DNA of 64,000 nt from an uncultured Desulfobacter sp. (GCA_963665095.1 OY762069.1:5824001-5888000); one strand, 5' to 3'; shown: positions 1 through 64,000, counted from the stretch's first letter. Numbers and translations: made by a program. Notes: generated by a model not told the origin, from the letters alone.

Positions 1-2
1 CC

Positions 3-593
3 ATCCATCTTTGTGAGCCTGAAGATAAAACCCGTTTCAGATTTTTAATGATCTATATCGACAGCCAGTGGTTTGTTTCTGAATTCGGGTTTGATGCCTC
101 ATCCATAGCGCCGGAAGCAATTACGCTGACCAGCATGCAGGCTGGATTGAAAGACCGGTTTGTCTGTGAGTTTGAAGAGTTTGATGATCCGTTTTCAGGG
201 ATCAGCAAAGCCATCAGTTTTATCGGGGCGGTCCTGTTTGAGATGTTTGGTATTGAGGAGCCGTGTGTCCCGCCTTCTGAAAATACAGGTGACCTATATG
301 CCGTTAAAACCTTTATGGATGAGAACTTTATGGCGCCCCTGGGTCTTGATGAGCTGGCTTCACGCCATGGCACAAACAAATATTCTTTTTTAAGGCATTT
401 CAAAAACAGGTACCGGCTGACACCCCATGCATATCTGCTCAATCTGCGGATCAATAAAGCCAGACAGCTGCTGCTGGAAAATCAAAGTGTGGCCCATACA
501 GCTGCAGAGTGCGGTTTTTTTGATCAAAGTCATTTTGTTAAGGTATTTAGACAGTATGTGGGTATGAGTCCGGTTGATTATAAAAGCCCATGA
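3..593 (+). CDS. AraC family transcriptional regulator (5' end outside window)
   Basis: Frame open from window edge; C-terminal double HTH ...TPHAYLLNLRINKARQLL...AAECGFFDQSHFVKVFRQYVGMSP. Confidence 0.9.
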   Translation: MHLCEPEDKTRFRFLMIYIDSQWFVSEFGFDASSIAPEAITLTSMQAGLKDRFVCEFEEFDDPFSGISKAISFIGAVLFEMFGIEEPCVPPSENTGDLYAVKTFMDENFMAPLGLDELASRHGTNKYSFLRHFKNRYRLTPHAYLLNLRINKARQLLLENQSVAHTAAECGFFDQSHFVKVFRQYVGMSPVDYKSP

Positions 594-690
594 AATCTTT
601 TCCCCTGGATTTGCGAAGGCCGCCAAATCAGGTGTTTCCGTCCTTTATCCCGAACCCTGTCCAGTTTTTTTCACGCCTGTCAATGGGCTG

Positions 691-1566
691 TTATGCCCTG
701 TTTAAATGTAAAAACTTGCTGACAGCCTGACGTACTTCGGTGTTATGGGTAAAGATGGTCATGTGCTCTCCTCTCCGGGCAAGACAAAGTGTGCTGTTGG
801 GCAGCCGTTGTGCCAGCCTTTTGCCGTGGGCTTCAAAGGGAACAATCGGGTCATCGGTTCCGTGGACCACAAGTGCCGGTGTTTTAATGCTTTCCAGCGG
901 ATATTCTGTTTTTTGTGTTATCCGAATGTCATTCATAGTCCCTGGCATGCGTTCTGCCATCCGGTCAAGGGTGGCGTGGGTCAGTTCTCTGTAAAGAGTC
1001 ATCATTTCAGGATCATTGAGCATTTTTTCAGCAATGTCCGGGTGGGTGACGGATCTTTTGAGTGACCGGGCCATATTTTTGTCAAATTTTGCTTTCATTG
1101 ATTTGGCAAACAGGGGAATCCGGGCTGCAAGCCGCATAATGTGAAAGGCTGCGGGAACTGGCTCTGTAATTTTGCCGCCTGTTGTGGAGCATAGAATGAG
1201 AGATCTGCATCGTTCAGGGAAACGATGGGCAAAGGTGAGCGCTGAATAACCGCCGCCTGAGATGGCCATAATGATCACATTTTCCAATCCCAGTGTATCA
1301 AGCAGGGCCGCGATCAGATCGGCCTGGGCTTCAGGGCTTTCCTGTCCCTTGAGCGGGGTGCCGGGGTAGCCAGGCCTTGAGATGGCAAGATAGTTGCAGT
1401 GGGCAGGCCCCACTGCCCGGCCCAGGATATCTGACTGCTCATAGCCGCCCATGGCCCCATGGATGGTAACGATGGTGCAGGCAGATGGTGCCCCTTCTCT
1501 TACTCTGTGCAGATATTCAATGGGCCCGCGATCTGTCTGGGCAATGTGTGCCTTCTGTTTATACAT
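691..1566 (-). CDS. Alpha/beta fold hydrolase
   Basis: HGAMGG, ISRPGY, nucleophile elbow AISGGG, VVHGTDD, GEH; start placed at MYKQK overlapping TetR stop. Confidence 0.85.
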   Translation of the reverse strand: MYKQKAHIAQTDRGPIEYLHRVREGAPSACTIVTIHGAMGGYEQSDILGRAVGPAHCNYLAISRPGYPGTPLKGQESPEAQADLIAALLDTLGLENVIIMAISGGGYSALTFAHRFPERCRSLILCSTTGGKITEPVPAAFHIMRLAARIPLFAKSMKAKFDKNMARSLKRSVTHPDIAEKMLNDPEMMTLYRELTHATLDRMAERMPGTMNDIRITQKTEYPLESIKTPALVVHGTDDPIVPFEAHGKRLAQRLPNSTLCLARRGEHMTIFTHNTEVRQAVSKFLHLNRA

Positions 1567-2182
1567 CTGTACTGTTCCTCTCAATTAAAAACATATGGTA
1601 AAGCAGTTCAAGGGGGGGCTGCCGGGCAGTTTTTCCATACATCACCTGGTGCTGGGCCATGCCGTTGATATTAACCCAGAAGAAGAAGGATAAGTCTTCA
1701 GAACGCCCGGGGCGGACAGTGCCCAGCTGCTGACCCTTTTCCATGATCTGAGCCATGACCTCATAGGGAATACGGCGTTTGGCATCAAGAATCTGTGCCG
1801 CCTCCTTCGGGATATTTTTTGCGGCAATGGCCTGGGTGACAAACAGATGATAGCGTCCTGCGTCCGGATTGGTGCGGATGGTTTTCACAAGTTCGTCAAT
1901 GGCATATTTGATTTTTTCATGGGGCAAAAGGGGCAGGGCGGCAAGGTGGCGGCAGGCCTGCTCAAGCCGGTCCAGGGCCGTGCGGATCAGTTCGGTATAG
2001 ATCTCTTCCTTTGAAGCAAAATAGTGGTAGACCAGGCCGTTTGACATGCCTGTGTGTCTGGCAATGTCGCTGATTTTTGTTCCCGGGGCACCGTTCAGTG
2101 AAAAAAGCTCAAGGGCACCGGCCAGAATTTTCTGCCGCCTCTCCTCTTTTACCTTCTCGTTGACTTCTTTATTTCTTCCCAT
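1559..2182 (-). CDS. TetR/AcrR family regulator
   Basis: N-terminal HTH KILAGALELFSLNG...ISDIARHTGMSNGLVYHYFASKEEI. Confidence 0.92.
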   Translation of the reverse strand: MGRNKEVNEKVKEERRQKILAGALELFSLNGAPGTKISDIARHTGMSNGLVYHYFASKEEIYTELIRTALDRLEQACRHLAALPLLPHEKIKYAIDELVKTIRTNPDAGRYHLFVTQAIAAKNIPKEAAQILDAKRRIPYEVMAQIMEKGQQLGTVRPGRSEDLSFFFWVNINGMAQHQVMYGKTARQPPLELLYHMFLIERNSTDV

Positions 2183-2242
2183 AAGACCGCCTTTGCATTT
2201 TTCGGTGTTCATGCCATATGGAGATTTCAGGATTTAACACTG

Positions 2243-2260
2243 ATTGAATATTTATTCAAT
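2243..2260. promoter_or_regulatory. Palindromic operator, probable TetR autoregulatory site
   Basis: ATTGAATA-tt-TATTCAAT perfect 8-bp inverted repeat upstream of tetR. Confidence 0.6.
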
Positions 2261-2624
2261 GAAAAACTGGAAAAAGTTCTATTTGACAAACCATTTCAGT
2301 AGATGATAGTCAAGGCACCTGATTGATTTAAAATAATTATCAAAGGATTTTTTTGAACCTCAACTCAATGGATATTGTGCCGCATTCTGCTGATTAGAAC
2401 AGATCAGTGGCGGCATGCTGTCAGACTCAATTCATTTGACTGATTAAAATTACAGGATGCAAAGGCTTTGTTCTTTCTTGGGCAATGACCCTGTGCTCTT
2501 TTTGTTGAACTGTTCTCATCTGCAGGCCCCCTTTCATTGCACATAAAAAATAAAAAAAATCAGGCGAATTGCTCTTTCATGCAGCATTGCCTGACATTTG
2601 AAATTAAATTGAAAGGATTTAACA

Positions 2625-3075
2625 TTGAAAATCAGACAATCCAATAATGTCGACAGGTTACATATTGAAAAATTCATAACGCCGCATTTGGCAAAACCAA
2701 AGGCCCTGAAATCGCAGACCTTGTCAATGGCATGTTTGAAGACAGGACAGCCGAACCAAGACTCTCTCTTGTGGCTGAGGAAAACAGCAGACTGATCGGG
2801 CACATCCTTTTTCCAAAGTCAGGTTGTCCCACTCCCCAGTTCCGGTATCAGCAAGTATTTTAGCACCCCTTGCCGTGATTCCTGAACAACAGGCAACAGG
2901 CATTGGTGCCGCTTTAATAAAGCAAGGCCTTGCCCTGCTGAAAACATCCGGTGTGGAGCTGGTTTTTGTCCTGGGACACCCGGGGTATTATCCGCGTTCA
3001 GGTTTTACACCGGCCGGCGTGCTCGGATTTGATGCCCCCTATCCGATTCCTGTTTATTATGTAGATATATTTTAA
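2625..3075 (+). pseudogene. GNAT N-acetyltransferase (YhbS-like), frameshifted and 3'-truncated
   Basis: Pieces LKIRQSN.../HNAAFGKTKGPEIADLV...SLVAEENSRLIGHILF/...LAPLAVIPEQQATGIGAALIKQGL...VLGHPGYYPRSGF separated by two frameshifts. Confidence 0.8.
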
Positions 3076-3423
3076 TGTGTTATCTTTGTTCGCGGCAATA
3101 TGTCCGGCACCATCTCCAGCCAGTCCGGGCACCAAATGGCCCAGCTGGGTGCTGAAATTGACAAACAGCTGGTTAAAAGATGTAATGAAAACAGGTGATG
3201 TATGAAGCCATCAAATGGGGTGAAAAGGGCGCGTGTGTGAAATCCTTTGCCCCTTTCGGCCATACAGCGCCATTCATGTGGAAGGACATTGTCATCATCG
3301 GACTGCCTGAGCCGCAGATCAGGCAGTTAAATTTCTAAACGCGCCTGTTTTATCTGTTGCTATTATTTTAGAACTTTGCTACTGTTTCAGTAGCAAATGA
3401 CAAATAGATACAAGGAGAAAATA

Positions 3424-3624
3424 ATGCCTGTTATTACTGTGGGAATTCATCCCATTGACAAGGACCAGAAAGCCCATCTGATAAAAGAGCTCACTACCAC
3501 TGCCGCAGAAATCACAAGTGTTCCCGAGGATAAATTCGTGGTGTTCATTGACGAATTTGACAATGACTCCATTGGACTGGGCGGGAAAACACGTGCCCGG
3601 ATAATCTCTAAGGCGCCCATCTGA
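3424..3624 (+). CDS. 4-oxalocrotonate tautomerase family protein
   Basis: 66 aa, begins MPVITV (catalytic Pro1), VFIDE...IGLGG; RBS aaggag upstream. Confidence 0.85.
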   Translation: MPVITVGIHPIDKDQKAHLIKELTTTAAEITSVPEDKFVVFIDEFDNDSIGLGGKTRARIISKAPI

Positions 3625-3625
3625 T

Positions 3626-4009
3626 ATGACGTCGCCTGCACCCGGGAAAAAAGTCAGGGGCTCAGAGTCCGGGTCTCCGCTCAACGCGCTGTTCGATCTG
3701 CTCGGACAGCGCTGGGCGCTGGGCATCCTCTGGTATCTCGGGGAAAATCCATGCACATTCAGAACCCTTCAGACCCGCTGCGGCGGAATCTCGCCATCGG
3801 TTCTCAACAGCCGCCTTAAAGCGCTGCGCCAGGCCGGTATTGTCGACAGGAACCTGGATGGCTATGTGTTGACGGAAAGAGGTCAGGAGCTGCGTTCTTT
3901 TATTGTGCCCCTTGCAAAATGGTCGGCCCGATGGTCAAAAGAGGTCTATGGGTATGAGCGGCCCGGCATGGCGGAAAGAATTATCCGGGAGGATGGCGAT
4001 CCGTCCTGA
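3626..4009 (+). CDS. HxlR family winged-helix regulator
   Basis: LFDLLGQRWALGIL...FRTLQ...ISPSVLNSRLKALRQAGIV...YVLTERGQEL. Confidence 0.9.
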   Translation: MTSPAPGKKVRGSESGSPLNALFDLLGQRWALGILWYLGENPCTFRTLQTRCGGISPSVLNSRLKALRQAGIVDRNLDGYVLTERGQELRSFIVPLAKWSARWSKEVYGYERPGMAERIIREDGDPS

Positions 4010-4037
4010 ACTCTTTTGACTTATAATTCATATCAAC

Positions 4038-4067
4038 GAAGACCCCGGGCAAACGCCCGGGGTCTTC
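4038..4067. terminator. 13-bp perfect hairpin (terminator or IS200/REP-like end)
   Basis: GAAGACCCCGGGC-aaac-GCCCGGGGTCTTC. Confidence 0.55.
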
Positions 4068-4265
4068 TCTTCAATTCCTGAATAGTTCCTGATCCCTTCA
4101 CTAAGGCGTATCTGACAGAGGCTTATCTGCCAGTTCCCCTGTCGAATGACTGTCTAACTCTATTTCATAATGTTTCGCAGAATCAGGCAAGAACCCTGGA
4201 GGATCGGTCTACCCCAGTTGCCGGATTCTGCCTTAAATGCAAAAAGTGAAATTTTATGTCCCGGA

Positions 4266-4636
4266 TCAATAATACCATCCGGGCCGTGGACGCCCTGGGG
4301 GCATGAAAAGATTTGCTTCAAAGCAGGCAAAAGTGGCGTTGCTGATCAACTCCAATCAGAGTAATCCGGGCGCTTTCGTAAAACCGGACATTGTCCTAGG
4401 CGTGGTCCGGATGTGTCTTGATGCCATGGAGATGCTTACCTCCAACGGTCCTTCCGGTTCAGGCAGCCTTACCCGGTCCCAGCGGGTTTTCGCAGCATTG
4501 ATGCCCTGGCCGCAGATTGTTATGGTGGCGATCTTTCAGGCCTTGCCGGCAAAGAGATCCTGGCCGGATGGCCTGTGAACACGGTTTGGGGCGGCTGGAT
4601 TTATCAAAGGTGACTATCTCTGAGGTGACGCTTTGA
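4266..4636 (+). pseudogene. DUF362-like protein remnant with internal deletion
   Basis: N-part RAVDALGGMKRFASKQAKVALL...PDIVLGVVRMCLDA joined to C-part SIDALAADCYG...EHGLGRLDLSKVTISEVTL*. Confidence 0.55.
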
Positions 4637-4652
4637 AAAATATACTGCTTTT

Positions 4653-4707
4653 GTAACTATTCAGCAAAAAAAATGACATCAAATGCATTTTTTTGCTGAA
4701 TAGTTAC
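4653..4707. mobile_element. 55-bp miniature IS66-derived element
   Basis: GTAACTATTCAGCAAAAAAA...TTTTTTTGCTGAATAGTTAC; reverse complement matches the IS66 left end at 45933. Confidence 0.8.
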
Positions 4708-4732
4708 GATCAGTGCTGACAACCGGCCGATT

Positions 4733-5590
4733 TTGCAAAAAACCGCCGTTCCCGTGGCCGTGGAACGTGACGGCTTTTTTCCGGGCCCCGGGGAAAAAGT
4801 TGCCTTTAGATGTTATTCATCTGGGAAAAAAATGGGTTCCCTCATGATGATTTATTTTCACGGCGGCGGATGGGTGCCGGGTGGTCTTGACTCCCATGAC
4901 AATGTCTGCCGTTTCCTGGCCCATAAAACAGATTCCATCATTATTTCCGTGGACTACCGCCTTGCCCCGGAAGCTGTATTCCCTGCGGCGGCGGATGACG
5001 CCTATGCCGCCCTGGAATGGGTCTACCGGTATGCCGACACCCTGAAAGCCGACCCGTCCAAAATCATTGTGGCCGGAGACAGTGCCGGCGGCAACCTGGC
5101 GGCCGCGGTTGCTTTAATGTCACGGGATAAAAAGGGGCCTAAGGTGTCCGCCCAGGTCCTGATCTATCCTGCCACCAACCCGTCGGCCATGGATACCCAA
5201 TCCTATCAGCAGTTTGCCAAAGGCTATTTTCTGACAAAATTCTATATGGAGCATTTCAGGGCATTGTACCTTCCCGACGGCAAAACCTGGGAAAACGTCT
5301 ATGCTTCCCCGTTGCTTGCAGACTCTTTCAAGGATCTGCCCCCGGCCGTTGTGATTACGGCCGGGTTTGACCCCCTTAAAGATGACGGGCGTTTATATGC
5401 AAAGAAATTAGAAAAAGCAGGCGTCCTTGTATCTTACATCTGTTTTGATCAAATGATGCACGGGTTTGTTTCCATGGACCGTTTTTTTGACGAAGCCGAA
5501 CAGGCCGTTGACACCATCGCAACCCGGCTTAAATTGTTCATATCAACGCAGGGAAAAAGCGATGGGGTTTTACCTCCGTGGGCAAACTGA
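4733..5590 (+). CDS. HSL/family IV esterase-lipase, 5' end probably truncated by the mini-IS66
   Basis: HGGGW, VDYRLAPE, GDSAGG, FDPLKDDG, MMHGF; no convincing start or RBS. Confidence 0.8.
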   Translation: MQKTAVPVAVERDGFFPGPGEKVAFRCYSSGKKMGSLMMIYFHGGGWVPGGLDSHDNVCRFLAHKTDSIIISVDYRLAPEAVFPAAADDAYAALEWVYRYADTLKADPSKIIVAGDSAGGNLAAAVALMSRDKKGPKVSAQVLIYPATNPSAMDTQSYQQFAKGYFLTKFYMEHFRALYLPDGKTWENVYASPLLADSFKDLPPAVVITAGFDPLKDDGRLYAKKLEKAGVLVSYICFDQMMHGFVSMDRFFDEAEQAVDTIATRLKLFISTQGKSDGVLPPWAN

Positions 5591-5871
5591 TCACGATTTT
5601 TTTTGTCTTGATTGCAAACTCCTCCAGCGCCCTGAGCGCTGTGGCGTCTATCATCAGAATGCGGCAAAGCAGGGGCTCCGGGATTCGATAGCGGCCTGAC
5701 CAATAGGCAAACAGCTGTATTCATGGCTGCTTTTTGCTGGCGATACATTTCATCGGCTTTTTTCGTAAGATTTCGCTGAAGTTTTTTATCTTGTTTTTTC
5801 AAGAAGCAACGAAGTAATCGGCAAAATTTACGGTTTTCGGTCGGGCTCTAAATAGCCATGAAATGTCCGGG

Positions 5872-8800
5872 CTATACGCCCCCAAGATCTATCTTGAGTG
5901 TCCGGCAAAGTTCTTCCAGGGTCTGTTTGGCCTGATCAAATTCATATCCGCTGATCTGCCGGGACATTTGATCAAGCATCTCCCGGCCTTCCCCAACGCT
6001 GTTTGTCAATTGTCTGACCAGGTCTGAAGCTGCCGTGTCATCCTCGTTTAACAGTGCTGCTAATTCATGGAGCAGCGGCTGGATGGATTGGGTATCTGCC
6101 GGGTTGTCCCGGGAACCGGTTTCAGGGTCCTTGTTTTTTTCAAGTTGGCTTACTGCCTGGATGACCTGTTGCAAATGTCCGGAAAAAACGGGCAGAATTG
6201 ATTTTGCTGTTTGGATATCTGCCGATTTTAAGGCAGCATCCAGGTCTGACGCGGTTTCAAACAATGGCTGTGCGCTGATATTGCCTGCCACACCTTTAAT
6301 TGTGTGGGCAAGTCGCCGGGCGGTTTCCAAATCATTTTCCCCGAGGGCCTGTTCAAGTTTTATATCTGTTTGTGCCTGGTTAACGGCAAATTTTTTCAAC
6401 AGCGCCCTGTACAGGCCGGCATCTCCCGCCAGACGTTCCAGTCCCTGGCGGGCATCAATGCCTTCCAGGTCTTTAAACTGGTCATATGCCTTGTTCTCCG
6501 GCATGTTCTCCCGATCAGCAGTCCTCTCCTGTTCCGTGGAAAGCCCCTTAGGTGTTTTCTTTACCCACTTATGAAGAACATTGAGCAGCTCCCGGACATT
6601 GATGGGTTTTGCCACATGGTCATTCATTCCGGCTGCCAGGGCTTTTTCCCGGTCTCCGGCCATGGCGTTGGCTGTGGCGGCAATAATGGGCAGATCCTTA
6701 AATGCATCATTTTCCCGTATGGCCCGGCTGGCCGCATATCCGTCCATTTCCGGCATATGAATATCCATGAGCACGGCATCATAGGCCTTTTTTTGAACCG
6801 CTTCCACGGCCAAGCGTCCGTTGCCGGCAATATCAACGATAAATCCGCTGTTTTCCAGAATCCCTTTTGCCACCTGCTGATTGACTTCATTGTCTTCGGC
6901 CACCAAAAGCCTTGTCCCCCGGACAGCCTGCATTCCTTGCAGGGCACTGTCTTTTTGATGCATCCCCACCCGGAAGTCGGCTTTTACGCCCAGTGCCGCC
7001 ATTATGGTGTTGAACAGCAGGCTGGGAGAGACAGGCTTGACCAGATACCCGTCAAGCCCCATGGCAGCGGTATTCTGCATCAGCTCCTCCCTGGCATAGG
7101 CCGAGACCATGATCACCCTGGGTACATTCATTTTCATGGTCTCCCTGATCTTTCTGGATGCATGCAGCCCGTCCATGCCCGGCATCTGCCAGTCCATGAG
7201 CACCAGCTTAAAGGGATCATCCTTTTCAACGGCCTCTAATTCGGCAAGGCCGGCCATGGCACCATCTGCCTGGGTCACCCTGAAGGACATGGACTCAAGC
7301 ATGGTGGACAGCACCGTGCGGCTGATATAATTATCATCCACCACCAGCACCTTGCTTTGGTAAAGTTCGGAATCCGGTTCCAGGGAACAGGCCGGTGTCT
7401 TGCCTGCCTTTTCAAGGCAAACGGTAAAAAAGAAGGTGGTGCCCCGGCCGGACTCACTTTCCACCCAGATACGGCCGTTCATCATCTCCACCAGGGATTT
7501 GCTGATAACAAGGCCAAGTCCTGTGCCCCCGTATTCCCGGGTGGTGGAGGTATCAGCCTGGGAAAAGGCCCGGAACAGCTTTGCCTGCTGTTCGTCGGTC
7601 ATGCCGATGCCGGTGTCCTGGACAAAAAATTTGAGTTCAACATCATCTTTACTTTCCCTGATCAGGGAACATCCCAGGACAATTTCACCGTTTTCGGTAA
7701 ATTTAACGGCATTGTTGGTCAGGTTGATCAATATCTGCCCCAGCCTTAAAGGATCACCAAGGAACAGCCACGGCAGGGCCGGCCCGATATTAAAAACCAC
7801 TTCAAGCCCCTTTTGCTGTGCCTTGACTCCCACCAGGGTGGTGACATTATCCAGGACTTCGTCAAGGGAAAATTCAATGGTCTCCATACTCAGTTTGCCG
7901 GCCTCAATCTTGCTGAAATCAAGGATATCGTTGATAACCCCCAAAAGCGCTTTTGAACTGTTCTGTATTTTTTTAATATAATCAGACTGCAGATCGTCCA
8001 GCGGTGTCTGCAACGCCAGGTAGGCAAACCCGATAACTGCGTTTAAAGGGGTCCGGATTTCATGGCTCATATTGGCTAAAAATTCACTTTTGGCACGGGT
8101 GGCTTCTTGGGCGATCTGTGTGGCCCTGGCAAGATCTGCGGTACGTTCGACAACCAGGGCCTCCAGGTGGTCTTTGTAATCGTTGAGCTCCTGTTCCGCC
8201 TGTTTGAGTTTGGTGATATCCTTGGTAATGGCGGCAACACCAATGGGTTTGCCGTCATCATTGTGGAGCAGGGCAAAGGTTAAAAGAACCGAAACAATGG
8301 TGCCGTCCTTTTTTTTTCGCCGCCACTCCACATCCCGGACGATTTCCCCGTCCAGGCAGCGTTTGAATAGCCGGCTTCCCTGTTCATAGATCTCTTTGGG
8401 TACAATCATTGAAATTGATTCGCCCAAAAGTTCCTGTCTTGAATACCCGTAATCTCTAACCGTGGCGTCATTTACCTCTATAATGCGGTGTGAAAGATCA
8501 AGTACCTGGATGGGATCTTTGGTGTTCTCAAATATTTTAGCCATCAGGTTAAACTCACGTTCCGCCTTTTTCTGGCTGGTGATGTCCTTGGATATACTGG
8601 CAATCCCTGAAACCTGGTTGTCCTCATCCAAGACCGGTTCAAGGGACATATACACCCATGCCCGGGTGTCATCTTTTTTGCGTATGCGCACCCCGAACTC
8701 CTGGCGGCCGGCACCATGCCGGGCCAGGTCATTGTGCCGGTCGTACAGGTCCAGGTCCCGGGAATCTATCAATGGGCGGGGGTAGTCGGCCATTTCCATG

Positions 8801-11133
8801 CATTCATCCGGGGGGTAGCCGGTGATGCGCTCAACAGCCTGGTTCACCCACTCAAGCTTGCCCGAAAGGTCATACCAGGCCTGCCAGTCATAGGTATGTT
8901 CGGAAATGATCCGCAATTGGGACCGGGCGTTTTCGACCTGTTCAAGCAGGCTTCTACGTTCCGTTATATCAATGGCAAGCCCCACGTGCCTGACAGGCTT
9001 GCCATGATCATCCCATTCAATGGCCCGGCCTACGGAATAGATCCAGACACAGCCAGACGGCCTGGTCTGAAGACGATACTCAATGATGAACAACTGCCCT
9101 GAATCGTCCCGGTGGGTATTTATGGCGGCCTCTTCAAATACTTGCCGGTCATCGGGGTGGATAAAGGCAATAAACTGTTCATGGGAATGGGGAACTTCGC
9201 TTTCCTGATACCCGTTTCGGGTGAAAAGAACCGCAGGAAAAAAATCAAGGTAATTATTTGCGAGATCATATTCCCAGTAACTGGCATTGGCCGTTTCCAT
9301 GGAGAACCTGAAACGCTCCCGGGTTTGGCGCATCTGCTCAAGAAGTTCCTGCTGCCGGGTAATATCAATGACCAGCCCTGCGGTTTTAACCACCTGTCCC
9401 GAGTCGTCCCATTCAACAGCCTGGCTGACGGTGTGGAACCAGACCCATCCGGTATTTTTTTTATTGGGAAGCCTGTAATCAATCCTGAAAATCGGCATTT
9501 CCCCGCCAAGGTGCCGGGCAATTTCCTGTTTTACCTTAACCAGGTCTTCGGGGTGAATCATGGAAAAAAACTGTGTTTGGTTTTTGGGCACATCTGTATC
9601 TGCGTATCCGATCTGTTCAAAAAGATGGTGTGAGTTGATTGTAATTTCGTCGGCAAGCACATCAAAATGCCAGTAAAATGCACCGGCGGTTTTAAGGGAA
9701 AAGTTAAGACGCTCTTCACTTTTTTTAAGGGCATGGACTGATTCCATGCGCTGTGTGACATCCCTGCAACTGACCCGGAAGCCAAAACCGGTGCCGTCAT
9801 CCTTGAAAACAGGGTTCCAGGACACAGACAGCCAGATCCGGTCACCATGTCGGGAATAAATTCTTAACGTCACATCATTGCCCGAAGAACCGGCCATGGC
9901 CGACTGGTTGATTTCCCGGCATTTGTCACGGTCCTGGGCGGCGACCATGGGCAGCGGGAATTCCTCCATGGCAAGGCATTGTTCTTCAGTGTACCCGGTC
10001 AGGTGCCGGGCGGCCCGGTTGATCCAGCGCAGCTTTCCTGTTTCGTCATGCCAGGTCTCCATGCCGGTGGTATAATCGGCAATGATCCTGAATTTTTCCT
10101 GGGACCGGACGGCTTTTTTTTCTGCTTGTTCACGCATGGCCATCTCTTTTTTCAGGCGCCTGTTGGCGAAAAACATAAAGGCAATAATGGATAGCGCAAG
10201 CGTTGCCCAGGGCAAGGCCATCCTGAAAAATCTGCCCCAGTCAAGCTGTTTTTTGAATTCAATGGTGACCCATCTGCTGTGAATGGCGGCATGCTCCTCC
10301 GGGGTTAAAGAGTCAAGGGTTTTATTTAAAATGGATACCAGCACCGGCCAGTCTTTTCGAACGCCGATGTGCAATTGGGAATCAATGTCCTCCACCCAGC
10401 AGGCGATTTTCAATTGCTGGAACTTGCGGTGGCTGATCCAGAAGGCAGCATCGGCCGCATTGGCGAAAAAGGCGTCGGCCTGGCCCCTGGCCACACGGGT
10501 CAAGCCGTCAAGGGGGGATTCAACCCTGACGATATCCAGTTCAGGATGCAGGTCAGATAGTCGTTTTGTACTGGGATAGGGTCCCACGGATGCCACTTTT
10601 TTGCCGTAAAACTGTTTTATACTGTCAGCAGATTCTTTGGACCGTACAACCAGAACCCAGGGGAAAGTAATATATGACCGGGTAAAATTTAAAAACTTTT
10701 CCCGGCTCCGGGTTTTGATTAAACCGGGAAGGAGATCGATTTTTTTTTCAGCGGCAAGCGTTAAAATCTGTTTCCATGAATAAAAGCCGCCGTCCTCTTT
10801 TTCAGTCTGTTTAAAATCAACATGAAGGCGTTTGGCAAGCAGTTCAAAATAGTCCGGGACAATCCCGTGGGGGCCTTTGGCGTCAATAAATTCAAAGGGC
10901 GGCCGTTCAGGGGAAAACCCCACCCGGATTACAGGATGGGATTTAAGCCAGAGGCGTTCCTCTTTGGTGAGTATTTTATGGAACAATGAATGGTCCGGGC
11001 CCTGTGCTTCCCGGTCATCATGAATTACGGCGTGATCTGTGGACTTCCCATTGTCGTTGCCATAACACACCCCCGGGCCATAGTATAAGAAAGATATGCC
11101 CAGAATAATCAGACACCCCTTAAAGATACGCAT
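5872..11133 (-). CDS. Hybrid sensor histidine kinase (periplasmic binding domain, multiple PAS/PAC, HisKA, HATPase, 2 REC, Hpt)
   Basis: [37 protein letters not shown], two LMD-x-MP receivers, AHTIKGVAGN Hpt. Confidence 0.95.
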   Translation of the reverse strand: MRIFKGCLIILGISFLYYGPGVCYGNDNGKSTDHAVIHDDREAQGPDHSLFHKILTKEERLWLKSHPVIRVGFSPERPPFEFIDAKGPHGIVPDYFELLAKRLHVDFKQTEKEDGGFYSWKQILTLAAEKKIDLLPGLIKTRSREKFLNFTRSYITFPWVLVVRSKESADSIKQFYGKKVASVGPYPSTKRLSDLHPELDIVRVESPLDGLTRVARGQADAFFANAADAAFWISHRKFQQLKIACWVEDIDSQLHIGVRKDWPVLVSILNKTLDSLTPEEHAAIHSRWVTIEFKKQLDWGRFFRMALPWATLALSIIAFMFFANRRLKKEMAMREQAEKKAVRSQEKFRIIADYTTGMETWHDETGKLRWINRAARHLTGYTEEQCLAMEEFPLPMVAAQDRDKCREINQSAMAGSSGNDVTLRIYSRHGDRIWLSVSWNPVFKDDGTGFGFRVSCRDVTQRMESVHALKKSEERLNFSLKTAGAFYWHFDVLADEITINSHHLFEQIGYADTDVPKNQTQFFSMIHPEDLVKVKQEIARHLGGEMPIFRIDYRLPNKKNTGWVWFHTVSQAVEWDDSGQVVKTAGLVIDITRQQELLEQMRQTRERFRFSMETANASYWEYDLANNYLDFFPAVLFTRNGYQESEVPHSHEQFIAFIHPDDRQVFEEAAINTHRDDSGQLFIIEYRLQTRPSGCVWIYSVGRAIEWDDHGKPVRHVGLAIDITERRSLLEQVENARSQLRIISEHTYDWQAWYDLSGKLEWVNQAVERITGYPPDECMEMADYPRPLIDSRDLDLYDRHNDLARHGAGRQEFGVRIRKKDDTRAWVYMSLEPVLDEDNQVSGIASISKDITSQKKAEREFNLMAKIFENTKDPIQVLDLSHRIIEVNDATVRDYGYSRQELLGESISMIVPKEIYEQGSRLFKRCLDGEIVRDVEWRRKKKDGTIVSVLLTFALLHNDDGKPIGVAAITKDITKLKQAEQELNDYKDHLEALVVERTADLARATQIAQEATRAKSEFLANMSHEIRTPLNAVIGFAYLALQTPLDDLQSDYIKKIQNSSKALLGVINDILDFSKIEAGKLSMETIEFSLDEVLDNVTTLVGVKAQQKGLEVVFNIGPALPWLFLGDPLRLGQILINLTNNAVKFTENGEIVLGCSLIRESKDDVELKFFVQDTGIGMTDEQQAKLFRAFSQADTSTTREYGGTGLGLVISKSLVEMMNGRIWVESESGRGTTFFFTVCLEKAGKTPACSLEPDSELYQSKVLVVDDNYISRTVLSTMLESMSFRVTQADGAMAGLAELEAVEKDDPFKLVLMDWQMPGMDGLHASRKIRETMKMNVPRVIMVSAYAREELMQNTAAMGLDGYLVKPVSPSLLFNTIMAALGVKADFRVGMHQKDSALQGMQAVRGTRLLVAEDNEVNQQVAKGILENSGFIVDIAGNGRLAVEAVQKKAYDAVLMDIHMPEMDGYAASRAIRENDAFKDLPIIAATANAMAGDREKALAAGMNDHVAKPINVRELLNVLHKWVKKTPKGLSTEQERTADRENMPENKAYDQFKDLEGIDARQGLERLAGDAGLYRALLKKFAVNQAQTDIKLEQALGENDLETARRLAHTIKGVAGNISAQPLFETASDLDAALKSADIQTAKSILPVFSGHLQQVIQAVSQLEKNKDPETGSRDNPADTQSIQPLLHELAALLNEDDTAASDLVRQLTNSVGEGREMLDQMSRQISGYEFDQAKQTLEELCRTLKIDLGGV

Positions 11134-11963
11134 TATAGCTCCCCTTTGAAAATATCCGGATATTTTTTAATATAATGTTTGTCCATGCAGTCGGGACAGA
11201 CACTGTGGCTGACATCTGCCTGGGAGTATTTGCCCAGGTAAACATCAACACGCTCCCAATATCCCTTATCATTTCGGATTTTTTTACAAAATGAACATAA
11301 GGGCAGAATGCCTCTTAATACTTTTAATTCGGACAATGCGCGTTCAAACAACACGTTTTGATCTTCCTGTGCCTTACGCATCTCAAGTATCCGGTGGGCA
11401 TTGGTCAGATAGGCTGTAAGCTGTTTAATATCATTGACGTCATATGGGGCATTTTTATTAGCCACACACCCTAATAAAACGATTTTGCCCTGGTTTGAAA
11501 AAACAGGAACCGACAAAAGCCCGGTTATTTTCACATGTCCGTCAGGCACCCCCCTTTTGTTCTCAAGATCCTGGTTATAGTCATTATAAATGACAGGTTT
11601 TCTATGCCTGACTGCGTTTCCCCAGATTCCGGATTTTTCAATGGAAAAGCTGATGGGTTTGGTGTGAATGGTGCAATCATGAAAAACAGCTTCGGACCAG
11701 GAAAAAATCTGCATACGTGTTTCATCATCATTGATAAATCCAAAAAAGCCGTACTGGCTTTCCGACATGAGAACAATTTCTTCCAAAAGTGTATCGCACA
11801 CTGTTTTAAACGCACTGTTCGTCATGCTTGCAAGCTTCCAGAGGGATTTAAGGCGTTTCTGGTTGAGCCTCAATGTTGCTTGATCCGCCTCTTTTTTTGC
11901 CAGTTCCTCCTGAAGCAGGGTTATCTTTTTTTTAAGTTCCCGGTATGTGGGATGTTTTGCCAT
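11133..11963 (-). CDS. GAF domain protein with C-terminal Cys-rich domain
   Basis: GAF (SQYGFFGF...GVPDGHV...LLSVPV...VANK); tail LPLCSFCKKIR...SHSVCPDC. Confidence 0.85.
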   Translation of the reverse strand: MAKHPTYRELKKKITLLQEELAKKEADQATLRLNQKRLKSLWKLASMTNSAFKTVCDTLLEEIVLMSESQYGFFGFINDDETRMQIFSWSEAVFHDCTIHTKPISFSIEKSGIWGNAVRHRKPVIYNDYNQDLENKRGVPDGHVKITGLLSVPVFSNQGKIVLLGCVANKNAPYDVNDIKQLTAYLTNAHRILEMRKAQEDQNVLFERALSELKVLRGILPLCSFCKKIRNDKGYWERVDVYLGKYSQADVSHSVCPDCMDKHYIKKYPDIFKGEL

Positions 11964-12252
11964 AAATATCCTTATTTAATGTGACATGGTCCGGGACATT
12001 GCCCGATGCTGCGCACCAGCAGTAAATTTATGGAAACAACACAAGGTCAGCTATATTCGAGGAAATTATTATAAATTCAACAATCCGATGTTAACATATT
12101 CATATGAAAGGGCTCAATGGCTTATTGAACTCTTTCATACAACGGCCATGGGCCATGCTGGTCAAATACAGACCGTCTTGTATGGTAGAACTGAAGACCA
12201 TGATAGCTCAGACTTTTTGCCTGTTAAAAAACGTTGACTAAATCACAGGTTG

Positions 12253-12276
12253 AGTGTATTACTAAATTAGTACACT
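12253..12276. promoter_or_regulatory. YtrA-like operator
   Basis: AGTGTA-N12-TACACT overlapping a TTGACT promoter upstream of the GntR gene. Confidence 0.7.
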
Positions 12277-12303
12277 ACAACGCAGCAGAAAAAGAGGAGG
12301 CCC

Positions 12304-12666
12304 ATGCGGCCGGCACTGAACCAAAGCAAATTTCTTGATATTGCCGAAGCACTTATGGAACAGATCATTGCAGGGAAGCTGTCCACCGGGGATAAAATTC
12401 CCTCTGTCAGGGAAACCGCAATGAAAATGGGGGTCACGCCAAATACGGCAGCTAATGCACATGCCAGGCTGCGGGATCTTGGGATCATAGAACCGGTGCA
12501 CGGCACAGGCAGTATCATTCAGCCGGCTGCCCGGGAAATGTGCCGGTCTTTTATTTACAAGAAATTTATTGACCAGGAACTTCCTGTGGTACAGCGCAGG
12601 ATGAGTCTGCTTGGATTGTCTGAAAAACAGGTCATGACATTGTTAAAAAAAAAAGGAGATAAATAA
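12304..12666 (+). CDS. GntR family regulator, YtrA subfamily
   Basis: 120 aa; GDKIPSVRETAMKMGVTPNT...GTGS; short C-terminus. Confidence 0.9.
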   Translation: MRPALNQSKFLDIAEALMEQIIAGKLSTGDKIPSVRETAMKMGVTPNTAANAHARLRDLGIIEPVHGTGSIIQPAAREMCRSFIYKKFIDQELPVVQRRMSLLGLSEKQVMTLLKKKGDK

Positions 12667-13085
12667 TGAGAGCAGCATATTACTGCGGACTGGGTTTAAT
12701 CATATTTTTGGCGGCAGGGGCAGTCTGGCTTTCCGGCAATTCCACATACTATCTTAATCTGCCAAGCTTTTTGATGGTAACCGGAACCTGCATTGGCGCC
12801 CTGATCTGCAACTTTGGCCTGCGGGGAAGCCTGAGTGCAATCATGGCCATGCTTTATCCGGACAATGCTGCAGCCACAGGATTTCGTAAATCTGCTGCCA
12901 AGACCGTTATGCTTTCCGCCGTATTTGCTGGCCTGTTCTACATGATCATGGGGATTATCGCAGCCCTGGCCAATGTACAGGATCTGTCAAAATTAGGCCC
13001 CTGTCTTGCCACAGGTTTTATCAGCCTATTATATGGGTGTTTTCTGGCGCTTCTGGCAGTTCCGAATTATGTTTCTGAAGAATAA
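12666..13085 (+). CDS. Small MotA/TolQ-like membrane protein
   Basis: Four hydrophobic segments; YLNLPSFLMV and GIIAALANVQDLSKLGPCLATGFISLLYG resemble MotA TM motifs. Confidence 0.6.
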   Translation: MRAAYYCGLGLIIFLAAGAVWLSGNSTYYLNLPSFLMVTGTCIGALICNFGLRGSLSAIMAMLYPDNAAATGFRKSAAKTVMLSAVFAGLFYMIMGIIAALANVQDLSKLGPCLATGFISLLYGCFLALLAVPNYVSEE

Positions 13086-13092
13086 CCCCCCA

Positions 13093-13151
13093 GAAGAGAA
13101 AACCATTATCACACAAATTGATGATAGCTTTGATTTCCTTGGCTTCAATCT
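13093..13151 (+). pseudogene. Group II intron reverse transcriptase fragment (domain 7)
   Basis: EEKTIITQIDDSFDFLGFN. Confidence 0.65.
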
Positions 13152-13693
13152 AACGCCCCGTCTTTTATTATTGAATGCAGGGGGATGAACGTGGTGCCTA
13201 ACAAGAGCAAAAGAGATGAAATAAGAACAACAGGTCTGAAATATTTATCTTGAACCCATAAGCCTGCCTTTTCCCCCATATTTTTATTCCCTGATTTGCT
13301 TTTCAGCCCTGCTTTCTAAAAGACGGGTTTTTGCCAGTTTTTCAAGTTTTTTCCGGATAAAATCATTATATGAAAAAGGAGGCTGGTCAAAGATTTGATT
13401 ATACTGGTCCAGGTACTTTCTGGCATGGGCAGTTTTTTTTGAAAAAACAGTATATGCGTAGATCGGCTTTTCCGGAAGGGGGAGAATCTTGACCTGATCC
13501 AGAACCCCCATTTTGCATGCTTTATATTTCAGTCTTACATCGTTGAGATCATAAGCGGCGACCAGTCTGTTGAGAAGCACTCTTTTGATGTTCTGTGCCA
13601 CCTAGTCCGGCCTTCTTATATAGTCCATTTTAAAGCTATTGATGTTTTCTTTTATGAATTTTGACAGATTTGCGTCCCTGAGAAATCCAACCC
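13152..13693. repeat. 542-bp diverged direct duplicate of 22259-22800
   Basis: Colinear with scattered substitutions; copies the 3' half of the periplasmic-binding gene and 5' end of the kinase gene; TGG>TAG stop in this copy. Confidence 0.95.
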
Positions 13694-13699
13694 GAAACC

Positions 13700-13940
13700 C
13701 GATATCCCAAAGCCCAAGATGACGCAATATTTTCTCGATGATGTCAAGTTCTTCGATGAAACTGATGATATGCATCTGGCCCCAGCATTTTGGACAGATC
13801 AGCGGGTCCACTTCATAAATTTTCTGAATCAGCCTGGCCCAGTTTTGCCGGGATTCTTTGGATGACATCTCATTTGGAATAACAGCAAGAATGTCATCAT
13901 CCACCTCCGCCTTTTTCCTCATACCCCGTGATTTATTCAA
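13700..13940 (-). pseudogene. IS91 family transposase C-terminal fragment
   Basis: SRQNWARLIQKIYEVDPLICPKCWGQMHIISFIEELDIIEKILRHLGLWD. Confidence 0.85.
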
Positions 13941-13944
13941 ATAT

Positions 13945-14226
13945 GATCAGAAAATTGACACCAGCACTGCTACTGGAAAAGCATTCTTGCAAATGCTTGG
14001 TGTTTTTGCTGAGTTTGAAACAAACCTGCGTAAAGAGCGGCAAATGGCTGGCATCAACGCTGCCAAAGAGCGGGGAGAGCATTTGGACAGGAAGCCTTCA
14101 CTGACACTTACCCAGAAGACCGAAATAAGGACAAAAACTAAAAACGGCATGAGCCCCAGCCAGTTGAGCAAGGAATATGGCGTCAGCCGAGGCACGATAT
14201 ACAATATCCTGAAAGAGGTTGCTTAA
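13945..14226 (+). pseudogene. Serine recombinase (resolvase) C-terminal half
   Basis: IDTSTATGKAFLQMLGVFAEFETNLRKERQMAGI...GVSRGTIY; catalytic N-terminus absent. Confidence 0.85.
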
Positions 14227-14634
14227 ATCCACATACGGAGGCTGAGAATGTTTATCGAAGTACCCGGCCTTACCTGACTAGCCTATTCGCAAAAAGAATT
14301 TTACAGGACGACAGGCACAATTAAAATTGATTCTTGGCTTTTAAGGACAGGCACAATATACGGTGGCCGGATAATTTCCTGAAAAGCATAAATACCATTT
14401 GTGGCGTTTCGATTTACTTGTAATTACTATCACTAAAATCAGAACTACTATCGTATGACGATGAGACTTCTTGACTGCGTGAGCGTTTATTTGTATTAGA
14501 TAATTTTGTGATTGCCAATCTTTTAAATGCAATTTTAAATTGTCATTTCATTTTCTGAAAATCTTGATATATAATTGGAAACCACATGTTCAAAGCCGTA
14601 ATTCTAAATCGTCGTATATGGTAAGGAAAAATAA

Positions 14635-15798
14635 ATGTTTTACGCAATTTCAGCTCATAGTGAAGAGGTTGACACTGATCTGGCGGTTGAAGAGATCATG
14701 GATCAATGCAACAAAAAATTGGAAGGGCGCATCCCGAAAGCCGGACTGCTTTTTGCCAGCATTGATATGGAACATGAAGAGTTGGTTGGTGCTATCAATA
14801 AAGCATGGCCCGGTATTCAACTCATCGGCTGTTCGACAGATGGCGAATTATCATCTGATTATGGTTTTTGTGAAGACTCGGTGGCATTGATGTTGTTTTC
14901 GTCAGAACACATTGATATGACAGCGGGGGTAGGGCTGAATATGAGCAAAAATATTCTGCAGGCATGTGAAAATGCAAGAGACATTGCGCTGTCAAGAACA
15001 GGGCAGAAGCCGGCCTTTTGTATCATAACCCCTGATAGTTTAACTGCGAGTGGGCATGAAATAGTAAAGAGTTTAAAACTCTCCTTAGGTGATGAGATTT
15101 CTTTTTTTGGTGGTACAGCCGGTGATCAGTGGCGATTCAAAGGAACGTATCAATATTTTTGTGATGAAGTTTTAACGGATTCATTGCCTTTACTTTTATT
15201 CTCAGGAGATCTGCTTTTTTCGGCTGGTGTATCAAGCGGCTGGCGCCCGGTAGGCTCCCCTGGAGTAATAACCCGTAGCCAAGGGCCGATCGTTCATGAA
15301 ATTGACAATATTCCAGCGATAGAATTCTATCGGCGCTATTTAGGAGAGGACGCAACACCTGGCGGTGAGTTTCCGTTGGCAATTTTAAACGACAAGGATG
15401 AAATGCTGTACCTTCGAGCCACAGGCGGTTTTGTGGATGAGGACTCAGGTGCAATCACATATTTTGCTGACATGCCAAACGATACGAAGGTGCAAATAAC
15501 AGTGGCCGACCGGGACGGTATAATTGAAGGGTGCCAAAATTCTATTGAGATGGCCCTGAAAAATTATCCAGAGGGTAAAACACCAGATGTGGGAATTATT
15601 TTTAGTTGTTCCGCCCGAAAGCTTTTGTTGGGTACCCGTACAAAAGACGAACACAGCCTACTGGTGGAGAAACTTGGCGGTGACACGGAACTGATCGGTT
15701 TTTACGGGTATGGTGAAATCGGCCCATCATTGTCTGACAAAGATAAAACAGAATTTCATAACGAAACTTTTATTTCACTTTTAATCGGTACAAAATAG
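14635..15798 (+). CDS. FIST signal-transduction protein (FIST_N + FIST_C)
   Basis: LIGCSTDGE, FFGGTAGD, FSCSAR, GFYGYGEI, FHNET. Confidence 0.9.
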   Translation: MFYAISAHSEEVDTDLAVEEIMDQCNKKLEGRIPKAGLLFASIDMEHEELVGAINKAWPGIQLIGCSTDGELSSDYGFCEDSVALMLFSSEHIDMTAGVGLNMSKNILQACENARDIALSRTGQKPAFCIITPDSLTASGHEIVKSLKLSLGDEISFFGGTAGDQWRFKGTYQYFCDEVLTDSLPLLLFSGDLLFSAGVSSGWRPVGSPGVITRSQGPIVHEIDNIPAIEFYRRYLGEDATPGGEFPLAILNDKDEMLYLRATGGFVDEDSGAITYFADMPNDTKVQITVADRDGIIEGCQNSIEMALKNYPEGKTPDVGIIFSCSARKLLLGTRTKDEHSLLVEKLGGDTELIGFYGYGEIGPSLSDKDKTEFHNETFISLLIGTK

Positions 15799-15836
15799 CA
15801 GCCAACGTTTCAAATACACTTTAGAGAAATTTTATT

Positions 15837-17972
15837 TTGATAGAAGACCTTGAAAAGAAAATTGCAAAATTAGAACGGGAGAATCGTATTCTCAAAAAAA
15901 AACTGGAACGGTCTGAGAACAACCAGGTGAATCTTGAGGATGCAAAAGATCGTTTTGATAAAATTTATCGATCTGTCATAAAAGAGTTGGACGGTCAAAA
16001 AAAATTTTTGCAGGATATTTTTGATTTTTTACCTGATTCTACAATGGTTATCGACGAAGACGGTCAAGTTATCGCTTGGAATAAGGCAATGGAACAGCTT
16101 ACAGGTGTGGCCGCCGATGATATGCTTGGTAAAAAAAACAATGCTTATTCCATACCATTTTATGGTGAACCGCGTCCAATTCTAATAGATCTCGCTAGAA
16201 AATGGGATGACTCCGCAAAAGATCAGTATATCACCTTATCTAAGAAAGCTGACGGAACCTTAATATCCGAGTCCTTTTATCCAAAACTGAAGGACGGAAC
16301 ATATATTTCAGCCAGTGCAAGGCAGCTGTTTGACACCTCTGGAAACCCCAAAGGAGCGATTGAGTCTCTCCGTGATGTGACTGAAAAGCGGCTGATCGAA
16401 CAGGAAAACCTGGCAAGTCAGCGCAAAATGCAAGCCATGAGTCGAGCGGTGGATGATGCACTGATTATGATAAACAGCAAGGGCGAAATACTATTTTGGA
16501 ATCCATCCGCTGAAAAAATGTTTGGCTATTCTGAAAAAGAAGCCTTGGGGCAGGATATCCATGGCCTTATTGCAGCGTCTCAAACAAAACAGATTGTCCA
16601 TGATGGGATGAAACAGTTTGGGCAAACCGGCGAGGGTAAAGTAATAAATGCTGTACGCCAAACCGAAGCTGTAAATCGGGAAGGAGAAATCTTCCCTGTA
16701 GAAGTCACAACCGCAGCATTTCAAATCGATGACGAATGGTTTGCCGTTGGTACTGTTCGGGACATCACTGCAAGAGTTCGGGCTGAAAGAAGGTTGCGTT
16801 TTACGCAATATGCCATGGATCATGCCTTTCACTCGGTCTTTTGGGTCGATCCGTCAACGGGTAAATTCATATACGTCAATGAGGCAGCCTGTAAGAGCCT
16901 TGGCTACACCAGAGAGGAATTGTTGGGTATGGTTGTTCCCCAGATCGACGTGGATTTCCCGGCAGACAAATTGGGGCAGTTTATTCAGGCACTTCGTGAC
17001 CATGATTTCATCCCAACACAGGGCCGGCACCTTACAAAGTCAGGAAAGTTTCTCGACGTGGAGCTGACCTGTTACCTGAGCGATTATATAGAAAGTGAGG
17101 TTATCGTCGTTTTTGCACTGGACATCACTGAACGGTTAAAGGCCCAGCTGGAAAGGGATGAGGCATTCCAGGTCATCAGTTCGTCAATAGAATACGCCAG
17201 TCGGATTCAACGCTCCGTTCTGCCCCCGGTAGAATTACTGGATAAAATGGTCAAAGACTATTTCGTATTATGGGAACCCAGGGACGTGGTCGGAGGAGAT
17301 ATTTACTGGTGTTTGGAATGGGGCCAGGGCGTATTGGTTATACTGGCAGACTGTACGGGACACGGTGTGCCTGGGGCATTTATGACCCTAATTTCATCGG
17401 GAGCTCTGGAAAGAGGCATACTGGATGTGCCTGTGGGGGATCCAGCAGCCCTTATTCAGAGAATGCATCAATTGATACAAATTGTCTTGGGTCAGGATTC
17501 AAACGCCGGTCAATCAGATGATGGCCTTGAAATGGGGATGTGTTATATTCATCCCGACAAAAATCGGATAACTTTTGCAGGGGCAGGATTTCCTCTATTC
17601 AAGTTGAATGGAAAAAATGTAGAAATAATCAAAGGGAAGAAAATCGGTATCGCCTATAGACATATTGATTTCGATTCGACCTGGATTAATCAGGAAATTG
17701 AAGTGTCAGACGGAGATCTATTTTACATGTCATCGGATGGCATCTTCGATCAAATTGGTGGAGACAAACGAATGGGTTTCGGAAAGAAGCGCTTTAAAAA
17801 CCTTCTGGCCTCTATCCAGGATGTTCCCATGACCCAGCAGGGAAAAAAGATCTATGAAGAGCTGGAAAAATATCAGGGCAGTGAAAAAAGGCGCGACGAT
17901 GTGTCCGCCATCGGCTTTACAATACGATCTAAAAAAATCCCTGATCAAAGTCTGTTTCTAAAAGAATCTTAA
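15837..17972 (+). CDS. Multi-PAS SpoIIE/PP2C-type phosphatase
   Basis: N-terminal coiled coil, three PAS domains, PRDVVGGDIYW, ADCTGHGVPGAFM, SDGIFDQ, RRDDVS. Confidence 0.9.
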   Translation: MIEDLEKKIAKLERENRILKKKLERSENNQVNLEDAKDRFDKIYRSVIKELDGQKKFLQDIFDFLPDSTMVIDEDGQVIAWNKAMEQLTGVAADDMLGKKNNAYSIPFYGEPRPILIDLARKWDDSAKDQYITLSKKADGTLISESFYPKLKDGTYISASARQLFDTSGNPKGAIESLRDVTEKRLIEQENLASQRKMQAMSRAVDDALIMINSKGEILFWNPSAEKMFGYSEKEALGQDIHGLIAASQTKQIVHDGMKQFGQTGEGKVINAVRQTEAVNREGEIFPVEVTTAAFQIDDEWFAVGTVRDITARVRAERRLRFTQYAMDHAFHSVFWVDPSTGKFIYVNEAACKSLGYTREELLGMVVPQIDVDFPADKLGQFIQALRDHDFIPTQGRHLTKSGKFLDVELTCYLSDYIESEVIVVFALDITERLKAQLERDEAFQVISSSIEYASRIQRSVLPPVELLDKMVKDYFVLWEPRDVVGGDIYWCLEWGQGVLVILADCTGHGVPGAFMTLISSGALERGILDVPVGDPAALIQRMHQLIQIVLGQDSNAGQSDDGLEMGMCYIHPDKNRITFAGAGFPLFKLNGKNVEIIKGKKIGIAYRHIDFDSTWINQEIEVSDGDLFYMSSDGIFDQIGGDKRMGFGKKRFKNLLASIQDVPMTQQGKKIYEELEKYQGSEKRRDDVSAIGFTIRSKKIPDQSLFLKES

Positions 17973-18014
17973 TGAAACAAGCGTAGAATAAGGGGTTTTA
18001 GGCATTCCGCACTG

Positions 18015-18035
18015 CGAGTCCCTGCGTCGGTACCA
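18015..18035 (+). other. tRNA 3'-end-like fragment (possible att site)
   Basis: CGAGTCCCTGCGTCGGTACCA resembles T-loop end, acceptor strand and CCA; no 5' tRNA half present. Confidence 0.45.
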
Positions 18036-18047
18036 GAATCTACAATG

Positions 18048-18070
18048 CCCCCTGTCTTCAGGGGGTTTTT
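18048..18070 (+). terminator. Intrinsic terminator
   Basis: CCCCCTG-tctt-CAGGGGG followed by TTTTT. Confidence 0.7.
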
Positions 18071-18076
18071 CGTTAC

Positions 18077-18850
18077 GGATAGGAACTTCCATTTTTACCG
18101 AAAAGGTATAGCAAAGAATGAAAAGATCATCAAGAACCTTGAATATGGCCCCAGCCGGTCATAGCCCCAACATGTTGGGGCTATGACCGGCTGGGGCATC
18201 GACTCCGGAACGGCCACGGATGCCAGAAATAACACCAGAGAGAAACAATAAAATCCGGCCTGCGCCACTGAAAAAGCGCTGAACAGCTATCATTTTTGAC
18301 TGATTTTGAGCATACCCCACCGGAAATCCCCCAAAGTGCTGGAATTAATGCCAGCCACTGGTTGGGATTTGGGGCATGTAGTGAAGCTTGCGCTCGTCAG
18401 AAAAATCATAAATCAAATCAGGGATAGAGTTGGAAGTAACAGGTTGCGGCGGATCATGGTTACGGATATCCCAAAGCCCAAGATGACGCAATATTTTCTC
18501 GATGTTGTCAAGTTCTTCGATGAAACTGATGATATGCATCTGGCCCCAGCATTTTCATCAGACACGGTGGATTTCAGATATGCTTTGATAACCTTCCAGG
18601 CACAAATGGATAATTTTGCCAGCAGTTTTCTGTTAAAGAGAAAATAAATCCTCAATCGTTTAGGAGTGCTGAAGACCCACTGCCGGTGGGGCACATCCTT
18701 TAAAACATTGGTAAGCAGCCATTCTCCGTATTCAATGACTCTTTTCTGATGGCAGGAGGGACAGACTTGGCACCGCTTACAAGAAAAAGCAAGCAAATAC
18801 TCGTGACCGCAATTCTCACAACAGACCCTGGCAAACCCCATATGAAGATC
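18077..18850 (-). mobile_element. Internally deleted IS91/ISCR-like element with probable oriIS
   Basis: Zn-binding N-part GFARVCCENCGHEYLLAFSCKRCQVCPSCHQKR joined to C-part MHIISFIEELDNIEKILRHLGLWD; GGAAGTTCCTATCC (oriIS-like TTCCTAT) at 18077-18090. Confidence 0.8.
18148..18197. repeat. Perfect 50-bp palindrome with no spacer
   Basis: GCCCCAGCCGGTCATAGCCCCAACA|TGTTGGGGCTATGACCGGCTGGGGC. Confidence 0.95.
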
Positions 18851-18852
18851 AT

Positions 18853-19425
18853 GAAACCCTTGGTCAGTTTAATGTAGACATCATTGCAGGCACCTGTCCT
18901 GTAACAAAGGATAATGTACCGCACAACCAGGCATTTCTCTGGACCCGGGAAAAAGGTGTAAAAAGGGTGCATGACAAGTATTACCTGCCGGATGAAGAAG
19001 GTTTCTGGGAAGCCTCCTGGTACCGGCGGGGGGATGGCGGGTTCAGCACGGCCGTTCTGGACGGTGTCACCTCTGGTTTTTTAATCTGTACGGAGTTCTG
19101 GTTCAACCACCGGGCCCGGGAGTACGGCAGGGCAGATATGGACATTCTGCTGTGCCCGAGGGCGACCCCGTCATCTTCTTCGGACACCTGGGTGGTCGGG
19201 GGCAGGGCTGCTGCCAATCTGTCCGGAGCATATTGCCTGTCATCCAACGTTAACGGGCCAAACACAGCCCAAATGGATTTTGGAGGAACCGGCTGGATCA
19301 TTGAGCCGGAGGAGGCAGAGCTTCTGGGCACCACATCTTTGACCCGGCCTTATTTGACAGTGGATATTGATCTGCAGGCGGCAAAAAAGGCGAAAAACAC
19401 CTATCCAAGGTATGTTGAAGATTAA
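18853..19425 (+). pseudogene. Carbon-nitrogen hydrolase (nitrilase superfamily), 5'-truncated by the IS91 remnant
   Basis: HDKYYLPDEEGFWEASWY, GFLICTEFWF, LLCPRAT; N-terminal catalytic Glu region missing. Confidence 0.8.
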
Positions 19426-19462
19426 CTGCTGAATCAGCCGGCTGTCTGAATGGGAGAAAAAA

Positions 19463-19657
19463 ATGAGAGTGCTGTTCTGGTATTGTGACAGATTTGCCTG
19501 GACCCCTACAATCAAAACACTTGAACATGTCGCTGATGCTGCCCCGGATGTTCTGGAAAAAGTGGTTGTGGCCTTTGTTCATGTTGAACCCCAGGATAAT
19601 GATCTTGATATCAAAGCACAGGGCCACCCGCTGGCAAGGATTTATAAAGAGTTTTAA
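19463..19657 (+). pseudogene. Threonyl-tRNA synthetase editing-domain protein, internally deleted
   Basis: N-terminus MRVLFWYCDRFAW...VVVAFVHVEP fused to C-terminus DLDIKAQGHPLARIYKEF in only 64 aa. Confidence 0.6.
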
Positions 19658-19713
19658 AAAGTAGTTTTAACCCGGGGCGGCCCGGATGCAGGATTAAAAT
19701 CTATGAACAGACA

Positions 19714-20259
19714 ATGAAAATCAGATACAATTCTCCGGTGGTTCTCACATTTGCAATTCTCTATTTGGTATTTTTGACCCTGCCGGTTGCAAAGACCATG
19801 GGACTGAACCCTGCTTCTCCTGCCAGGCTTGCCTTTTCAGACATTCAGTTTTATCCAAGGCTTTTCACCCATGTTTTCCAGCATGGATCCTGGTCCCATT
19901 TTATGGGCAACTTCATGATTATTCTTTTTGTGGGGCCGCTTCTGGAAGAAAAATACGGGTCATGGCTGTTATTTGAAATGATGGCAGTAACCGCTGTTGT
20001 CACAGCCCTGGTCAATGCGGCTGTTTTTCACACAAGCCTGATCGGTGCCAGCGGCCTTGGCTTTATGATGATTCTTTTAAGCTCCTTTGCCAATTTCAAG
20101 GCAAGGCAGATTCCTTTAACCTTTATTCTGGTTGCTGTTCTTTATATTGGATTCGAGGTTGCAGCCACCCTTAAAGTGGACCAGATCTTACAGTTCAGCC
20201 ATCTGGCAGGAGGTTTTTTTGGGGCTGCATTTGGATTTTTACGGGTTGGAAAACGGTAA
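19714..20259 (+). CDS. Rhomboid family intramembrane serine protease
   Basis: THVFQHGSWSHFMGN, IGASG, SHLAGG. Confidence 0.88.
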   Translation: MKIRYNSPVVLTFAILYLVFLTLPVAKTMGLNPASPARLAFSDIQFYPRLFTHVFQHGSWSHFMGNFMIILFVGPLLEEKYGSWLLFEMMAVTAVVTALVNAAVFHTSLIGASGLGFMMILLSSFANFKARQIPLTFILVAVLYIGFEVAATLKVDQILQFSHLAGGFFGAAFGFLRVGKR

Positions 20260-20280
20260 GGACCGGAATACAGGTCAAAC

Positions 20281-20670
20281 ATGATAAAAAATATTTCAAA
20301 GGCAATGGACCCGGCCCGGCTGATTAAAAAACTATGGTTTAAGAACTATCTGTTTGCCGGGGATACGCTCAACGCCATGAACCAGGGGCTTATGGAATGC
20401 GAAAAAATTAATGAAGCCTTTGGCCGCTACGTAGACCCCCGGATCCGGGACGAAATCCTTTCCGGCCGGGTCTCCTTGGACGGGGAGAGAAAAGAGGTCG
20501 CCATTTTGTTTGCTGACCTGCGAAATTTTACCCCTTTGGTGGCAGTGACCCCTGCCAAAGGCCTGATCTATATGCTCAACTCCTATTTTGACGAGGTGTC
20601 CAGGGAAAAAGTACGCCTGTCCAGGTGTATGGCCTTGCCCATGAGCAGCCGGGAAAATCCTTTTGACTGA
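20281..20670 (+). pseudogene. Class III adenylate/guanylate cyclase fragment
   Basis: FGRYVDPRIRDEIL...GERKEVAILFADLRNFT...LNSYF, then truncated. Confidence 0.8.
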
Positions 20671-20706
20671 CACACGGCAAAATCAACAGCACGGCTCCGC
20701 AGTGAT

Positions 20707-22386
20707 TTATTTTGAGTCCCTCCTGTGTAACTCATTTTGCAAAGCGATTCCAAGTTCCTCTATGGCATAGGGCTTTCTGATAAACCGGCCGGCGCCTAAT
20801 GCCTGGGTGTCTCTCACCTGCTCGGATTCAGTAAAGCCGCTGACAATGATCGCTTTTTGACCCGGATGAAGGCTGATAATCTTTTTATAGGTCTCAAATC
20901 CGTCCATGCCGCCCTCCATGATCATGTCCAGAATGATCAGGTCGGCTGAGTTACCGGTCAAATATTCAACTGCTTGTTCACCACTGTTGACACAGTGTGC
21001 TGAATAACCCAATTTTTTAACAATTTTTGTGCACAGATCTCTTTGTAGATTATCATCATCAATAATCAGGATGGATTCGCCGCTGCCGGTATAATCTTGT
21101 GGAGTCAGGCTGGGCTCCCTGCTGGAAATATCTTCATCTGCAACAGGAAAAAAAAGTGTAAAGGTCGTGCCTTCTCCTTTTCTGCTTTGAACATCCACAT
21201 ATCCATCATGGTCTTTTACCGTACCCCAGACAATGGCTAAACCAAGTCCGGTCCCGCTTCTTCCCATGACTTTTTTTGTATAAAAAGGTTCAAAAATTCT
21301 ATTTAGATCTTCTTTAGAAATGCCCGGCCCGTTATCTGACACTGTAACAGACACATAGCTGCCTTTATTCATAACTTCATAGGTATCACAGGATTTGTCC
21401 ATGGCAGCACCTGCAGTGGTTATGGTGATATGTCCCCCCTTTGCCATGGCCTCCAGTGAATTTAACACAAGGTTCATGACCGCCTTTGACAGGTGAACTG
21501 GTGATCCGTACATGGCCGGCAGATCCTGCTGCAGGCTGGTTTCAATGGTTGTTCCGGGATAATTGCTTTCCATTTTTTTATATTCAGGCGAGTTTAAAAA
21601 ATCGGAAATAATATGATTCAGGTTGACGGCTGCGGCATTGATGATTCCTTTTCTGACAAGGGTAAGCAGGTCCTGTACCACTGCTGCCGCTCTTTGCCCG
21701 GAGTCCTGTATCGTTAAAAGGGGACCCCGTAAAGGACTGTCTTTGGAAATATCGAGCAGAAGAAGCTCTGGATAACTCATTATACCGGTAAGGATGTTGT
21801 TCAGATCATGGGCAACGCTTCCGGCCAGTATTCCAACCGCTTCCATTTTCTCTGCCCGCTTAAGGCTGAGCTGCAGCTTGAGTTTTTCTTCAGCCGTTTT
21901 TTTATTTTGCCGGATTTCCTGTTCGAGTTTTTTATTGCTTAGCATCAGCTCTTCAGTGCGCTTTTCTACTTGCTTTTCCAGTGTATCCTTGATTTCTATC
22001 AGCTCGGCTTCGGCACGACAGCGCTCTTTAAGTTCATGCCTAAGGCTTTTTGTCAGATCACGGATTCTGCCCACACCGCTGGTGATCAGAAATGTAATCG
22101 CATATTGGGGTATCCCGCTTGAAATGAGTTGATCCATGCTGCTTCCCACTGTTCTGGCAAGATTCATAAGAACCAGGGCGTGCAAAAACCAGAACACCAG
22201 GCCCAGGCGCAGCCCGAGCAGCCATCCGGCAAGGATTGGAAAGAGGCTGGAAAGGATGAACGCCCCGTCTTTTGTTATTGAATGCAGGGGGATGAACGTG
22301 GTGCCGAACAAGAGCAAAAGAGATGAAATAATAACAACAGGTCTGAAATATTTATCTTGAAACCATAAGCCTGCCTTTTTCCCCAT
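20707..22386 (-). CDS. Membrane hybrid histidine kinase with receiver domain
   Basis: TM region, AEKMEAVGILAGSVAHDLNN, FEPFYTKK, GTGLGL, LIILDM. Confidence 0.93.
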   Translation of the reverse strand: MGKKAGLWFQDKYFRPVVIISSLLLLFGTTFIPLHSITKDGAFILSSLFPILAGWLLGLRLGLVFWFLHALVLMNLARTVGSSMDQLISSGIPQYAITFLITSGVGRIRDLTKSLRHELKERCRAEAELIEIKDTLEKQVEKRTEELMLSNKKLEQEIRQNKKTAEEKLKLQLSLKRAEKMEAVGILAGSVAHDLNNILTGIMSYPELLLLDISKDSPLRGPLLTIQDSGQRAAAVVQDLLTLVRKGIINAAAVNLNHIISDFLNSPEYKKMESNYPGTTIETSLQQDLPAMYGSPVHLSKAVMNLVLNSLEAMAKGGHITITTAGAAMDKSCDTYEVMNKGSYVSVTVSDNGPGISKEDLNRIFEPFYTKKVMGRSGTGLGLAIVWGTVKDHDGYVDVQSRKGEGTTFTLFFPVADEDISSREPSLTPQDYTGSGESILIIDDDNLQRDLCTKIVKKLGYSAHCVNSGEQAVEYLTGNSADLIILDMIMEGGMDGFETYKKIISLHPGQKAIIVSGFTESEQVRDTQALGAGRFIRKPYAIEELGIALQNELHRRDSK

Positions 22387-22390
22387 GCTT

Positions 22391-23194
22391 TTATTCCCTG
22401 ATTTGCTTTTCAGCCCTGCTTTCTAAAGGACGGGTTTTTGCCAGCTTTTCAAGTTCTTTCCGGATAAAATCATTATATGAAAAAGGAAGCTGGTCAAAGA
22501 GTTGATTATACTGGTCCAGGTACTTTCTGGTATGGGCAGCTTTTTTTGAAAAAACAGTATATGCGTGGATCGGCTTTTCCGGGAGGGGGAGAATCTTGAC
22601 CTGATCCAGAACCCCCATTTTGCCTGCTTCATATTTCAGTGTTACATCGTTGAGATCATATGCCGCGTCCAGTCTGTTGAAAAGCACTCTTTTGATATTT
22701 TGTGCCACCCAGTCCGGCCCTCTTATATAGTCCATTTTAAAGCTGTTGATGTTTTCTTTTATGAATTTTGACAGATTTGCGTCCCTGAGAAAACCAACCC
22801 TAAGCCCTGCCACATTATCCACAGAAACGATCTTGTTTATTTTGCGGTCTTTTTTAAGGAGAAATACCGGTTGAGATGGAAAATGCGAATGGTCCGGAAA
22901 GTAGAGATATTCCATCCGCTTTTTATTTTTGGTTACCATCTGGGCACCGTCAACCGTTCCATCCTGAAGGTATCTGACAAGCCGGGGAAAAGGAAGCGGG
23001 CCTTCCCATTGTACGGTATGCCCCATTAATTTTGCCACTTCATTGAAAAAATGGACAGCTGCGCCATCAGCTGCCTTGTCTGTTGCATATGTATGGGGAT
23101 TTAAAATAAAATATCCCATTTTTATGGTATCTGCATAACCAGCCCGCGCAAATCCAAACACGATTATAAAAATCAAGACATAATATTTTTTCAT
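22391..23194 (-). CDS. Periplasmic substrate-binding protein (family 3-like)
   Basis: Signal peptide; PFPRLVRYLQDGTVDG; directly upstream of kinase. Confidence 0.75.
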   Translation of the reverse strand: MKKYYVLIFIIVFGFARAGYADTIKMGYFILNPHTYATDKAADGAAVHFFNEVAKLMGHTVQWEGPLPFPRLVRYLQDGTVDGAQMVTKNKKRMEYLYFPDHSHFPSQPVFLLKKDRKINKIVSVDNVAGLRVGFLRDANLSKFIKENINSFKMDYIRGPDWVAQNIKRVLFNRLDAAYDLNDVTLKYEAGKMGVLDQVKILPLPEKPIHAYTVFSKKAAHTRKYLDQYNQLFDQLPFSYNDFIRKELEKLAKTRPLESRAEKQIRE

Positions 23195-23400
23195 TGCTTC
23201 CCTCCTTTTCGCCGCCATGAGTGCAAATTTAAAAAGAAAAGACAATTGTAAAAAACAACATAAAAGTGATTTTTGACATCAATTTGTTATCATAGCTTTT
23301 TTTTAACACATCTCACAATATTAACTGTTTGTAAATGAGATATCCGGGACAGGAGAATCACAAAATTTGATATGGCAGAACACGCAGGTTTTTACGGATT

Positions 23401-23901
23401 TTATACGGCATAGGATCTTCTCAGAAATTTAGGGGGCAGTTTGTCTGCATGCATATAATCCACTGCATCGTCAATGGTCTGTTTGTTGTCTGTGACCATT
23501 AGTTTTGAGGTGGCATGGGCCAGCAGTTTATCCTCTTGACTGAACATGCGGGCTTGTGTGAGAAACAGGGTTCTTCCCGGTTTCAATAGTTTTCCTGTCA
23601 CATACACTTTATTTCCCGGTACAGGGGCAAGAAGGTCCACCTTCAGGTCAATGGTGACCAGCCCCTGGGTCTGTCCCAGGTTGCAATAGCCAGACCAGTA
23701 GGCAGCAGTATCCAGTAAAGAGGAGTATACCCCGCCGTGAATTCCGCCAAAAGGATTCATATGATTTTTGCTGATCACGGCAGTTACTTTTGAATGGCCC
23801 ATATCCAGTTCCGTGACCTTCATGGATATGTGCTGGAAAAAAGGCCCTTTATTGATACACTCAAGAACCGATCTGATATGTTCTGGATTTAAAGACGGCA
23901 T
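23401..23901 (-). CDS. PaaI family thioesterase
   Basis: HMNPFGGIHGGVYSSLLD, VTIDLKVDLL. Confidence 0.9.
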   Translation of the reverse strand: MPSLNPEHIRSVLECINKGPFFQHISMKVTELDMGHSKVTAVISKNHMNPFGGIHGGVYSSLLDTAAYWSGYCNLGQTQGLVTIDLKVDLLAPVPGNKVYVTGKLLKPGRTLFLTQARMFSQEDKLLAHATSKLMVTDNKQTIDDAVDYMHADKLPPKFLRRSYAV

Positions 23902-23919
23902 AAGTCCTCCTCAGGCTGG

Positions 23920-24432
23920 TTACCCTGCCAGGCCCGGTCCATTGGGCCGGGCTGGTGTAATGGTCCGGTCCGGTTCATTGATTGGGTCAGATCCTCTGGC
24001 CCGGCCTGGTTCATTGATTTGGTCCAGGCGGGCAAGAAACTGCTGCATCTGCGACCATTCATCCCGGGTAAAACAGTTTAAAAATTTTTTGTTTGTTTTT
24101 TCAAAAAGTGTAAGAATGCTGTTTTTATGATCCAGGGCGTGCTGGGTAAGAAAGATTCTCAAGGAGCGGCGATCGTTATGGTCGGCTTTTCTTTTAATCC
24201 AGCCCTCTTTTTCAAGCCGGTCAAGCAGCCCTGTTGTTGTGGCCCGGTCCTGGGCAGTTTTTTCTGCCAGTTCACTGGGCAGCAGCCCGTCTTGCTCCAG
24301 AATCGCCACCATCATGAAAAACTGCCCGTGGGTCAGCTTATAGGCGGAAATTTCCTTCCGATATGCTTTGGATACCTGGCGTACGGTTCTGCCCAGTTGA
24401 AAACATACGCAATCTGTAAATGACACATTCAC
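23920..24432 (-). CDS. MarR family regulator
   Basis: SELAEK...TTTGLLDRLEKEGWIKR...DRRS. Confidence 0.9.
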   Translation of the reverse strand: MNVSFTDCVCFQLGRTVRQVSKAYRKEISAYKLTHGQFFMMVAILEQDGLLPSELAEKTAQDRATTTGLLDRLEKEGWIKRKADHNDRRSLRIFLTQHALDHKNSILTLFEKTNKKFLNCFTRDEWSQMQQFLARLDQINEPGRARGSDPINEPDRTITPARPNGPGLAG

Positions 24433-24645
24433 CCCTTACATTTTTATATGAAAGAACTGTGCAAGCCCCTTAAATTCTTTCATGTTTTGTTGCGGGTAAC
24501 CCTTGGTCAAAGACCAGGGCGGCCCATGGCCGTTAGTTGGAAATTACCATTGTTGATGATGTGCTTAACATACAAATAGTTTAAATACAAACTATAATAT
24601 GAAATTGTCGGGCCAAGGCAGCAGGTAAAGGGGCTCAGCTCAGTT

Positions 24646-25476
24646 TTAACTGCAGGTTTCCGCCTCCAGGTAACGGATAAAAAGATCTCTGGCACTGTTT
24701 TTTTTGTGCTCATCTGCAAAGACCGCAATGGAAAAGACCGGCAGCTCCGGCAGGTCCAGGCGGGAGGGTGCTTTGTGCATGCCCTGTTTTACGGCCCCCA
24801 TGGGAAGAACCGACAGCCCCATTCCTGCCTGCACAGCGGTCTGAACACTTGAAATGGATGTTCCTGTGAAAACAATTTTCCATTTCTGGTTTTTCTGTTC
24901 AAGGGTCTGGGTGGCAAGTTTTCTGAAATGGCAGGGGGACGGCAGCACCACCAGGGGCAGGGTGTCATTCATGTTGAACTCTGCATTGTCCCCTGTGGCC
25001 CAGACCAGGGGCTCCTGGGTAAGCACCCGGCAGCTTCCCTGGTAAAGATCCTTGCCAGCCACCACCAGATCCAGGTCTCCTTTTTCAAAGGCAGGGACAA
25101 GGTCTGTGCCCAGGTCCATCTGCACTTCAAGATGGATATTGGGGTATTGTTTTCTGAACCGGATAAGGATGCCCGGCAAAAGTTCGGGTATGACATAGTC
25201 GATCAGCCCCACACGAAGAGGTCCAGAGGCCTTGGGCGCTGTCAGCTGGCTCACTGCCTCGTCATGGGCGGACAGAATCCGCTGTGTATGGGCCAGTAAT
25301 ATTTCACCCTCATGGGTCAGCGAAAGATTTTTACTTGTCCTGTTGAACACCTTGGCATCCAGGCGTTCTTCCAGGCGGCGGATTTTTGTGCTTACGCCTG
25401 CCTGGGTCAGGCCGATATCGTTTCCAGCTTTTGTAAAGCTGCCGGTTTCCGCAACCTGCCTGAAACAGCGCAGCAT
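24646..25476 (-). CDS. LysR family regulator (first residues possibly deleted)
   Basis: LRCFRQVAETGSFTKAG...TQAGVSTKIRRLEERL. Confidence 0.88.
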   Translation of the reverse strand: MLRCFRQVAETGSFTKAGNDIGLTQAGVSTKIRRLEERLDAKVFNRTSKNLSLTHEGEILLAHTQRILSAHDEAVSQLTAPKASGPLRVGLIDYVIPELLPGILIRFRKQYPNIHLEVQMDLGTDLVPAFEKGDLDLVVAGKDLYQGSCRVLTQEPLVWATGDNAEFNMNDTLPLVVLPSPCHFRKLATQTLEQKNQKWKIVFTGTSISSVQTAVQAGMGLSVLPMGAVKQGMHKAPSRLDLPELPVFSIAVFADEHKKNSARDLFIRYLEAETCS

Positions 25477-25480
25477 GATA

Positions 25481-25505
25481 AGTTGTTATGAATCATATAA
25501 CAACT
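25481..25505. promoter_or_regulatory. Inverted repeat, probable LysR binding site
   Basis: AGTTGTTAT-N7-ATAACAACT immediately upstream of lysR. Confidence 0.6.
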
Positions 25506-25596
25506 ATTAATTTGTATTATTTTAAATTGATTATATAATTCACTCCAGTTACAGGTTGATCGTCAACCGGAATGGTTTACAGGTTGTTTTAAAAAA

Positions 25597-25676
25597 CAGT
25601 GCCTTAACCGTTGGGCAATAAGGCCGCCCACTAAACCTGCCACCACAATAATTGCAATATCTGACGCGATACCCAT
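25597..25676 (-). pseudogene. Cation:proton antiporter (CPA2-like) N-terminal fragment
   Basis: RBS then MGIASDIAIIVVAGLVGGLIAQRLR; remainder absent. Confidence 0.45.
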
Positions 25677-26031
25677 TAGTCTCCCTGCCTGTACTGTGAA
25701 TGATTGGCTTGACACCTGAAAACCCGCAGCCCTTCCCGGCGGCGTTACCGGTCATCAGATGCTTGCTTTTTTCAGGAAACATAGTAATAAAATTTGAATT
25801 AGAAAGCCACTGACTTTAAATCAAAAATAAGATGGGGTGCATTGCACCTGCCCTGCTGGACAACTTTTCGTTCAAACACCAAACAAGGGGTTTTCGTTCA
25901 GGCACTATTTAATTTCATTGGCAATTGTTGTAAATTAACACTGGCATACAAAATGCCGGGTCGGCCCCTGGCCGTTATCGAAAACATTTTATTAGATTCT
26001 ATAGACAGTCACCTAAGCGATAAGGAGAACC

Positions 26032-27192
26032 GTGATGCCCCATGCCGTTATTGAAAAAATCAAACGTGCAGAAGCAACTTCCCAGGATCCTGCTGTTGCA
26101 GTAGCATCACTTGCAGAGCAGCTTCACCAGGATGAACCGGCAGGTGTAATCTTTTTTTGTTCGGCAGAAAGCTATGACCCGCAAGCCCTGGAAGCTCAAT
26201 TCAAGTTAAAGTTCAACTGTCCGGTTGCCGGATGTACAACTGCCGGCGAAATCTGCACCTGTTACCAGAAAAACAGCATCGTTGCGCTCAGTTTCGCGAA
26301 ATCTCATTTCAGAATTCACCCGTATTTAATTTCCCCCCTGGCGAATTTTGATGCCGAGGCAGCCTTCTCATTGGCCAACAAAATGCGAGGCAACCTTGAA
26401 CTGTCCGATGACTTTGATCCTGGAAAAATGTTTGCACTGGGACTTTTTGACGGGCTCTCGCTTATGGAGGAAGCCGTAATACCGCATATCAGCGCAGCGC
26501 TCAACGGTGTCTGCCTCGTTGGCGGGTCTGCAGCTGACAACATGATATTTAATGAGACCAGGGTGTTTGCTGACGGAGAATTTCACACCGGTGCCGGGGT
26601 GTTGATCATAATCGAAACCCTGCTTGATTTTAAGATATTCAAACATCAGGATTTTGTCCCGACCGAGATTGACATGATCATCACAGAAGCAGACCCTAAA
26701 GTGCGAAAAGTGTCCGAAATTAACGGAATGCCGGCTGCTGAGGAGTACGCCAAAATTTTAGGATTAAAGGTCGAGGATCTGTCTTTTGAGGTGTTTGCCG
26801 ACAACCCGCTCATGCTTGAAATAGGTGACGGCTGGTATGTACGTTCCATTATGGAGGCCAACCCGGACGGCAGCCTCACCTTTTCCTGCGCCATCGACAA
26901 CGGTCTTGTGTTAGCCATGGGAAGGGGGGGAGGATTTGTGGAAAATCTGGAAGCCCATGCCGGAAAATTGAACACTGAATTTTCAACGCTTTTATGCACC
27001 ATCGGCTTTGATTGCCTCCATCGCCGTCTGGAATTGCAAAGAAACGGTGAGACCGCAGAAGTTGAAGCGGCATTGGCACAGATGCGCTTTGTTGGATTCA
27101 GCACCTATGGGGAACAAATTAATGCCGTACATGTGAACCATACGCTGACAGGGGTCGCTATCGGGAAAAAAATAGCTACAAAGGACAGGTAA
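26032..27192 (+). CDS. NosP-like FIST domain sensor
   Basis: AGCTTAGEI, DGLSLMEE, VGGSAAD, GFDCLHRR, GFSTYGEQINAVHVNHTLTG. Confidence 0.85.
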   Translation: MMPHAVIEKIKRAEATSQDPAVAVASLAEQLHQDEPAGVIFFCSAESYDPQALEAQFKLKFNCPVAGCTTAGEICTCYQKNSIVALSFAKSHFRIHPYLISPLANFDAEAAFSLANKMRGNLELSDDFDPGKMFALGLFDGLSLMEEAVIPHISAALNGVCLVGGSAADNMIFNETRVFADGEFHTGAGVLIIIETLLDFKIFKHQDFVPTEIDMIITEADPKVRKVSEINGMPAAEEYAKILGLKVEDLSFEVFADNPLMLEIGDGWYVRSIMEANPDGSLTFSCAIDNGLVLAMGRGGGFVENLEAHAGKLNTEFSTLLCTIGFDCLHRRLELQRNGETAEVEAALAQMRFVGFSTYGEQINAVHVNHTLTGVAIGKKIATKDR

Positions 27193-28357
27193 AATGTCTT
27201 ATGGGAAAAATGAAAAAATCCAACGCGCTGAAGTACGTTCAACGGACCCGGTCCTTGCAGTGTCTTCTCTGGCGAAACAGCTTGATCAGGGGGATTTGGC
27301 CGGGGGTATCTTTTTTTGTTCGGCAGAGTATGACCCAGACACCCTTGCAGCTGAATTCAGAGCACATTTTGACTGCCCGGTTGCAGGTTGTACCACAGCA
27401 GGAGAAATCGGATCACGTTACCAGGAAAAAGGCATTGTGGCCGCCGGTTTTGCCAAATCCGATTTTCGTTTTCATCCCTTCTTTATCCCCGCCGTAGATG
27501 CCTTTGACGCCGGGGCAGCGTACAGGTTGAGAGACACCATTCGCGGCCAGCTTGAATTTTCAGCTGACTACGATCCAAACAAAATGTTCGGTATCCTCCT
27601 CGTTGACGGGTTGTCAATGCAGGAAGAATCCGTGTCTGCAAATATCAGTACTGTAATTGAGGGGGTTTCCCTTGTCGGGGGATCAGCCGGGGATGGTATG
27701 AATTTCAGGGAAACCCGTATATTTGCAAACGGGGGATTCCATACAAGCGCCGGTATTTTTATCATGATCGAATCCAGGCCGGATTTTAACATATTTAAAT
27801 TTCAGAACTATATTCCGTCTGATAATGAGTTGATTATTACCGAAGCCGATTCGGCAGCCCGAAAGGTAACAGAGATCAATGGCGGGATAGCGGCCGAAGA
27901 GTATTCCAAAGCCATGGGCAGCGATGTAACGGCATTATCTCCGGACATATTGCATCCCTATCCGATCATGGTTGAAATCGGGGACGAGTGGTACGCGCGT
28001 GCCCTTCGTCAAGTAAATCCTGACGGGAGCATGACATTTTTCTGCTCAGTTGATACCGGTCTGGTCATGACCCTTGGCCAACATATTGACTTTATAGATC
28101 ACCTAAAAAAAAGTGCCGCAGCATTGAAACAACGTTTTTCAACAATTTTATGCACCATCGGTTTTGATTGCCTTTCCCGGCGAATGGAACTGTTCAAGCT
28201 CGATAAAACAAAGGAAGCCGAAGCCGTCCTGGCCCCCTTGAATTTTATCGGATTCAGCTCCTATGGTGTATAATGGACCCCGAAATTTGAACCAGTTGCT
28301 AAGGTACATATGAGGTGATAAAAACCCGGTTCAAATTTGTACCGAAAAAGGAGGTCC

Positions 28358-28642
28358 ATGAGAAAAAATTATACCGGAAAGTTCAAAGCTAAAGTTGTAG
28401 TTGATGTGATTCGAGAAAATGAAACTCTTGCGGAGTTGTCATCCAAATACCAGGTTCATCGAACTATGTTAAACAGATGGAAGAAAGAAGCGATAGAGGG
28501 TCTTCCGACGTTGTTTTCATCAGCGAAAAAGAAAAGCCCAAATGATACTCAGAATCTAATAGACGAATTATATAAGAAAATCGGTCAGCTCGAAGTTGAG
28601 AATGACTGGTTAAAAAAAAAGGTTAATACAATCAATCTCTGA
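28358..28642 (+). CDS. IS3 OrfA
   Basis: HTH, LYKKIGQLEVENDWLKKK; A9G slippery run near 28612. Confidence 0.9.
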   Translation: MRKNYTGKFKAKVVVDVIRENETLAELSSKYQVHRTMLNRWKKEAIEGLPTLFSSAKKKSPNDTQNLIDELYKKIGQLEVENDWLKKKVNTINL

Positions 28643-28652
28643 CAGAAGGGGG

Positions 28653-29459
28653 TTGATAGATAAACAACATCCTTCCATCAGCATTAACCGGCAGTGTGAA
28701 CTGCTTCAGGTTTCAAAAGGGGCGTTGTATTACAGGCCGGTAGCCATAAGCCCGTATACATTAACCCTTATGGATCTGCTTGATGAGCAGCATACCAAAA
28801 CCCCCTTTTATGGAAGCCGTAGGCTTACAGCCTGGCTGAACAATATGGGGTATCCGGTAAGCAGGAAACGAGTACAGCGCCTGATGAAGCTGATGAGAAT
28901 AGAAGCGATTTACCCAGGACCTAAAACAACAAGGAGGGATGAAAGCCATAAAGTTTACCCCTATTTGCTGAAAAATGCCGTAATTGACAGGCCAGATCAG
29001 GTATGGAGTACAGATATCACATACATTAGAATTGGAAACGGATTTATGTACTTATTGGCGGTTATGGATTGGTTTAGCAGATATGTCCTTTCATGGCGCC
29101 TCAGTAACACCCTTGAGAATACATTTTGTATTGAGGCCCTTGAGGAGGCATTGATTGTATCGACACCTGAGATTTTCAACACTGACCAGGGTAGTCAGTT
29201 CACTTCATTAAAATTTTTGAAGATACTCCAGGCTAAAAACATCAAAATCAGCATGGATTCAAAGGGCAGAGCCTTGGACAACGTTTTTGTGGAACGGCTG
29301 TGGAGAACGATTAAATACGAAGAAGTCTATTTGAAGGACTACAGAACGGTAAGAGAGGCTCAGCAATCGTTAAAAGCGTTTATCGGGTTTTATAATCGGG
29401 AGAGACTTCATTCAGCCCTGGGGTATAAGGTGCCGTTTTCGGTCTATCGAGCGGCTTAA
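28653..29459 (+). CDS. IS3 OrfB DDE transposase (probably via -1 frameshift)
   Basis: WSTDITYI, FNTDQGSQF, DNVFVERLWRTIKYE. Confidence 0.93.
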   Translation: MIDKQHPSISINRQCELLQVSKGALYYRPVAISPYTLTLMDLLDEQHTKTPFYGSRRLTAWLNNMGYPVSRKRVQRLMKLMRIEAIYPGPKTTRRDESHKVYPYLLKNAVIDRPDQVWSTDITYIRIGNGFMYLLAVMDWFSRYVLSWRLSNTLENTFCIEALEEALIVSTPEIFNTDQGSQFTSLKFLKILQAKNIKISMDSKGRALDNVFVERLWRTIKYEEVYLKDYRTVREAQQSLKAFIGFYNRERLHSALGYKVPFSVYRAA

Positions 29460-29860
29460 AGGAAAGGCCTGATGCCTCCGGCGGCCCTACGGGGTATTGA
29501 TTTCGCGCTAAGGCGCGAGGATTTAACGCATTAAGGACAAAAACATGGGGGAAGGACAGCATACATTAAACGTATACTGCCCCCATGTCTTCGTCGCCAG
29601 CCACGGCGCTCAGGTTGCTTCCCAGCATTGCCCTATCCTCCGGGTTGGCGGCGGGAGGATAACATAGCGGTATTAAATATCAAGAAAAATATGCCGGAAA
29701 AGAGGGTCTTTAACAGGCTGATTCGAAATTAGAAACAGAGAAAATGTAGCTTAAAAAACGTTAAAATCGGTCTTGACATGGGGTCCACTTCAGTGAACAA
29801 TTCAACGCCATTCATGCCAACTTAACCTTGACCTGTGTGGTCATTAGAGAAAAATGAGTT

Positions 29861-32233
29861 ATGACTGAACAGGATGCATTGCTAAAAAAAATCGCAGACC
29901 TTGAAGCGGAGCTGGCCAGAGAAAAAAAAGTGGTGCTTGCACTAAAAGACCGGGTGAAAAAAAGTGTCAAATCCGCGGGCAACGCCTATGCACTGTTTGA
30001 GAGCAATATCCTGCTTCAGGATGCGGTTGCCAAAAAGACCAGGGAGCTTGAAAAAGCCATGGCTGAAGCGACCGCATCCACACAAGCCAAAAGTGAATTT
30101 CTGGCCAATATGAGCCATGAGATCCGCACGCCCATGAATGCCATCATCGGGATGACCTATCTTTTAAAACAAACTGACCCCACAGACAGGCAGCTGGACT
30201 ATATTTCCAAAATTGAATCATCCGCCGGATCTTTATTGGGGATTATCAACGATATTTTAGATATTTCAAAAATTGAAGCCGGCAGGCTGGATCTTGAAGC
30301 AATTGATTTCAATCTTCACAAAATCATCGAAGACGTTACCCTGCTTGTCGAAGAATCTGCGTTGGAAAAAGGGCTGAATTTTGTCGTCTCCTACGGCAAT
30401 CTTACCCATATGAATTTCCATGGTGATCCTTTACGCCTGGCCCAAGTGCTGACGAATCTGGCAAACAATGCCGTAAAATTCACGGAGCAAGGCCAGGTTG
30501 GTATATACATTGAACACCTGGCCATGGACAGGTATCGCTTTGAAGTAAGGGATACCGGTATCGGTTTGACCCGGGAACAACAGGACAGATTGTTTCGGTC
30601 TTTCAGCCAGGCCGATGCAAGTATCACCCGTAAATATGGCGGCACCGGTTTGGGGCTGTCCATCTGCAAACACCTGGTGGCGTTGATGGACGGAAGTATC
30701 TGGGTGGAAAGCGAGCACGGTAAGGGCAGCCAATTTATTTTTGAAATCAACCTTAAGACGCGTAACAACGAGGAACGGCAAGTCAGGCAGTTTGAGAACA
30801 AACAGGTGCTCATTGTAGATGACACCCATTCGTGGCAGCAGATATTAAAGACCATGCTTGCACGGTTTTCCATCAAGGCGGATCTGGCCGACAGCGGCGA
30901 ACAGGCGCTATCCATGATTGTTGACCGGAAAAAAGTTTATGATATGATCCTGTTGGATTGGCATATGCCGCCCGGCATAGATGGTCTCCGGACAGCCGGA
31001 ATGATACAAAAACACTGCAAATCCATGTCGCCGATCATTATGATGACCGCAAGCTGTCAAAAAGAATTGCTGCAACAGACAGCCACGGGAGATGAGTATA
31101 ATGCAATTCTGCTTAAACCTGTTGATCCTTCGGTGCTTTATAATTTGATTATTGCCTTTTTCGACACCGGGGTTGTCAAAAAAAAGCCCTCCGGGACAAA
31201 AACCAGTTCTTTGCAAAAAAAACTTAGCACACGCAGGGGCAGTACGCTTATGCTTGTTGAGGATAATGCCCTTAACCGGGAAATTGTCCGAGGCATGCTG
31301 GATAAAAGCGGTATTGTCATTGAAGAGGCGCTGAACGGCAAACAAGCCGTGCAGATGTATACAGCGGATCCGGACCGGTACGAAATGATACTCATGGATT
31401 TACAAATGCCGGTCATGGACGGATACACGGCAACCCGGGAAATTCGTAAGGTTGATCAAACGGTTCCCATTGTTGCCGTAAGTGCCAATGCCATGGCCGG
31501 AGACAAAGAAAAATCGAGTCAATGCGGAATGAATGATCATATTAACAAGCCCATTGAGGCTGAAGCACTTTTTGCGACAATCCTTGGCTTTATTCCCAAG
31601 AAGTGTGACGACATACAGTCCCCAAAAAACGAAGGCGCCGGATCAGACAAGCTATCCCCGGAAGGATTTCACTTTATTGATACCCGTGCCGGACTCAAAC
31701 AGATGTCCGGTAATGTGAAACTGTACACAAAAATTCTTTGGGATTTTTCCGAAAATTACGACCGCTTGGCTGATAAACTTGATTCTCTTATACGCCATGA
31801 CAGAAAAAAAGCAGCACGGTTAGTCCACACGATAAAAGGGTTAAGCGCCAATATTGGTGCCAAAGCCCTGTATAAGGAAGTTGTTCGTTTGGAAGAACGC
31901 CTCTCCGGGACTGCCGAAACTTCGCCGGCGCCGTTCACAAAAGCGTTGCAATGCGTGGTTGATGAAATAAAGGCAAACAAATTATACAGGGACGACTTCC
32001 TGCCAGAACAACAAAATAAGCCGCCCATTTCCCAGGAACAACAGGATAAATTAATGGCACAACTTAGCCTGGCAGTAAAACAACGAAGGCCACGGCGCAT
32101 TGAAACGGCAATGGCGGAGATATGCGCCTATGCCCTGGATGAAAAAACCACGCAACTGCTGGACGGTGCAGCACGGTTAATACGAAAATATAAGTACAAA
32201 GAGGCGTATGATCTATTAAAATCAGATAGATAG
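29861..32233 (+). CDS. Cytoplasmic hybrid histidine kinase (NahK-like context; HisKA, HATPase, 2 REC, Hpt)
   Basis: N-terminal coiled coil, [17 protein letters not shown], two receivers, [10 protein letters not shown]. Confidence 0.93.
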
Positions 32234-32261
32234 GGGAAAAATATCATCCATTAAAAAAATA

Positions 32262-32400
32262 TAGAGATGGCGTATGAGATAGCGGGCCTTAGTTTTTTAG
32301 ATCGGCTTCATACTCGATCGTTTGTCCGGTGACCAGCCGGTCGCACTCAATTATCAATTATTCACTAACCGGCACTGCTGCTAACGGGACTGACTATAGT
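32262..32400 (-). ncRNA. Structured non-coding segment, possible orphan IS110-type non-coding end
   Basis: Starts CTATAGT; stems GCCGGTT/GACCGGC and GTATGA/TCATAC enclose internal loops; no ORF. Confidence 0.3.
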
Positions 32401-32491
32401 ACCCTGAACAGAACGCTCACCATAGCAAAAGGAGAAACTTTTGCACCATCAATATAGATGTGAACGATGACGATTATCCTGAAACTGAATC

Positions 32492-32971
32492 ATGGAAGTA
32501 CTGCCAAAGAGATTTCGCAGCTATGATCTGTCACTTCACCCGACAAAAACAGTGATCCTGCCATTTGGTAAACCGTGTGTTTTCCTACGTAAAGATAAAA
32601 GAAATGGAACGTTTGACTGTCTTGGATTCACATTCTATTGGGCCAGATCTCTAAAAGGGTACTGGATCATAAAGAAGAAAGCGTCAGGAAAGCGGGTGAA
32701 CCGGTTTATGAAAATGTTGTGGCAGTGGGCTCGTGCCCATCGACATGACCCGACATGGGACCAGTATTTGACTTTAAGCAGCAAGCTTCGCGGGTTTTAT
32801 CAGTACTATGGTGTAAGAACCAACTACAAAGCACTGGAAGCAGTGTTTGAATATGCGCAGAAAGCCTGGCGTTACTGGCTGAGCAAAAGAAGCCAGAGAA
32901 GTAATGTGCGGATGGCGGACTTAATTGGTAAGTATCCCCTGCCAAAACCAAGGATCGTACACAATATATAA
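32492..32971 (+). pseudogene. Group II intron RT/maturase C-terminal fragment
   Basis: LSLHPTKT...FDCLGFTFYW...KLRGFYQYYGV...WLSKRSQR...PLPKPRI; no YADD, no intron DV/DVI downstream. Confidence 0.85.
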
Positions 32972-33085
32972 TGTCTTTCGTATCATGCACTTCAACATGG
33001 TCTGCATCGGGCACGATTAGCAATTCTTTGGCATCGGAAGCCATCTTGTAAACGTCCTCTGAGTAGTCGCGTGAATGAGCGTGAA
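32968..33085 (-). pseudogene. Alpha/beta hydrolase C-terminal fragment
   Basis: AHSRDYSEDVYKMASDAKELLIVPDADHVEVHD. Confidence 0.5.
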
Positions 33086-33315
33086 GGTAAGTGTTCACGA
33101 GGGACCGATTTTTAAGGGTTTCCCATGGATGCTTCCGGTTTGGTTCCGGATGTGATATTACCACGATAGAGATTGAAGCAACGCTCTGGATACCCAGTTC
33201 AGTTCCTTATGAAGGGGATGCTGGTGATTGGCGGATACCTGGTCCCTTCGCTCAGAGAACAAGGCCGGGATGATCTGGCCGATAATACCATTGACAGACG
33301 GCAAAAAAAGGAACT

Positions 33316-34881
33316 ATGAAAAAAATAGGCTTATTCTTGGTAGCGGGAAACGTGCTGGGGGGATGTTCCACTTTTTTATATTTTAAATTCTTTCTGCCAT
33401 CAATCCAAAACAATCCAGCCATCCCAGGATATTATGATACAACGTTTTTTCTGGCTAGTATGGCCGTGTTGATCCTACTGGGGTTTTGCATTTTTAAGAG
33501 CAAATCGGGCAAAACCCTGTATGCGGTTGCACAAGGTCGGCGGGACATTTCTGAGTTTGATCCATCAGTAGTTCACCATCTTCAGCGAGAGGCTCTTCAA
33601 TATCCATTTGTCATTACGGTGATCTCTTTTCTGGGATGGAATCTGGCCGGTTTTACTTTCGGGTTTCTGCAACCCGTGATCACAGCAAAGATATTTAATC
33701 TGACCACACCGGGTCTGGTGATCTGCCTGAGGGAATTCTTAGGAATTATTCTTCTTGGCGGAGGGGTGACCTGCCTGGTCCTTTTTTTTGTTCTGGAGGA
33801 TGCCTGGCGTCCTTATATCCCCAAATTTTTTCCCCAGGGCAATTTAAACCAGGTCAAGCATGGGTTTAAAATCAGCGTTAGAAAAAGGTTTCTATTGGTT
33901 GCCCTGGGAATTATATTGATTCCACTTCCCATTATTGCCACCACCATTGTTATAAAAATTCAACAGCTTCACCTGGCCGATACGGCTGCCCGGAACGAGT
34001 TGATTTCTTCCCTTTATTGGGAGTTGTTTTTTATCTCCATAGATTCACTGACCATCGCATCGGTTTTGGCCTATCTCTTGGCAAAAAGTGTCTTAACTCC
34101 CCTGCTTCAGATAAAAAAGGCCATTAAAGTCGTTGAGCAGAATAACCTGGATTCCCAGATTAAAATCATGTCTAATGATGAGCTGGGGGATGTGGCCCAG
34201 GGGATAAATGATATGATTCTAAGCCTAAATGAAAGCCAGCGGGAAAGGAACTCCTTTAGCCGATACATGGGGGAGGAAATCCGTGATGAAATCATGTCCG
34301 GAAGAATCTCCATGGAGGGCGAGATGAAGAGGGTGACACTGCTTTTTTCCGATCTGAGGAATTTTACGGGGCTTGTGGAAAAAAATCATCCCCGACAGGT
34401 GGTAAAAATTTTAAATCAGTATTTTAATGAAATGACTCTGGCCGTTAAAGCACACAAGGGACTTATCCTTCAATATGTAGGAGATGAGATCGAGGCTGTT
34501 TTCGGGGCACCCGTGGGTTTTGAAGATCATCCGGAAATGGCGGTACAAGCGGCCCTGGAAATGAGAGAACGGCTGGCAAAATTAAACATGACTCTTGAAA
34601 AACAAGGGGTTGCTCCCCTGGAACACGGGATAGGTATCCATTCAGGAGCGGTGCTTGCCGGCAATATCGGTAGCCAGGAGAGAATGTCCTATGGCCTAGT
34701 CGGAGATACGGTGAATACCGCATCCCGCATTGAAGGACTGGCCAAAACATATGAGACGGACATCCTCCTGAGCCAAACCACTCAGAACTTGTTAACCAAC
34801 TCCTATGTCACCAAACAGTTGGATCCGGTCAAAGTAAAGGGAAAGGATGAAGGATTGATCATTTATAAGCTATTGTCCTGA
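33316..34881 (+). CDS. Membrane adenylate/guanylate cyclase with HAMP domain
   Basis: Multiple TMs, SNDELG HAMP, LLFSDLRNFT, YVGDEI, GDTVNTASRIE. Confidence 0.92.
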   Translation: MKKIGLFLVAGNVLGGCSTFLYFKFFLPSIQNNPAIPGYYDTTFFLASMAVLILLGFCIFKSKSGKTLYAVAQGRRDISEFDPSVVHHLQREALQYPFVITVISFLGWNLAGFTFGFLQPVITAKIFNLTTPGLVICLREFLGIILLGGGVTCLVLFFVLEDAWRPYIPKFFPQGNLNQVKHGFKISVRKRFLLVALGIILIPLPIIATTIVIKIQQLHLADTAARNELISSLYWELFFISIDSLTIASVLAYLLAKSVLTPLLQIKKAIKVVEQNNLDSQIKIMSNDELGDVAQGINDMILSLNESQRERNSFSRYMGEEIRDEIMSGRISMEGEMKRVTLLFSDLRNFTGLVEKNHPRQVVKILNQYFNEMTLAVKAHKGLILQYVGDEIEAVFGAPVGFEDHPEMAVQAALEMRERLAKLNMTLEKQGVAPLEHGIGIHSGAVLAGNIGSQERMSYGLVGDTVNTASRIEGLAKTYETDILLSQTTQNLLTNSYVTKQLDPVKVKGKDEGLIIYKLLS

Positions 34882-35057
34882 TTTCATATTTTTTGTCCTG
34901 CCTTCATCTATCTATTTCACCATTGATATATAATAATCAGCACATTCATTTCCAGGTAAGAAACCTTTGATCCAATATGTAACTTGGAGGGCAGGATGAC
35001 AACAGAGAGCATTGAGCAATCAGCATTTTCCGAAAAACTTGAGAATTTGAAGCCGGT
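34877..35057. repeat. 181-bp duplicate of the AraC/GRE divergent promoter and first GRE codons (37262-37442)
   Basis: Colinear near-identical sequence ending ...GAGAATTTGAAGCCGGT. Confidence 0.95.
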
Positions 35058-35122
35058 GCAGCCCTGTGGCTGAAATCGGGAGGAGAGATCGCATCGTGTC
35101 TTCCCAAGACAAAGGCCGCCAT

Positions 35123-36201
35123 ATGAATATCCTGTTGCTCTACCCCAAGTTTCCCCCAAGTTCTGGTCCTTTGAAAAGACCATCGCCCTGAGGGGGAAAA
35201 AAGCCTTCATGCCCCCCTTGGGTCTGATCACCATTGCCGCCATGCTGCCCAAGGACTGGGCGGTCACCCAGGTGGACCGGAATATCAGGGAAGTCTCAAC
35301 GGAGGAGTGGGCCCGGGCCGATCTGGTCATGATCTCGGGGATGATTGCCCAGAGAGCGGATTTCACGGCACAGATCAAGGCAGCCAAGGCGTTTGGAAAG
35401 CCGGTGTTCGTCGGCGGTCCCTATGTCTCCTCTTCCCCGGAACGCTTTGAGGCGGCCGGTGCCGACTTCATTGTCAGGGACGAAGGAGAACTCACGATCC
35501 CCCTCCTGGTCCGGGCCCTCAGGCAGGGGCAAACCTCGGGACACTTCAGCGCGGACGGCGAAAAGCCGGACATGTCTCTGGCCCCGCTGCCCCGCTACGA
35601 CCTTCTGGACATGGATACCTATTCGGTCATGCCGGTCCAGTTCTCCAGAGGCTGCCCCTTCAATTGCGAGTTGTGAGATATTATCGTGCTCTACGGCCGG
35701 AAGGTCAGGACCAAATCCAACGCCCAGGTCCTGCCCGGCACCGCCCTTGAGAAACGCCTCCTGGCGGAAGGACGGATGTCGGACCGGTCCGGGGACATCA
35801 GTTATACCACCCTGACCAACTTTACGCCCTCCCGCCTGGTGGATGAAATCGCCAGGGAATTCATGGACGGTTTCTGGATGCTATACGACCCTGCCGCCTA
35901 CATCGACAGGGTATACCGCTGCTACAAAATTTTAGGAAAGGTGAAGTTCCCGCCGAAAAACCGTGAGCACCATAAAATCAAAGCCCAGGATATCAAAGCC
36001 ATGTTCATCCTCCTGTGGCACCTGGGCATCCGGTCCCCCTGCAGGAAGAAATTCTGGACGCGCCTTTTCGGCGTCCTTAAGGAAAATCCGGACGGGCTGG
36101 TCAGTTTTTTAAGTGTCCTGGCCCAGCTGGAACACTTCACGGCGTACCGACAGACCGTCAGGGATCAGATTCAGGCCCAGCTTTCCGGAATGACATCCTG
36201 A
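35123..36201 (+). pseudogene. B12-binding radical SAM protein (DUF4070-type), inactivated
   Basis: MNILLLYPKF then frameshift; MPPLGLITIAAMLP; SRGCPFNCEL* (third Cys lost); core deleted to VLPGTAL. Confidence 0.85.
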
Positions 36202-36228
36202 CCGTTCCCCCCGGGCCTTTGCCGCTGC

Positions 36229-37272
36229 CTAATACTCTTTTCGACTGGCTTTTTCCCGGTAGTCTCTTGTCGTCATCCCTGTCCACTTTCTAAAAGCCGC
36301 TCTGAAGTTCGTGACTTCTGAAAAACCAATTCGATCTGCTATCTGTTCAATTGTAAGGGCGGTGTTTTCAATGTAGTGTTTTGCATATTCAGCCCGTGTC
36401 TCGTCAAGAACCTTCTGGAAGCTCGTATCCTGCTCCTTTAATTTCCGCCGCAGGGTCCTGCCGCTAACGCCGATTTGTCTGGCAACGTCCTCCAGTCTCC
36501 TATCCCTGAACGAAGAAGAAGTCACGATTGTCCGAATAGATTCAATGAGTTCATCCCTTCTTCCCCATTTATCCGCCAATTCCTCGCACCGCTGCATGCA
36601 AACCTCGGCCATCTGATCATGGCTCATTGATATGCGGATATTAAGCAGTTCTATGGGGAAAGAAACAGAATCAATGGTGCGGTCATAATATACCGGACAT
36701 TCGAACATTTCCCGGTACAGACGGCTGTATCCGGGTTTAGGATAGGAGAGATGGATTTCTGTCAAAGGAAGTTTGCCGCCGACAAGAAAACAGGTTGAAC
36801 TGTACCAGGTGGACAGCATTTCCTCTACAGCATATTTCCAAAGGAGCGGTTCTTTATACGGGTATGGCGGCAGGATTTCCCAGATTTGAATATCGCCCTC
36901 AGATTTTCGGATAATGTCTACCAGGCTTCCTGACACCTTCCAATACTGGACCGCAACATCCGCAGCTTCCTTGAGGGTATGGCTGCACATGATGGCATAC
37001 CCCCAAAAACCCAGTCCCGTTAAATTCTGTTCCCTGCCGATTCTGAGTCCAAGGGCCTCATCGGAGCTGAGAGTCAACCCGTTCTTTACGATTTTCAAGT
37101 AATCGGCAGGGGTGATAACGGCATCGGGGTTATGCAGCCATTTTTTGTCCAGGCGGACGCCGAGCAGTATTTTTTCTAGCGGAATTCCCCTCCTCGCCAG
37201 AGTTTTCACCAGCCACTGTGCCGCAGCGGCCGGGACAAATTTTTCCGATGCATGATTTTGGCCTGATTTCAT
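36229..37272 (-). CDS. AraC family regulator with long N-terminal effector domain
   Basis: LGFWGYAIMCSHTLKEA; GVSGRTLRRKL; IADRIGFSEVTNFRAAFRKWTG. Confidence 0.92.
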   Translation of the reverse strand: MKSGQNHASEKFVPAAAAQWLVKTLARRGIPLEKILLGVRLDKKWLHNPDAVITPADYLKIVKNGLTLSSDEALGLRIGREQNLTGLGFWGYAIMCSHTLKEAADVAVQYWKVSGSLVDIIRKSEGDIQIWEILPPYPYKEPLLWKYAVEEMLSTWYSSTCFLVGGKLPLTEIHLSYPKPGYSRLYREMFECPVYYDRTIDSVSFPIELLNIRISMSHDQMAEVCMQRCEELADKWGRRDELIESIRTIVTSSSFRDRRLEDVARQIGVSGRTLRRKLKEQDTSFQKVLDETRAEYAKHYIENTALTIEQIADRIGFSEVTNFRAAFRKWTGMTTRDYREKASRKEY

Positions 37273-37380
37273 ATCTTTTGTCCGGTCTTCATCTATCTAT
37301 TTCCCCATTGATATATAATAATCAGCACATTCATTTCCAGGTAAAAAACCTTTGATCCAATATTTAACTTGGAGGGCATA

Positions 37381-40300
37381 ATGACAACAGAGAGCATTGA
37401 GCAATCAGCATTTTCCGAAAAACTTGAGAATTTGAAGCCGGTCCGAAAGATGACGACTTTCGACCGCCTTGTGGGATATCCCCAAATGGCATCAGGCATT
37501 TCCCGGTATGTTTTCGGAAAAGTGCTTGGAAATGTGCAATGGCTATTGCTGGGTTTTCTTCGTTTTGTTGCTGCCAAATACAACTCCAGTGCGGTACTTC
37601 AAAAAGAACTAATGGGAACCCGGGGCTGGATTAATGCCGATGTCGTTTTTAAATCCATGGACGGCAACGTGGCGGTTGGCGTCCTGATTAAAGATGGAAC
37701 GATGGTAATTCAGGATTCGATATCGACCACTGCCGATGCAACATTCTGTTTTCAAACGGCCAATTGCATCATGAACTACCTCAACGCCGGCAAAAACCAA
37801 GCCAATGCCATGATGCTGGAAGGTCGGATGTGGATTCATGGCAATATGACCCTGGGCTATTATTTCTTTTACCTGCTAAATGTTGTCCTTTTAAAGGAGG
37901 AGTTTAAATCCCAGAAGCAGGCAATTGATGAAAATCGCAGTCTGGCCAGAAAAGCCGCGAAAGGGGTGTCGACGTGTGGAAGAGCTGAAAAGAAGAAACG
38001 GCGTTCCCAGCGGTTGAAAGCAGAGAAGAGAGACCCCGGCGTTAAATGGCTGAAGAATCCCTATCTGGAGGAATACGGTCTGGAGGATTTTCCACGGGTC
38101 GAAACATTTCGCGAGGAGTTGTTTCACACCAGAACAGAGTTGACGGCTGAGTACGGAAAGCTGTTGACCGATTTCTTTATTGAGAACGGATATGAAACTA
38201 AAAAATCAGGCGAAGAATGGGAGCCCAATCTGCGTAGAGCAGAAAGTTTCCATTACCTGATGTCTAACCGGCAGGCCCTGATTCGGAAAAACGATTTGCT
38301 GGCGGGAACCTATACCCCGAATCCGGTTTCCGGAACCGTAACCCACCCTCATACAATGGGCCATTTGATGTGGCCGGAGCTGAAAACAATAGACAAACGG
38401 GAACTCAGACCTCACCAGATAAGCGAGGAGACTGCGTGGGTCATGCACCACCACGTCCTGCCCTTCTGGGCGGACAGGAATTTGCTGCAATGGTGGAAAA
38501 AGGATTTCAACAACTCATTGCCGGCACAGATCCAGGACCGCTGGTTTGCGATCTTCTTCTGGAAATTCGTGTCTCAAAGCGAAATCAGTCCAGGATATGA
38601 CAATTTTATCCTCAAGGGCCTGAAAGGGATGGAAGCTACGATTGATGCTGAACTTAAAAACGATCCCAATGCCGATGAGGAGAAGGTCAACACCCTTAAC
38701 GCCATGAAAATCGGTCTGGATGCCGCGAGGGCCTATGCCCGCAACCTGGCACAGCAGGCTCGAAAAGAAGCGGCAACCGAATCGCATCCACAACGCAGGG
38801 TCGAACTGGAAGAGATGGCGGAAAGGCTTGAACATGTCCCTGAATATCCGGCTCGAACTTTGATTGAGGCTGTTCAAACCCTCTGGATTATGCATATTTG
38901 CCTGGGACTGGAAAACATGGACGACGGTCCCATGCTGGGAAGGCTCGATCAAATTCTGCAACCGTTCTTTGAGGCCGAGATGGAGCTGTTGAAAACGGAA
39001 AGCGAGAGGGAAGCCTATGTAAAAGATGTTATCGAGATTATGGGATGCCTCTTTTTCAGACTGGCCAGTCACTTGATTGCATCTCCGGAAATCGGAGAAT
39101 GGCAAAACTCAGGAGCCCCGCCGAACACGACCATTACGGTAGGGGGTGTTAAAAAGGACGGAACCGACGCCGTGAATGATATGTCCTATATCATCCTCAA
39201 GGTAATCGAAATGCTGGCCTTGCAGGACCCGAATTGTCATGCCCGTTATAAAATCGGTGTCAACAGCCGTGATTTTTTGAAGCGGGTTTGCGAAGTGAAC
39301 TACACCACCGGTGCAACACCCTGTATTCACAGTGATGAGGCCATGATCACTGCCTTGAGTGCTAACGCAAACTGGGCGTTGGAGGATATCCGCGGCTGGA
39401 CTCCCACCGGGTGTGTTGAGCCTTCCCTCCCGGGAAAGCACTGCTCTGCAACATCCTCACTGGAGGTCAACCTGATGGCGCCGTTTGAGATGGCGATGAA
39501 CAACGGGTATCATCCGCTGGTGAACTGGCGCCTTGGCCCGGAAACAGGGCGGATCGACAAAGGCGATTTCAGGTCCTTCGAGGATTTCTGGGCGGCCTTT
39601 GACAAACAGAGCTGTTTCATCATCGAGCAATCCGTTATCGGCAATAACGAGTTGGGGATCATCCACCAGAAACACATGCCGGCGCCTTTGCTGTCGGCTT
39701 CGATCAAGGGGTGTATAAAAACCGGCAGGGGGATGACCCGAGGGGGTGCGAAGTACAATTCCACCGGTGTTGCAATTATTGGGCTGGCAGACGTGGTGGA
39801 TTCCCTGATGGCCATCAGGACCTTGGTTTTTGATAAAAAGATCGTGACCTTCTCGGAGTTGAAGCAGGCAATCGATAGCAATTATGAAGGATTTGAAAAG
39901 ATTCATGCATTGGTGAAAAACAAGGTTTCCCGCTTCGGTTCCGGAAATCCAGAGGCAGTGGCCATGGCAAATCGGGTCACAAAAATGTGCAACGATTATT
40001 ACAGGAATCACAGAAACTACCGAGGTGGCCATTATGCAACCGGATGGTGGACCATGAATAATCATTCGGTTTACGGCAGGGTTTCCAGCGCCTCGCCTTC
40101 CGGCAGGCTCAAGGGAGAGCCTTTTACCCCGGGTTTAACACCCCATGCGAGTGCATCGAACAATATTCTGGACAATCTGCTGGATGTGGCCCAATTGGAT
40201 CCCACAACCCTGGACAATAATATCGCTTTTAACGTGCGAGTCGTCCCCTCGGCAAAAGACGCCTATGATCAGACGGTCAGCCGGATGGCGGATTACGTCC

Positions 40301-40494
40301 AGACCTACTTTGAAAAAGGGGGGATGCAGATCCAGTACAATGTGGTGGATACGGACACCCTGAAGGACGCCATGGCCAATCCGGAGCACTATGCTGATCT
40401 CCTTGTCAGGATTTCGGGTTACTGCGGCTATTTTGTCCAGTTGCAGCGCGACCTTCAGCTGGAGCTGATCCGTCGTAGCGAGTTTGGATTATAG
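37381..40494 (+). CDS. Glycyl radical enzyme (PFL2-like eliminase type) with N-terminal SCP2-like domain
   Basis: GRLDQ, TITVGG, Cys loop TGCVEP, glycyl motif LLVRISGY; about 230-aa N-terminal extension. Confidence 0.9.
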   Translation: MTTESIEQSAFSEKLENLKPVRKMTTFDRLVGYPQMASGISRYVFGKVLGNVQWLLLGFLRFVAAKYNSSAVLQKELMGTRGWINADVVFKSMDGNVAVGVLIKDGTMVIQDSISTTADATFCFQTANCIMNYLNAGKNQANAMMLEGRMWIHGNMTLGYYFFYLLNVVLLKEEFKSQKQAIDENRSLARKAAKGVSTCGRAEKKKRRSQRLKAEKRDPGVKWLKNPYLEEYGLEDFPRVETFREELFHTRTELTAEYGKLLTDFFIENGYETKKSGEEWEPNLRRAESFHYLMSNRQALIRKNDLLAGTYTPNPVSGTVTHPHTMGHLMWPELKTIDKRELRPHQISEETAWVMHHHVLPFWADRNLLQWWKKDFNNSLPAQIQDRWFAIFFWKFVSQSEISPGYDNFILKGLKGMEATIDAELKNDPNADEEKVNTLNAMKIGLDAARAYARNLAQQARKEAATESHPQRRVELEEMAERLEHVPEYPARTLIEAVQTLWIMHICLGLENMDDGPMLGRLDQILQPFFEAEMELLKTESEREAYVKDVIEIMGCLFFRLASHLIASPEIGEWQNSGAPPNTTITVGGVKKDGTDAVNDMSYIILKVIEMLALQDPNCHARYKIGVNSRDFLKRVCEVNYTTGATPCIHSDEAMITALSANANWALEDIRGWTPTGCVEPSLPGKHCSATSSLEVNLMAPFEMAMNNGYHPLVNWRLGPETGRIDKGDFRSFEDFWAAFDKQSCFIIEQSVIGNNELGIIHQKHMPAPLLSASIKGCIKTGRGMTRGGAKYNSTGVAIIGLADVVDSLMAIRTLVFDKKIVTFSELKQAIDSNYEGFEKIHALVKNKVSRFGSGNPEAVAMANRVTKMCNDYYRNHRNYRGGHYATGWWTMNNHSVYGRVSSASPSGRLKGEPFTPGLTPHASASNNILDNLLDVAQLDPTTLDNNIAFNVRVVPSAKDAYDQTVSRMADYVQTYFEKGGMQIQYNVVDTDTLKDAMANPEHYADLLVRISGYCGYFVQLQRDLQLELIRRSEFGL

Positions 40495-40498
40495 ACCG

Positions 40499-41422
40499 AT
40501 GAAGCGTCCCCTCATCATCGATATCAAAGGGCACAGCCTGGACGACGGGCCCGGGATTCGGTCGGTCGTCTTTATCAAGGGCTGCCCTCTGCGCTGCAGC
40601 TGGTGCCAGAACCCGGAGAGTCAAAGGACCACGGCAGAATTGTCCTGGGATCGGGAGAAATGCATCGGATGCGGCTCATGTGCACAAATCTGCCCGGAAC
40701 AGGCCATATCCGGGAACAATCCGTTTTTTATCGATCGGAAGGCCTGTTCCCTTTGCTTCGCCTGCGTGGAAACCTGCCCTGCCGACGCCTTGAGAGAGGT
40801 GGGAAAGGCAATGACCGTGGATGAAATTGTGGCAAAAGTGCTGCGCTACAGATCCTTTTTTGACACTTCGGGAGGCGGTGTCACCCTTTCCGGCGGAGAG
40901 CCGATCATGTTTATGGAATTTGCCGCCGCCCTCCTGAGGCGATTCAAGGAAGAGGGGCTGCACACTTTGCTTGAAACCTGCGGCCATTTTGACAGGGACA
41001 GCTTTGAAAACTTGATCTTTCCGTGGATCGATACCATCTACATGGACATCAAAATTGCGGACCGAAAAAAACATCAAGACCACTGCGGCATTTCCAACGA
41101 TTTGATATTGGAAAATTTTACATGGCTCTGTGGGCAAGCCGCCTCTGGAAAAGTGACGTTTCTACCACGAACGCCATTGATACCGGGGATTACGGACAGC
41201 GATGCCCAAATTGCGGAACTCGTCGGTCTTTACACCAGACACGGGGTTCAAAAGGCTTGCCTGCTGGGAAACAATCCGATCTGGATCGATAAATGTGACC
41301 AACTCGGCATTCCTGCCAAGCCGGGGCCTCTATCCAAGCTAAGAGAGTTTTACAGTTCGAAAAACTATGAAGCAATTCGATCGCTGTTCAAAAGAAACGG
41401 AATAACAATGGTTTCTTCCTGA
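40499..41422 (+). CDS. Glycyl radical activating enzyme with ferredoxin-like insert
   Basis: DGPGIRSVVFIKGCPLRCSWCQNPES; CIGCGSCAQIC and CSLCFACVETC; GGVTLSGGEP. Confidence 0.95.
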   Translation: MKRPLIIDIKGHSLDDGPGIRSVVFIKGCPLRCSWCQNPESQRTTAELSWDREKCIGCGSCAQICPEQAISGNNPFFIDRKACSLCFACVETCPADALREVGKAMTVDEIVAKVLRYRSFFDTSGGGVTLSGGEPIMFMEFAAALLRRFKEEGLHTLLETCGHFDRDSFENLIFPWIDTIYMDIKIADRKKHQDHCGISNDLILENFTWLCGQAASGKVTFLPRTPLIPGITDSDAQIAELVGLYTRHGVQKACLLGNNPIWIDKCDQLGIPAKPGPLSKLREFYSSKNYEAIRSLFKRNGITMVSS

Positions 41423-41458
41423 AGGACAGTCAAATCATGAAGGTGAAGAGGAGGCATC

Positions 41459-42847
41459 ATGATCACCCAAAGCCAGATCCACCACATCGTCGAGAACCAG
41501 CGCGCCTTTTTCAACGCCCATGCCACCCTGGGCCATGAGTTCAGGCTCAACGCCCTGAAAACCCTAAAGGATGGCGTTTGCCGCCATGAGCAACGCTTTC
41601 ATGACGCCCTCAAGGCCGATCTGGGCAAACCGGTCTATGAGTCCTTTATCACGGAAACCGGAATCATCCGCCATGACCTGACCCGAACCATGAAGTCCCT
41701 GAAGAAATGGATGGGCGTTAAATGGAAGATGACCCCCTTTTACCTTTTGCCCGGGATCAGCAAGGTACGCTACACCCCCCTGGGCGTAAACCTGATCATC
41801 GCGCCGTTCAACTATCCTATGCAGAGCACCTTTTCCCCGCTCATCGCAGCCATTGCCGCCGGCAACACCGCCGTGATCAAGACGTCGGAACTTACCCCCA
41901 ACGTGAGCCGGGTGATCCAGAATCTCATCGGCGACTGCTTCAGGCCCGAGCATGTGGCCTATGTGCCCGGTGAGGTGCCGGAAACCCAGATGCTCCTGAC
42001 CCAGAAATTCGACCATATCTTTTTTACGGGCTCCACCCGGGTGGGGGGAATTGTCCTTGAGGCCGCGGCCAGGCACCTGACGCCCGTGACCCTGGAACTG
42101 GGCGGCAAAAGCCCCTGCATCCTCCACAACGACGCCAACCTGGATACGGCGGTGCGGCGCATTGCCTACGGGAAGTTCCTCAATACGGGCCAGACCTGTG
42201 TGGCCCCGGATTATGTCCTGGTCCACCAGGATGCGGCGCAGCCCTTTATCGACAAGCTCAGGAAACGGATCCGAACCCTTTACGGAGACAACCCGTCCCA
42301 GAGCCCGGACTTCGGCCGCATCGTGAATGTGGCCCACCACCGCCGCCTGGTCTCCCTCATTGACCCGGAAAAGGTGGTCATCGGTGGGGACCATGACGAA
42401 GCATCCCTATACATCGGTCCCACGGTCATGACCAACGTGAGCCTGGATGATCCGGTGATGAAGGAGGAAATTTTCGGCCCGGTTCTGCCGGTGATGACCT
42501 TCCGAACCCTGGATCAGATCTACCAGACCATCGGGGCCCTGCCCCAGCATCCCCTGGCCCTCTACGTGTTCACCGAGAACCGGCAGATCCGGGATGAACT
42601 GGTCTCGCTGATCCCCTTTGGCGGGGGCTGCGTCAACCACTGCATCCAGCACCTGGCCAACCCCTACCTGCCCTTTGGCGGCCAGGGCGGCTCAGGCATG
42701 GGACATTACCACGGCTTTGACGGGTTCACGCAGTTTTCCCACAAAAAGGCCCTGTACCAGGCCCCCACCGCCTCCTGGCTGGACCTTCCCCTGATCTACC
42801 CGCCCTACAAGGGCAAACTCAAAATCATGAAGGCCATCTTCAGATAG
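41459..42847 (+). CDS. Aldehyde dehydrogenase, family 3-like
   Basis: PFNYP, FFTGST, TLELGGKSP, GKFLNTGQTCVAPDY, EEIFGP. Confidence 0.93.
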   Translation: MITQSQIHHIVENQRAFFNAHATLGHEFRLNALKTLKDGVCRHEQRFHDALKADLGKPVYESFITETGIIRHDLTRTMKSLKKWMGVKWKMTPFYLLPGISKVRYTPLGVNLIIAPFNYPMQSTFSPLIAAIAAGNTAVIKTSELTPNVSRVIQNLIGDCFRPEHVAYVPGEVPETQMLLTQKFDHIFFTGSTRVGGIVLEAAARHLTPVTLELGGKSPCILHNDANLDTAVRRIAYGKFLNTGQTCVAPDYVLVHQDAAQPFIDKLRKRIRTLYGDNPSQSPDFGRIVNVAHHRRLVSLIDPEKVVIGGDHDEASLYIGPTVMTNVSLDDPVMKEEIFGPVLPVMTFRTLDQIYQTIGALPQHPLALYVFTENRQIRDELVSLIPFGGGCVNHCIQHLANPYLPFGGQGGSGMGHYHGFDGFTQFSHKKALYQAPTASWLDLPLIYPPYKGKLKIMKAIFR

Positions 42848-43013
42848 CCAGGCTATCCCCCGGCCTCGGTAAGGTGGTTGTCCAAAGGGGGAATATTTTG
42901 GAGGGAAAGTCCTGTTATAACTCAGGGATGGATGGTGTGGGCCTGGGGTTGGGGCTCTCTGTTTCTAGGAGGTTTTTAAAGCTGTTTTGACATCCGTACT
43001 TTAGACGAACGTA

Positions 43014-43066
43014 TAGGATACCAGATTGGCTGCATTTTTATCGTATGTGCCCAATCTGGTATCCTA
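43014..43066. repeat. 16-bp perfect inverted repeat with 21-bp spacer near the resolvase
   Basis: TAGGATACCAGATTGG...CCAATCTGGTATCCTA. Confidence 0.85.
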
Positions 43067-43194
43067 ATTTTTGGGAGTTTCGTTTTTATGCCACGATATC
43101 CGGAATGTCATGGCCTGAGTCTTCCCCATTACCGGAAGAACTTGCTGAAAAAGAGTTCCCTGTTGAGTTTCGGCTTTCAAGATATCCTTCCCAT

Positions 43195-43590
43195 TTAAAT
43201 GGAATCTTTCACGCGTCCTGAAGCAGGGCACCATCGATAAAGCGTGGGAATTGAAACACCCAGGTTGTTTGCAACTTCCTTTGGCGGCATACCTTCAGAC
43301 AGAAGCTTTTTGGCGGCTTCAACTTTGCTTGGAGTCATAAGGCGCTTTCTGCCGCCCACACGACCGCGTTTTTTTGCAGAAGCTAATCCAGCTTTCGTCC
43401 TTTCAATAAGAAGTTCCCGCTCCATTTCAGCGAGAGAGGCCATTACATGAAAAAAGAACCTGCCTGCGGGTGTTGTTGTATTAATGCCATCGGTGATGCT
43501 TTGAAAATGAATATCTTCATAATCAAATTTTCCAACCATGCTTATCAATTCTTTTAAATTGCGTCCCAACCTGTCGAGGTTCAAGATCAC
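43195..43590 (-). pseudogene. Tn3-type resolvase/invertase, N-terminus missing
   Basis: LDRLGRN...GRFFFHVMASLAEMERELLIERT...GVSIPTLYRW. Confidence 0.85.
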
Positions 43591-43652
43591 AAAGGTATCG
43601 TCCGTGCGTAAATGTGAGAGGGCATTATCAGAAAGGATCGTTTTCGATAACC

Positions 43653-44135
43653 ATGAAATCCCGAGTCTATTCTCATGAACAGATTGTGAATGTGGCCCGG
43701 CTCCAACCGGAAAATATCGAGCAGATCAGAAGGCGAAGGCGTACCCACAACCGGCTCGGTTTCGGTTACCAGCTTTGCTTCGTTAGGTTGACGAACCGGT
43801 TTCCCGTACAAAAACCTTTTGAAATTTATGAGGACATCCTCTCGTTTGCCAGTGTGCAACTGGATATTCCGGCCAGCGCCATTGACACTTACGCCGGCCG
43901 CCAGCCGACCATATCGGAACACCAGGAGCAGATACGAGAATATCTTGGGCTGCGGCGTTTTGATGAAAATGAAATCCCCGAAATCAGCAAATTTGTATTT
44001 GAAGAAGCATGCCGCCTGGAGCAGACAGTGGCCCTGCTTGCCGGCATTGGCCGCTATCTCAGAGAGCACACTATCCTGAAGCCTTCGGATGACACACTTC
44101 GCAGGCTGATTGCCAAGCAAAGGCGGAAAGCCAAA
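43653..44135 (+). pseudogene. Tn3 family transposase N-terminal (DUF4158-like) fragment
   Basis: RRRTHNRLGFGYQLCFVRLTNRFP...YAGRQPTISEHQEQIREYLG; DDE domain absent. Confidence 0.8.
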
Positions 44136-44166
44136 AAGCCTATAAGATCCTATCCCTATTTTTTAA

Positions 44167-45234
44167 TCATTCAAGAAGACGTATCAGTTTGCTATTTTTT
44201 ATCTTTTTTGCATAGTCCAGAGCCGTTAAATTTTGATTTGTGCGAAGCTCTTTATTGATACCGCTATCCAATAAAAATTCTGCAATTTCATAAGTTTGAT
44301 GAGCGACTGCAAAATGGAGAGCTGATTCTCCGGTTTCACTTACTTTATTTATATTTACACCTGCTTCAACTAGGATTTTAACAAGAGGAAAAGATTTTTT
44401 CTGGATAGCCATAGCTAAAGCGCTTGCCTTTCCGAATGTCAGGTTAGGGTCCGCACCATTAGCTAAAAAAAGCTGAACTTCAGGGATTCTTCTATTATAG
44501 ATTGCATAGTGAACAGCATTGTATCCTTTATCGTTAGCTTCATTCATATTGGCTTTATATCGCAAAAGGGATGAAATGATATTCAAATAATCACTTTTAG
44601 GAACATTTTTTCGTTTTTGCAAAACAGCCCATATTAGAGAGGAATTCCCATTTTCATCCTTGTGATTTGGATCAGCACCGTTTTTTAAAAGAACTTCAAC
44701 AACACCTGAGTTCCCGTATTTTGTTGCCAATAACAGAGGAGACCATATTTTTGATCTGCTTTTACTGTCAGCATCTACCAAGGCCCCTTTGTCAATAAGA
44801 AGCTGGGCAATTTCAGGCAAATCCATTTCCGTATGAAAAGCAAGTTGTTGAAGAGGTTTAAAAGCACCTGCCTGAATATTAACATCTGCCCCACGTTCAA
44901 TCAGGAAACGAACCATCTCCAGATCACCTTTATTAAAAGCATCCCTTAAAGGATATAGATGATATTTTTTTGATATACAATTTACATTTGCGCCATTATC
45001 AATCAAAAATTTTACCAATTCAACATTGCCGCTTTCCACAGCATCGCGGAGAAGGCAATCCTCATTAATATTAAAATTCGGGTCCTGGGATAGAAACTCT
45101 TTAACTTTGCTTAGATCCCCATTGGACGCAGCCTTGTAGATATCATTCTGATATTTTTCAGCCAATGCTGCGCCGCCGCTAAACAAGATCATCAAAAAAA
45201 CAGCCCATATAGAAATTAGAAAGAATCTCTTCAC
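44167..45234 (-). CDS. Secreted ankyrin repeat protein
   Basis: Signal peptide; repeated G-x-x-E-x-V-x-x-L-x-x-x-GA-x-VN ankyrin units. Confidence 0.9.
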   Translation of the reverse strand: MKRFFLISIWAVFLMILFSGGAALAEKYQNDIYKAASNGDLSKVKEFLSQDPNFNINEDCLLRDAVESGNVELVKFLIDNGANVNCISKKYHLYPLRDAFNKGDLEMVRFLIERGADVNIQAGAFKPLQQLAFHTEMDLPEIAQLLIDKGALVDADSKSRSKIWSPLLLATKYGNSGVVEVLLKNGADPNHKDENGNSSLIWAVLQKRKNVPKSDYLNIISSLLRYKANMNEANDKGYNAVHYAIYNRRIPEVQLFLANGADPNLTFGKASALAMAIQKKSFPLVKILVEAGVNINKVSETGESALHFAVAHQTYEIAEFLLDSGINKELRTNQNLTALDYAKKIKNSKLIRLLE

Positions 45235-45248
45235 AATAAGTCTCCTTT

Positions 45249-45704
45249 TTACATATCATACTGCTTTAAGTTAAAACTGACGATTTCTCCGGATTTTTCA
45301 TCTTCAACCCAGACAGTCCCTTTCAAATATCCTCTGGGGGAATTAGCAGTATGAAAATTATGTTTCACCTTATAACCATGTCCTTTCTCCAGTTTAACAT
45401 TTAACTTAAACATACCCCCCTTATCTGATCCGGAATATAAAATGCTCAATGTGTGTCTTCCCGGCAGCAATGCTGCGCTTGCATAAATTTCTACCGGCGT
45501 TCCCTCAGCAGCAACAGTGGGATGGTCATTGGAGTCTATGCGCACTATTTTCAATGGTTTTTCCGGGCTGATAATGGCCAATAACTGAGCTGGTTTTTCC
45601 TGACCATTATATAGTTTAAGTTGTTTTTGAGCACTACAGCCACAACTTAATAACAAAATACATAATAATGAAAAGTGGACCAAAATTGTTGTTTTGGTAT
45701 TCAT
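45249..45704 (-). CDS. Putative lipoprotein of unknown function
   Basis: Hydrophobic signal ending LLSCGC; RBS aaggag. Confidence 0.65.
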   Translation of the reverse strand: MNTKTTILVHFSLLCILLLSCGCSAQKQLKLYNGQEKPAQLLAIISPEKPLKIVRIDSNDHPTVAAEGTPVEIYASAALLPGRHTLSILYSGSDKGGMFKLNVKLEKGHGYKVKHNFHTANSPRGYLKGTVWVEDEKSGEIVSFNLKQYDM

Positions 45705-45932
45705 ATCAGCTCCTTTTATATAGCATTTCTATCCACTCGGTTGAATATTGTTCCCTTCTGACATAGAAATCGAATATCTGTAGGATAAGCGTTCTCTTCA
45801 TGTCAAGAAAAAAATATAAATGCGGCTACCCTGGTGTGAAAACCAAGTGATCCGGTGAGCTGTCCGGATGCCCGTTGATGCCCAGGACCTTTAAAAATTA
45901 TTTATAAGACAGGAAGGGCATTAAAATCCGGG

Positions 45933-47090
45933 GTAACTATTCAGCAAAAAAAAATGCATTTGATGTCATTTTCTCCTTGACAGGGGTTTTGGCGAAAAAT
46001 TTGAATTTTCGGTTTCATATACAAAACCCTTCATTGGGGAGGGTTATAACGGATATCATCAGATCCACTGGTTTTTAGCCGACAGATGAATGGCCAGCCA
46101 TATCCAAAATTTAAAAATGCGTAAAAACGCCTTTATGTTCGAAAAAAATTACCTCAAAAACCTGTGTTATAATATCTTCATTCAAATGACCGATGTTGAG
46201 GAAACGAATGAAGATAGAGTCCATAGACGTTGAGGCTGCAATAGAGAACACCAAAAAAACTGCTGGAAAATGACCCTGGCGTTTCCCCTGCTTTGAAAAG
46301 CGCCATAGAGATGTTGCTGGTATTAATCATTCTTATGATGAATCAACTGGGCCTCAACAGTCGTAACAGCAGCAAACCTCCTTCAACAGACCCTAACCGG
46401 GACAAGAAAAAGAAACCAACGGGAGACCGCAAAGTTGGAGGACAAAAAGGACATACCGGCACTACTCTGCAACAATTTGATTCCCCGGATTTTATTGAAG
46501 ATATCCCTTTGGACAGAAAAATTCTGCCGGAAGGGATGTACAAAGATGCAGGGTTTGAATCCAGACAGGTTGTCGATATTGATATTTCACGGATAGTAAC
46601 CGAATACAGGGCACAAATTCTTGAAGATGCCAATGGGAAAAAGTTCACGGCTCCATTCCCTGAAGGAGTCACCCGCCCGGTGCAATATAGCCTTAATGTG
46701 AAAGTCCATTCAGTCTATATGTCACAGTACCAATTGGTTCCGTATAGACGGATTGAAGAAGATTTTCAGGATCAGGTAAAGAGTCCTCATTTCAAGGGGG
46801 TTCTTTGCCATGATCATTGGAAACCATATTTCAAATTAGACTGCCAGCATGCCCTGTGTAATGCTCATCACCTCAGAGAACTGGAAAGAGCCTGGGAACA
46901 GGACAAATAATCATGGGCCTATCACCTATCAACTTGCAAAAAGCATGGAATGAGAGCAACCGAAGCGTTACGCTTATTGTTCCAAGGCAAACTGCCGGAT
47001 TTTATAGCTGAGTGATTCTTTTGCTTGTCAAAAAGAAAAAAGATTGTATCCCATTAAGTAATCTTGATGTTCATTGAACTGAATAGTTAC
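45933..47090 (+). mobile_element. Internally deleted IS66 family element
   Basis: Ends GTAACTATTCAG / CTGAATAGTTAC; no target duplication. Confidence 0.88.
46208..47015 (+). pseudogene. IS66 transposase remnant
   Basis: LNSRNSSKPPSTD, GGQKGHTGTTL, HDHWKPY, CNAHHLREL; frameshift and deletions. Confidence 0.88.
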
Positions 47091-47459
47091 GTTCTCTTTT
47101 ACTTTGTCATAATAAGACCCGAAGATCTGGATATGCTCTTCTTCACTTGGGCCTCTGTGGGCACCGGTGGCGATGATGACGTTATAGTTGACCCGGCTTA
47201 AATCTTCAAAAATGAAATCCAGCACCTTTTTCGTCGGTGTGGGGCGTGTGGCATCATTGACAATGACCAGGACATTTTTGGCATCGCCCAGAAACTCTTT
47301 AAAGTTTCTGGAGTTGATGGGATTGGCAATGCCTTCGGCAATACACTTGTCTTTATTTCCGATTTCCACATCATTGGCTTCAAGAAAATTGACGGCCAGC
47401 TTGTCGTCCACGTCTACAGGCATGGATCCGTCCTTTCCGTAAGGGGCAGTAATTTTCAT
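47091..47459 (-). pseudogene. larA: Nickel-dependent lactate racemase family protein, truncated by IS66
   Basis: VIVNDATRPTP, IATGAHR; frame runs into the IS66 end. Confidence 0.75.
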
Positions 47460-47477
47460 TAATTTCTCCTTATCCGA

Positions 47478-47940
47478 TTACCGAATCGGACCCATCTGGT
47501 TGAGCTTTTCAATAAAGGTATCTATTTCTGCCTGGAACAGGGTTTTGTCTCCGGCAGGAATTTGAACCAGGTGGATACGTTCGGGGTCAATATCCAGACT
47601 TTCAAAGGTCGCTGTCATTTTTGCCACCTGTTTTTTGCCTTTTCATTGCCTTCATCCTGGCATTCGCCATCCGGACAGCAGGCCACCAGGCCCCCCCCCA
47701 GGCACCGTTGATGAATGGGGTCATGAGAAGCTTGGAATCCAGGCGGCCGCCGCACATATTCACCAGGATCTCATAGTCCTTGTCATCGAGCTCCTCCTTT
47801 GAGGTGCCGAAGGTCTTGGGAATCACAGCCGCCTCAATGGGACAGACCTCCACACAGATGCCGCAGGACTGGCACTTCACCGGGTCTTGAAAAATAGCAG
47901 AATGGCCACACTGGCAACGCAGACTCCGGTTACCCAGGCG
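47478..47940 (-). pseudogene. 4Fe-4S / MvhD-like protein remnant
   Basis: CQSCGICVEVCP; LDIDPERIHLVQ...FIEKLNQMGPIR*; broken frames. Confidence 0.65.
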
Positions 47941-47978
47941 GCAAAGGGTTTGTCTGAATATTCGGGGTTTCCCTGTTT

Positions 47979-49280
47979 TTATTGAACCGGCCATTCCAAT
48001 GTAAAACGGGCACCGCCCAGTGGTGAGGAACTTACCTTTGCACTTCCTTTATGCCACTGCATTATCCTTTTTACAATGGAGAGACCAAGCCCGTAACCGC
48101 CTGTCATACGACTTCTGCTGCCATCCAGCCTTACGAAAGGCTCAAAGATCTTCTCCCTTTTGTCTTCAGCAACACCCGGGCCGTCATCATCTATGTGCAC
48201 AACACAAAATTCATGGTGAAGCAGAACCGTGACTTCAATCTTTTCCTTTGAAAAACTCAACGCGTTTTGCACTAGATTCCCAACAGCCCTGGCCATTTGC
48301 TTGGGCTCATATTTGATGGGAGTTGATGCTGGATGAATATTGTACAAAAGCTCTATTGCAATGGTGGAGCCTTCAGGATTGTTTTCCCGGAGCAAATCTT
48401 TTAAAAAAGCATTGAGAGAAGCACAGACAAATGTCATCTCCGGCTTCTCCCTGTCAAACCGTGCATAGGTCAGCAATTCGCTGACCAGATCTTCGAGTTC
48501 CCCAATATCGGTGGCAAGCTCCATTTTATAACGGTCCTGCTTCTCTAAGCTTTCTGACCTGTGCAACATTTCCAGGCTGAATCGAAGCCTGGAAAGAGGC
48601 GTTCGCAACTCATGGGAAACTGCATTTGTTAATTCCTTATGCGAGTTGATCAATTGCTCTATGCGCTTGGCCATGGAATTGAACGACATTGAAACAGGAT
48701 ACAGGGAAGATCTTTTTGATATGTTTATACGCTCTGCCAGATTACCGCGGCCAAAGGCAGCTGTGCCTGCACCTATTTTTTTTACATTTCGCAGAAACGG
48801 CAACGTCCACAAAAAAGTGATCAAAGCAATGATAACAAGGGCGATTGCCCAAAAGACCAGGGCCAGATAGCCAAATTCCGGCTCTATTTCAGACAAAGGA
48901 CCGCTTTTCACAACAAAACCGCTGTTGCCTATCTGTTTGAACAAGAAGTCACCTTCCTCCACCACTGCTATTTCGCCATTTTTCAGCTCATCCACATGGT
49001 GATCGGCAATATCGAGATCTTCGAGTTTCAAAAGAGTCACCTGATACCCGAAGTTGGCCTGCAAATCTTTGAAGTGTTCCGGCCATTTTTCAATGGGCTG
49101 GTCGAGAAGCACCCGCTCCGTCAAATAATAGACTCCGCTGGCAAGCTCTTGGTTATATATTTTTATGCTTTCCTTGAAATGTCTTTTGATGAATTCTTGG
49201 AGAATGGGCATGGCCACAAACTGCAGTATCAAAAGAATAATAATGAAAAAAATGTAAGAATTTATAAACGCCCTCTTCAA
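47979..49280 (-). CDS. RstB-like sensor histidine kinase
   Basis: 2 TM, HAMP, AVSHELRTPLSRL, DDDGPG, GGYGLGL. Confidence 0.92.
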   Translation of the reverse strand: MKRAFINSYIFFIIILLILQFVAMPILQEFIKRHFKESIKIYNQELASGVYYLTERVLLDQPIEKWPEHFKDLQANFGYQVTLLKLEDLDIADHHVDELKNGEIAVVEEGDFLFKQIGNSGFVVKSGPLSEIEPEFGYLALVFWAIALVIIALITFLWTLPFLRNVKKIGAGTAAFGRGNLAERINISKRSSLYPVSMSFNSMAKRIEQLINSHKELTNAVSHELRTPLSRLRFSLEMLHRSESLEKQDRYKMELATDIGELEDLVSELLTYARFDREKPEMTFVCASLNAFLKDLLRENNPEGSTIAIELLYNIHPASTPIKYEPKQMARAVGNLVQNALSFSKEKIEVTVLLHHEFCVVHIDDDGPGVAEDKREKIFEPFVRLDGSRSRMTGGYGLGLSIVKRIMQWHKGSAKVSSSPLGGARFTLEWPVQ

Positions 49281-50041
49281 TCAACGTCTCCCCAGGCGTC
49301 ATCCACAAAAAGGTAGCCTTTCCCCCAAATGGTTTTTATTCTAAACGGCTTGGCGGAGTTATCACCTAATTTTTTTCGAAGACGGGATATGGAAATGTCA
49401 ATGGATCGATCCAATCCATCATAGGAGATCCCTTTTGTCTGGCGAAACAACGAATCCCGGTCTAAAATTTCACCTGAATTCACTGCAAGGTGCCACAAAA
49501 GTTCAAACTCATTGGTGGTAAGATCAATGGTTCTTTGATCCAAAGTTACCGTCTGGGAGGTTTTTTTAATGACCAGGGTTCCAAACTGCAGGGAATCGCC
49601 GCTACCCGTCTCTTTGGCCATCTCTTGACTGCCTGTGTTGAAACGCCTCAATAATGCCCGTATTCTGGCAAGAAGAACCCGGGGTTCAACCGGTTTTTTT
49701 ACATAATCATCTGCTCCGATTTCCAACCCCACAACCTGGTCCATATCATCTTCCCTGGCTGTAAGCATGAGAATCGGGCCGCTGTAATCCGGCCGAACCT
49801 CCCGGCAGACCTGGAAACCATCCATTCCAGGCAGCATAATGTCCAGGATAACAAGTGCAGGCAGATGGGTAATAATGGCCCTCTTCCCGGTATCACCTCT
49901 ATCCTCAACAAGTATCTCAAATCCTTGTTCGCTGAGATAGGCACTGATCAGTTTGGCCAGTCGCTCATCATCTTCCACGATCAATATGGTATGGGCTGAT
50001 TCCATGGATCTCCCCGCATCATCTATTTTCTGCCATTCCAT
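49277..50041 (-). CDS. RstA-like OmpR family response regulator
   Basis: ILIVEDD, LDIMLP, DYVKKP, YDGLDRSIDISISRLRKKLGD. Confidence 0.93.
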   Translation of the reverse strand: MEWQKIDDAGRSMESAHTILIVEDDERLAKLISAYLSEQGFEILVEDRGDTGKRAIITHLPALVILDIMLPGMDGFQVCREVRPDYSGPILMLTAREDDMDQVVGLEIGADDYVKKPVEPRVLLARIRALLRRFNTGSQEMAKETGSGDSLQFGTLVIKKTSQTVTLDQRTIDLTTNEFELLWHLAVNSGEILDRDSLFRQTKGISYDGLDRSIDISISRLRKKLGDNSAKPFRIKTIWGKGYLFVDDAWGDVD

Positions 50042-50113
50042 CTCCTATACCAAAAAAAGCCACCAGAGTATACACATCCCAATAGAACATGAACCTGCCC
50101 ATTGGTCCAGGAT

Positions 50114-50138
50114 AACAAATTATTACAATTTGAAACAA
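50114..50138 (+). promoter_or_regulatory. 10-bp-phased ACAA direct repeats, probable response regulator site
   Basis: AACAA/TACAA/AACAA at 50114, 50124, 50134. Confidence 0.55.
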
Positions 50139-50253
50139 AATGAGGACAGATTTATCAAATAAACAGCGCTATACATACCCTTAAGACTGCATCGGGGTGA
50201 ATACCGACCAGACCTTTTTACAAATAATATTAGCAATTAAAGGAGAGATGATC

Positions 50254-50907
50254 ATGAACATTGGGAAAAAAATGATTTACAGTTTTGCCATGCTGCTTTT
50301 CATGGGAACGACATACACCCAGGCCATGGCAGAAGATGCGCTGAAATATAAAAACTTTGCCCAGGTAAAACTGGGTTATTTTCAGCCCACAAGCGACATG
50401 GACGACGATGACTATGACCCGGGGGTTAACGGTTCCATAAGCTATAACAGGTACTTAACTAAAAATTTTATATTTGAAGTCGGGCTGACCGGATATGGAT
50501 CCGATGATACCAGGCGGGGTGTCAATGGAATCGCCGGCAGCTACAAGCAGGAGAATTGTTTAGCAGTAAGTGCCCTGGTAACCAATTTAAAAGGGGAAAT
50601 CGCAGTTGGTGACGCGGATCTTTATGCCGGAGCGGGCATAGGGTTATACACTGCCACCTTGTTCAGCGAGATTGAATCCTCAAGACTTGGCTCTTTTGAC
50701 AGAGATGAATCAGATACCGTAATGGGCGGACAATTTATTATCGGTGCCAGGTATAATATAACAAGCCGCTGGTTCGCAGGGGTTGAAGGCATATACAGAA
50801 TCACCGATAAAGTGGACATTGACAAGACGGTTATCGGGGTTCCGGTTGAGTATGCCGGGAACTTGAACGGATTTACAGTAACAGCAACCGCTGGTTTTCG
50901 TTTCTAA
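50254..50907 (+). CDS. Outer membrane beta-barrel protein (OmpA/OmpW-like)
   Basis: Signal peptide, YAGAGIG, C-terminal TAGFRF. Confidence 0.82.
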   Translation: MNIGKKMIYSFAMLLFMGTTYTQAMAEDALKYKNFAQVKLGYFQPTSDMDDDDYDPGVNGSISYNRYLTKNFIFEVGLTGYGSDDTRRGVNGIAGSYKQENCLAVSALVTNLKGEIAVGDADLYAGAGIGLYTATLFSEIESSRLGSFDRDESDTVMGGQFIIGARYNITSRWFAGVEGIYRITDKVDIDKTVIGVPVEYAGNLNGFTVTATAGFRF

Positions 50908-51146
50908 GCCCACACAGCATTAAGACCGGATCAGTAAAATTCATATGAAAGGGTGATCCGGTCTTCCTTAAAAAAACCATAGGCTTCCATTGGCTTGCCC
51001 TGAAGGTATATTCACGCCCGGGCATCTATGGAAGCTTTTTTACTGTGGCCCGGACAATTCATGCCCGGATATTTCACGAAGTTTTCTAGCTTCGGGGGCA
51101 GGGCACAGAGAGTGAAGCTGCCGCTGCTCCGCCGTGACCGGCCAGC

Positions 51147-51395
51147 TTAGTAAACCAATTGGGCATCAGAATCCAGGGCAAGCATGTTCAGGGTCCCGCC
51201 GGTGGTAATCTGGGCTCCGTCAATAAGATCCGATTCCTTAATATTGCGGTCTTCAATACACGGTTTGCATACCATCAGCTTTCCGCCCAGTTCCATATAA
51301 TCGGCAATGAGCTTAGTCAGCGGGGCAAAACCCCCTGTGGCGGGGACATGCTCGATATACCCCTTCTGGGCCAGGTACACGGCACTGCCCTGGAG
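51147..51395 (-). pseudogene. DsrE family protein C-terminal fragment
   Basis: LQGSAVYLAQKG...GGKLMVCKPCIEDRNI...LIDGAQI. Confidence 0.7.
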
Positions 51396-51399
51396 AGCA

Positions 51400-51575
51400 A
51401 CTGGTGAAATCCTTATTGTTCCGTATGTGGGTTTCCCGGATTCCCAAGCCCGCCAGGACTTTTCTGGGGATGTCGGATACACTGAGATACCGGCCGAAAA
51501 AGCAGGGGTCATGAAGGGTGACCTCAAGGCCGGCATTTTTAGATTCAAGGTTTAAGTATTCAAAATAGGGCGTTA
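51400..51575 (-). pseudogene. CCG-domain Fe-S oxidoreductase fragment
   Basis: VTLHDPCFFGRY...PRKVL...FTSC. Confidence 0.65.
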
Positions 51576-51577
51576 CC

Positions 51578-51830
51578 TCGAACCGGGATCCGCCTGTCTT
51601 GGGCAGGTATGGGTGCAAAGCCCGCAGTGCAGGCACTTCCACAGTTCATTGGCGTTGTCTAAGACGGCCTGCTTTGCTCCGATCTGGATATACCGGATCA
51701 TTCGTCTGGGAAAATTGTCGTTGACCAGGGGGCACACGGCGGCACAGGTGCCGCAGTTAAAACATTCCAGAGCGGTGTCCTGGCAATAGGGAGCCAGTTC
51801 CTGGGCAAAATCCAAATCAACACTTGTCAT
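51578..51830 (-). pseudogene. HdrC/QmoC-like 2x[4Fe-4S] protein fragment
   Basis: CFNCGTCAAVCP, LWKCLHCGLCTHTCPRQADP. Confidence 0.75.
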
Positions 51831-51929
51831 GTCACACCTTCACTTTTTCCCGGGGTTGATTATCATTCCCGGACCTATGAGTTTATAAGAAAGTCTGTCA
51901 AATAAAGACGACTTTCGATCTTTATAATA

Positions 51930-52119
51930 GATGGTAATGCAGCTTGCGCAGTCCAGGGGTGGGGAAAACTTTGGAAAGCCGGATCATCTTGCCGCCGATG
52001 GATGCATCTTATTCCACGATCGCAACCTTGTATCCCTGGTCGCCAAGATCCAGGGCCGTCTGAAGCCCTGCGATTCCTGGGCCCACCACAAGGGTGTCAA
52101 ATTGTTGAATGGGGAGCAT
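51930..52119 (-). pseudogene. HdrA-like flavoprotein N-terminal fragment
   Basis: LVVGPGIAGLQTALDLGDQGYKVAIVE*DASIGGKMIRLSKVFPT/LDCASCIT. Confidence 0.8.
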
Positions 52120-52219
52120 GGTTCCTCCTGATAACCGTCATGGACCGTCTTTGATTGTCCAGCCAGGTATTGGTCCATAACAAAAAATATACGTTCTTCC
52201 AGGATGTTAATAAGGATTT

Positions 52220-52372
52220 CATGTAAAATGTGGCTGCCGTCCGCCTCAAGAAATCCCATGTATTCGTGCCAACCTTGCCGGCCCAGGCAGGGATGTCCTT
52301 CCGGGTTCCCGAATCATTGGACAAAATTTCCAGAACCTGACTCACCTGGACCTTGCCGATGCCTTTATATTT
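52220..52372 (-). pseudogene. TusA family sulfurtransferase fragment
   Basis: VLEILSNDSGTRKDIPAWAGKVG/HEYMG. Confidence 0.7.
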
Positions 52373-52378
52373 GAGATT

Positions 52379-53719
52379 TCAGTCATTGTGCCCGAAATTC
52401 AGTATATTTCGGCCTGGGGCATTGTCCGCCTTCAGCCGGATGGTAAATTTAGCCCCGCCATGCAAGGATTTTGAAACTATAACATCCCCACCATGCCATT
52501 CCACGACTCTTTTGACAATGGCCAGGCCCATGCCATACCCCCCGGTGTCCCGGCTGCGGCTGGAATCCAGGCGGACAAAGGCGTCAAAGATTCGCTTGTA
52601 ATCGGATTTTGGAATGCCCGGTCCATCATCCTCCACATGGATCATGCAAACGCAGCCTGTTCTTTCAAACCTGATGTCCACCCGGGTTGCAGCGTATTTT
52701 ACTGCATTCTGGACAAGATTACTTAAGGCCCGGGACATATAGCGGGGTTCGGCCAATATCTTATATTCCTGATCCGGTTCCGGCACATGGCATTGGATTT
52801 GGATCTGGGCAGATGTCTTCCCTGTTTTCCGGGAAATATCTTCCATCCAGGGACCCACAGGCAGCTCAACCAGTTCCAGGCATGGTGTTTCCCGCTCAAA
52901 CCGCGCATAAATCAATAATTCGGACACCAATGTATCCAGTTCGTCAATATCCTTTTGAATTTCCAGGATATTTTGATTTCTTTCCTCTTCATCGTTGGCA
53001 GTCTCCAGCATTTCCATGCTGAACCGGATTCTTGAAATGGGCGTACGTAATTCATGGGAAACCGCGCTGGTAAGCTCTTTGTGGGATGCGATCAACTGCT
53101 GAATTCTTTGGGCCATATCATTAAAGGATCTGGCCAGGGGAAACAGTGCGGAGCGTTCGGATATTTCGGCCCGGGCACTGAAGTCTGCTTTACCGAACCT
53201 TTCAGCCGCCACACTGATACGCCGCAGCTTGAGCCAGAACGGCATAGACCAGAGCAGTGCCATTATAGCGAAATTGGCAGCCACCATGCCCCAGAACAAA
53301 ACTTCCACCCGCATGGGGGTTACAAATTCAGGGAAAGGCCCCATGGTAATCACCTGGTCGCTGGAACCGATACGCCGGTAATACAACTCCCCGTCTTTTT
53401 TGACAACCGTACCGCCCTGATTCAAAATATCCCGCTCTTTTTCCTTTAAAGCCAGGGAGTCCATGGGGTCAATTGACAATTGGTAACCAAACTGGGGCTG
53501 CCGGCGTTTTATATAATCGGTCCACTGGGCCCGGGGCAGAACTTCAATGTCCTCAAGCAGCATATTATAAATACCCTGGACAAGTGATCCGTAATACTCA
53601 TCAATCTCCCGGTCAAAAAATTCGTCCACTAACCGGAAGGTCAGCGGAGCAACCACAAACTGCCAGGTAACCACACTTGCCATGGTAAACAAAAAAAAAG
53701 ATAAAAAAATCCGTTTCAT
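52379..53719 (-). CDS. RstB-like sensor histidine kinase (second paralogue)
   Basis: AVSHELRTPISRI, EDDGPG, GGYGMGL. Confidence 0.92.
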   Translation of the reverse strand: MKRIFLSFFLFTMASVVTWQFVVAPLTFRLVDEFFDREIDEYYGSLVQGIYNMLLEDIEVLPRAQWTDYIKRRQPQFGYQLSIDPMDSLALKEKERDILNQGGTVVKKDGELYYRRIGSSDQVITMGPFPEFVTPMRVEVLFWGMVAANFAIMALLWSMPFWLKLRRISVAAERFGKADFSARAEISERSALFPLARSFNDMAQRIQQLIASHKELTSAVSHELRTPISRIRFSMEMLETANDEEERNQNILEIQKDIDELDTLVSELLIYARFERETPCLELVELPVGPWMEDISRKTGKTSAQIQIQCHVPEPDQEYKILAEPRYMSRALSNLVQNAVKYAATRVDIRFERTGCVCMIHVEDDGPGIPKSDYKRIFDAFVRLDSSRSRDTGGYGMGLAIVKRVVEWHGGDVIVSKSLHGGAKFTIRLKADNAPGRNILNFGHND

Positions 53720-53720
53720 T

Positions 53721-54446
53721 TCAATCCCAGGCATCCGGGACAAAAAGGTAACCTTTGCCCCAGATCGTTTTAATACGCATTGGCTTTTCAGGGTCATCGC
53801 TTAGCTTTTTACGCAGCCTTGAGACAGCCAGGTCAACGCTGCGGTCCAGGCCGTCATAATCAATGCCTTTGAATTTCTGGTAGATGGTATCCCTGTCAAG
53901 GATCTGCCCACTGTTTTGAGCCAGAAGCCAGAGCAGGTCAAATTCGCTGGTGGTCAATTCCACAGTCCTTCCTTCTAATTTAACCGTACGGGAGGACTGG
54001 ACAATGGTAAGGGTATTAAAAGTCAATTCCTCCGGGACTGCTGCTGCGGATCGTTCAACAGTCCTGGCCGGTTTTTCCCCAAGCCGTCGCATCAAGGCCC
54101 TGACGCGTGCCAGCAACACCCGGGGTTCAACTGGCTTTTTAACATAATCATCCGCCCCCATCTCAAGGCCGGCCACCTGGTCCATGTCATCCTCCCGGGC
54201 CGTGAGCATTAAAATGGGCCCCTGGTACCGGGACCGGACACTGCGGCACACTTCGAGACCATCCATGCCCGGCAGCATTAAATCCAGGATCACAAGATCC
54301 GGCACTTCTTTGATGATACGGTCAGGGGCTGTGTCTCCCCGCCTTTCAATAAGGACATCGAAACCATTACGACACAAATACTTGGCAACCAGATCCCCTA
54401 GGCGGTGGTCGTCTTCTACCAGCAAAATGGTTGTTTTTTCATCCAT
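53721..54446 (-). CDS. RstA-like response regulator (second paralogue)
   Basis: LLVEDD, LDLMLP, YDGLDRSVDLAVSRLRKKL. Confidence 0.93.
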   Translation of the reverse strand: MDEKTTILLVEDDHRLGDLVAKYLCRNGFDVLIERRGDTAPDRIIKEVPDLVILDLMLPGMDGLEVCRSVRSRYQGPILMLTAREDDMDQVAGLEMGADDYVKKPVEPRVLLARVRALMRRLGEKPARTVERSAAAVPEELTFNTLTIVQSSRTVKLEGRTVELTTSEFDLLWLLAQNSGQILDRDTIYQKFKGIDYDGLDRSVDLAVSRLRKKLSDDPEKPMRIKTIWGKGYLFVPDAWD

Positions 54447-54542
54447 GGGCTTCCCCGATACGTCAAATGACAGGTTACGCTTTACCGTACATTGTATTCT
54501 CACATGTATAAACGCCTTTTTTCAATACGTCTGTCTGATTTG

Positions 54543-54610
54543 TGTATGTAATTGTACCATTTTGTAGGGCCGGACCAGAGCTGAGATACAATTGGATACA
54601 ATCAGGTACA
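54543..54610. promoter_or_regulatory. Mirrored RstA-box-like TACA arrays
   Basis: TGTA at 54543/54553/54563 and TACA at 54587/54597/54607. Confidence 0.7.
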
Positions 54611-54687
54611 CAAAGACAACAGACCCCGGCTGAAAAACCCCTTACTATCCGCCCATTGATTTGAAAACCCCAGAAAGGAGAAAAACA

Positions 54688-55671
54688 ATGGGATCATTAA
54701 AAGGCGGGTCAATTTTTCTGATTATAATGCTGATTCCGGTGCTGGCCCTGGCCGGATCAAGCCAGGAAACCAATAAACACCAGGAAAACGATGAAAACGG
54801 ATTTTTCGGCAGCATTCTTATCGGCGGCGGCGTTGCAACGGGAAAACCCAGTGGATTAGAGGTGGTGGATGACAACAAAAAAATCAGCACACTGGATGAA
54901 AGGTCTGACCGGCAGAACCGGGACCTTCTTTTAATTATGGGAGAGCTGGGCTATGAATTTGCTTCCACAGGCACCAGGATTTCACTGAGCAACCAGAAAA
55001 GTGAAAAATCTTTTGTCGACCTGGTTGTGGCGCAGCCCCTGGAGGATATAGGCACTGTGCGTGCTTCCTTTGGGTTCGGAAAGGAAGATGTATGGGCAGA
55101 TCCCTATGTCACGGGCGTGGACCGCCGGGAAGCGGATGAAGAATCATACAACCTGAAGCTGGAATGGGAAGAGATCCTGGGGTCTGGTTTTTTTGCCGCC
55201 CTGAAGCTGAGTAGCATAGAGGTGGACCATGATCTGATTGGTGAGCGGTACCAGGAGCTGAAACGGGACGGACAGATAGTGGCGGCAGAGATAGGGTATG
55301 TTTTTCCTGTCGGGGAAAACCAGATGATTATTCCCGGTTTTGACATTGAAGTTCAGGACCGGGACGGTGAAAGCAATTCATGTAAAAAGGCCGGGGTCTC
55401 TTTGTCCCATATTATTGAATTTGACAGGTGGCACTTTTTAACCAGCCTTGGCGTGGGCAAAAGGGATTTTGACAAGACCCACCCGATTTTCCATAAAACC
55501 CGGAAGCAGACCCAATATGAATTGAGCCATTTTGTTACCTATTCCCGGCCCTTTAACTGGAAGGGTTGTTTCCTTCAAGGCCTTGTGGCCTATAGCAGGG
55601 CTGATGCCAATATTGATTTTTTCAAAAAGGATGAACTGACCATCGGTGCAGGCATGGGTTACGAATTCTGA
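54688..55671 (+). CDS. Outer membrane beta-barrel protein (DUF2860-like)
   Basis: Signal peptide, VWADPYVTGVDR, DANIDFF, C-terminal GMGYEF. Confidence 0.75.
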   Translation: MGSLKGGSIFLIIMLIPVLALAGSSQETNKHQENDENGFFGSILIGGGVATGKPSGLEVVDDNKKISTLDERSDRQNRDLLLIMGELGYEFASTGTRISLSNQKSEKSFVDLVVAQPLEDIGTVRASFGFGKEDVWADPYVTGVDRREADEESYNLKLEWEEILGSGFFAALKLSSIEVDHDLIGERYQELKRDGQIVAAEIGYVFPVGENQMIIPGFDIEVQDRDGESNSCKKAGVSLSHIIEFDRWHFLTSLGVGKRDFDKTHPIFHKTRKQTQYELSHFVTYSRPFNWKGCFLQGLVAYSRADANIDFFKKDELTIGAGMGYEF

Positions 55672-56266
55672 TCTGCGACAACTGCTTTGTGCCTGCGCCA
55701 AAACGGCTTTTGAGGATATGAGCGTCTCGCATCACCCAGGATAGACAACATTTTGAACAATGAAGGCCTAAGCGTCAGCACCGGTTTAGCAGGCGTTGCT
55801 CAAAAACAGGTGTACTGGTAGTCAGGGAGAATTCCGCCTGCGTGTCCTGTTTTGCCATGACCACCTTTTCCTAGGAGGATGGAATTCGGGTGACAGAATA
55901 CCATTTCTTTTTTAATAAAAATTTGAATTGGCAGGAGCTGGCTCCCCTGGGATACACGTAATATTGCTCGCCGGTTTGATGATTTCAAAAGAGTGGACGT
56001 ACAGGGATAATCTGGAGAGCAACTGCTTGAAAAACGGAGTTTATCAGACAAGTAGTCCTCGCCTTAAAAGTCTCGGTTTGGCTGCCGAATTTTTCATATA
56101 AACTCACTTAAAAACGCAAATGATTTAAAACGTATGCTGTTCTGATGGCGGCTTAGCGTGTACAATTAATTAGAATAACGCTTTTAATAATAAGTATAAT
56201 CCGGGAGGGGTACCTTATTTAAATGTAAGCGGTTAAGCAAGATGCCCCCGGAATATTATAAAAAAT

Positions 56267-57322
56267 ATGGGAGACAGATTAATGGCCGGGAACACACCGC
56301 AAGAAACGACACTATCCAAAGGGCAGTTCCTGGTCTATCAGGATGAAGACGGTCGGCTTAAGTTAGATGTCCGGCTTGAGGATGAATCTGTATGGTTAAC
56401 CCAGCAGCTAATGGCAGATCTGTTTCAAAGTTCAAAGCAGAACATCAGCCATCATATTAATTCAATATATGAAGAAGGTGAACTGGCACCAGAGGCAACT
56501 GTCAAAAAATGTTTGACAGTTCGCAGGGAAGGCAACCGGGATGTAAAACGCCTGCTGGATTATTATAATCTAGATATGATCATATCCGTTGGTTATCGGG
56601 TGAAAAGCCGCGTGGCCACCCGTTTCCGTATCTGGGCAACGGAACGGCTCAAGGAATATATTATCAAAGGGTTTACCTTGGACGATGAGCGTTTGAAAAA
56701 TCCGGATCTTCCCTTTGATTACTTTGAGGAACTGGAACGACGGATTCAGGATATACGGACATCCGAGCGCCGCTTCTATCAAAAAATTACCGATATTTAT
56801 GCTACAAGCATAGATTACGATCCCACCATGGATATCAGTATTACATTTTTCAAAACGGTTCAAAATAAGATGCACTGGGCCATCACCGGTCAGACAGCCG
56901 CTGAGATCATCCTTTCCCGTGCTGATGCGGATAAACCCAATATGGGGCTGACCAATTACCGAGGGGCAAAGGTCCGCAAGCAGGACGTTGCCATTGCCAA
57001 AAATTACCTCAATGAGGACGAGTTGGCAGCTTTGAATAACCTGGTTGAACAATACCTTATTTTTGCACAGGGCCAGGCCATGCGCCGTATTCCCATGTAT
57101 ATGAAGGACTGGATTAAAAAGCTGGATGGTTTTCTCTCGATCAATGATCGGGATATTCTGAACCATGCGGGGAAAATTTTCCATGAAGCGGCAAAGCAGA
57201 CGGCTGAAAATGAGTATAAAAAGTTTCATGCCCGGCGTTTGCTCTATTCAAAAAATGAACTGAGCGACTTCGATAAGGCGGTAAAACAAATAGAAAACTC
57301 AAAGAAAATAAAAGACAGATAA
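56267..57322 (+). CDS. RhuM family protein
   Basis: VWLTQQLMADLF, YNLDMIISVGYRVKS, FRIWAT, IRTSERRFYQK. Confidence 0.9.
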   Translation: MGDRLMAGNTPQETTLSKGQFLVYQDEDGRLKLDVRLEDESVWLTQQLMADLFQSSKQNISHHINSIYEEGELAPEATVKKCLTVRREGNRDVKRLLDYYNLDMIISVGYRVKSRVATRFRIWATERLKEYIIKGFTLDDERLKNPDLPFDYFEELERRIQDIRTSERRFYQKITDIYATSIDYDPTMDISITFFKTVQNKMHWAITGQTAAEIILSRADADKPNMGLTNYRGAKVRKQDVAIAKNYLNEDELAALNNLVEQYLIFAQGQAMRRIPMYMKDWIKKLDGFLSINDRDILNHAGKIFHEAAKQTAENEYKKFHARRLLYSKNELSDFDKAVKQIENSKKIKDR

Positions 57323-57444
57323 TGACAACCTCATCATTTTTGATGTTTGAATACTCCTGAATTACAGGGAGAGTCTTGGGGCTTTCACCCGTCTGCAAGT
57401 CGAACCTTGTTTTGGAGATAGTCCGCACCCCATACAAACAGGCT

Positions 57445-58488
57445 TCAATCTATCCCTTCAATTTTGCCTTGCTTTAGTTGTTTTATCACCTTATCAAAAT
57501 CGCTTTCAAACAGACGATCCTGAACAATACGGTATTTTTCAAATTCGCTTTCGGCATGGGCTCTGGCCATCCTGGCCGTTGCCTTTCCTGGATCCTGCAA
57601 AATTTCCCGATCGTCGAATGCCAGAAACATATCCAGCCGCTTTGCCCAGTCTTCCATGGTCATGGGAATTTGCCGCCTGGCCCGTTCTTCGGCCAGATCC
57701 AGATATGCATTGACAATGCGCCCCAAGGATGCCAGTTCCTCTTTGTTCAAATAGTTTTTTGCGACCCTCACGTCTGTTTTTACAATCTTGCCGTCCGGGG
57801 CCTTTTCCCATGTTGACAGCCCCATATTGGTTTTCGCACTGTCGGCCCGCTGCATAATCAGCTCGGCAGCTGTATGGCCGTGGATGGCAAAATGCAGTTT
57901 GTTCTGCACCCTGGCAAAAAAAGATTGGGTTGTGGGCGCGTCTTTGTTGTAATCAATGCTGGTGGCGTAAATGTCGGTAATTTTTTGGTAAAAACGGCGC
58001 TCACTGAGCCGGATCTCCCGAATTTCCGCAAGCAGGTGTTCAAAATAGTCCTCACCCAGAAATGAGCCGTTTTCCATGCGCTTTTTGTCCAGCACATACC
58101 CCTTTACGGCAAACTCACGCAGTACCTGGGTGGCCCACTGGCGGAACTGTGTCGCCCGAATGGAGTTGACCCGGTATCCCACCGAAATAATGGCATCAAG
58201 ATTGTAATGTTTGGTAAGATAGGATTTACCGTCTGCCGCAGTTATTCGGAATTTCCGAATAACTGAATCCGGATCCAGTTCACCGGAATCAAAGATGTTT
58301 TTTAAATGTTCGTTAATGGTTGGAATGGAGACACTGAACAATTCCGAGATCAGTTTCTGGGTCAGCCAGACCGTCTGTTCTTCATACCGGGCCTCAATGC
58401 TGTTTTCACCAGCCTGCCCGGTAAAGATCAGGAACTCGGCCGTACTGTTGCGTATTAACTGTTTTGTTTTGTCCTTATCCTGTTTCAT
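57445..58488 (-). CDS. RhuM family protein (second paralogue)
   Basis: VWLTQKLISELF, YNLDAIISVGYRVNS, IRLSERRFYQKITDIY. Confidence 0.9.
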   Translation of the reverse strand: MKQDKDKTKQLIRNSTAEFLIFTGQAGENSIEARYEEQTVWLTQKLISELFSVSIPTINEHLKNIFDSGELDPDSVIRKFRITAADGKSYLTKHYNLDAIISVGYRVNSIRATQFRQWATQVLREFAVKGYVLDKKRMENGSFLGEDYFEHLLAEIREIRLSERRFYQKITDIYATSIDYNKDAPTTQSFFARVQNKLHFAIHGHTAAELIMQRADSAKTNMGLSTWEKAPDGKIVKTDVRVAKNYLNKEELASLGRIVNAYLDLAEERARRQIPMTMEDWAKRLDMFLAFDDREILQDPGKATARMARAHAESEFEKYRIVQDRLFESDFDKVIKQLKQGKIEGID

Positions 58489-58532
58489 GACAGCTCCTTG
58501 GCCGATGTTTTTTGATGTTCATCCTATATATA

Positions 58533-58817
58533 TCAATCGATATATCCATGTTCCAGAAAGCTGTAATGGCCTTTAGGACTGAAAATAATATGATCCAGAA
58601 CGGCAATGCCCAGGGTTTTGCCTGCCTCCTGGAGCTGCCGGGTCAGTTTGATATCGGCCCGGCTCGGGGTCATGTCTCCCGACGGATGGTTATGGGCCAG
58701 GATCACCGCCGAGGCCCGATCGGTTATGGGATCGGCAAACACCTCTCTTAGGTGAACCGGGGCCTGGTCCACAAGACCGATAGAGACCACAGCAAGCAAA
58801 AAATTAATCGGGGTCAT
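58533..58817 (-). pseudogene. RadC-like JAB domain fragment
   Basis: VHLREVF...ILAHNHPSGD...VLDHII; N-terminus missing. Confidence 0.8.
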
Positions 58818-59177
58818 ACGCCTCTCCTTCCCAGTCGCTCACTGCAAAACATGTAGCTGGCCGGTTCCGATTTTTCCAAACGTAATTCCATGAAAAAAAC
58901 AAGACATAGGCACAACGGTTTTGCCAGTTAACCCCAGTTGAACTGATTATCATCATTGTTGAATAAAAAGTAAAGAAATTCAAACCGGCCTTTTTGCGTT
59001 AAACGTTGGTATCTTAAAAGCCAGACATGGTTATTGGAGAAATATCAGGCGTTGTCCGGCTTTCTCCAAAAGCAATGAATCACAGATAGTCTATGGCAAT
59101 TGTCTATTGAAAAACAAAACCGATCCCATAAGTAGTCCTCACTTCAAACGCCCTATAAAAAAAAGCTCGTTCGTGCT

Positions 59178-59498
59178 TTATGCTTTAAGTCTGTAATCAA
59201 GGATATTGGGAGATCTTTGAAGTAAATCAAGAAGAACCCTTGTCGAGCCAGTTGGCTGTCTTTTTCCTTGCTCCCACTGTCGTATTGAAGACGGACTTAC
59301 ATTTAACAATTTGGCAAAAACCGTCTGACTTACGTTCAATGTTTCCCTGATTTCTTTTATTTGGTGCGTAGATAGCTGTACTTCAGGAATGGTAACACCC
59401 AGTGAGTTTAACTCTTTTTCAGTAAAAGAGGTTTTAAAGCCTGAATTCATCATATCCTGGACAGTTTCACCGATTGCTTTTTTAATTGAATCCCTCAT
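59178..59498 (-). CDS. XRE-family HTH antitoxin (HigA-like)
   Basis: IKEIRETLNVSQTVFAKLLNVSPSSIRQWEQGKRQP. Confidence 0.85.
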   Translation of the reverse strand: MRDSIKKAIGETVQDMMNSGFKTSFTEKELNSLGVTIPEVQLSTHQIKEIRETLNVSQTVFAKLLNVSPSSIRQWEQGKRQPTGSTRVLLDLLQRSPNILDYRLKA

Positions 59499-59499
59499 G

Positions 59500-59868
59500 T
59501 TATTCCTCCAAGTCAAACAAAACGTTTTCTGCTATTAATTTTTCAATTTGACGGGCATCCATTGTCATCAAATCAGAGCCCAGCTTTTTGAAATAGTGTA
59601 ATTCTGCCTTGTCTATATTGGTTCTTTCATTTTTGCCAAATCCATACAGAAATATAGTTTTGTCCTCTTTTTTATATGCAATTATTGTCCTGAATCCTGA
59701 ACTTTTCCCTTGTCCTTCCCTGTTTACACGCACGTTAAACAGGTTGCTGCCTAAATTTGCCGCAGAGAGCCCTTTCTCTAAATTCCCAACAGCTTCAATG
59801 AGATGATGATTTTCCAAACTCATCTTCTTTGCCCATTTCTTAAACCATTTTGTGCATAATTTTTTCAT
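59500..59868 (-). CDS. RelE/HigB-like toxin
   Basis: TKWFKKWAKK...GKSSGFRTII...FLYGFGKNE; toxin precedes antitoxin. Confidence 0.85.
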   Translation of the reverse strand: MKKLCTKWFKKWAKKMSLENHHLIEAVGNLEKGLSAANLGSNLFNVRVNREGQGKSSGFRTIIAYKKEDKTIFLYGFGKNERTNIDKAELHYFKKLGSDLMTMDARQIEKLIAENVLFDLEE

Positions 59869-59873
59869 AAACA

Positions 59874-59902
59874 ACTATAACTCTTTGTGATACACTTTTC
59901 AA
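59874..59902 (-). promoter_or_regulatory. Sigma70 promoter of the TA operon
   Basis: TTGAAA-N17-TATAGT; ATG follows after a 5-nt gap. Confidence 0.7.
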
Positions 59903-60103
59903 GTATTTGTACACACCTTGTTGTGAAATTATGGTGGGACTAAGTGGACAGGTCCGAATATGATACAACGACAGCTCTATACTGACAGGGAAAGTCGATG
60001 GTCGTCTTCCATTTGAAAAAGGGTCCTTTGTTTGGAGGTAGTCTTCACACCAAAATAATTCGGTTTGACCTTTCCGGCGCTCGTATCTCAAAAAGCAGCC
60101 GGG

Positions 60104-61219
60104 TTAATCGGCCGCAGGGGAGACCCGGTCTCGACCCAGGTTCTTGCTTTTATACAAAGCTCGGTCGGCCCGCTCCACCAGTTCGGCCGCTGTCGAACCG
60201 GAATCATTTGACTTGCGGCAGGCCACGCCTAAGCTCATGCTGACCCGTCCAAGTTCGTTGGCCGGATGTTCCAAAGAGGCGGAGGTGATAGCCTGTCTGA
60301 CCCGCTCAGCCTGGCTGATGGCTTGGTCCAGGTCGGCATCGGGCAGCACTATGACAAACTCCTCACCTCCATAGCGGGCCACAAAATCGGTCGCCCGCTG
60401 GCAGGCCTCGCGAATCAATTTGGCCACCTCGACCAGACAAGCGTCGCCCGCCTGGTGGCCGAGCTGATCGTTGTACAACTTGAAGTGGTCGATATCGCAC
60501 ATGATCACGCTGATGGGTTTGCCACTCCTGTTGGCGCTTTGGAATTCCCGTTCCAGAACGTTGTCGAAATAGCGGCGGTTGGGCAATCCGGTGAGCCCAT
60601 CGTGCCGTGAAAGGGATTCCAGCTCCCGGTTGGCCCGGGCAAGTTCGGCGGTGCGCTTGGAAACCTGGTCTTCCAAACGCTCCCTTTCAGTCTCGTTCCT
60701 GAGCAATAATTCTTCCTGATAGGCGCTCTTTTGCTCCTGCAACAGCTTGATGCGGTAGGCCAGGGCCTGCGAGAAGACAATCATTTCCAGCAGGGAGCCG
60801 CCCAGAAAGGAATAGCGGGTAAAGAGATTGTAGGGCAACAGTCCCTGGTTCAGGGTCGACAAAATTGACACCCCGACAAAATACCAGATGGTTCCCATGA
60901 GGTAGTACTTTCCCATCTCAAAGCGCCGGTACGTGGCATGGATGGCCAGGAACAATTGTAGCAGCATCAATGGCATGGCCAAGATCACCAGGAACTTGTA
61001 GTAGGTGGTATCCAGAAAGACCATAATCGACAACAGTGCCATCAAACCGGCCAGACTCAGCAAAACCCTGTCCAATCGTGGCAAACGCTGGGCCGTCTTC
61101 AGGATTTCCCTGGTGAAAAGCAGCAAAGAGCTCTGAGCCAAGGTCGTGAAACCGCCGAAACGGTTGAAATCCTCTGCCGAAATACCAGCCAGCACGGCCA
61201 GGCCGCTGTAGCTTGTCAC
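60104..61219 (-). pseudogene. 7TM-DISM-like diguanylate cyclase, 5'-truncated by transposon
   Basis: DGLTGLPNRR, DIDHFK, ARYGGEEF; TM region breaks at the element end 61220. Confidence 0.85.
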
Positions 61220-61512
61220 TGTTGAGTCGCATTTTATCCTGACTTAAATTTTCTAATTATTTTGAACAGATTAAATCTTTTCCATATTATTTAAGACAGC
61301 TACAGAAGTCGCTGCGCTCCTTCTCAGTAGGTTTTTAAGGCATAGGCAGAACAGCTTGAATAAAGCAGAAAGGGGAAGCAGGTAATCCCCACTTCCCCTG
61401 GCGCATTATTCAATGCTGCCTGCTTCCGGCTATCCCTTACCAGGTTGCTCCTCAGCAGAGCCCGGCTCCGTTTCACCGAAATCGTAATATTCTGCTCTAT
61501 GGCTGTTTTTTC

Positions 61513-62322
61513 TTAAAAAATTTCCGATGAAGCAATGCGGACATGCTCTGCAGATACCGTCATTGATTTTTCTGCCGCAGCAGCAATCAATGAGCCTCTG
61601 GCAAGATTATTCGCCTTTCGTAAAAGGCCGCCGGAGCCTTGATGAATCGCAGTCACCGCCTGGTCAGAAAAAAAGTTGGTGTCAACACCGCATAGTTTTA
61701 AATGATGGATCAGGTAAGTTTTCATTCCAGCCACATCCAGACCATCCAGATGGCTTTTAGCCACAATCCTGGATGCAAACGGGATTGACGTCCGGTACTG
61801 AAGCTTATCTATCAATGTCGGCTGACCTGCAAGGATCACAGGCAGCCAGGGCATGGCGTCTTTTTCAAATTGAACCAGGGTGTGAAGTTCGGCAAAGACT
61901 TCCATGCGAAGCAGAGATGCCTCATCTATAATCAAAACGGTTTTGATCTTTTTTCCCAGGACGAATTCACGTATTTCATTTTTAATAATGGAGATCATAA
62001 CAGCGCGGGACGTCGATGTCCGCTCTATGCCCAGTTCTTCAACAATCTGCCGGTAAAGTTCCATGATGGAACCGCTTGAGGCCGTAACATAAAAGACTTT
62101 GTATTCCGAAGGGTGTAGGGATGAGGCGGCATACCTTAAGGCGGTGGACTTTCCGCTGCCCACATCCCCTGTGATAACCGCACTGCAGCCAAGTCTTAAG
62201 GAATAATCAATCCGATTTTTAACGCCCGAGACCTCCGGGGTGACCAGGATATCATTGATTTCTATCTGCGCCGGGAAGGCCTCCCTATATAAGCCAAAAA
62301 AGGTACGATACATTTCACTCAT
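61513..62322 (-). CDS. ExeA/GspA-like AAA+ ATPase (transposition helper)
   Basis: Walker A GDVGSGKST, Walker B LIIDEA, ILAGQ. Confidence 0.88.
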   Translation of the reverse strand: MSEMYRTFFGLYREAFPAQIEINDILVTPEVSGVKNRIDYSLRLGCSAVITGDVGSGKSTALRYAASSLHPSEYKVFYVTASSGSIMELYRQIVEELGIERTSTSRAVMISIIKNEIREFVLGKKIKTVLIIDEASLLRMEVFAELHTLVQFEKDAMPWLPVILAGQPTLIDKLQYRTSIPFASRIVAKSHLDGLDVAGMKTYLIHHLKLCGVDTNFFSDQAVTAIHQGSGGLLRKANNLARGSLIAAAAEKSMTVSAEHVRIASSEIF

Positions 62323-63575
62323 AACAGTTGCCCTCCCTTGTAATTTGAGGGTTCAGGCATAATCCGGATATCATTTTCGTTCCAGCGGTGCCGCTTGACC
62401 CGACAGTTCACAGCAAGGTCCACCGGGGTTAACAAGCCATAAGACTTTGCTTTATAGATAACTTCAGCCTGCAAAGGGGTGTCCTCATGGTACTTTACAT
62501 CCACATGTCTGCCGATCAGCGCAACCGGGGCCTCAAACATGTTGCCGTCAAGGGTGATGGTTCGGTCCTTTGCCACCTTGCGCCGGGCGGTTTTGCGGAA
62601 GTGGTCTTTCAGATCCGGTGGGGCGGTACGGATGCACTCCATGGCCGAGGTAAATCTTTTAAACGGTGATTCGCCTGTGGAGCTGTGTTTACGCTGATGG
62701 TACTCATTATGAAGCCACTTCTCAAATGCCCCATTCAGATCATCCAGGGTCTTACCTGTAAATCTTTGCAGAAACTGAAGCCGAACCGTTCTGAACCAGC
62801 GCTCGATTTTACCTTTCCCCTGGGGCTTATATGGCCTTGCATGGATTAAAGCGATGGACAGAGACGCTGCTACATATTTTAAATGATGGGATCTGAACGC
62901 AGGACCGTTATCTACATACAGCTTGCGGGGAAGCCCACGGCTCAAAAAAGCCTGCTCCAGCACCATAAGATAGGTCTTCAGATTCTCAGATAAATAAAAA
63001 CCTGCAGCCGTAACCAGCCTGGAATGATCGTCCATAATGGCAATCAGGTACGTTTTTCTTTGCTTATCCTGAACCAGGACTGTAGGGCCGTGCATGACGT
63101 CGCTTTGCCACATATCATTGGGGTGCGGGGCTTCAAACTTTCTTCTATCCTCTGGCCGGGCCGTGTTCATTAGCCCCCGGCCGCGTAAAAAACGGTATAC
63201 ACTGGATGGACTGTATGTCTGGCATGTAGTTTTTTGAAGTGAACAGATCAATGTATCGACTGTCGCATCAGGCTGGTCTAACCGGAGTTTGATTAGTTGA
63301 GATGCAGTCTCGTCATCGAATACCCTTGATTTTCCCTGGTCTGAACGGTCTTTGGGGTAAAGAGACTCTATTCGACCGTTATACTGCCGGACCCATCCCA
63401 GAATCGTACTTCTGGAAAGCCTGGTCCTTCCAGAATACGGGATGGACCATTTGCGGGCGCACTTCTGCTGTAAAATTCGTTCTTTTTCACCGTAATCAAA
63501 ATTTGTTCCGGTCACAAATTCACAAATGACCCCAAACCTGAACACGGCAACCTCTTTTTTCTGATTTTCTGTCAT
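62319..63575 (-). CDS. DDE integrase/transposase (rve, Mu-like C-terminus)
   Basis: WQSDVMHG, DDHSR, YVDNG, GKGKIERWF. Confidence 0.92.
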   Translation of the reverse strand: MTENQKKEVAVFRFGVICEFVTGTNFDYGEKERILQQKCARKWSIPYSGRTRLSRSTILGWVRQYNGRIESLYPKDRSDQGKSRVFDDETASQLIKLRLDQPDATVDTLICSLQKTTCQTYSPSSVYRFLRGRGLMNTARPEDRRKFEAPHPNDMWQSDVMHGPTVLVQDKQRKTYLIAIMDDHSRLVTAAGFYLSENLKTYLMVLEQAFLSRGLPRKLYVDNGPAFRSHHLKYVAASLSIALIHARPYKPQGKGKIERWFRTVRLQFLQRFTGKTLDDLNGAFEKWLHNEYHQRKHSSTGESPFKRFTSAMECIRTAPPDLKDHFRKTARRKVAKDRTITLDGNMFEAPVALIGRHVDVKYHEDTPLQAEVIYKAKSYGLLTPVDLAVNCRVKRHRWNENDIRIMPEPSNYKGGQLL

Positions 63576-63678
63576 ACTTCCTCCTTAAAATTTGGTTCTA
63601 AGGGCTTGTATGACAGTATGATCCTTCGGTAAATCACAGCCTTCGGTAGGGTGGTTTAACCCTGATCCAGCCCCATGG

Positions 63679-64000
63679 TTAAATTGAACTGGTAACCGGG
63701 ATTTTACCCATACCGATTAGCTTGATAAAACCAGCAACCACACCTTTGTCCCAACTGTTGGACAGGTAGGCCGCTATATTTCGTTTCAATGCAGTAAACC
63801 AAAAATGCTGTCGACTCCAGGAGAGTTCCGGCAGATACCGGTCTGTGTATAGACGACTCATAATGCTGGTAAGGATTTGCCAGATACTGGCCTGGAACCT
63901 CTTGAAAAAACCATATGGCTTCAATTTGAATACGGTTTTGCAATAGGGGCAGCGATATCGCTTCAAATACACCCCTTGATCAAATCCATCAAAAAAGGAG
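63679..64000 (-). CDS. Transposon-associated small Cys-containing protein (partial)
   Basis: YLKRYRCPYCKTV; frame open to window edge. Confidence 0.6.
   Translation of the reverse strand, partial: SFFDGFDQGVYLKRYRCPYCKTVFKLKPYGFFKRFQASIWQILTSIMSRLYTDRYLPELSWSRQHFWFTALKRNIAAYLSNSWDKGVVAGFIKLIGMGKIPVTSSI

Follow-up and report, generated by a model that had tools for sequence, protein, structure and literature searches.

An SCP2-fused glycyl radical enzyme in an AraC-linked gene cassette of an uncultured Desulfobacter, a candidate lipid eliminase

Described systems and the cassette

Glycyl radical enzymes (GREs) that act as eliminases or isomerases are described with small polar substrates only, CutC being the only C-N 1,2-eliminase (PMC13450708, partial text). 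In the B12-independent glycerol dehydratase (GD), His164 is the acid that protonates the leaving hydroxyl (section 5.6 of the same partial text). In the hydroxyproline dehydratase HypD, Asp278 lies 3.1 Å from the substrate amino group and was also proposed as the acid for a hydroxyl (PMC7077986, partial text). An enzyme combined with an SCP2-like domain is found in the alkylsulfatases SdsA1, SdsAP and YjcS (PMC5426288, partial text); these are hydrolases with a C-terminal fusion and an unrelated catalytic domain, and their likeness to the protein described here is one of design only. In Pseudomonas, the divergently encoded AraC-family regulator SphR binds sphingosine (PMC3900636, partial text), and the sph genes remove inhibitory sphingoid bases (PMC11893366, partial text); the sphBCD system resembles the present locus in its divergent araC-type gene and uses a periplasmic oxidase and a cytochrome, with no radical enzyme. 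No SCP2-fused GRE and no lipid-backbone substrate for a GRE were found in the literature, supplements and most subscription papers excepted. Similarly, the whole text of the 2026 GRE review (PMC13450708) was searched for 'sterol', 'SCP2', 'sphing' and 'fusion', and none of these was found.

The window is a stretch of 64,000 nucleotides from an uncultured Desulfobacter sp. (GCA_963665095.1, OY762069.1:5824001-5888000). As the initial annotation had described, it carries an intact four-gene cluster in a decayed region: all four reading frames are open, and the decay shows in the flanking DNA as a broken B12 radical SAM gene and as fragments of a resolvase and of a DUF4158 protein. Pfam and NCBIfam assignments (PFL-like and Gly_radical, GRE activase, AraC, Aldedh) agreed with the labels given earlier to the genes. 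The araC gene (36229-37272, minus strand) encodes 347 aa with Arabinose_bd and HTH_18 domains and is divergent from the GRE gene. By its sequence, the product is an AraC-family regulator of the QhpR/CypR/GliR type, with scores that all fall below the NCBIfam cut-offs (QhpR 157 bits, cut-off 250; CypR 138, cut-off 500; GliR 128, cut-off 570). The divergent control region common to araC and the GRE gene (37273-37380) has similar counterparts in loci L001 and L002 (L numbers denote homologous loci), and no convincing sigma-70 promoter was found on its plus strand.

The GRE gene (37381-40494, plus strand) starts at an ATG behind GGAGG (37371-37375) and encodes 1037 aa, an alternative upstream TTG giving 1041 aa. 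An SCP2-fold domain occupies residues 50-180 (37528-37920, plus strand) and the catalytic barrel about residues 236-1037. The activase gene (40484-41422, plus strand) overlaps the GRE stop and encodes a radical SAM protein with a CxxxCxxC motif at residue 34 and a ferredoxin insert, scoring 274 bits with TIGR02494, above the cut-off of 174. It is followed by an aldehyde dehydrogenase (ALDH) gene (41459-42847, plus strand; 462 aa, Aldedh) with the motifs ELGGKSP (Glu213) and GQTCVAPD (Cys247), the three genes being spaced by gaps of at most 36 bp. The ALDH is assigned by sequence to family 3, its best solved relatives being 6K0Z (445 bits), then class 3 enzymes and fatty aldehyde dehydrogenases (351-370 bits). 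Its best NCBIfam model is benzaldehyde dehydrogenase MdlD (413 bits, under the cut-off of 550). The terminator-like hairpin 3' of the ALDH gene (42939-42957, plus strand) is a consensus match only, and 5 such hairpins were found against 11 expected in shuffles.

The control region between araC and the GRE gene recurs, together with the 5' end of the GRE gene, as a 185-bp copy (34873-35057, plus strand; 95% identical) in front of the broken B12-binding radical SAM (DUF4070) gene (35123-36201, plus strand), which has an early frameshift, a stop inside its CxxxCxxC motif and a loss of about 450 bp. In L001 this gene is intact and is also preceded by the copy, there 290 bp long. In L014, a DUF4070 radical SAM gene stands in line behind GRE, activase and ALDH genes, and the DUF4070 enzyme is a possible fifth component of the system.

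The fused protein and its family

Following its predicted 10-stranded barrel, Cys loop, C-terminal Gly loop and activase, the protein is assigned to the glycyl radical enzyme superfamily (predicted structure pLDDT 92.8, pTM 0.92; Pfam domains PF02901 and PF01228). Its key residues are Cys678, Glu680 and Gly1013, and the TGCVEP (from residue 676) and RISGY (from residue 1010) motifs noted earlier were recovered. Cys678 and Gly1013 are invariant in 95/95 aligned relatives, and equivalents of Cys678 and Glu680 are kept in 214/214 family sequences of the tree described below. Identity to solved GREs is 20-29%. A PDB sequence search gave HypD (358 bits), HpyG (328) and HpzG (317) as top scores, together with CutC, GD and propanediol dehydratase (PD), and placed MasD (192), BssA (164) and HPAD (127) at the bottom. 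The closest structures by Foldseek were eliminases (target TM 0.92-0.95), PD and GD ranking highest. The score was under every NCBIfam equivalog cut-off by a wide margin: CutC (TIGR04394) 353.6 bits against 1050, HypD (NF043068) 430 against 1100, and HpsG, HpfG, IAD and HPAD 343, 320, 255 and 203 against 1000-1150. Tight clustering with a characterised class, which the initial annotation had named as evidence against its reading, was thus not found, as these models all fail and identity to the related structures is 24-29%.

Pyruvate formate-lyase was rejected, the Cys-Cys pair being absent, as stated earlier (G677-C678; TIGR01255 120 bits, cut-off 994). Similarly, the fumarate-adding BSS/MASS class was rejected on 20% identity, low rank and the lack of small Fe-S subunit genes in the operon, whose short gaps leave no room for the subunits that had been reported missing. 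The initial annotation had also taken the Cys-X-Glu (CXE) loop, here Cys678-x-Glu680, as the mark of eliminase-type GREs. That part fell: the decarboxylases HPAD (Cys503/Glu505) and IAD (Glu502) and the isomerases HplG, YbiW and PflD carry the motif too, YbiW and PflD using it to split C-O ethers (PMC13450708, partial text), so that the motif narrows the choice of reaction but does not fix it.

Residues 50-180 gave SCP2 folds as the top 10 matches of a structural search, the best being lipid carriers and an alkylsulfatase-type domain. PF02036 scored 16.1 bits on the protein, below its gathering cut-off of 21.3, while 32/94 family N-domains match at E<=0.01 and a stand-alone SCP2 homologue in L109 reaches 22 bits, above the cut-off; the SCP2 fusion proposed earlier is thereby borne out. 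The fusion was found in 190/214 family sequences of the tree and in 0/18 outside the family, the remaining 24/214 appearing to be truncated or split forms. In the split loci, SCP2 is encoded as a separate gene adjoining the GRE gene, and in the host genome SCP2 further precedes another, unrelated GRE of the diol-dehydratase type. SCP2-like folds occur too in Eis/GNAT acetyltransferases.

A FastTree phylogeny was built from 232 sequences and 800 catalytic-core columns. One family of 214 sequences was obtained (support 0.997), split into the window's clade (99 sequences, support 1.0) and 115 other members, hereafter the sister or His clade; this two-clade split is new here. At the aligned pocket positions, where the window's GRE has Glu401, Asp514, Asp515, Thr691 and Glu695, its clade has His401 in 0/99, Asp514 in 99/99, Asp/Glu515 in 96/99, Asp/Glu695 in 89/99 and Trp574 in 95/99; position 401 is Glu in 39/99, Pro in 31 and Gln in 11. 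The larger sister clade has His401 in 111/115, Asn514 in 111/115 and Phe576 in 113/115. By alignment, then, the window's clade has an acidic pocket in place of the dehydratase His, and its protein belongs to the rarer clade of a real, uncharacterised GRE family.

Glu401 aligns with position 164 of GD (1R8W), with the Asp of CutC 'DTCPGY' (presumably Asp216, as numbered from the chain offset) and with Glu in HpyG and HpzG; a Glu stands at the position of HypD His160, where the alignment is gapped, and Asp515 aligns with HypD Asp278. CutC (5FAU, 5A0U) is further matched by its barrel (target TM 0.92-0.93), GCVEP loop, own activase and Thr at 691, and by the aldehyde product proposed below. It differs by 24-26% identity, by the extra 235-residue N-terminus with SCP2 found here, by Asp514/Asp515/Glu695 and Trp574/Asn576 in place of its pocket residues, and by microcompartment genes, which are missing from the present operon. 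HypD, HpyG and HpzG (6VXC, 8ID1, 8IOF) are the best sequence matches, but at 26-29% identity, with no SCP2 in those enzymes and no proline-pathway neighbours here. GD and PD (1R8W, 5I2G, 9RCO) have the CXE loop and a target TM of 0.92-0.95, but differ by 26-28% identity, by the SCP2 fusion and by the residue at 401, His being found only in the sister clade.

With the window's GRE as query, 123 family proteins were found at E<=1e-20, and with a sister-clade query at least 786 clustered proteins at E<=1e-200; members are annotated as formate acetyltransferase. The family was present in 44/401 genomes of the phylum, 57/301 of the host's order of sulfate reducers, 0/7 other genomes of the host's own family, 12/201 of another order, 4/95 of a further class and 3/201 of the class reached via a Dehalococcoidia locus. 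Recent transfer of the cassette is likely from sequence comparison, because its DNA is 94% identical to L001 (a Desulfobacter MAG) whereas the few other genes common to both genomes are only 71-80% identical; identity to L002 (a Desulfarculus MAG) is 90%. Growth is inhibited by sphingoid bases (PMC11893366, partial text), and a role in detoxification would suit the cassette, which appears to be a four-gene mobile unit.

Gene neighbourhoods and genome content

The neighbourhoods of 191 family GRE genes coding for 400 aa or more, assigned by clade profiles, were compared over five genes on each side, the window being left out. The loci are not independent, with L005/L010, L006/L176 and L003/L004 forming close pairs, and short contigs are common. 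In the 26 loci of the window's clade, neighbours were ALDH in 6, AraC in 4, DUF4070 radical SAM in 3, TetR in 1 and an SDR that we take to be KDSR-like, by its motifs, in 0. In the 165 other loci, the counts were ALDH 1, AraC 1, radical SAM 1, TetR 77, KDSR-type SDR 30, epimerase-like 17, Zn-ADH 7 and AFOR 2.

The six clade ALDHs represent about four separate recruitments and three ALDH types: a family-3 enzyme directly after the activase in L001; distant family-3-like enzymes on the opposite strand in L006 and L176 (31% to the window's ALDH); a PRK09407-like enzyme after the activase in L014; and betaine-aldehyde-dehydrogenase-like enzymes in L005 and L010. Such repeated recruitment would fit an aldehyde product and not a fixed operon. 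In the other 20 clade loci the neighbouring genes include no ALDH; among them is L002, in which an IS follows the activase. The linkage to family-3 ALDH proposed in the initial annotation held in part: ALDHs are enriched by clade, but only L001 and the window itself showed a family-3 enzyme directly behind the activase. Of the earlier interpretation as a whole, the SCP2 fusion, the distance from characterised classes, the lipid-type neighbours seen throughout the family and the enrichment of ALDH genes beside the clade stood, while CXE as an eliminase mark and ALDH3 as a conserved partner did not.

In the His clade, the GRE gene is followed in L044 and L018 by an FA_hydroxylase gene, presumably alkylglycerol-monooxygenase (AGMO)-like, and in L038 by a gene for a 1445-aa BcrAD_BadFG/DUF2229/HGD-D protein that we assume to be PlsA/Ger-like. 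ECH, ACAD, acyl-CoA ligase, amidase, transketolase, AFOR and Zn-ADH genes recur in this clade. Amine-related neighbours in the window's clade include an opine dehydrogenase gene (L009/L105) and EamA/MFS/GPH transporter genes (L005/L010). L176 has a clade GRE gene, then an activase gene, two class III CoA-transferase genes and one phosphotriesterase-family gene, its ALDH gene being divergent. For the sister-clade SDRs, a PDB search with the L052 protein placed TSC10 (8JAT) 17th of 99, with the longest span (5-238), and TSC10 was absent from the 22 matches of SDR profile A3 at 1e-40; the best single-domain PDB match of the profile was C-alpha-dehydrogenase, at 159 bits against 158 for FabG.

Genome content was compared in three sets. 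The GRE-positive set comprised 35 of 42 order genomes with a full-length-type match, the 7 left out being mostly repeated genera; 14 split-type genomes were excluded. The GRE-negative set comprised 36 of 244 order genomes without a match, about one per family and smaller on average, and the third set 9 genomes of the window's clade. SDR profile A3 was matched in 25/35, 0/36 and 3/9, respectively, a partly circular contrast as the profile was built from GRE-adjacent SDRs. Ceramidase (PF04734) was found in 12/35 (6/35 above 350 bits) against 0/36, and in 0/9 genomes of the window's clade, host included. Among the controls, lipase 3 was found in 4/35 against 4/36, FadL in 28/35 against 11/36 and in 5/9 of the window's clade, and squalene-hopene cyclase in 0/35, 0/36 and 1/9. 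The host genome carries beta-oxidation homologues and gave no match for FadL, KDSR-type SDR or an AGMO-like gene. These counts hint that His-clade hosts use hydrophobic substrates, possibly including sphingolipids, but kinship and lifestyle inflate the contrasts. As FadL is enriched in GRE-positive genomes too, lifestyle can explain part of the sphingolipid pointers.

Candidate reactions and their meaning

The GRE is probably a lipid eliminase of some kind. More specifically, and tentatively, it is read here as a CutC-like 1,2-eliminase that produces an aldehyde from a long-chain amino alcohol, such as a sphingoid base or a cationic amphiphile of a similar kind. As established for the superfamily, the activase would install the glycyl radical at Gly1013, which would make the Cys678 thiyl radical. 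The SCP2 domain may hold or deliver the hydrocarbon tail, by parallel with the alkylsulfatase design. In analogy to CutC, the thiyl radical would take hydrogen from the CH2OH carbon, Glu680 would deprotonate the hydroxyl and the adjacent C-N bond would break, the ammonium group presumably being held by Glu401, Asp514, Asp515 and Glu695. Sphinganine, for example, would give 3-hydroxyoctadecanal and NH3. The ALDH may then turn the aldehyde into an acid, for beta-oxidation or plain detoxification of the amphiphile, and AraC may sense the substrate, as a sphingosine-binding divergent AraC regulator is known (PMC3900636, partial text).

An amine substrate is suggested because Glu401 matches the acids of the amine-acting CutC, HpyG and HpzG, the three solved enzymes seen with an acid at this position, all with ammonium substrates, and because Asp515 matches HypD Asp278. 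The reading is weakened by the presence of Glu401 in only 39/99 clade members and by its reliance on sequence alignments. The search of the host genome, which gave no match for ceramidase, FadL, a KDSR-type SDR or an AGMO-like gene, also speaks against it, as do the 20 clade loci with no ALDH among the neighbouring genes and the origin of the sphingolipid pointers in the sister clade with its different pocket.

A C-O eliminase on a neutral lipid (1-O-alkylglycerol or a long-chain vicinal diol), with carboxylates replacing His as the acid, is unlikely. From 1-O-alkylglycerol it would give fatty alcohol and hydroxyacetone or, by dehydration, 3-alkoxypropanal. PD and GD among the top Foldseek matches point this way, as do the presumed AGMO-like (L044/L018) and PlsA/Ger-like (L038) genes and the recurring AFOR, Zn-ADH, ECH, ACAD and acyl-CoA ligase genes, but these neighbours sit in the His clade and not in the window's. 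Ether cleavage by YbiW and PflD with CXE (PMC13450708, partial text) and the hydroxyl acid role proposed for HypD Asp278 (PMC7077986, partial text) are consistent with it, but the His that serves the leaving hydroxyl in GD is missing in 99/99 clade members.

It is improbable that the substrate is a hydrophobic aromatic (an arylglycerol, an aryl amino alcohol or a beta-aryl ether) from which elimination would supply the ALDH with an aromatic aldehyde. MdlD as the best model of the ALDH and the gene content of L176 would suit it. The C-alpha-dehydrogenase match of the SDR profile would do so as well, but the SDR scores do not split that enzyme from FabG, and neighbour clusters show no recurring aromatic-degradation genes. 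Even less is to be said for a small polar substrate, turned over by an eliminase or isomerase of the ordinary kind with SCP2 as a structural part or membrane anchor, although all characterised CXE enzymes act on such substrates (PMC13450708, partial text), amine-related genes, transporters included, occur nearby (L009/L105, L005/L010) and SCP2-like folds also exist in non-lipid enzymes. Against it, SCP2 is kept family-wide as a fusion or adjacent gene and recurs before the unrelated diol-dehydratase-type GRE, and by fold it is closest to lipid carriers and to the alkylsulfatase-type domain. That the GRE works with the DUF4070 enzyme to make or tailor lipids of its own cell is very improbable. 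Such a role would draw on the DUF4070 gene near the GRE in 3/26 clade loci against 1/165, on the copied control region that precedes this gene in both the window and L001, and on Desulfobacterota as candidate 1-deoxyceramide producers (PMC11334938, partial text); however, squalene-hopene cyclase was found in 1/80 genomes and not in the host, the radical SAM gene is broken here while the four cassette genes are intact, and the patchy, regulator-linked spread fits catabolism. Fumarate addition or decarboxylation, with a hydrocarbon or fatty acid as the substrate, is scarcely credible: CXE in HPAD and IAD (PMC13450708, partial text), single-Cys GREs of sediment archaea labelled Ass/Bss (PMC8163825, partial text) and family member P0122, encoded by a cultured species of an alkane degrader genus, are outweighed by the low MasD, BssA and HPAD scores relative to HypD, by the IAD and HPAD models (255 and 203 bits; cut-offs 1100 and 1150) and by an operon with no room for small Fe-S subunit genes.

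Extending the amino-alcohol reading to the whole family is doubtful: SCP2-GREs would form an oxygen-free route of sphingoid-base breakdown in sediments and digesters, with the acidic clade as a radical sphinganine ammonia-lyase. His-clade GREs would dehydrate phytosphingosine-type 3,4-diols to 3-keto bases, which the adjacent KDSR-like and epimerase-like reductases would reduce, and the acidic clade would yield the 3-hydroxy fatty aldehyde without the eukaryotic kinase and PLP lyase.

If this sphingoid reading is true, no GRE eliminase acting on lipids would precede the enzyme, and it would join CutC as the second GRE known for C-N 1,2-elimination. Anoxic waters are rich in sphingolipids (PMC11334938, partial text), and the SCP2-GRE family could explain the O2-free opening of amino-, ether- or polyol-lipid backbones. 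From the two-clade split follow a small set of substrates that can be tested and the particular residues to mutate.

DUF4070 gene and surroundings of the cassette

In the window, a duplicate of the GRE control region and GRE 5′ end precedes a DUF4070 B12 radical SAM gene (34873-36201). The same arrangement was found in L001 (4836-6765), the closely related Desulfobacter locus; the DUF4070 gene is broken in the window and intact in L001. At a third locus, L014 (3882-5426), this gene lies in line with GRE, activase and ALDH. Sensor kinases, together with FIST and PAS proteins, are abundant elsewhere in the window (5872-33300 and 47979-53797), as are remnants of mobile elements.

About 20 kb away from the L001 cassette, in the same genome (G692), genes for TetR, a 258-aa protein, a two-subunit transketolase, DUF362 and a short-chain dehydrogenase (SDR), which we take to be of the 3-ketodihydrosphingosine reductase (KDSR) type, were located (L192, 10856-13999 and L194, 1622-6438). 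The 258-aa protein was SCP2-like by eye and gave no Pfam match. Transketolase genes also occur 3′ of His-clade GREs in L091 and L100.

Gene order and domain arrangement in the SCP2-GRE family

In L176 (4317-16313; genome G688), a GRE of the acidic-pocket clade, that of the window protein, is followed by an activase, two class III CoA-transferases, a phosphotriesterase-family gene and a GPH symporter; histone-deacetylase-family genes and a second paralogue are present on the same contig. Tandem or clustered SCP2-GRE paralogues were found in L036, L037, L054, L082, L085, L144 and L182, where pocket signatures differ and one activase is often common to the cluster. GRE and SCP2 are split into separate genes, accompanied by an activase, in L109-L115 and L162-L170, with a metallophosphoesterase, DUF6765 and a 416-aa protein as repeated neighbours.

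In L124, L133 and L137-L140, a single protein of 614-673 aa adjoining a His-clade GRE combines the epimerase-like SDR with the KDSR-type SDR as a fusion. Immediately 3′ of two other His-clade GREs lies an FA_hydroxylase gene (L044, 9178-10329; L018, 2449-3525), presumably resembling alkylglycerol monooxygenase; hydroxylase and GRE may form an aerobic/anaerobic ether-cleaving pair.

A second SCP2 and GRE pairing in the source genome

Outside the window, on the minus strand of the source genome (G000:C1:6324870-6328560), TetR and a stand-alone SCP2-like gene accompany a GRE and activase, representing a second pairing of SCP2 with a GRE. The TetR matched that of the SCP2-GRE family at 57%. The GRE itself falls outside this family and carries diol-dehydratase-like motifs (GHTQG, NGHS, GCVE..GWHDSA and VYSVSAN), and is a candidate long-chain 1,2-diol dehydratase.
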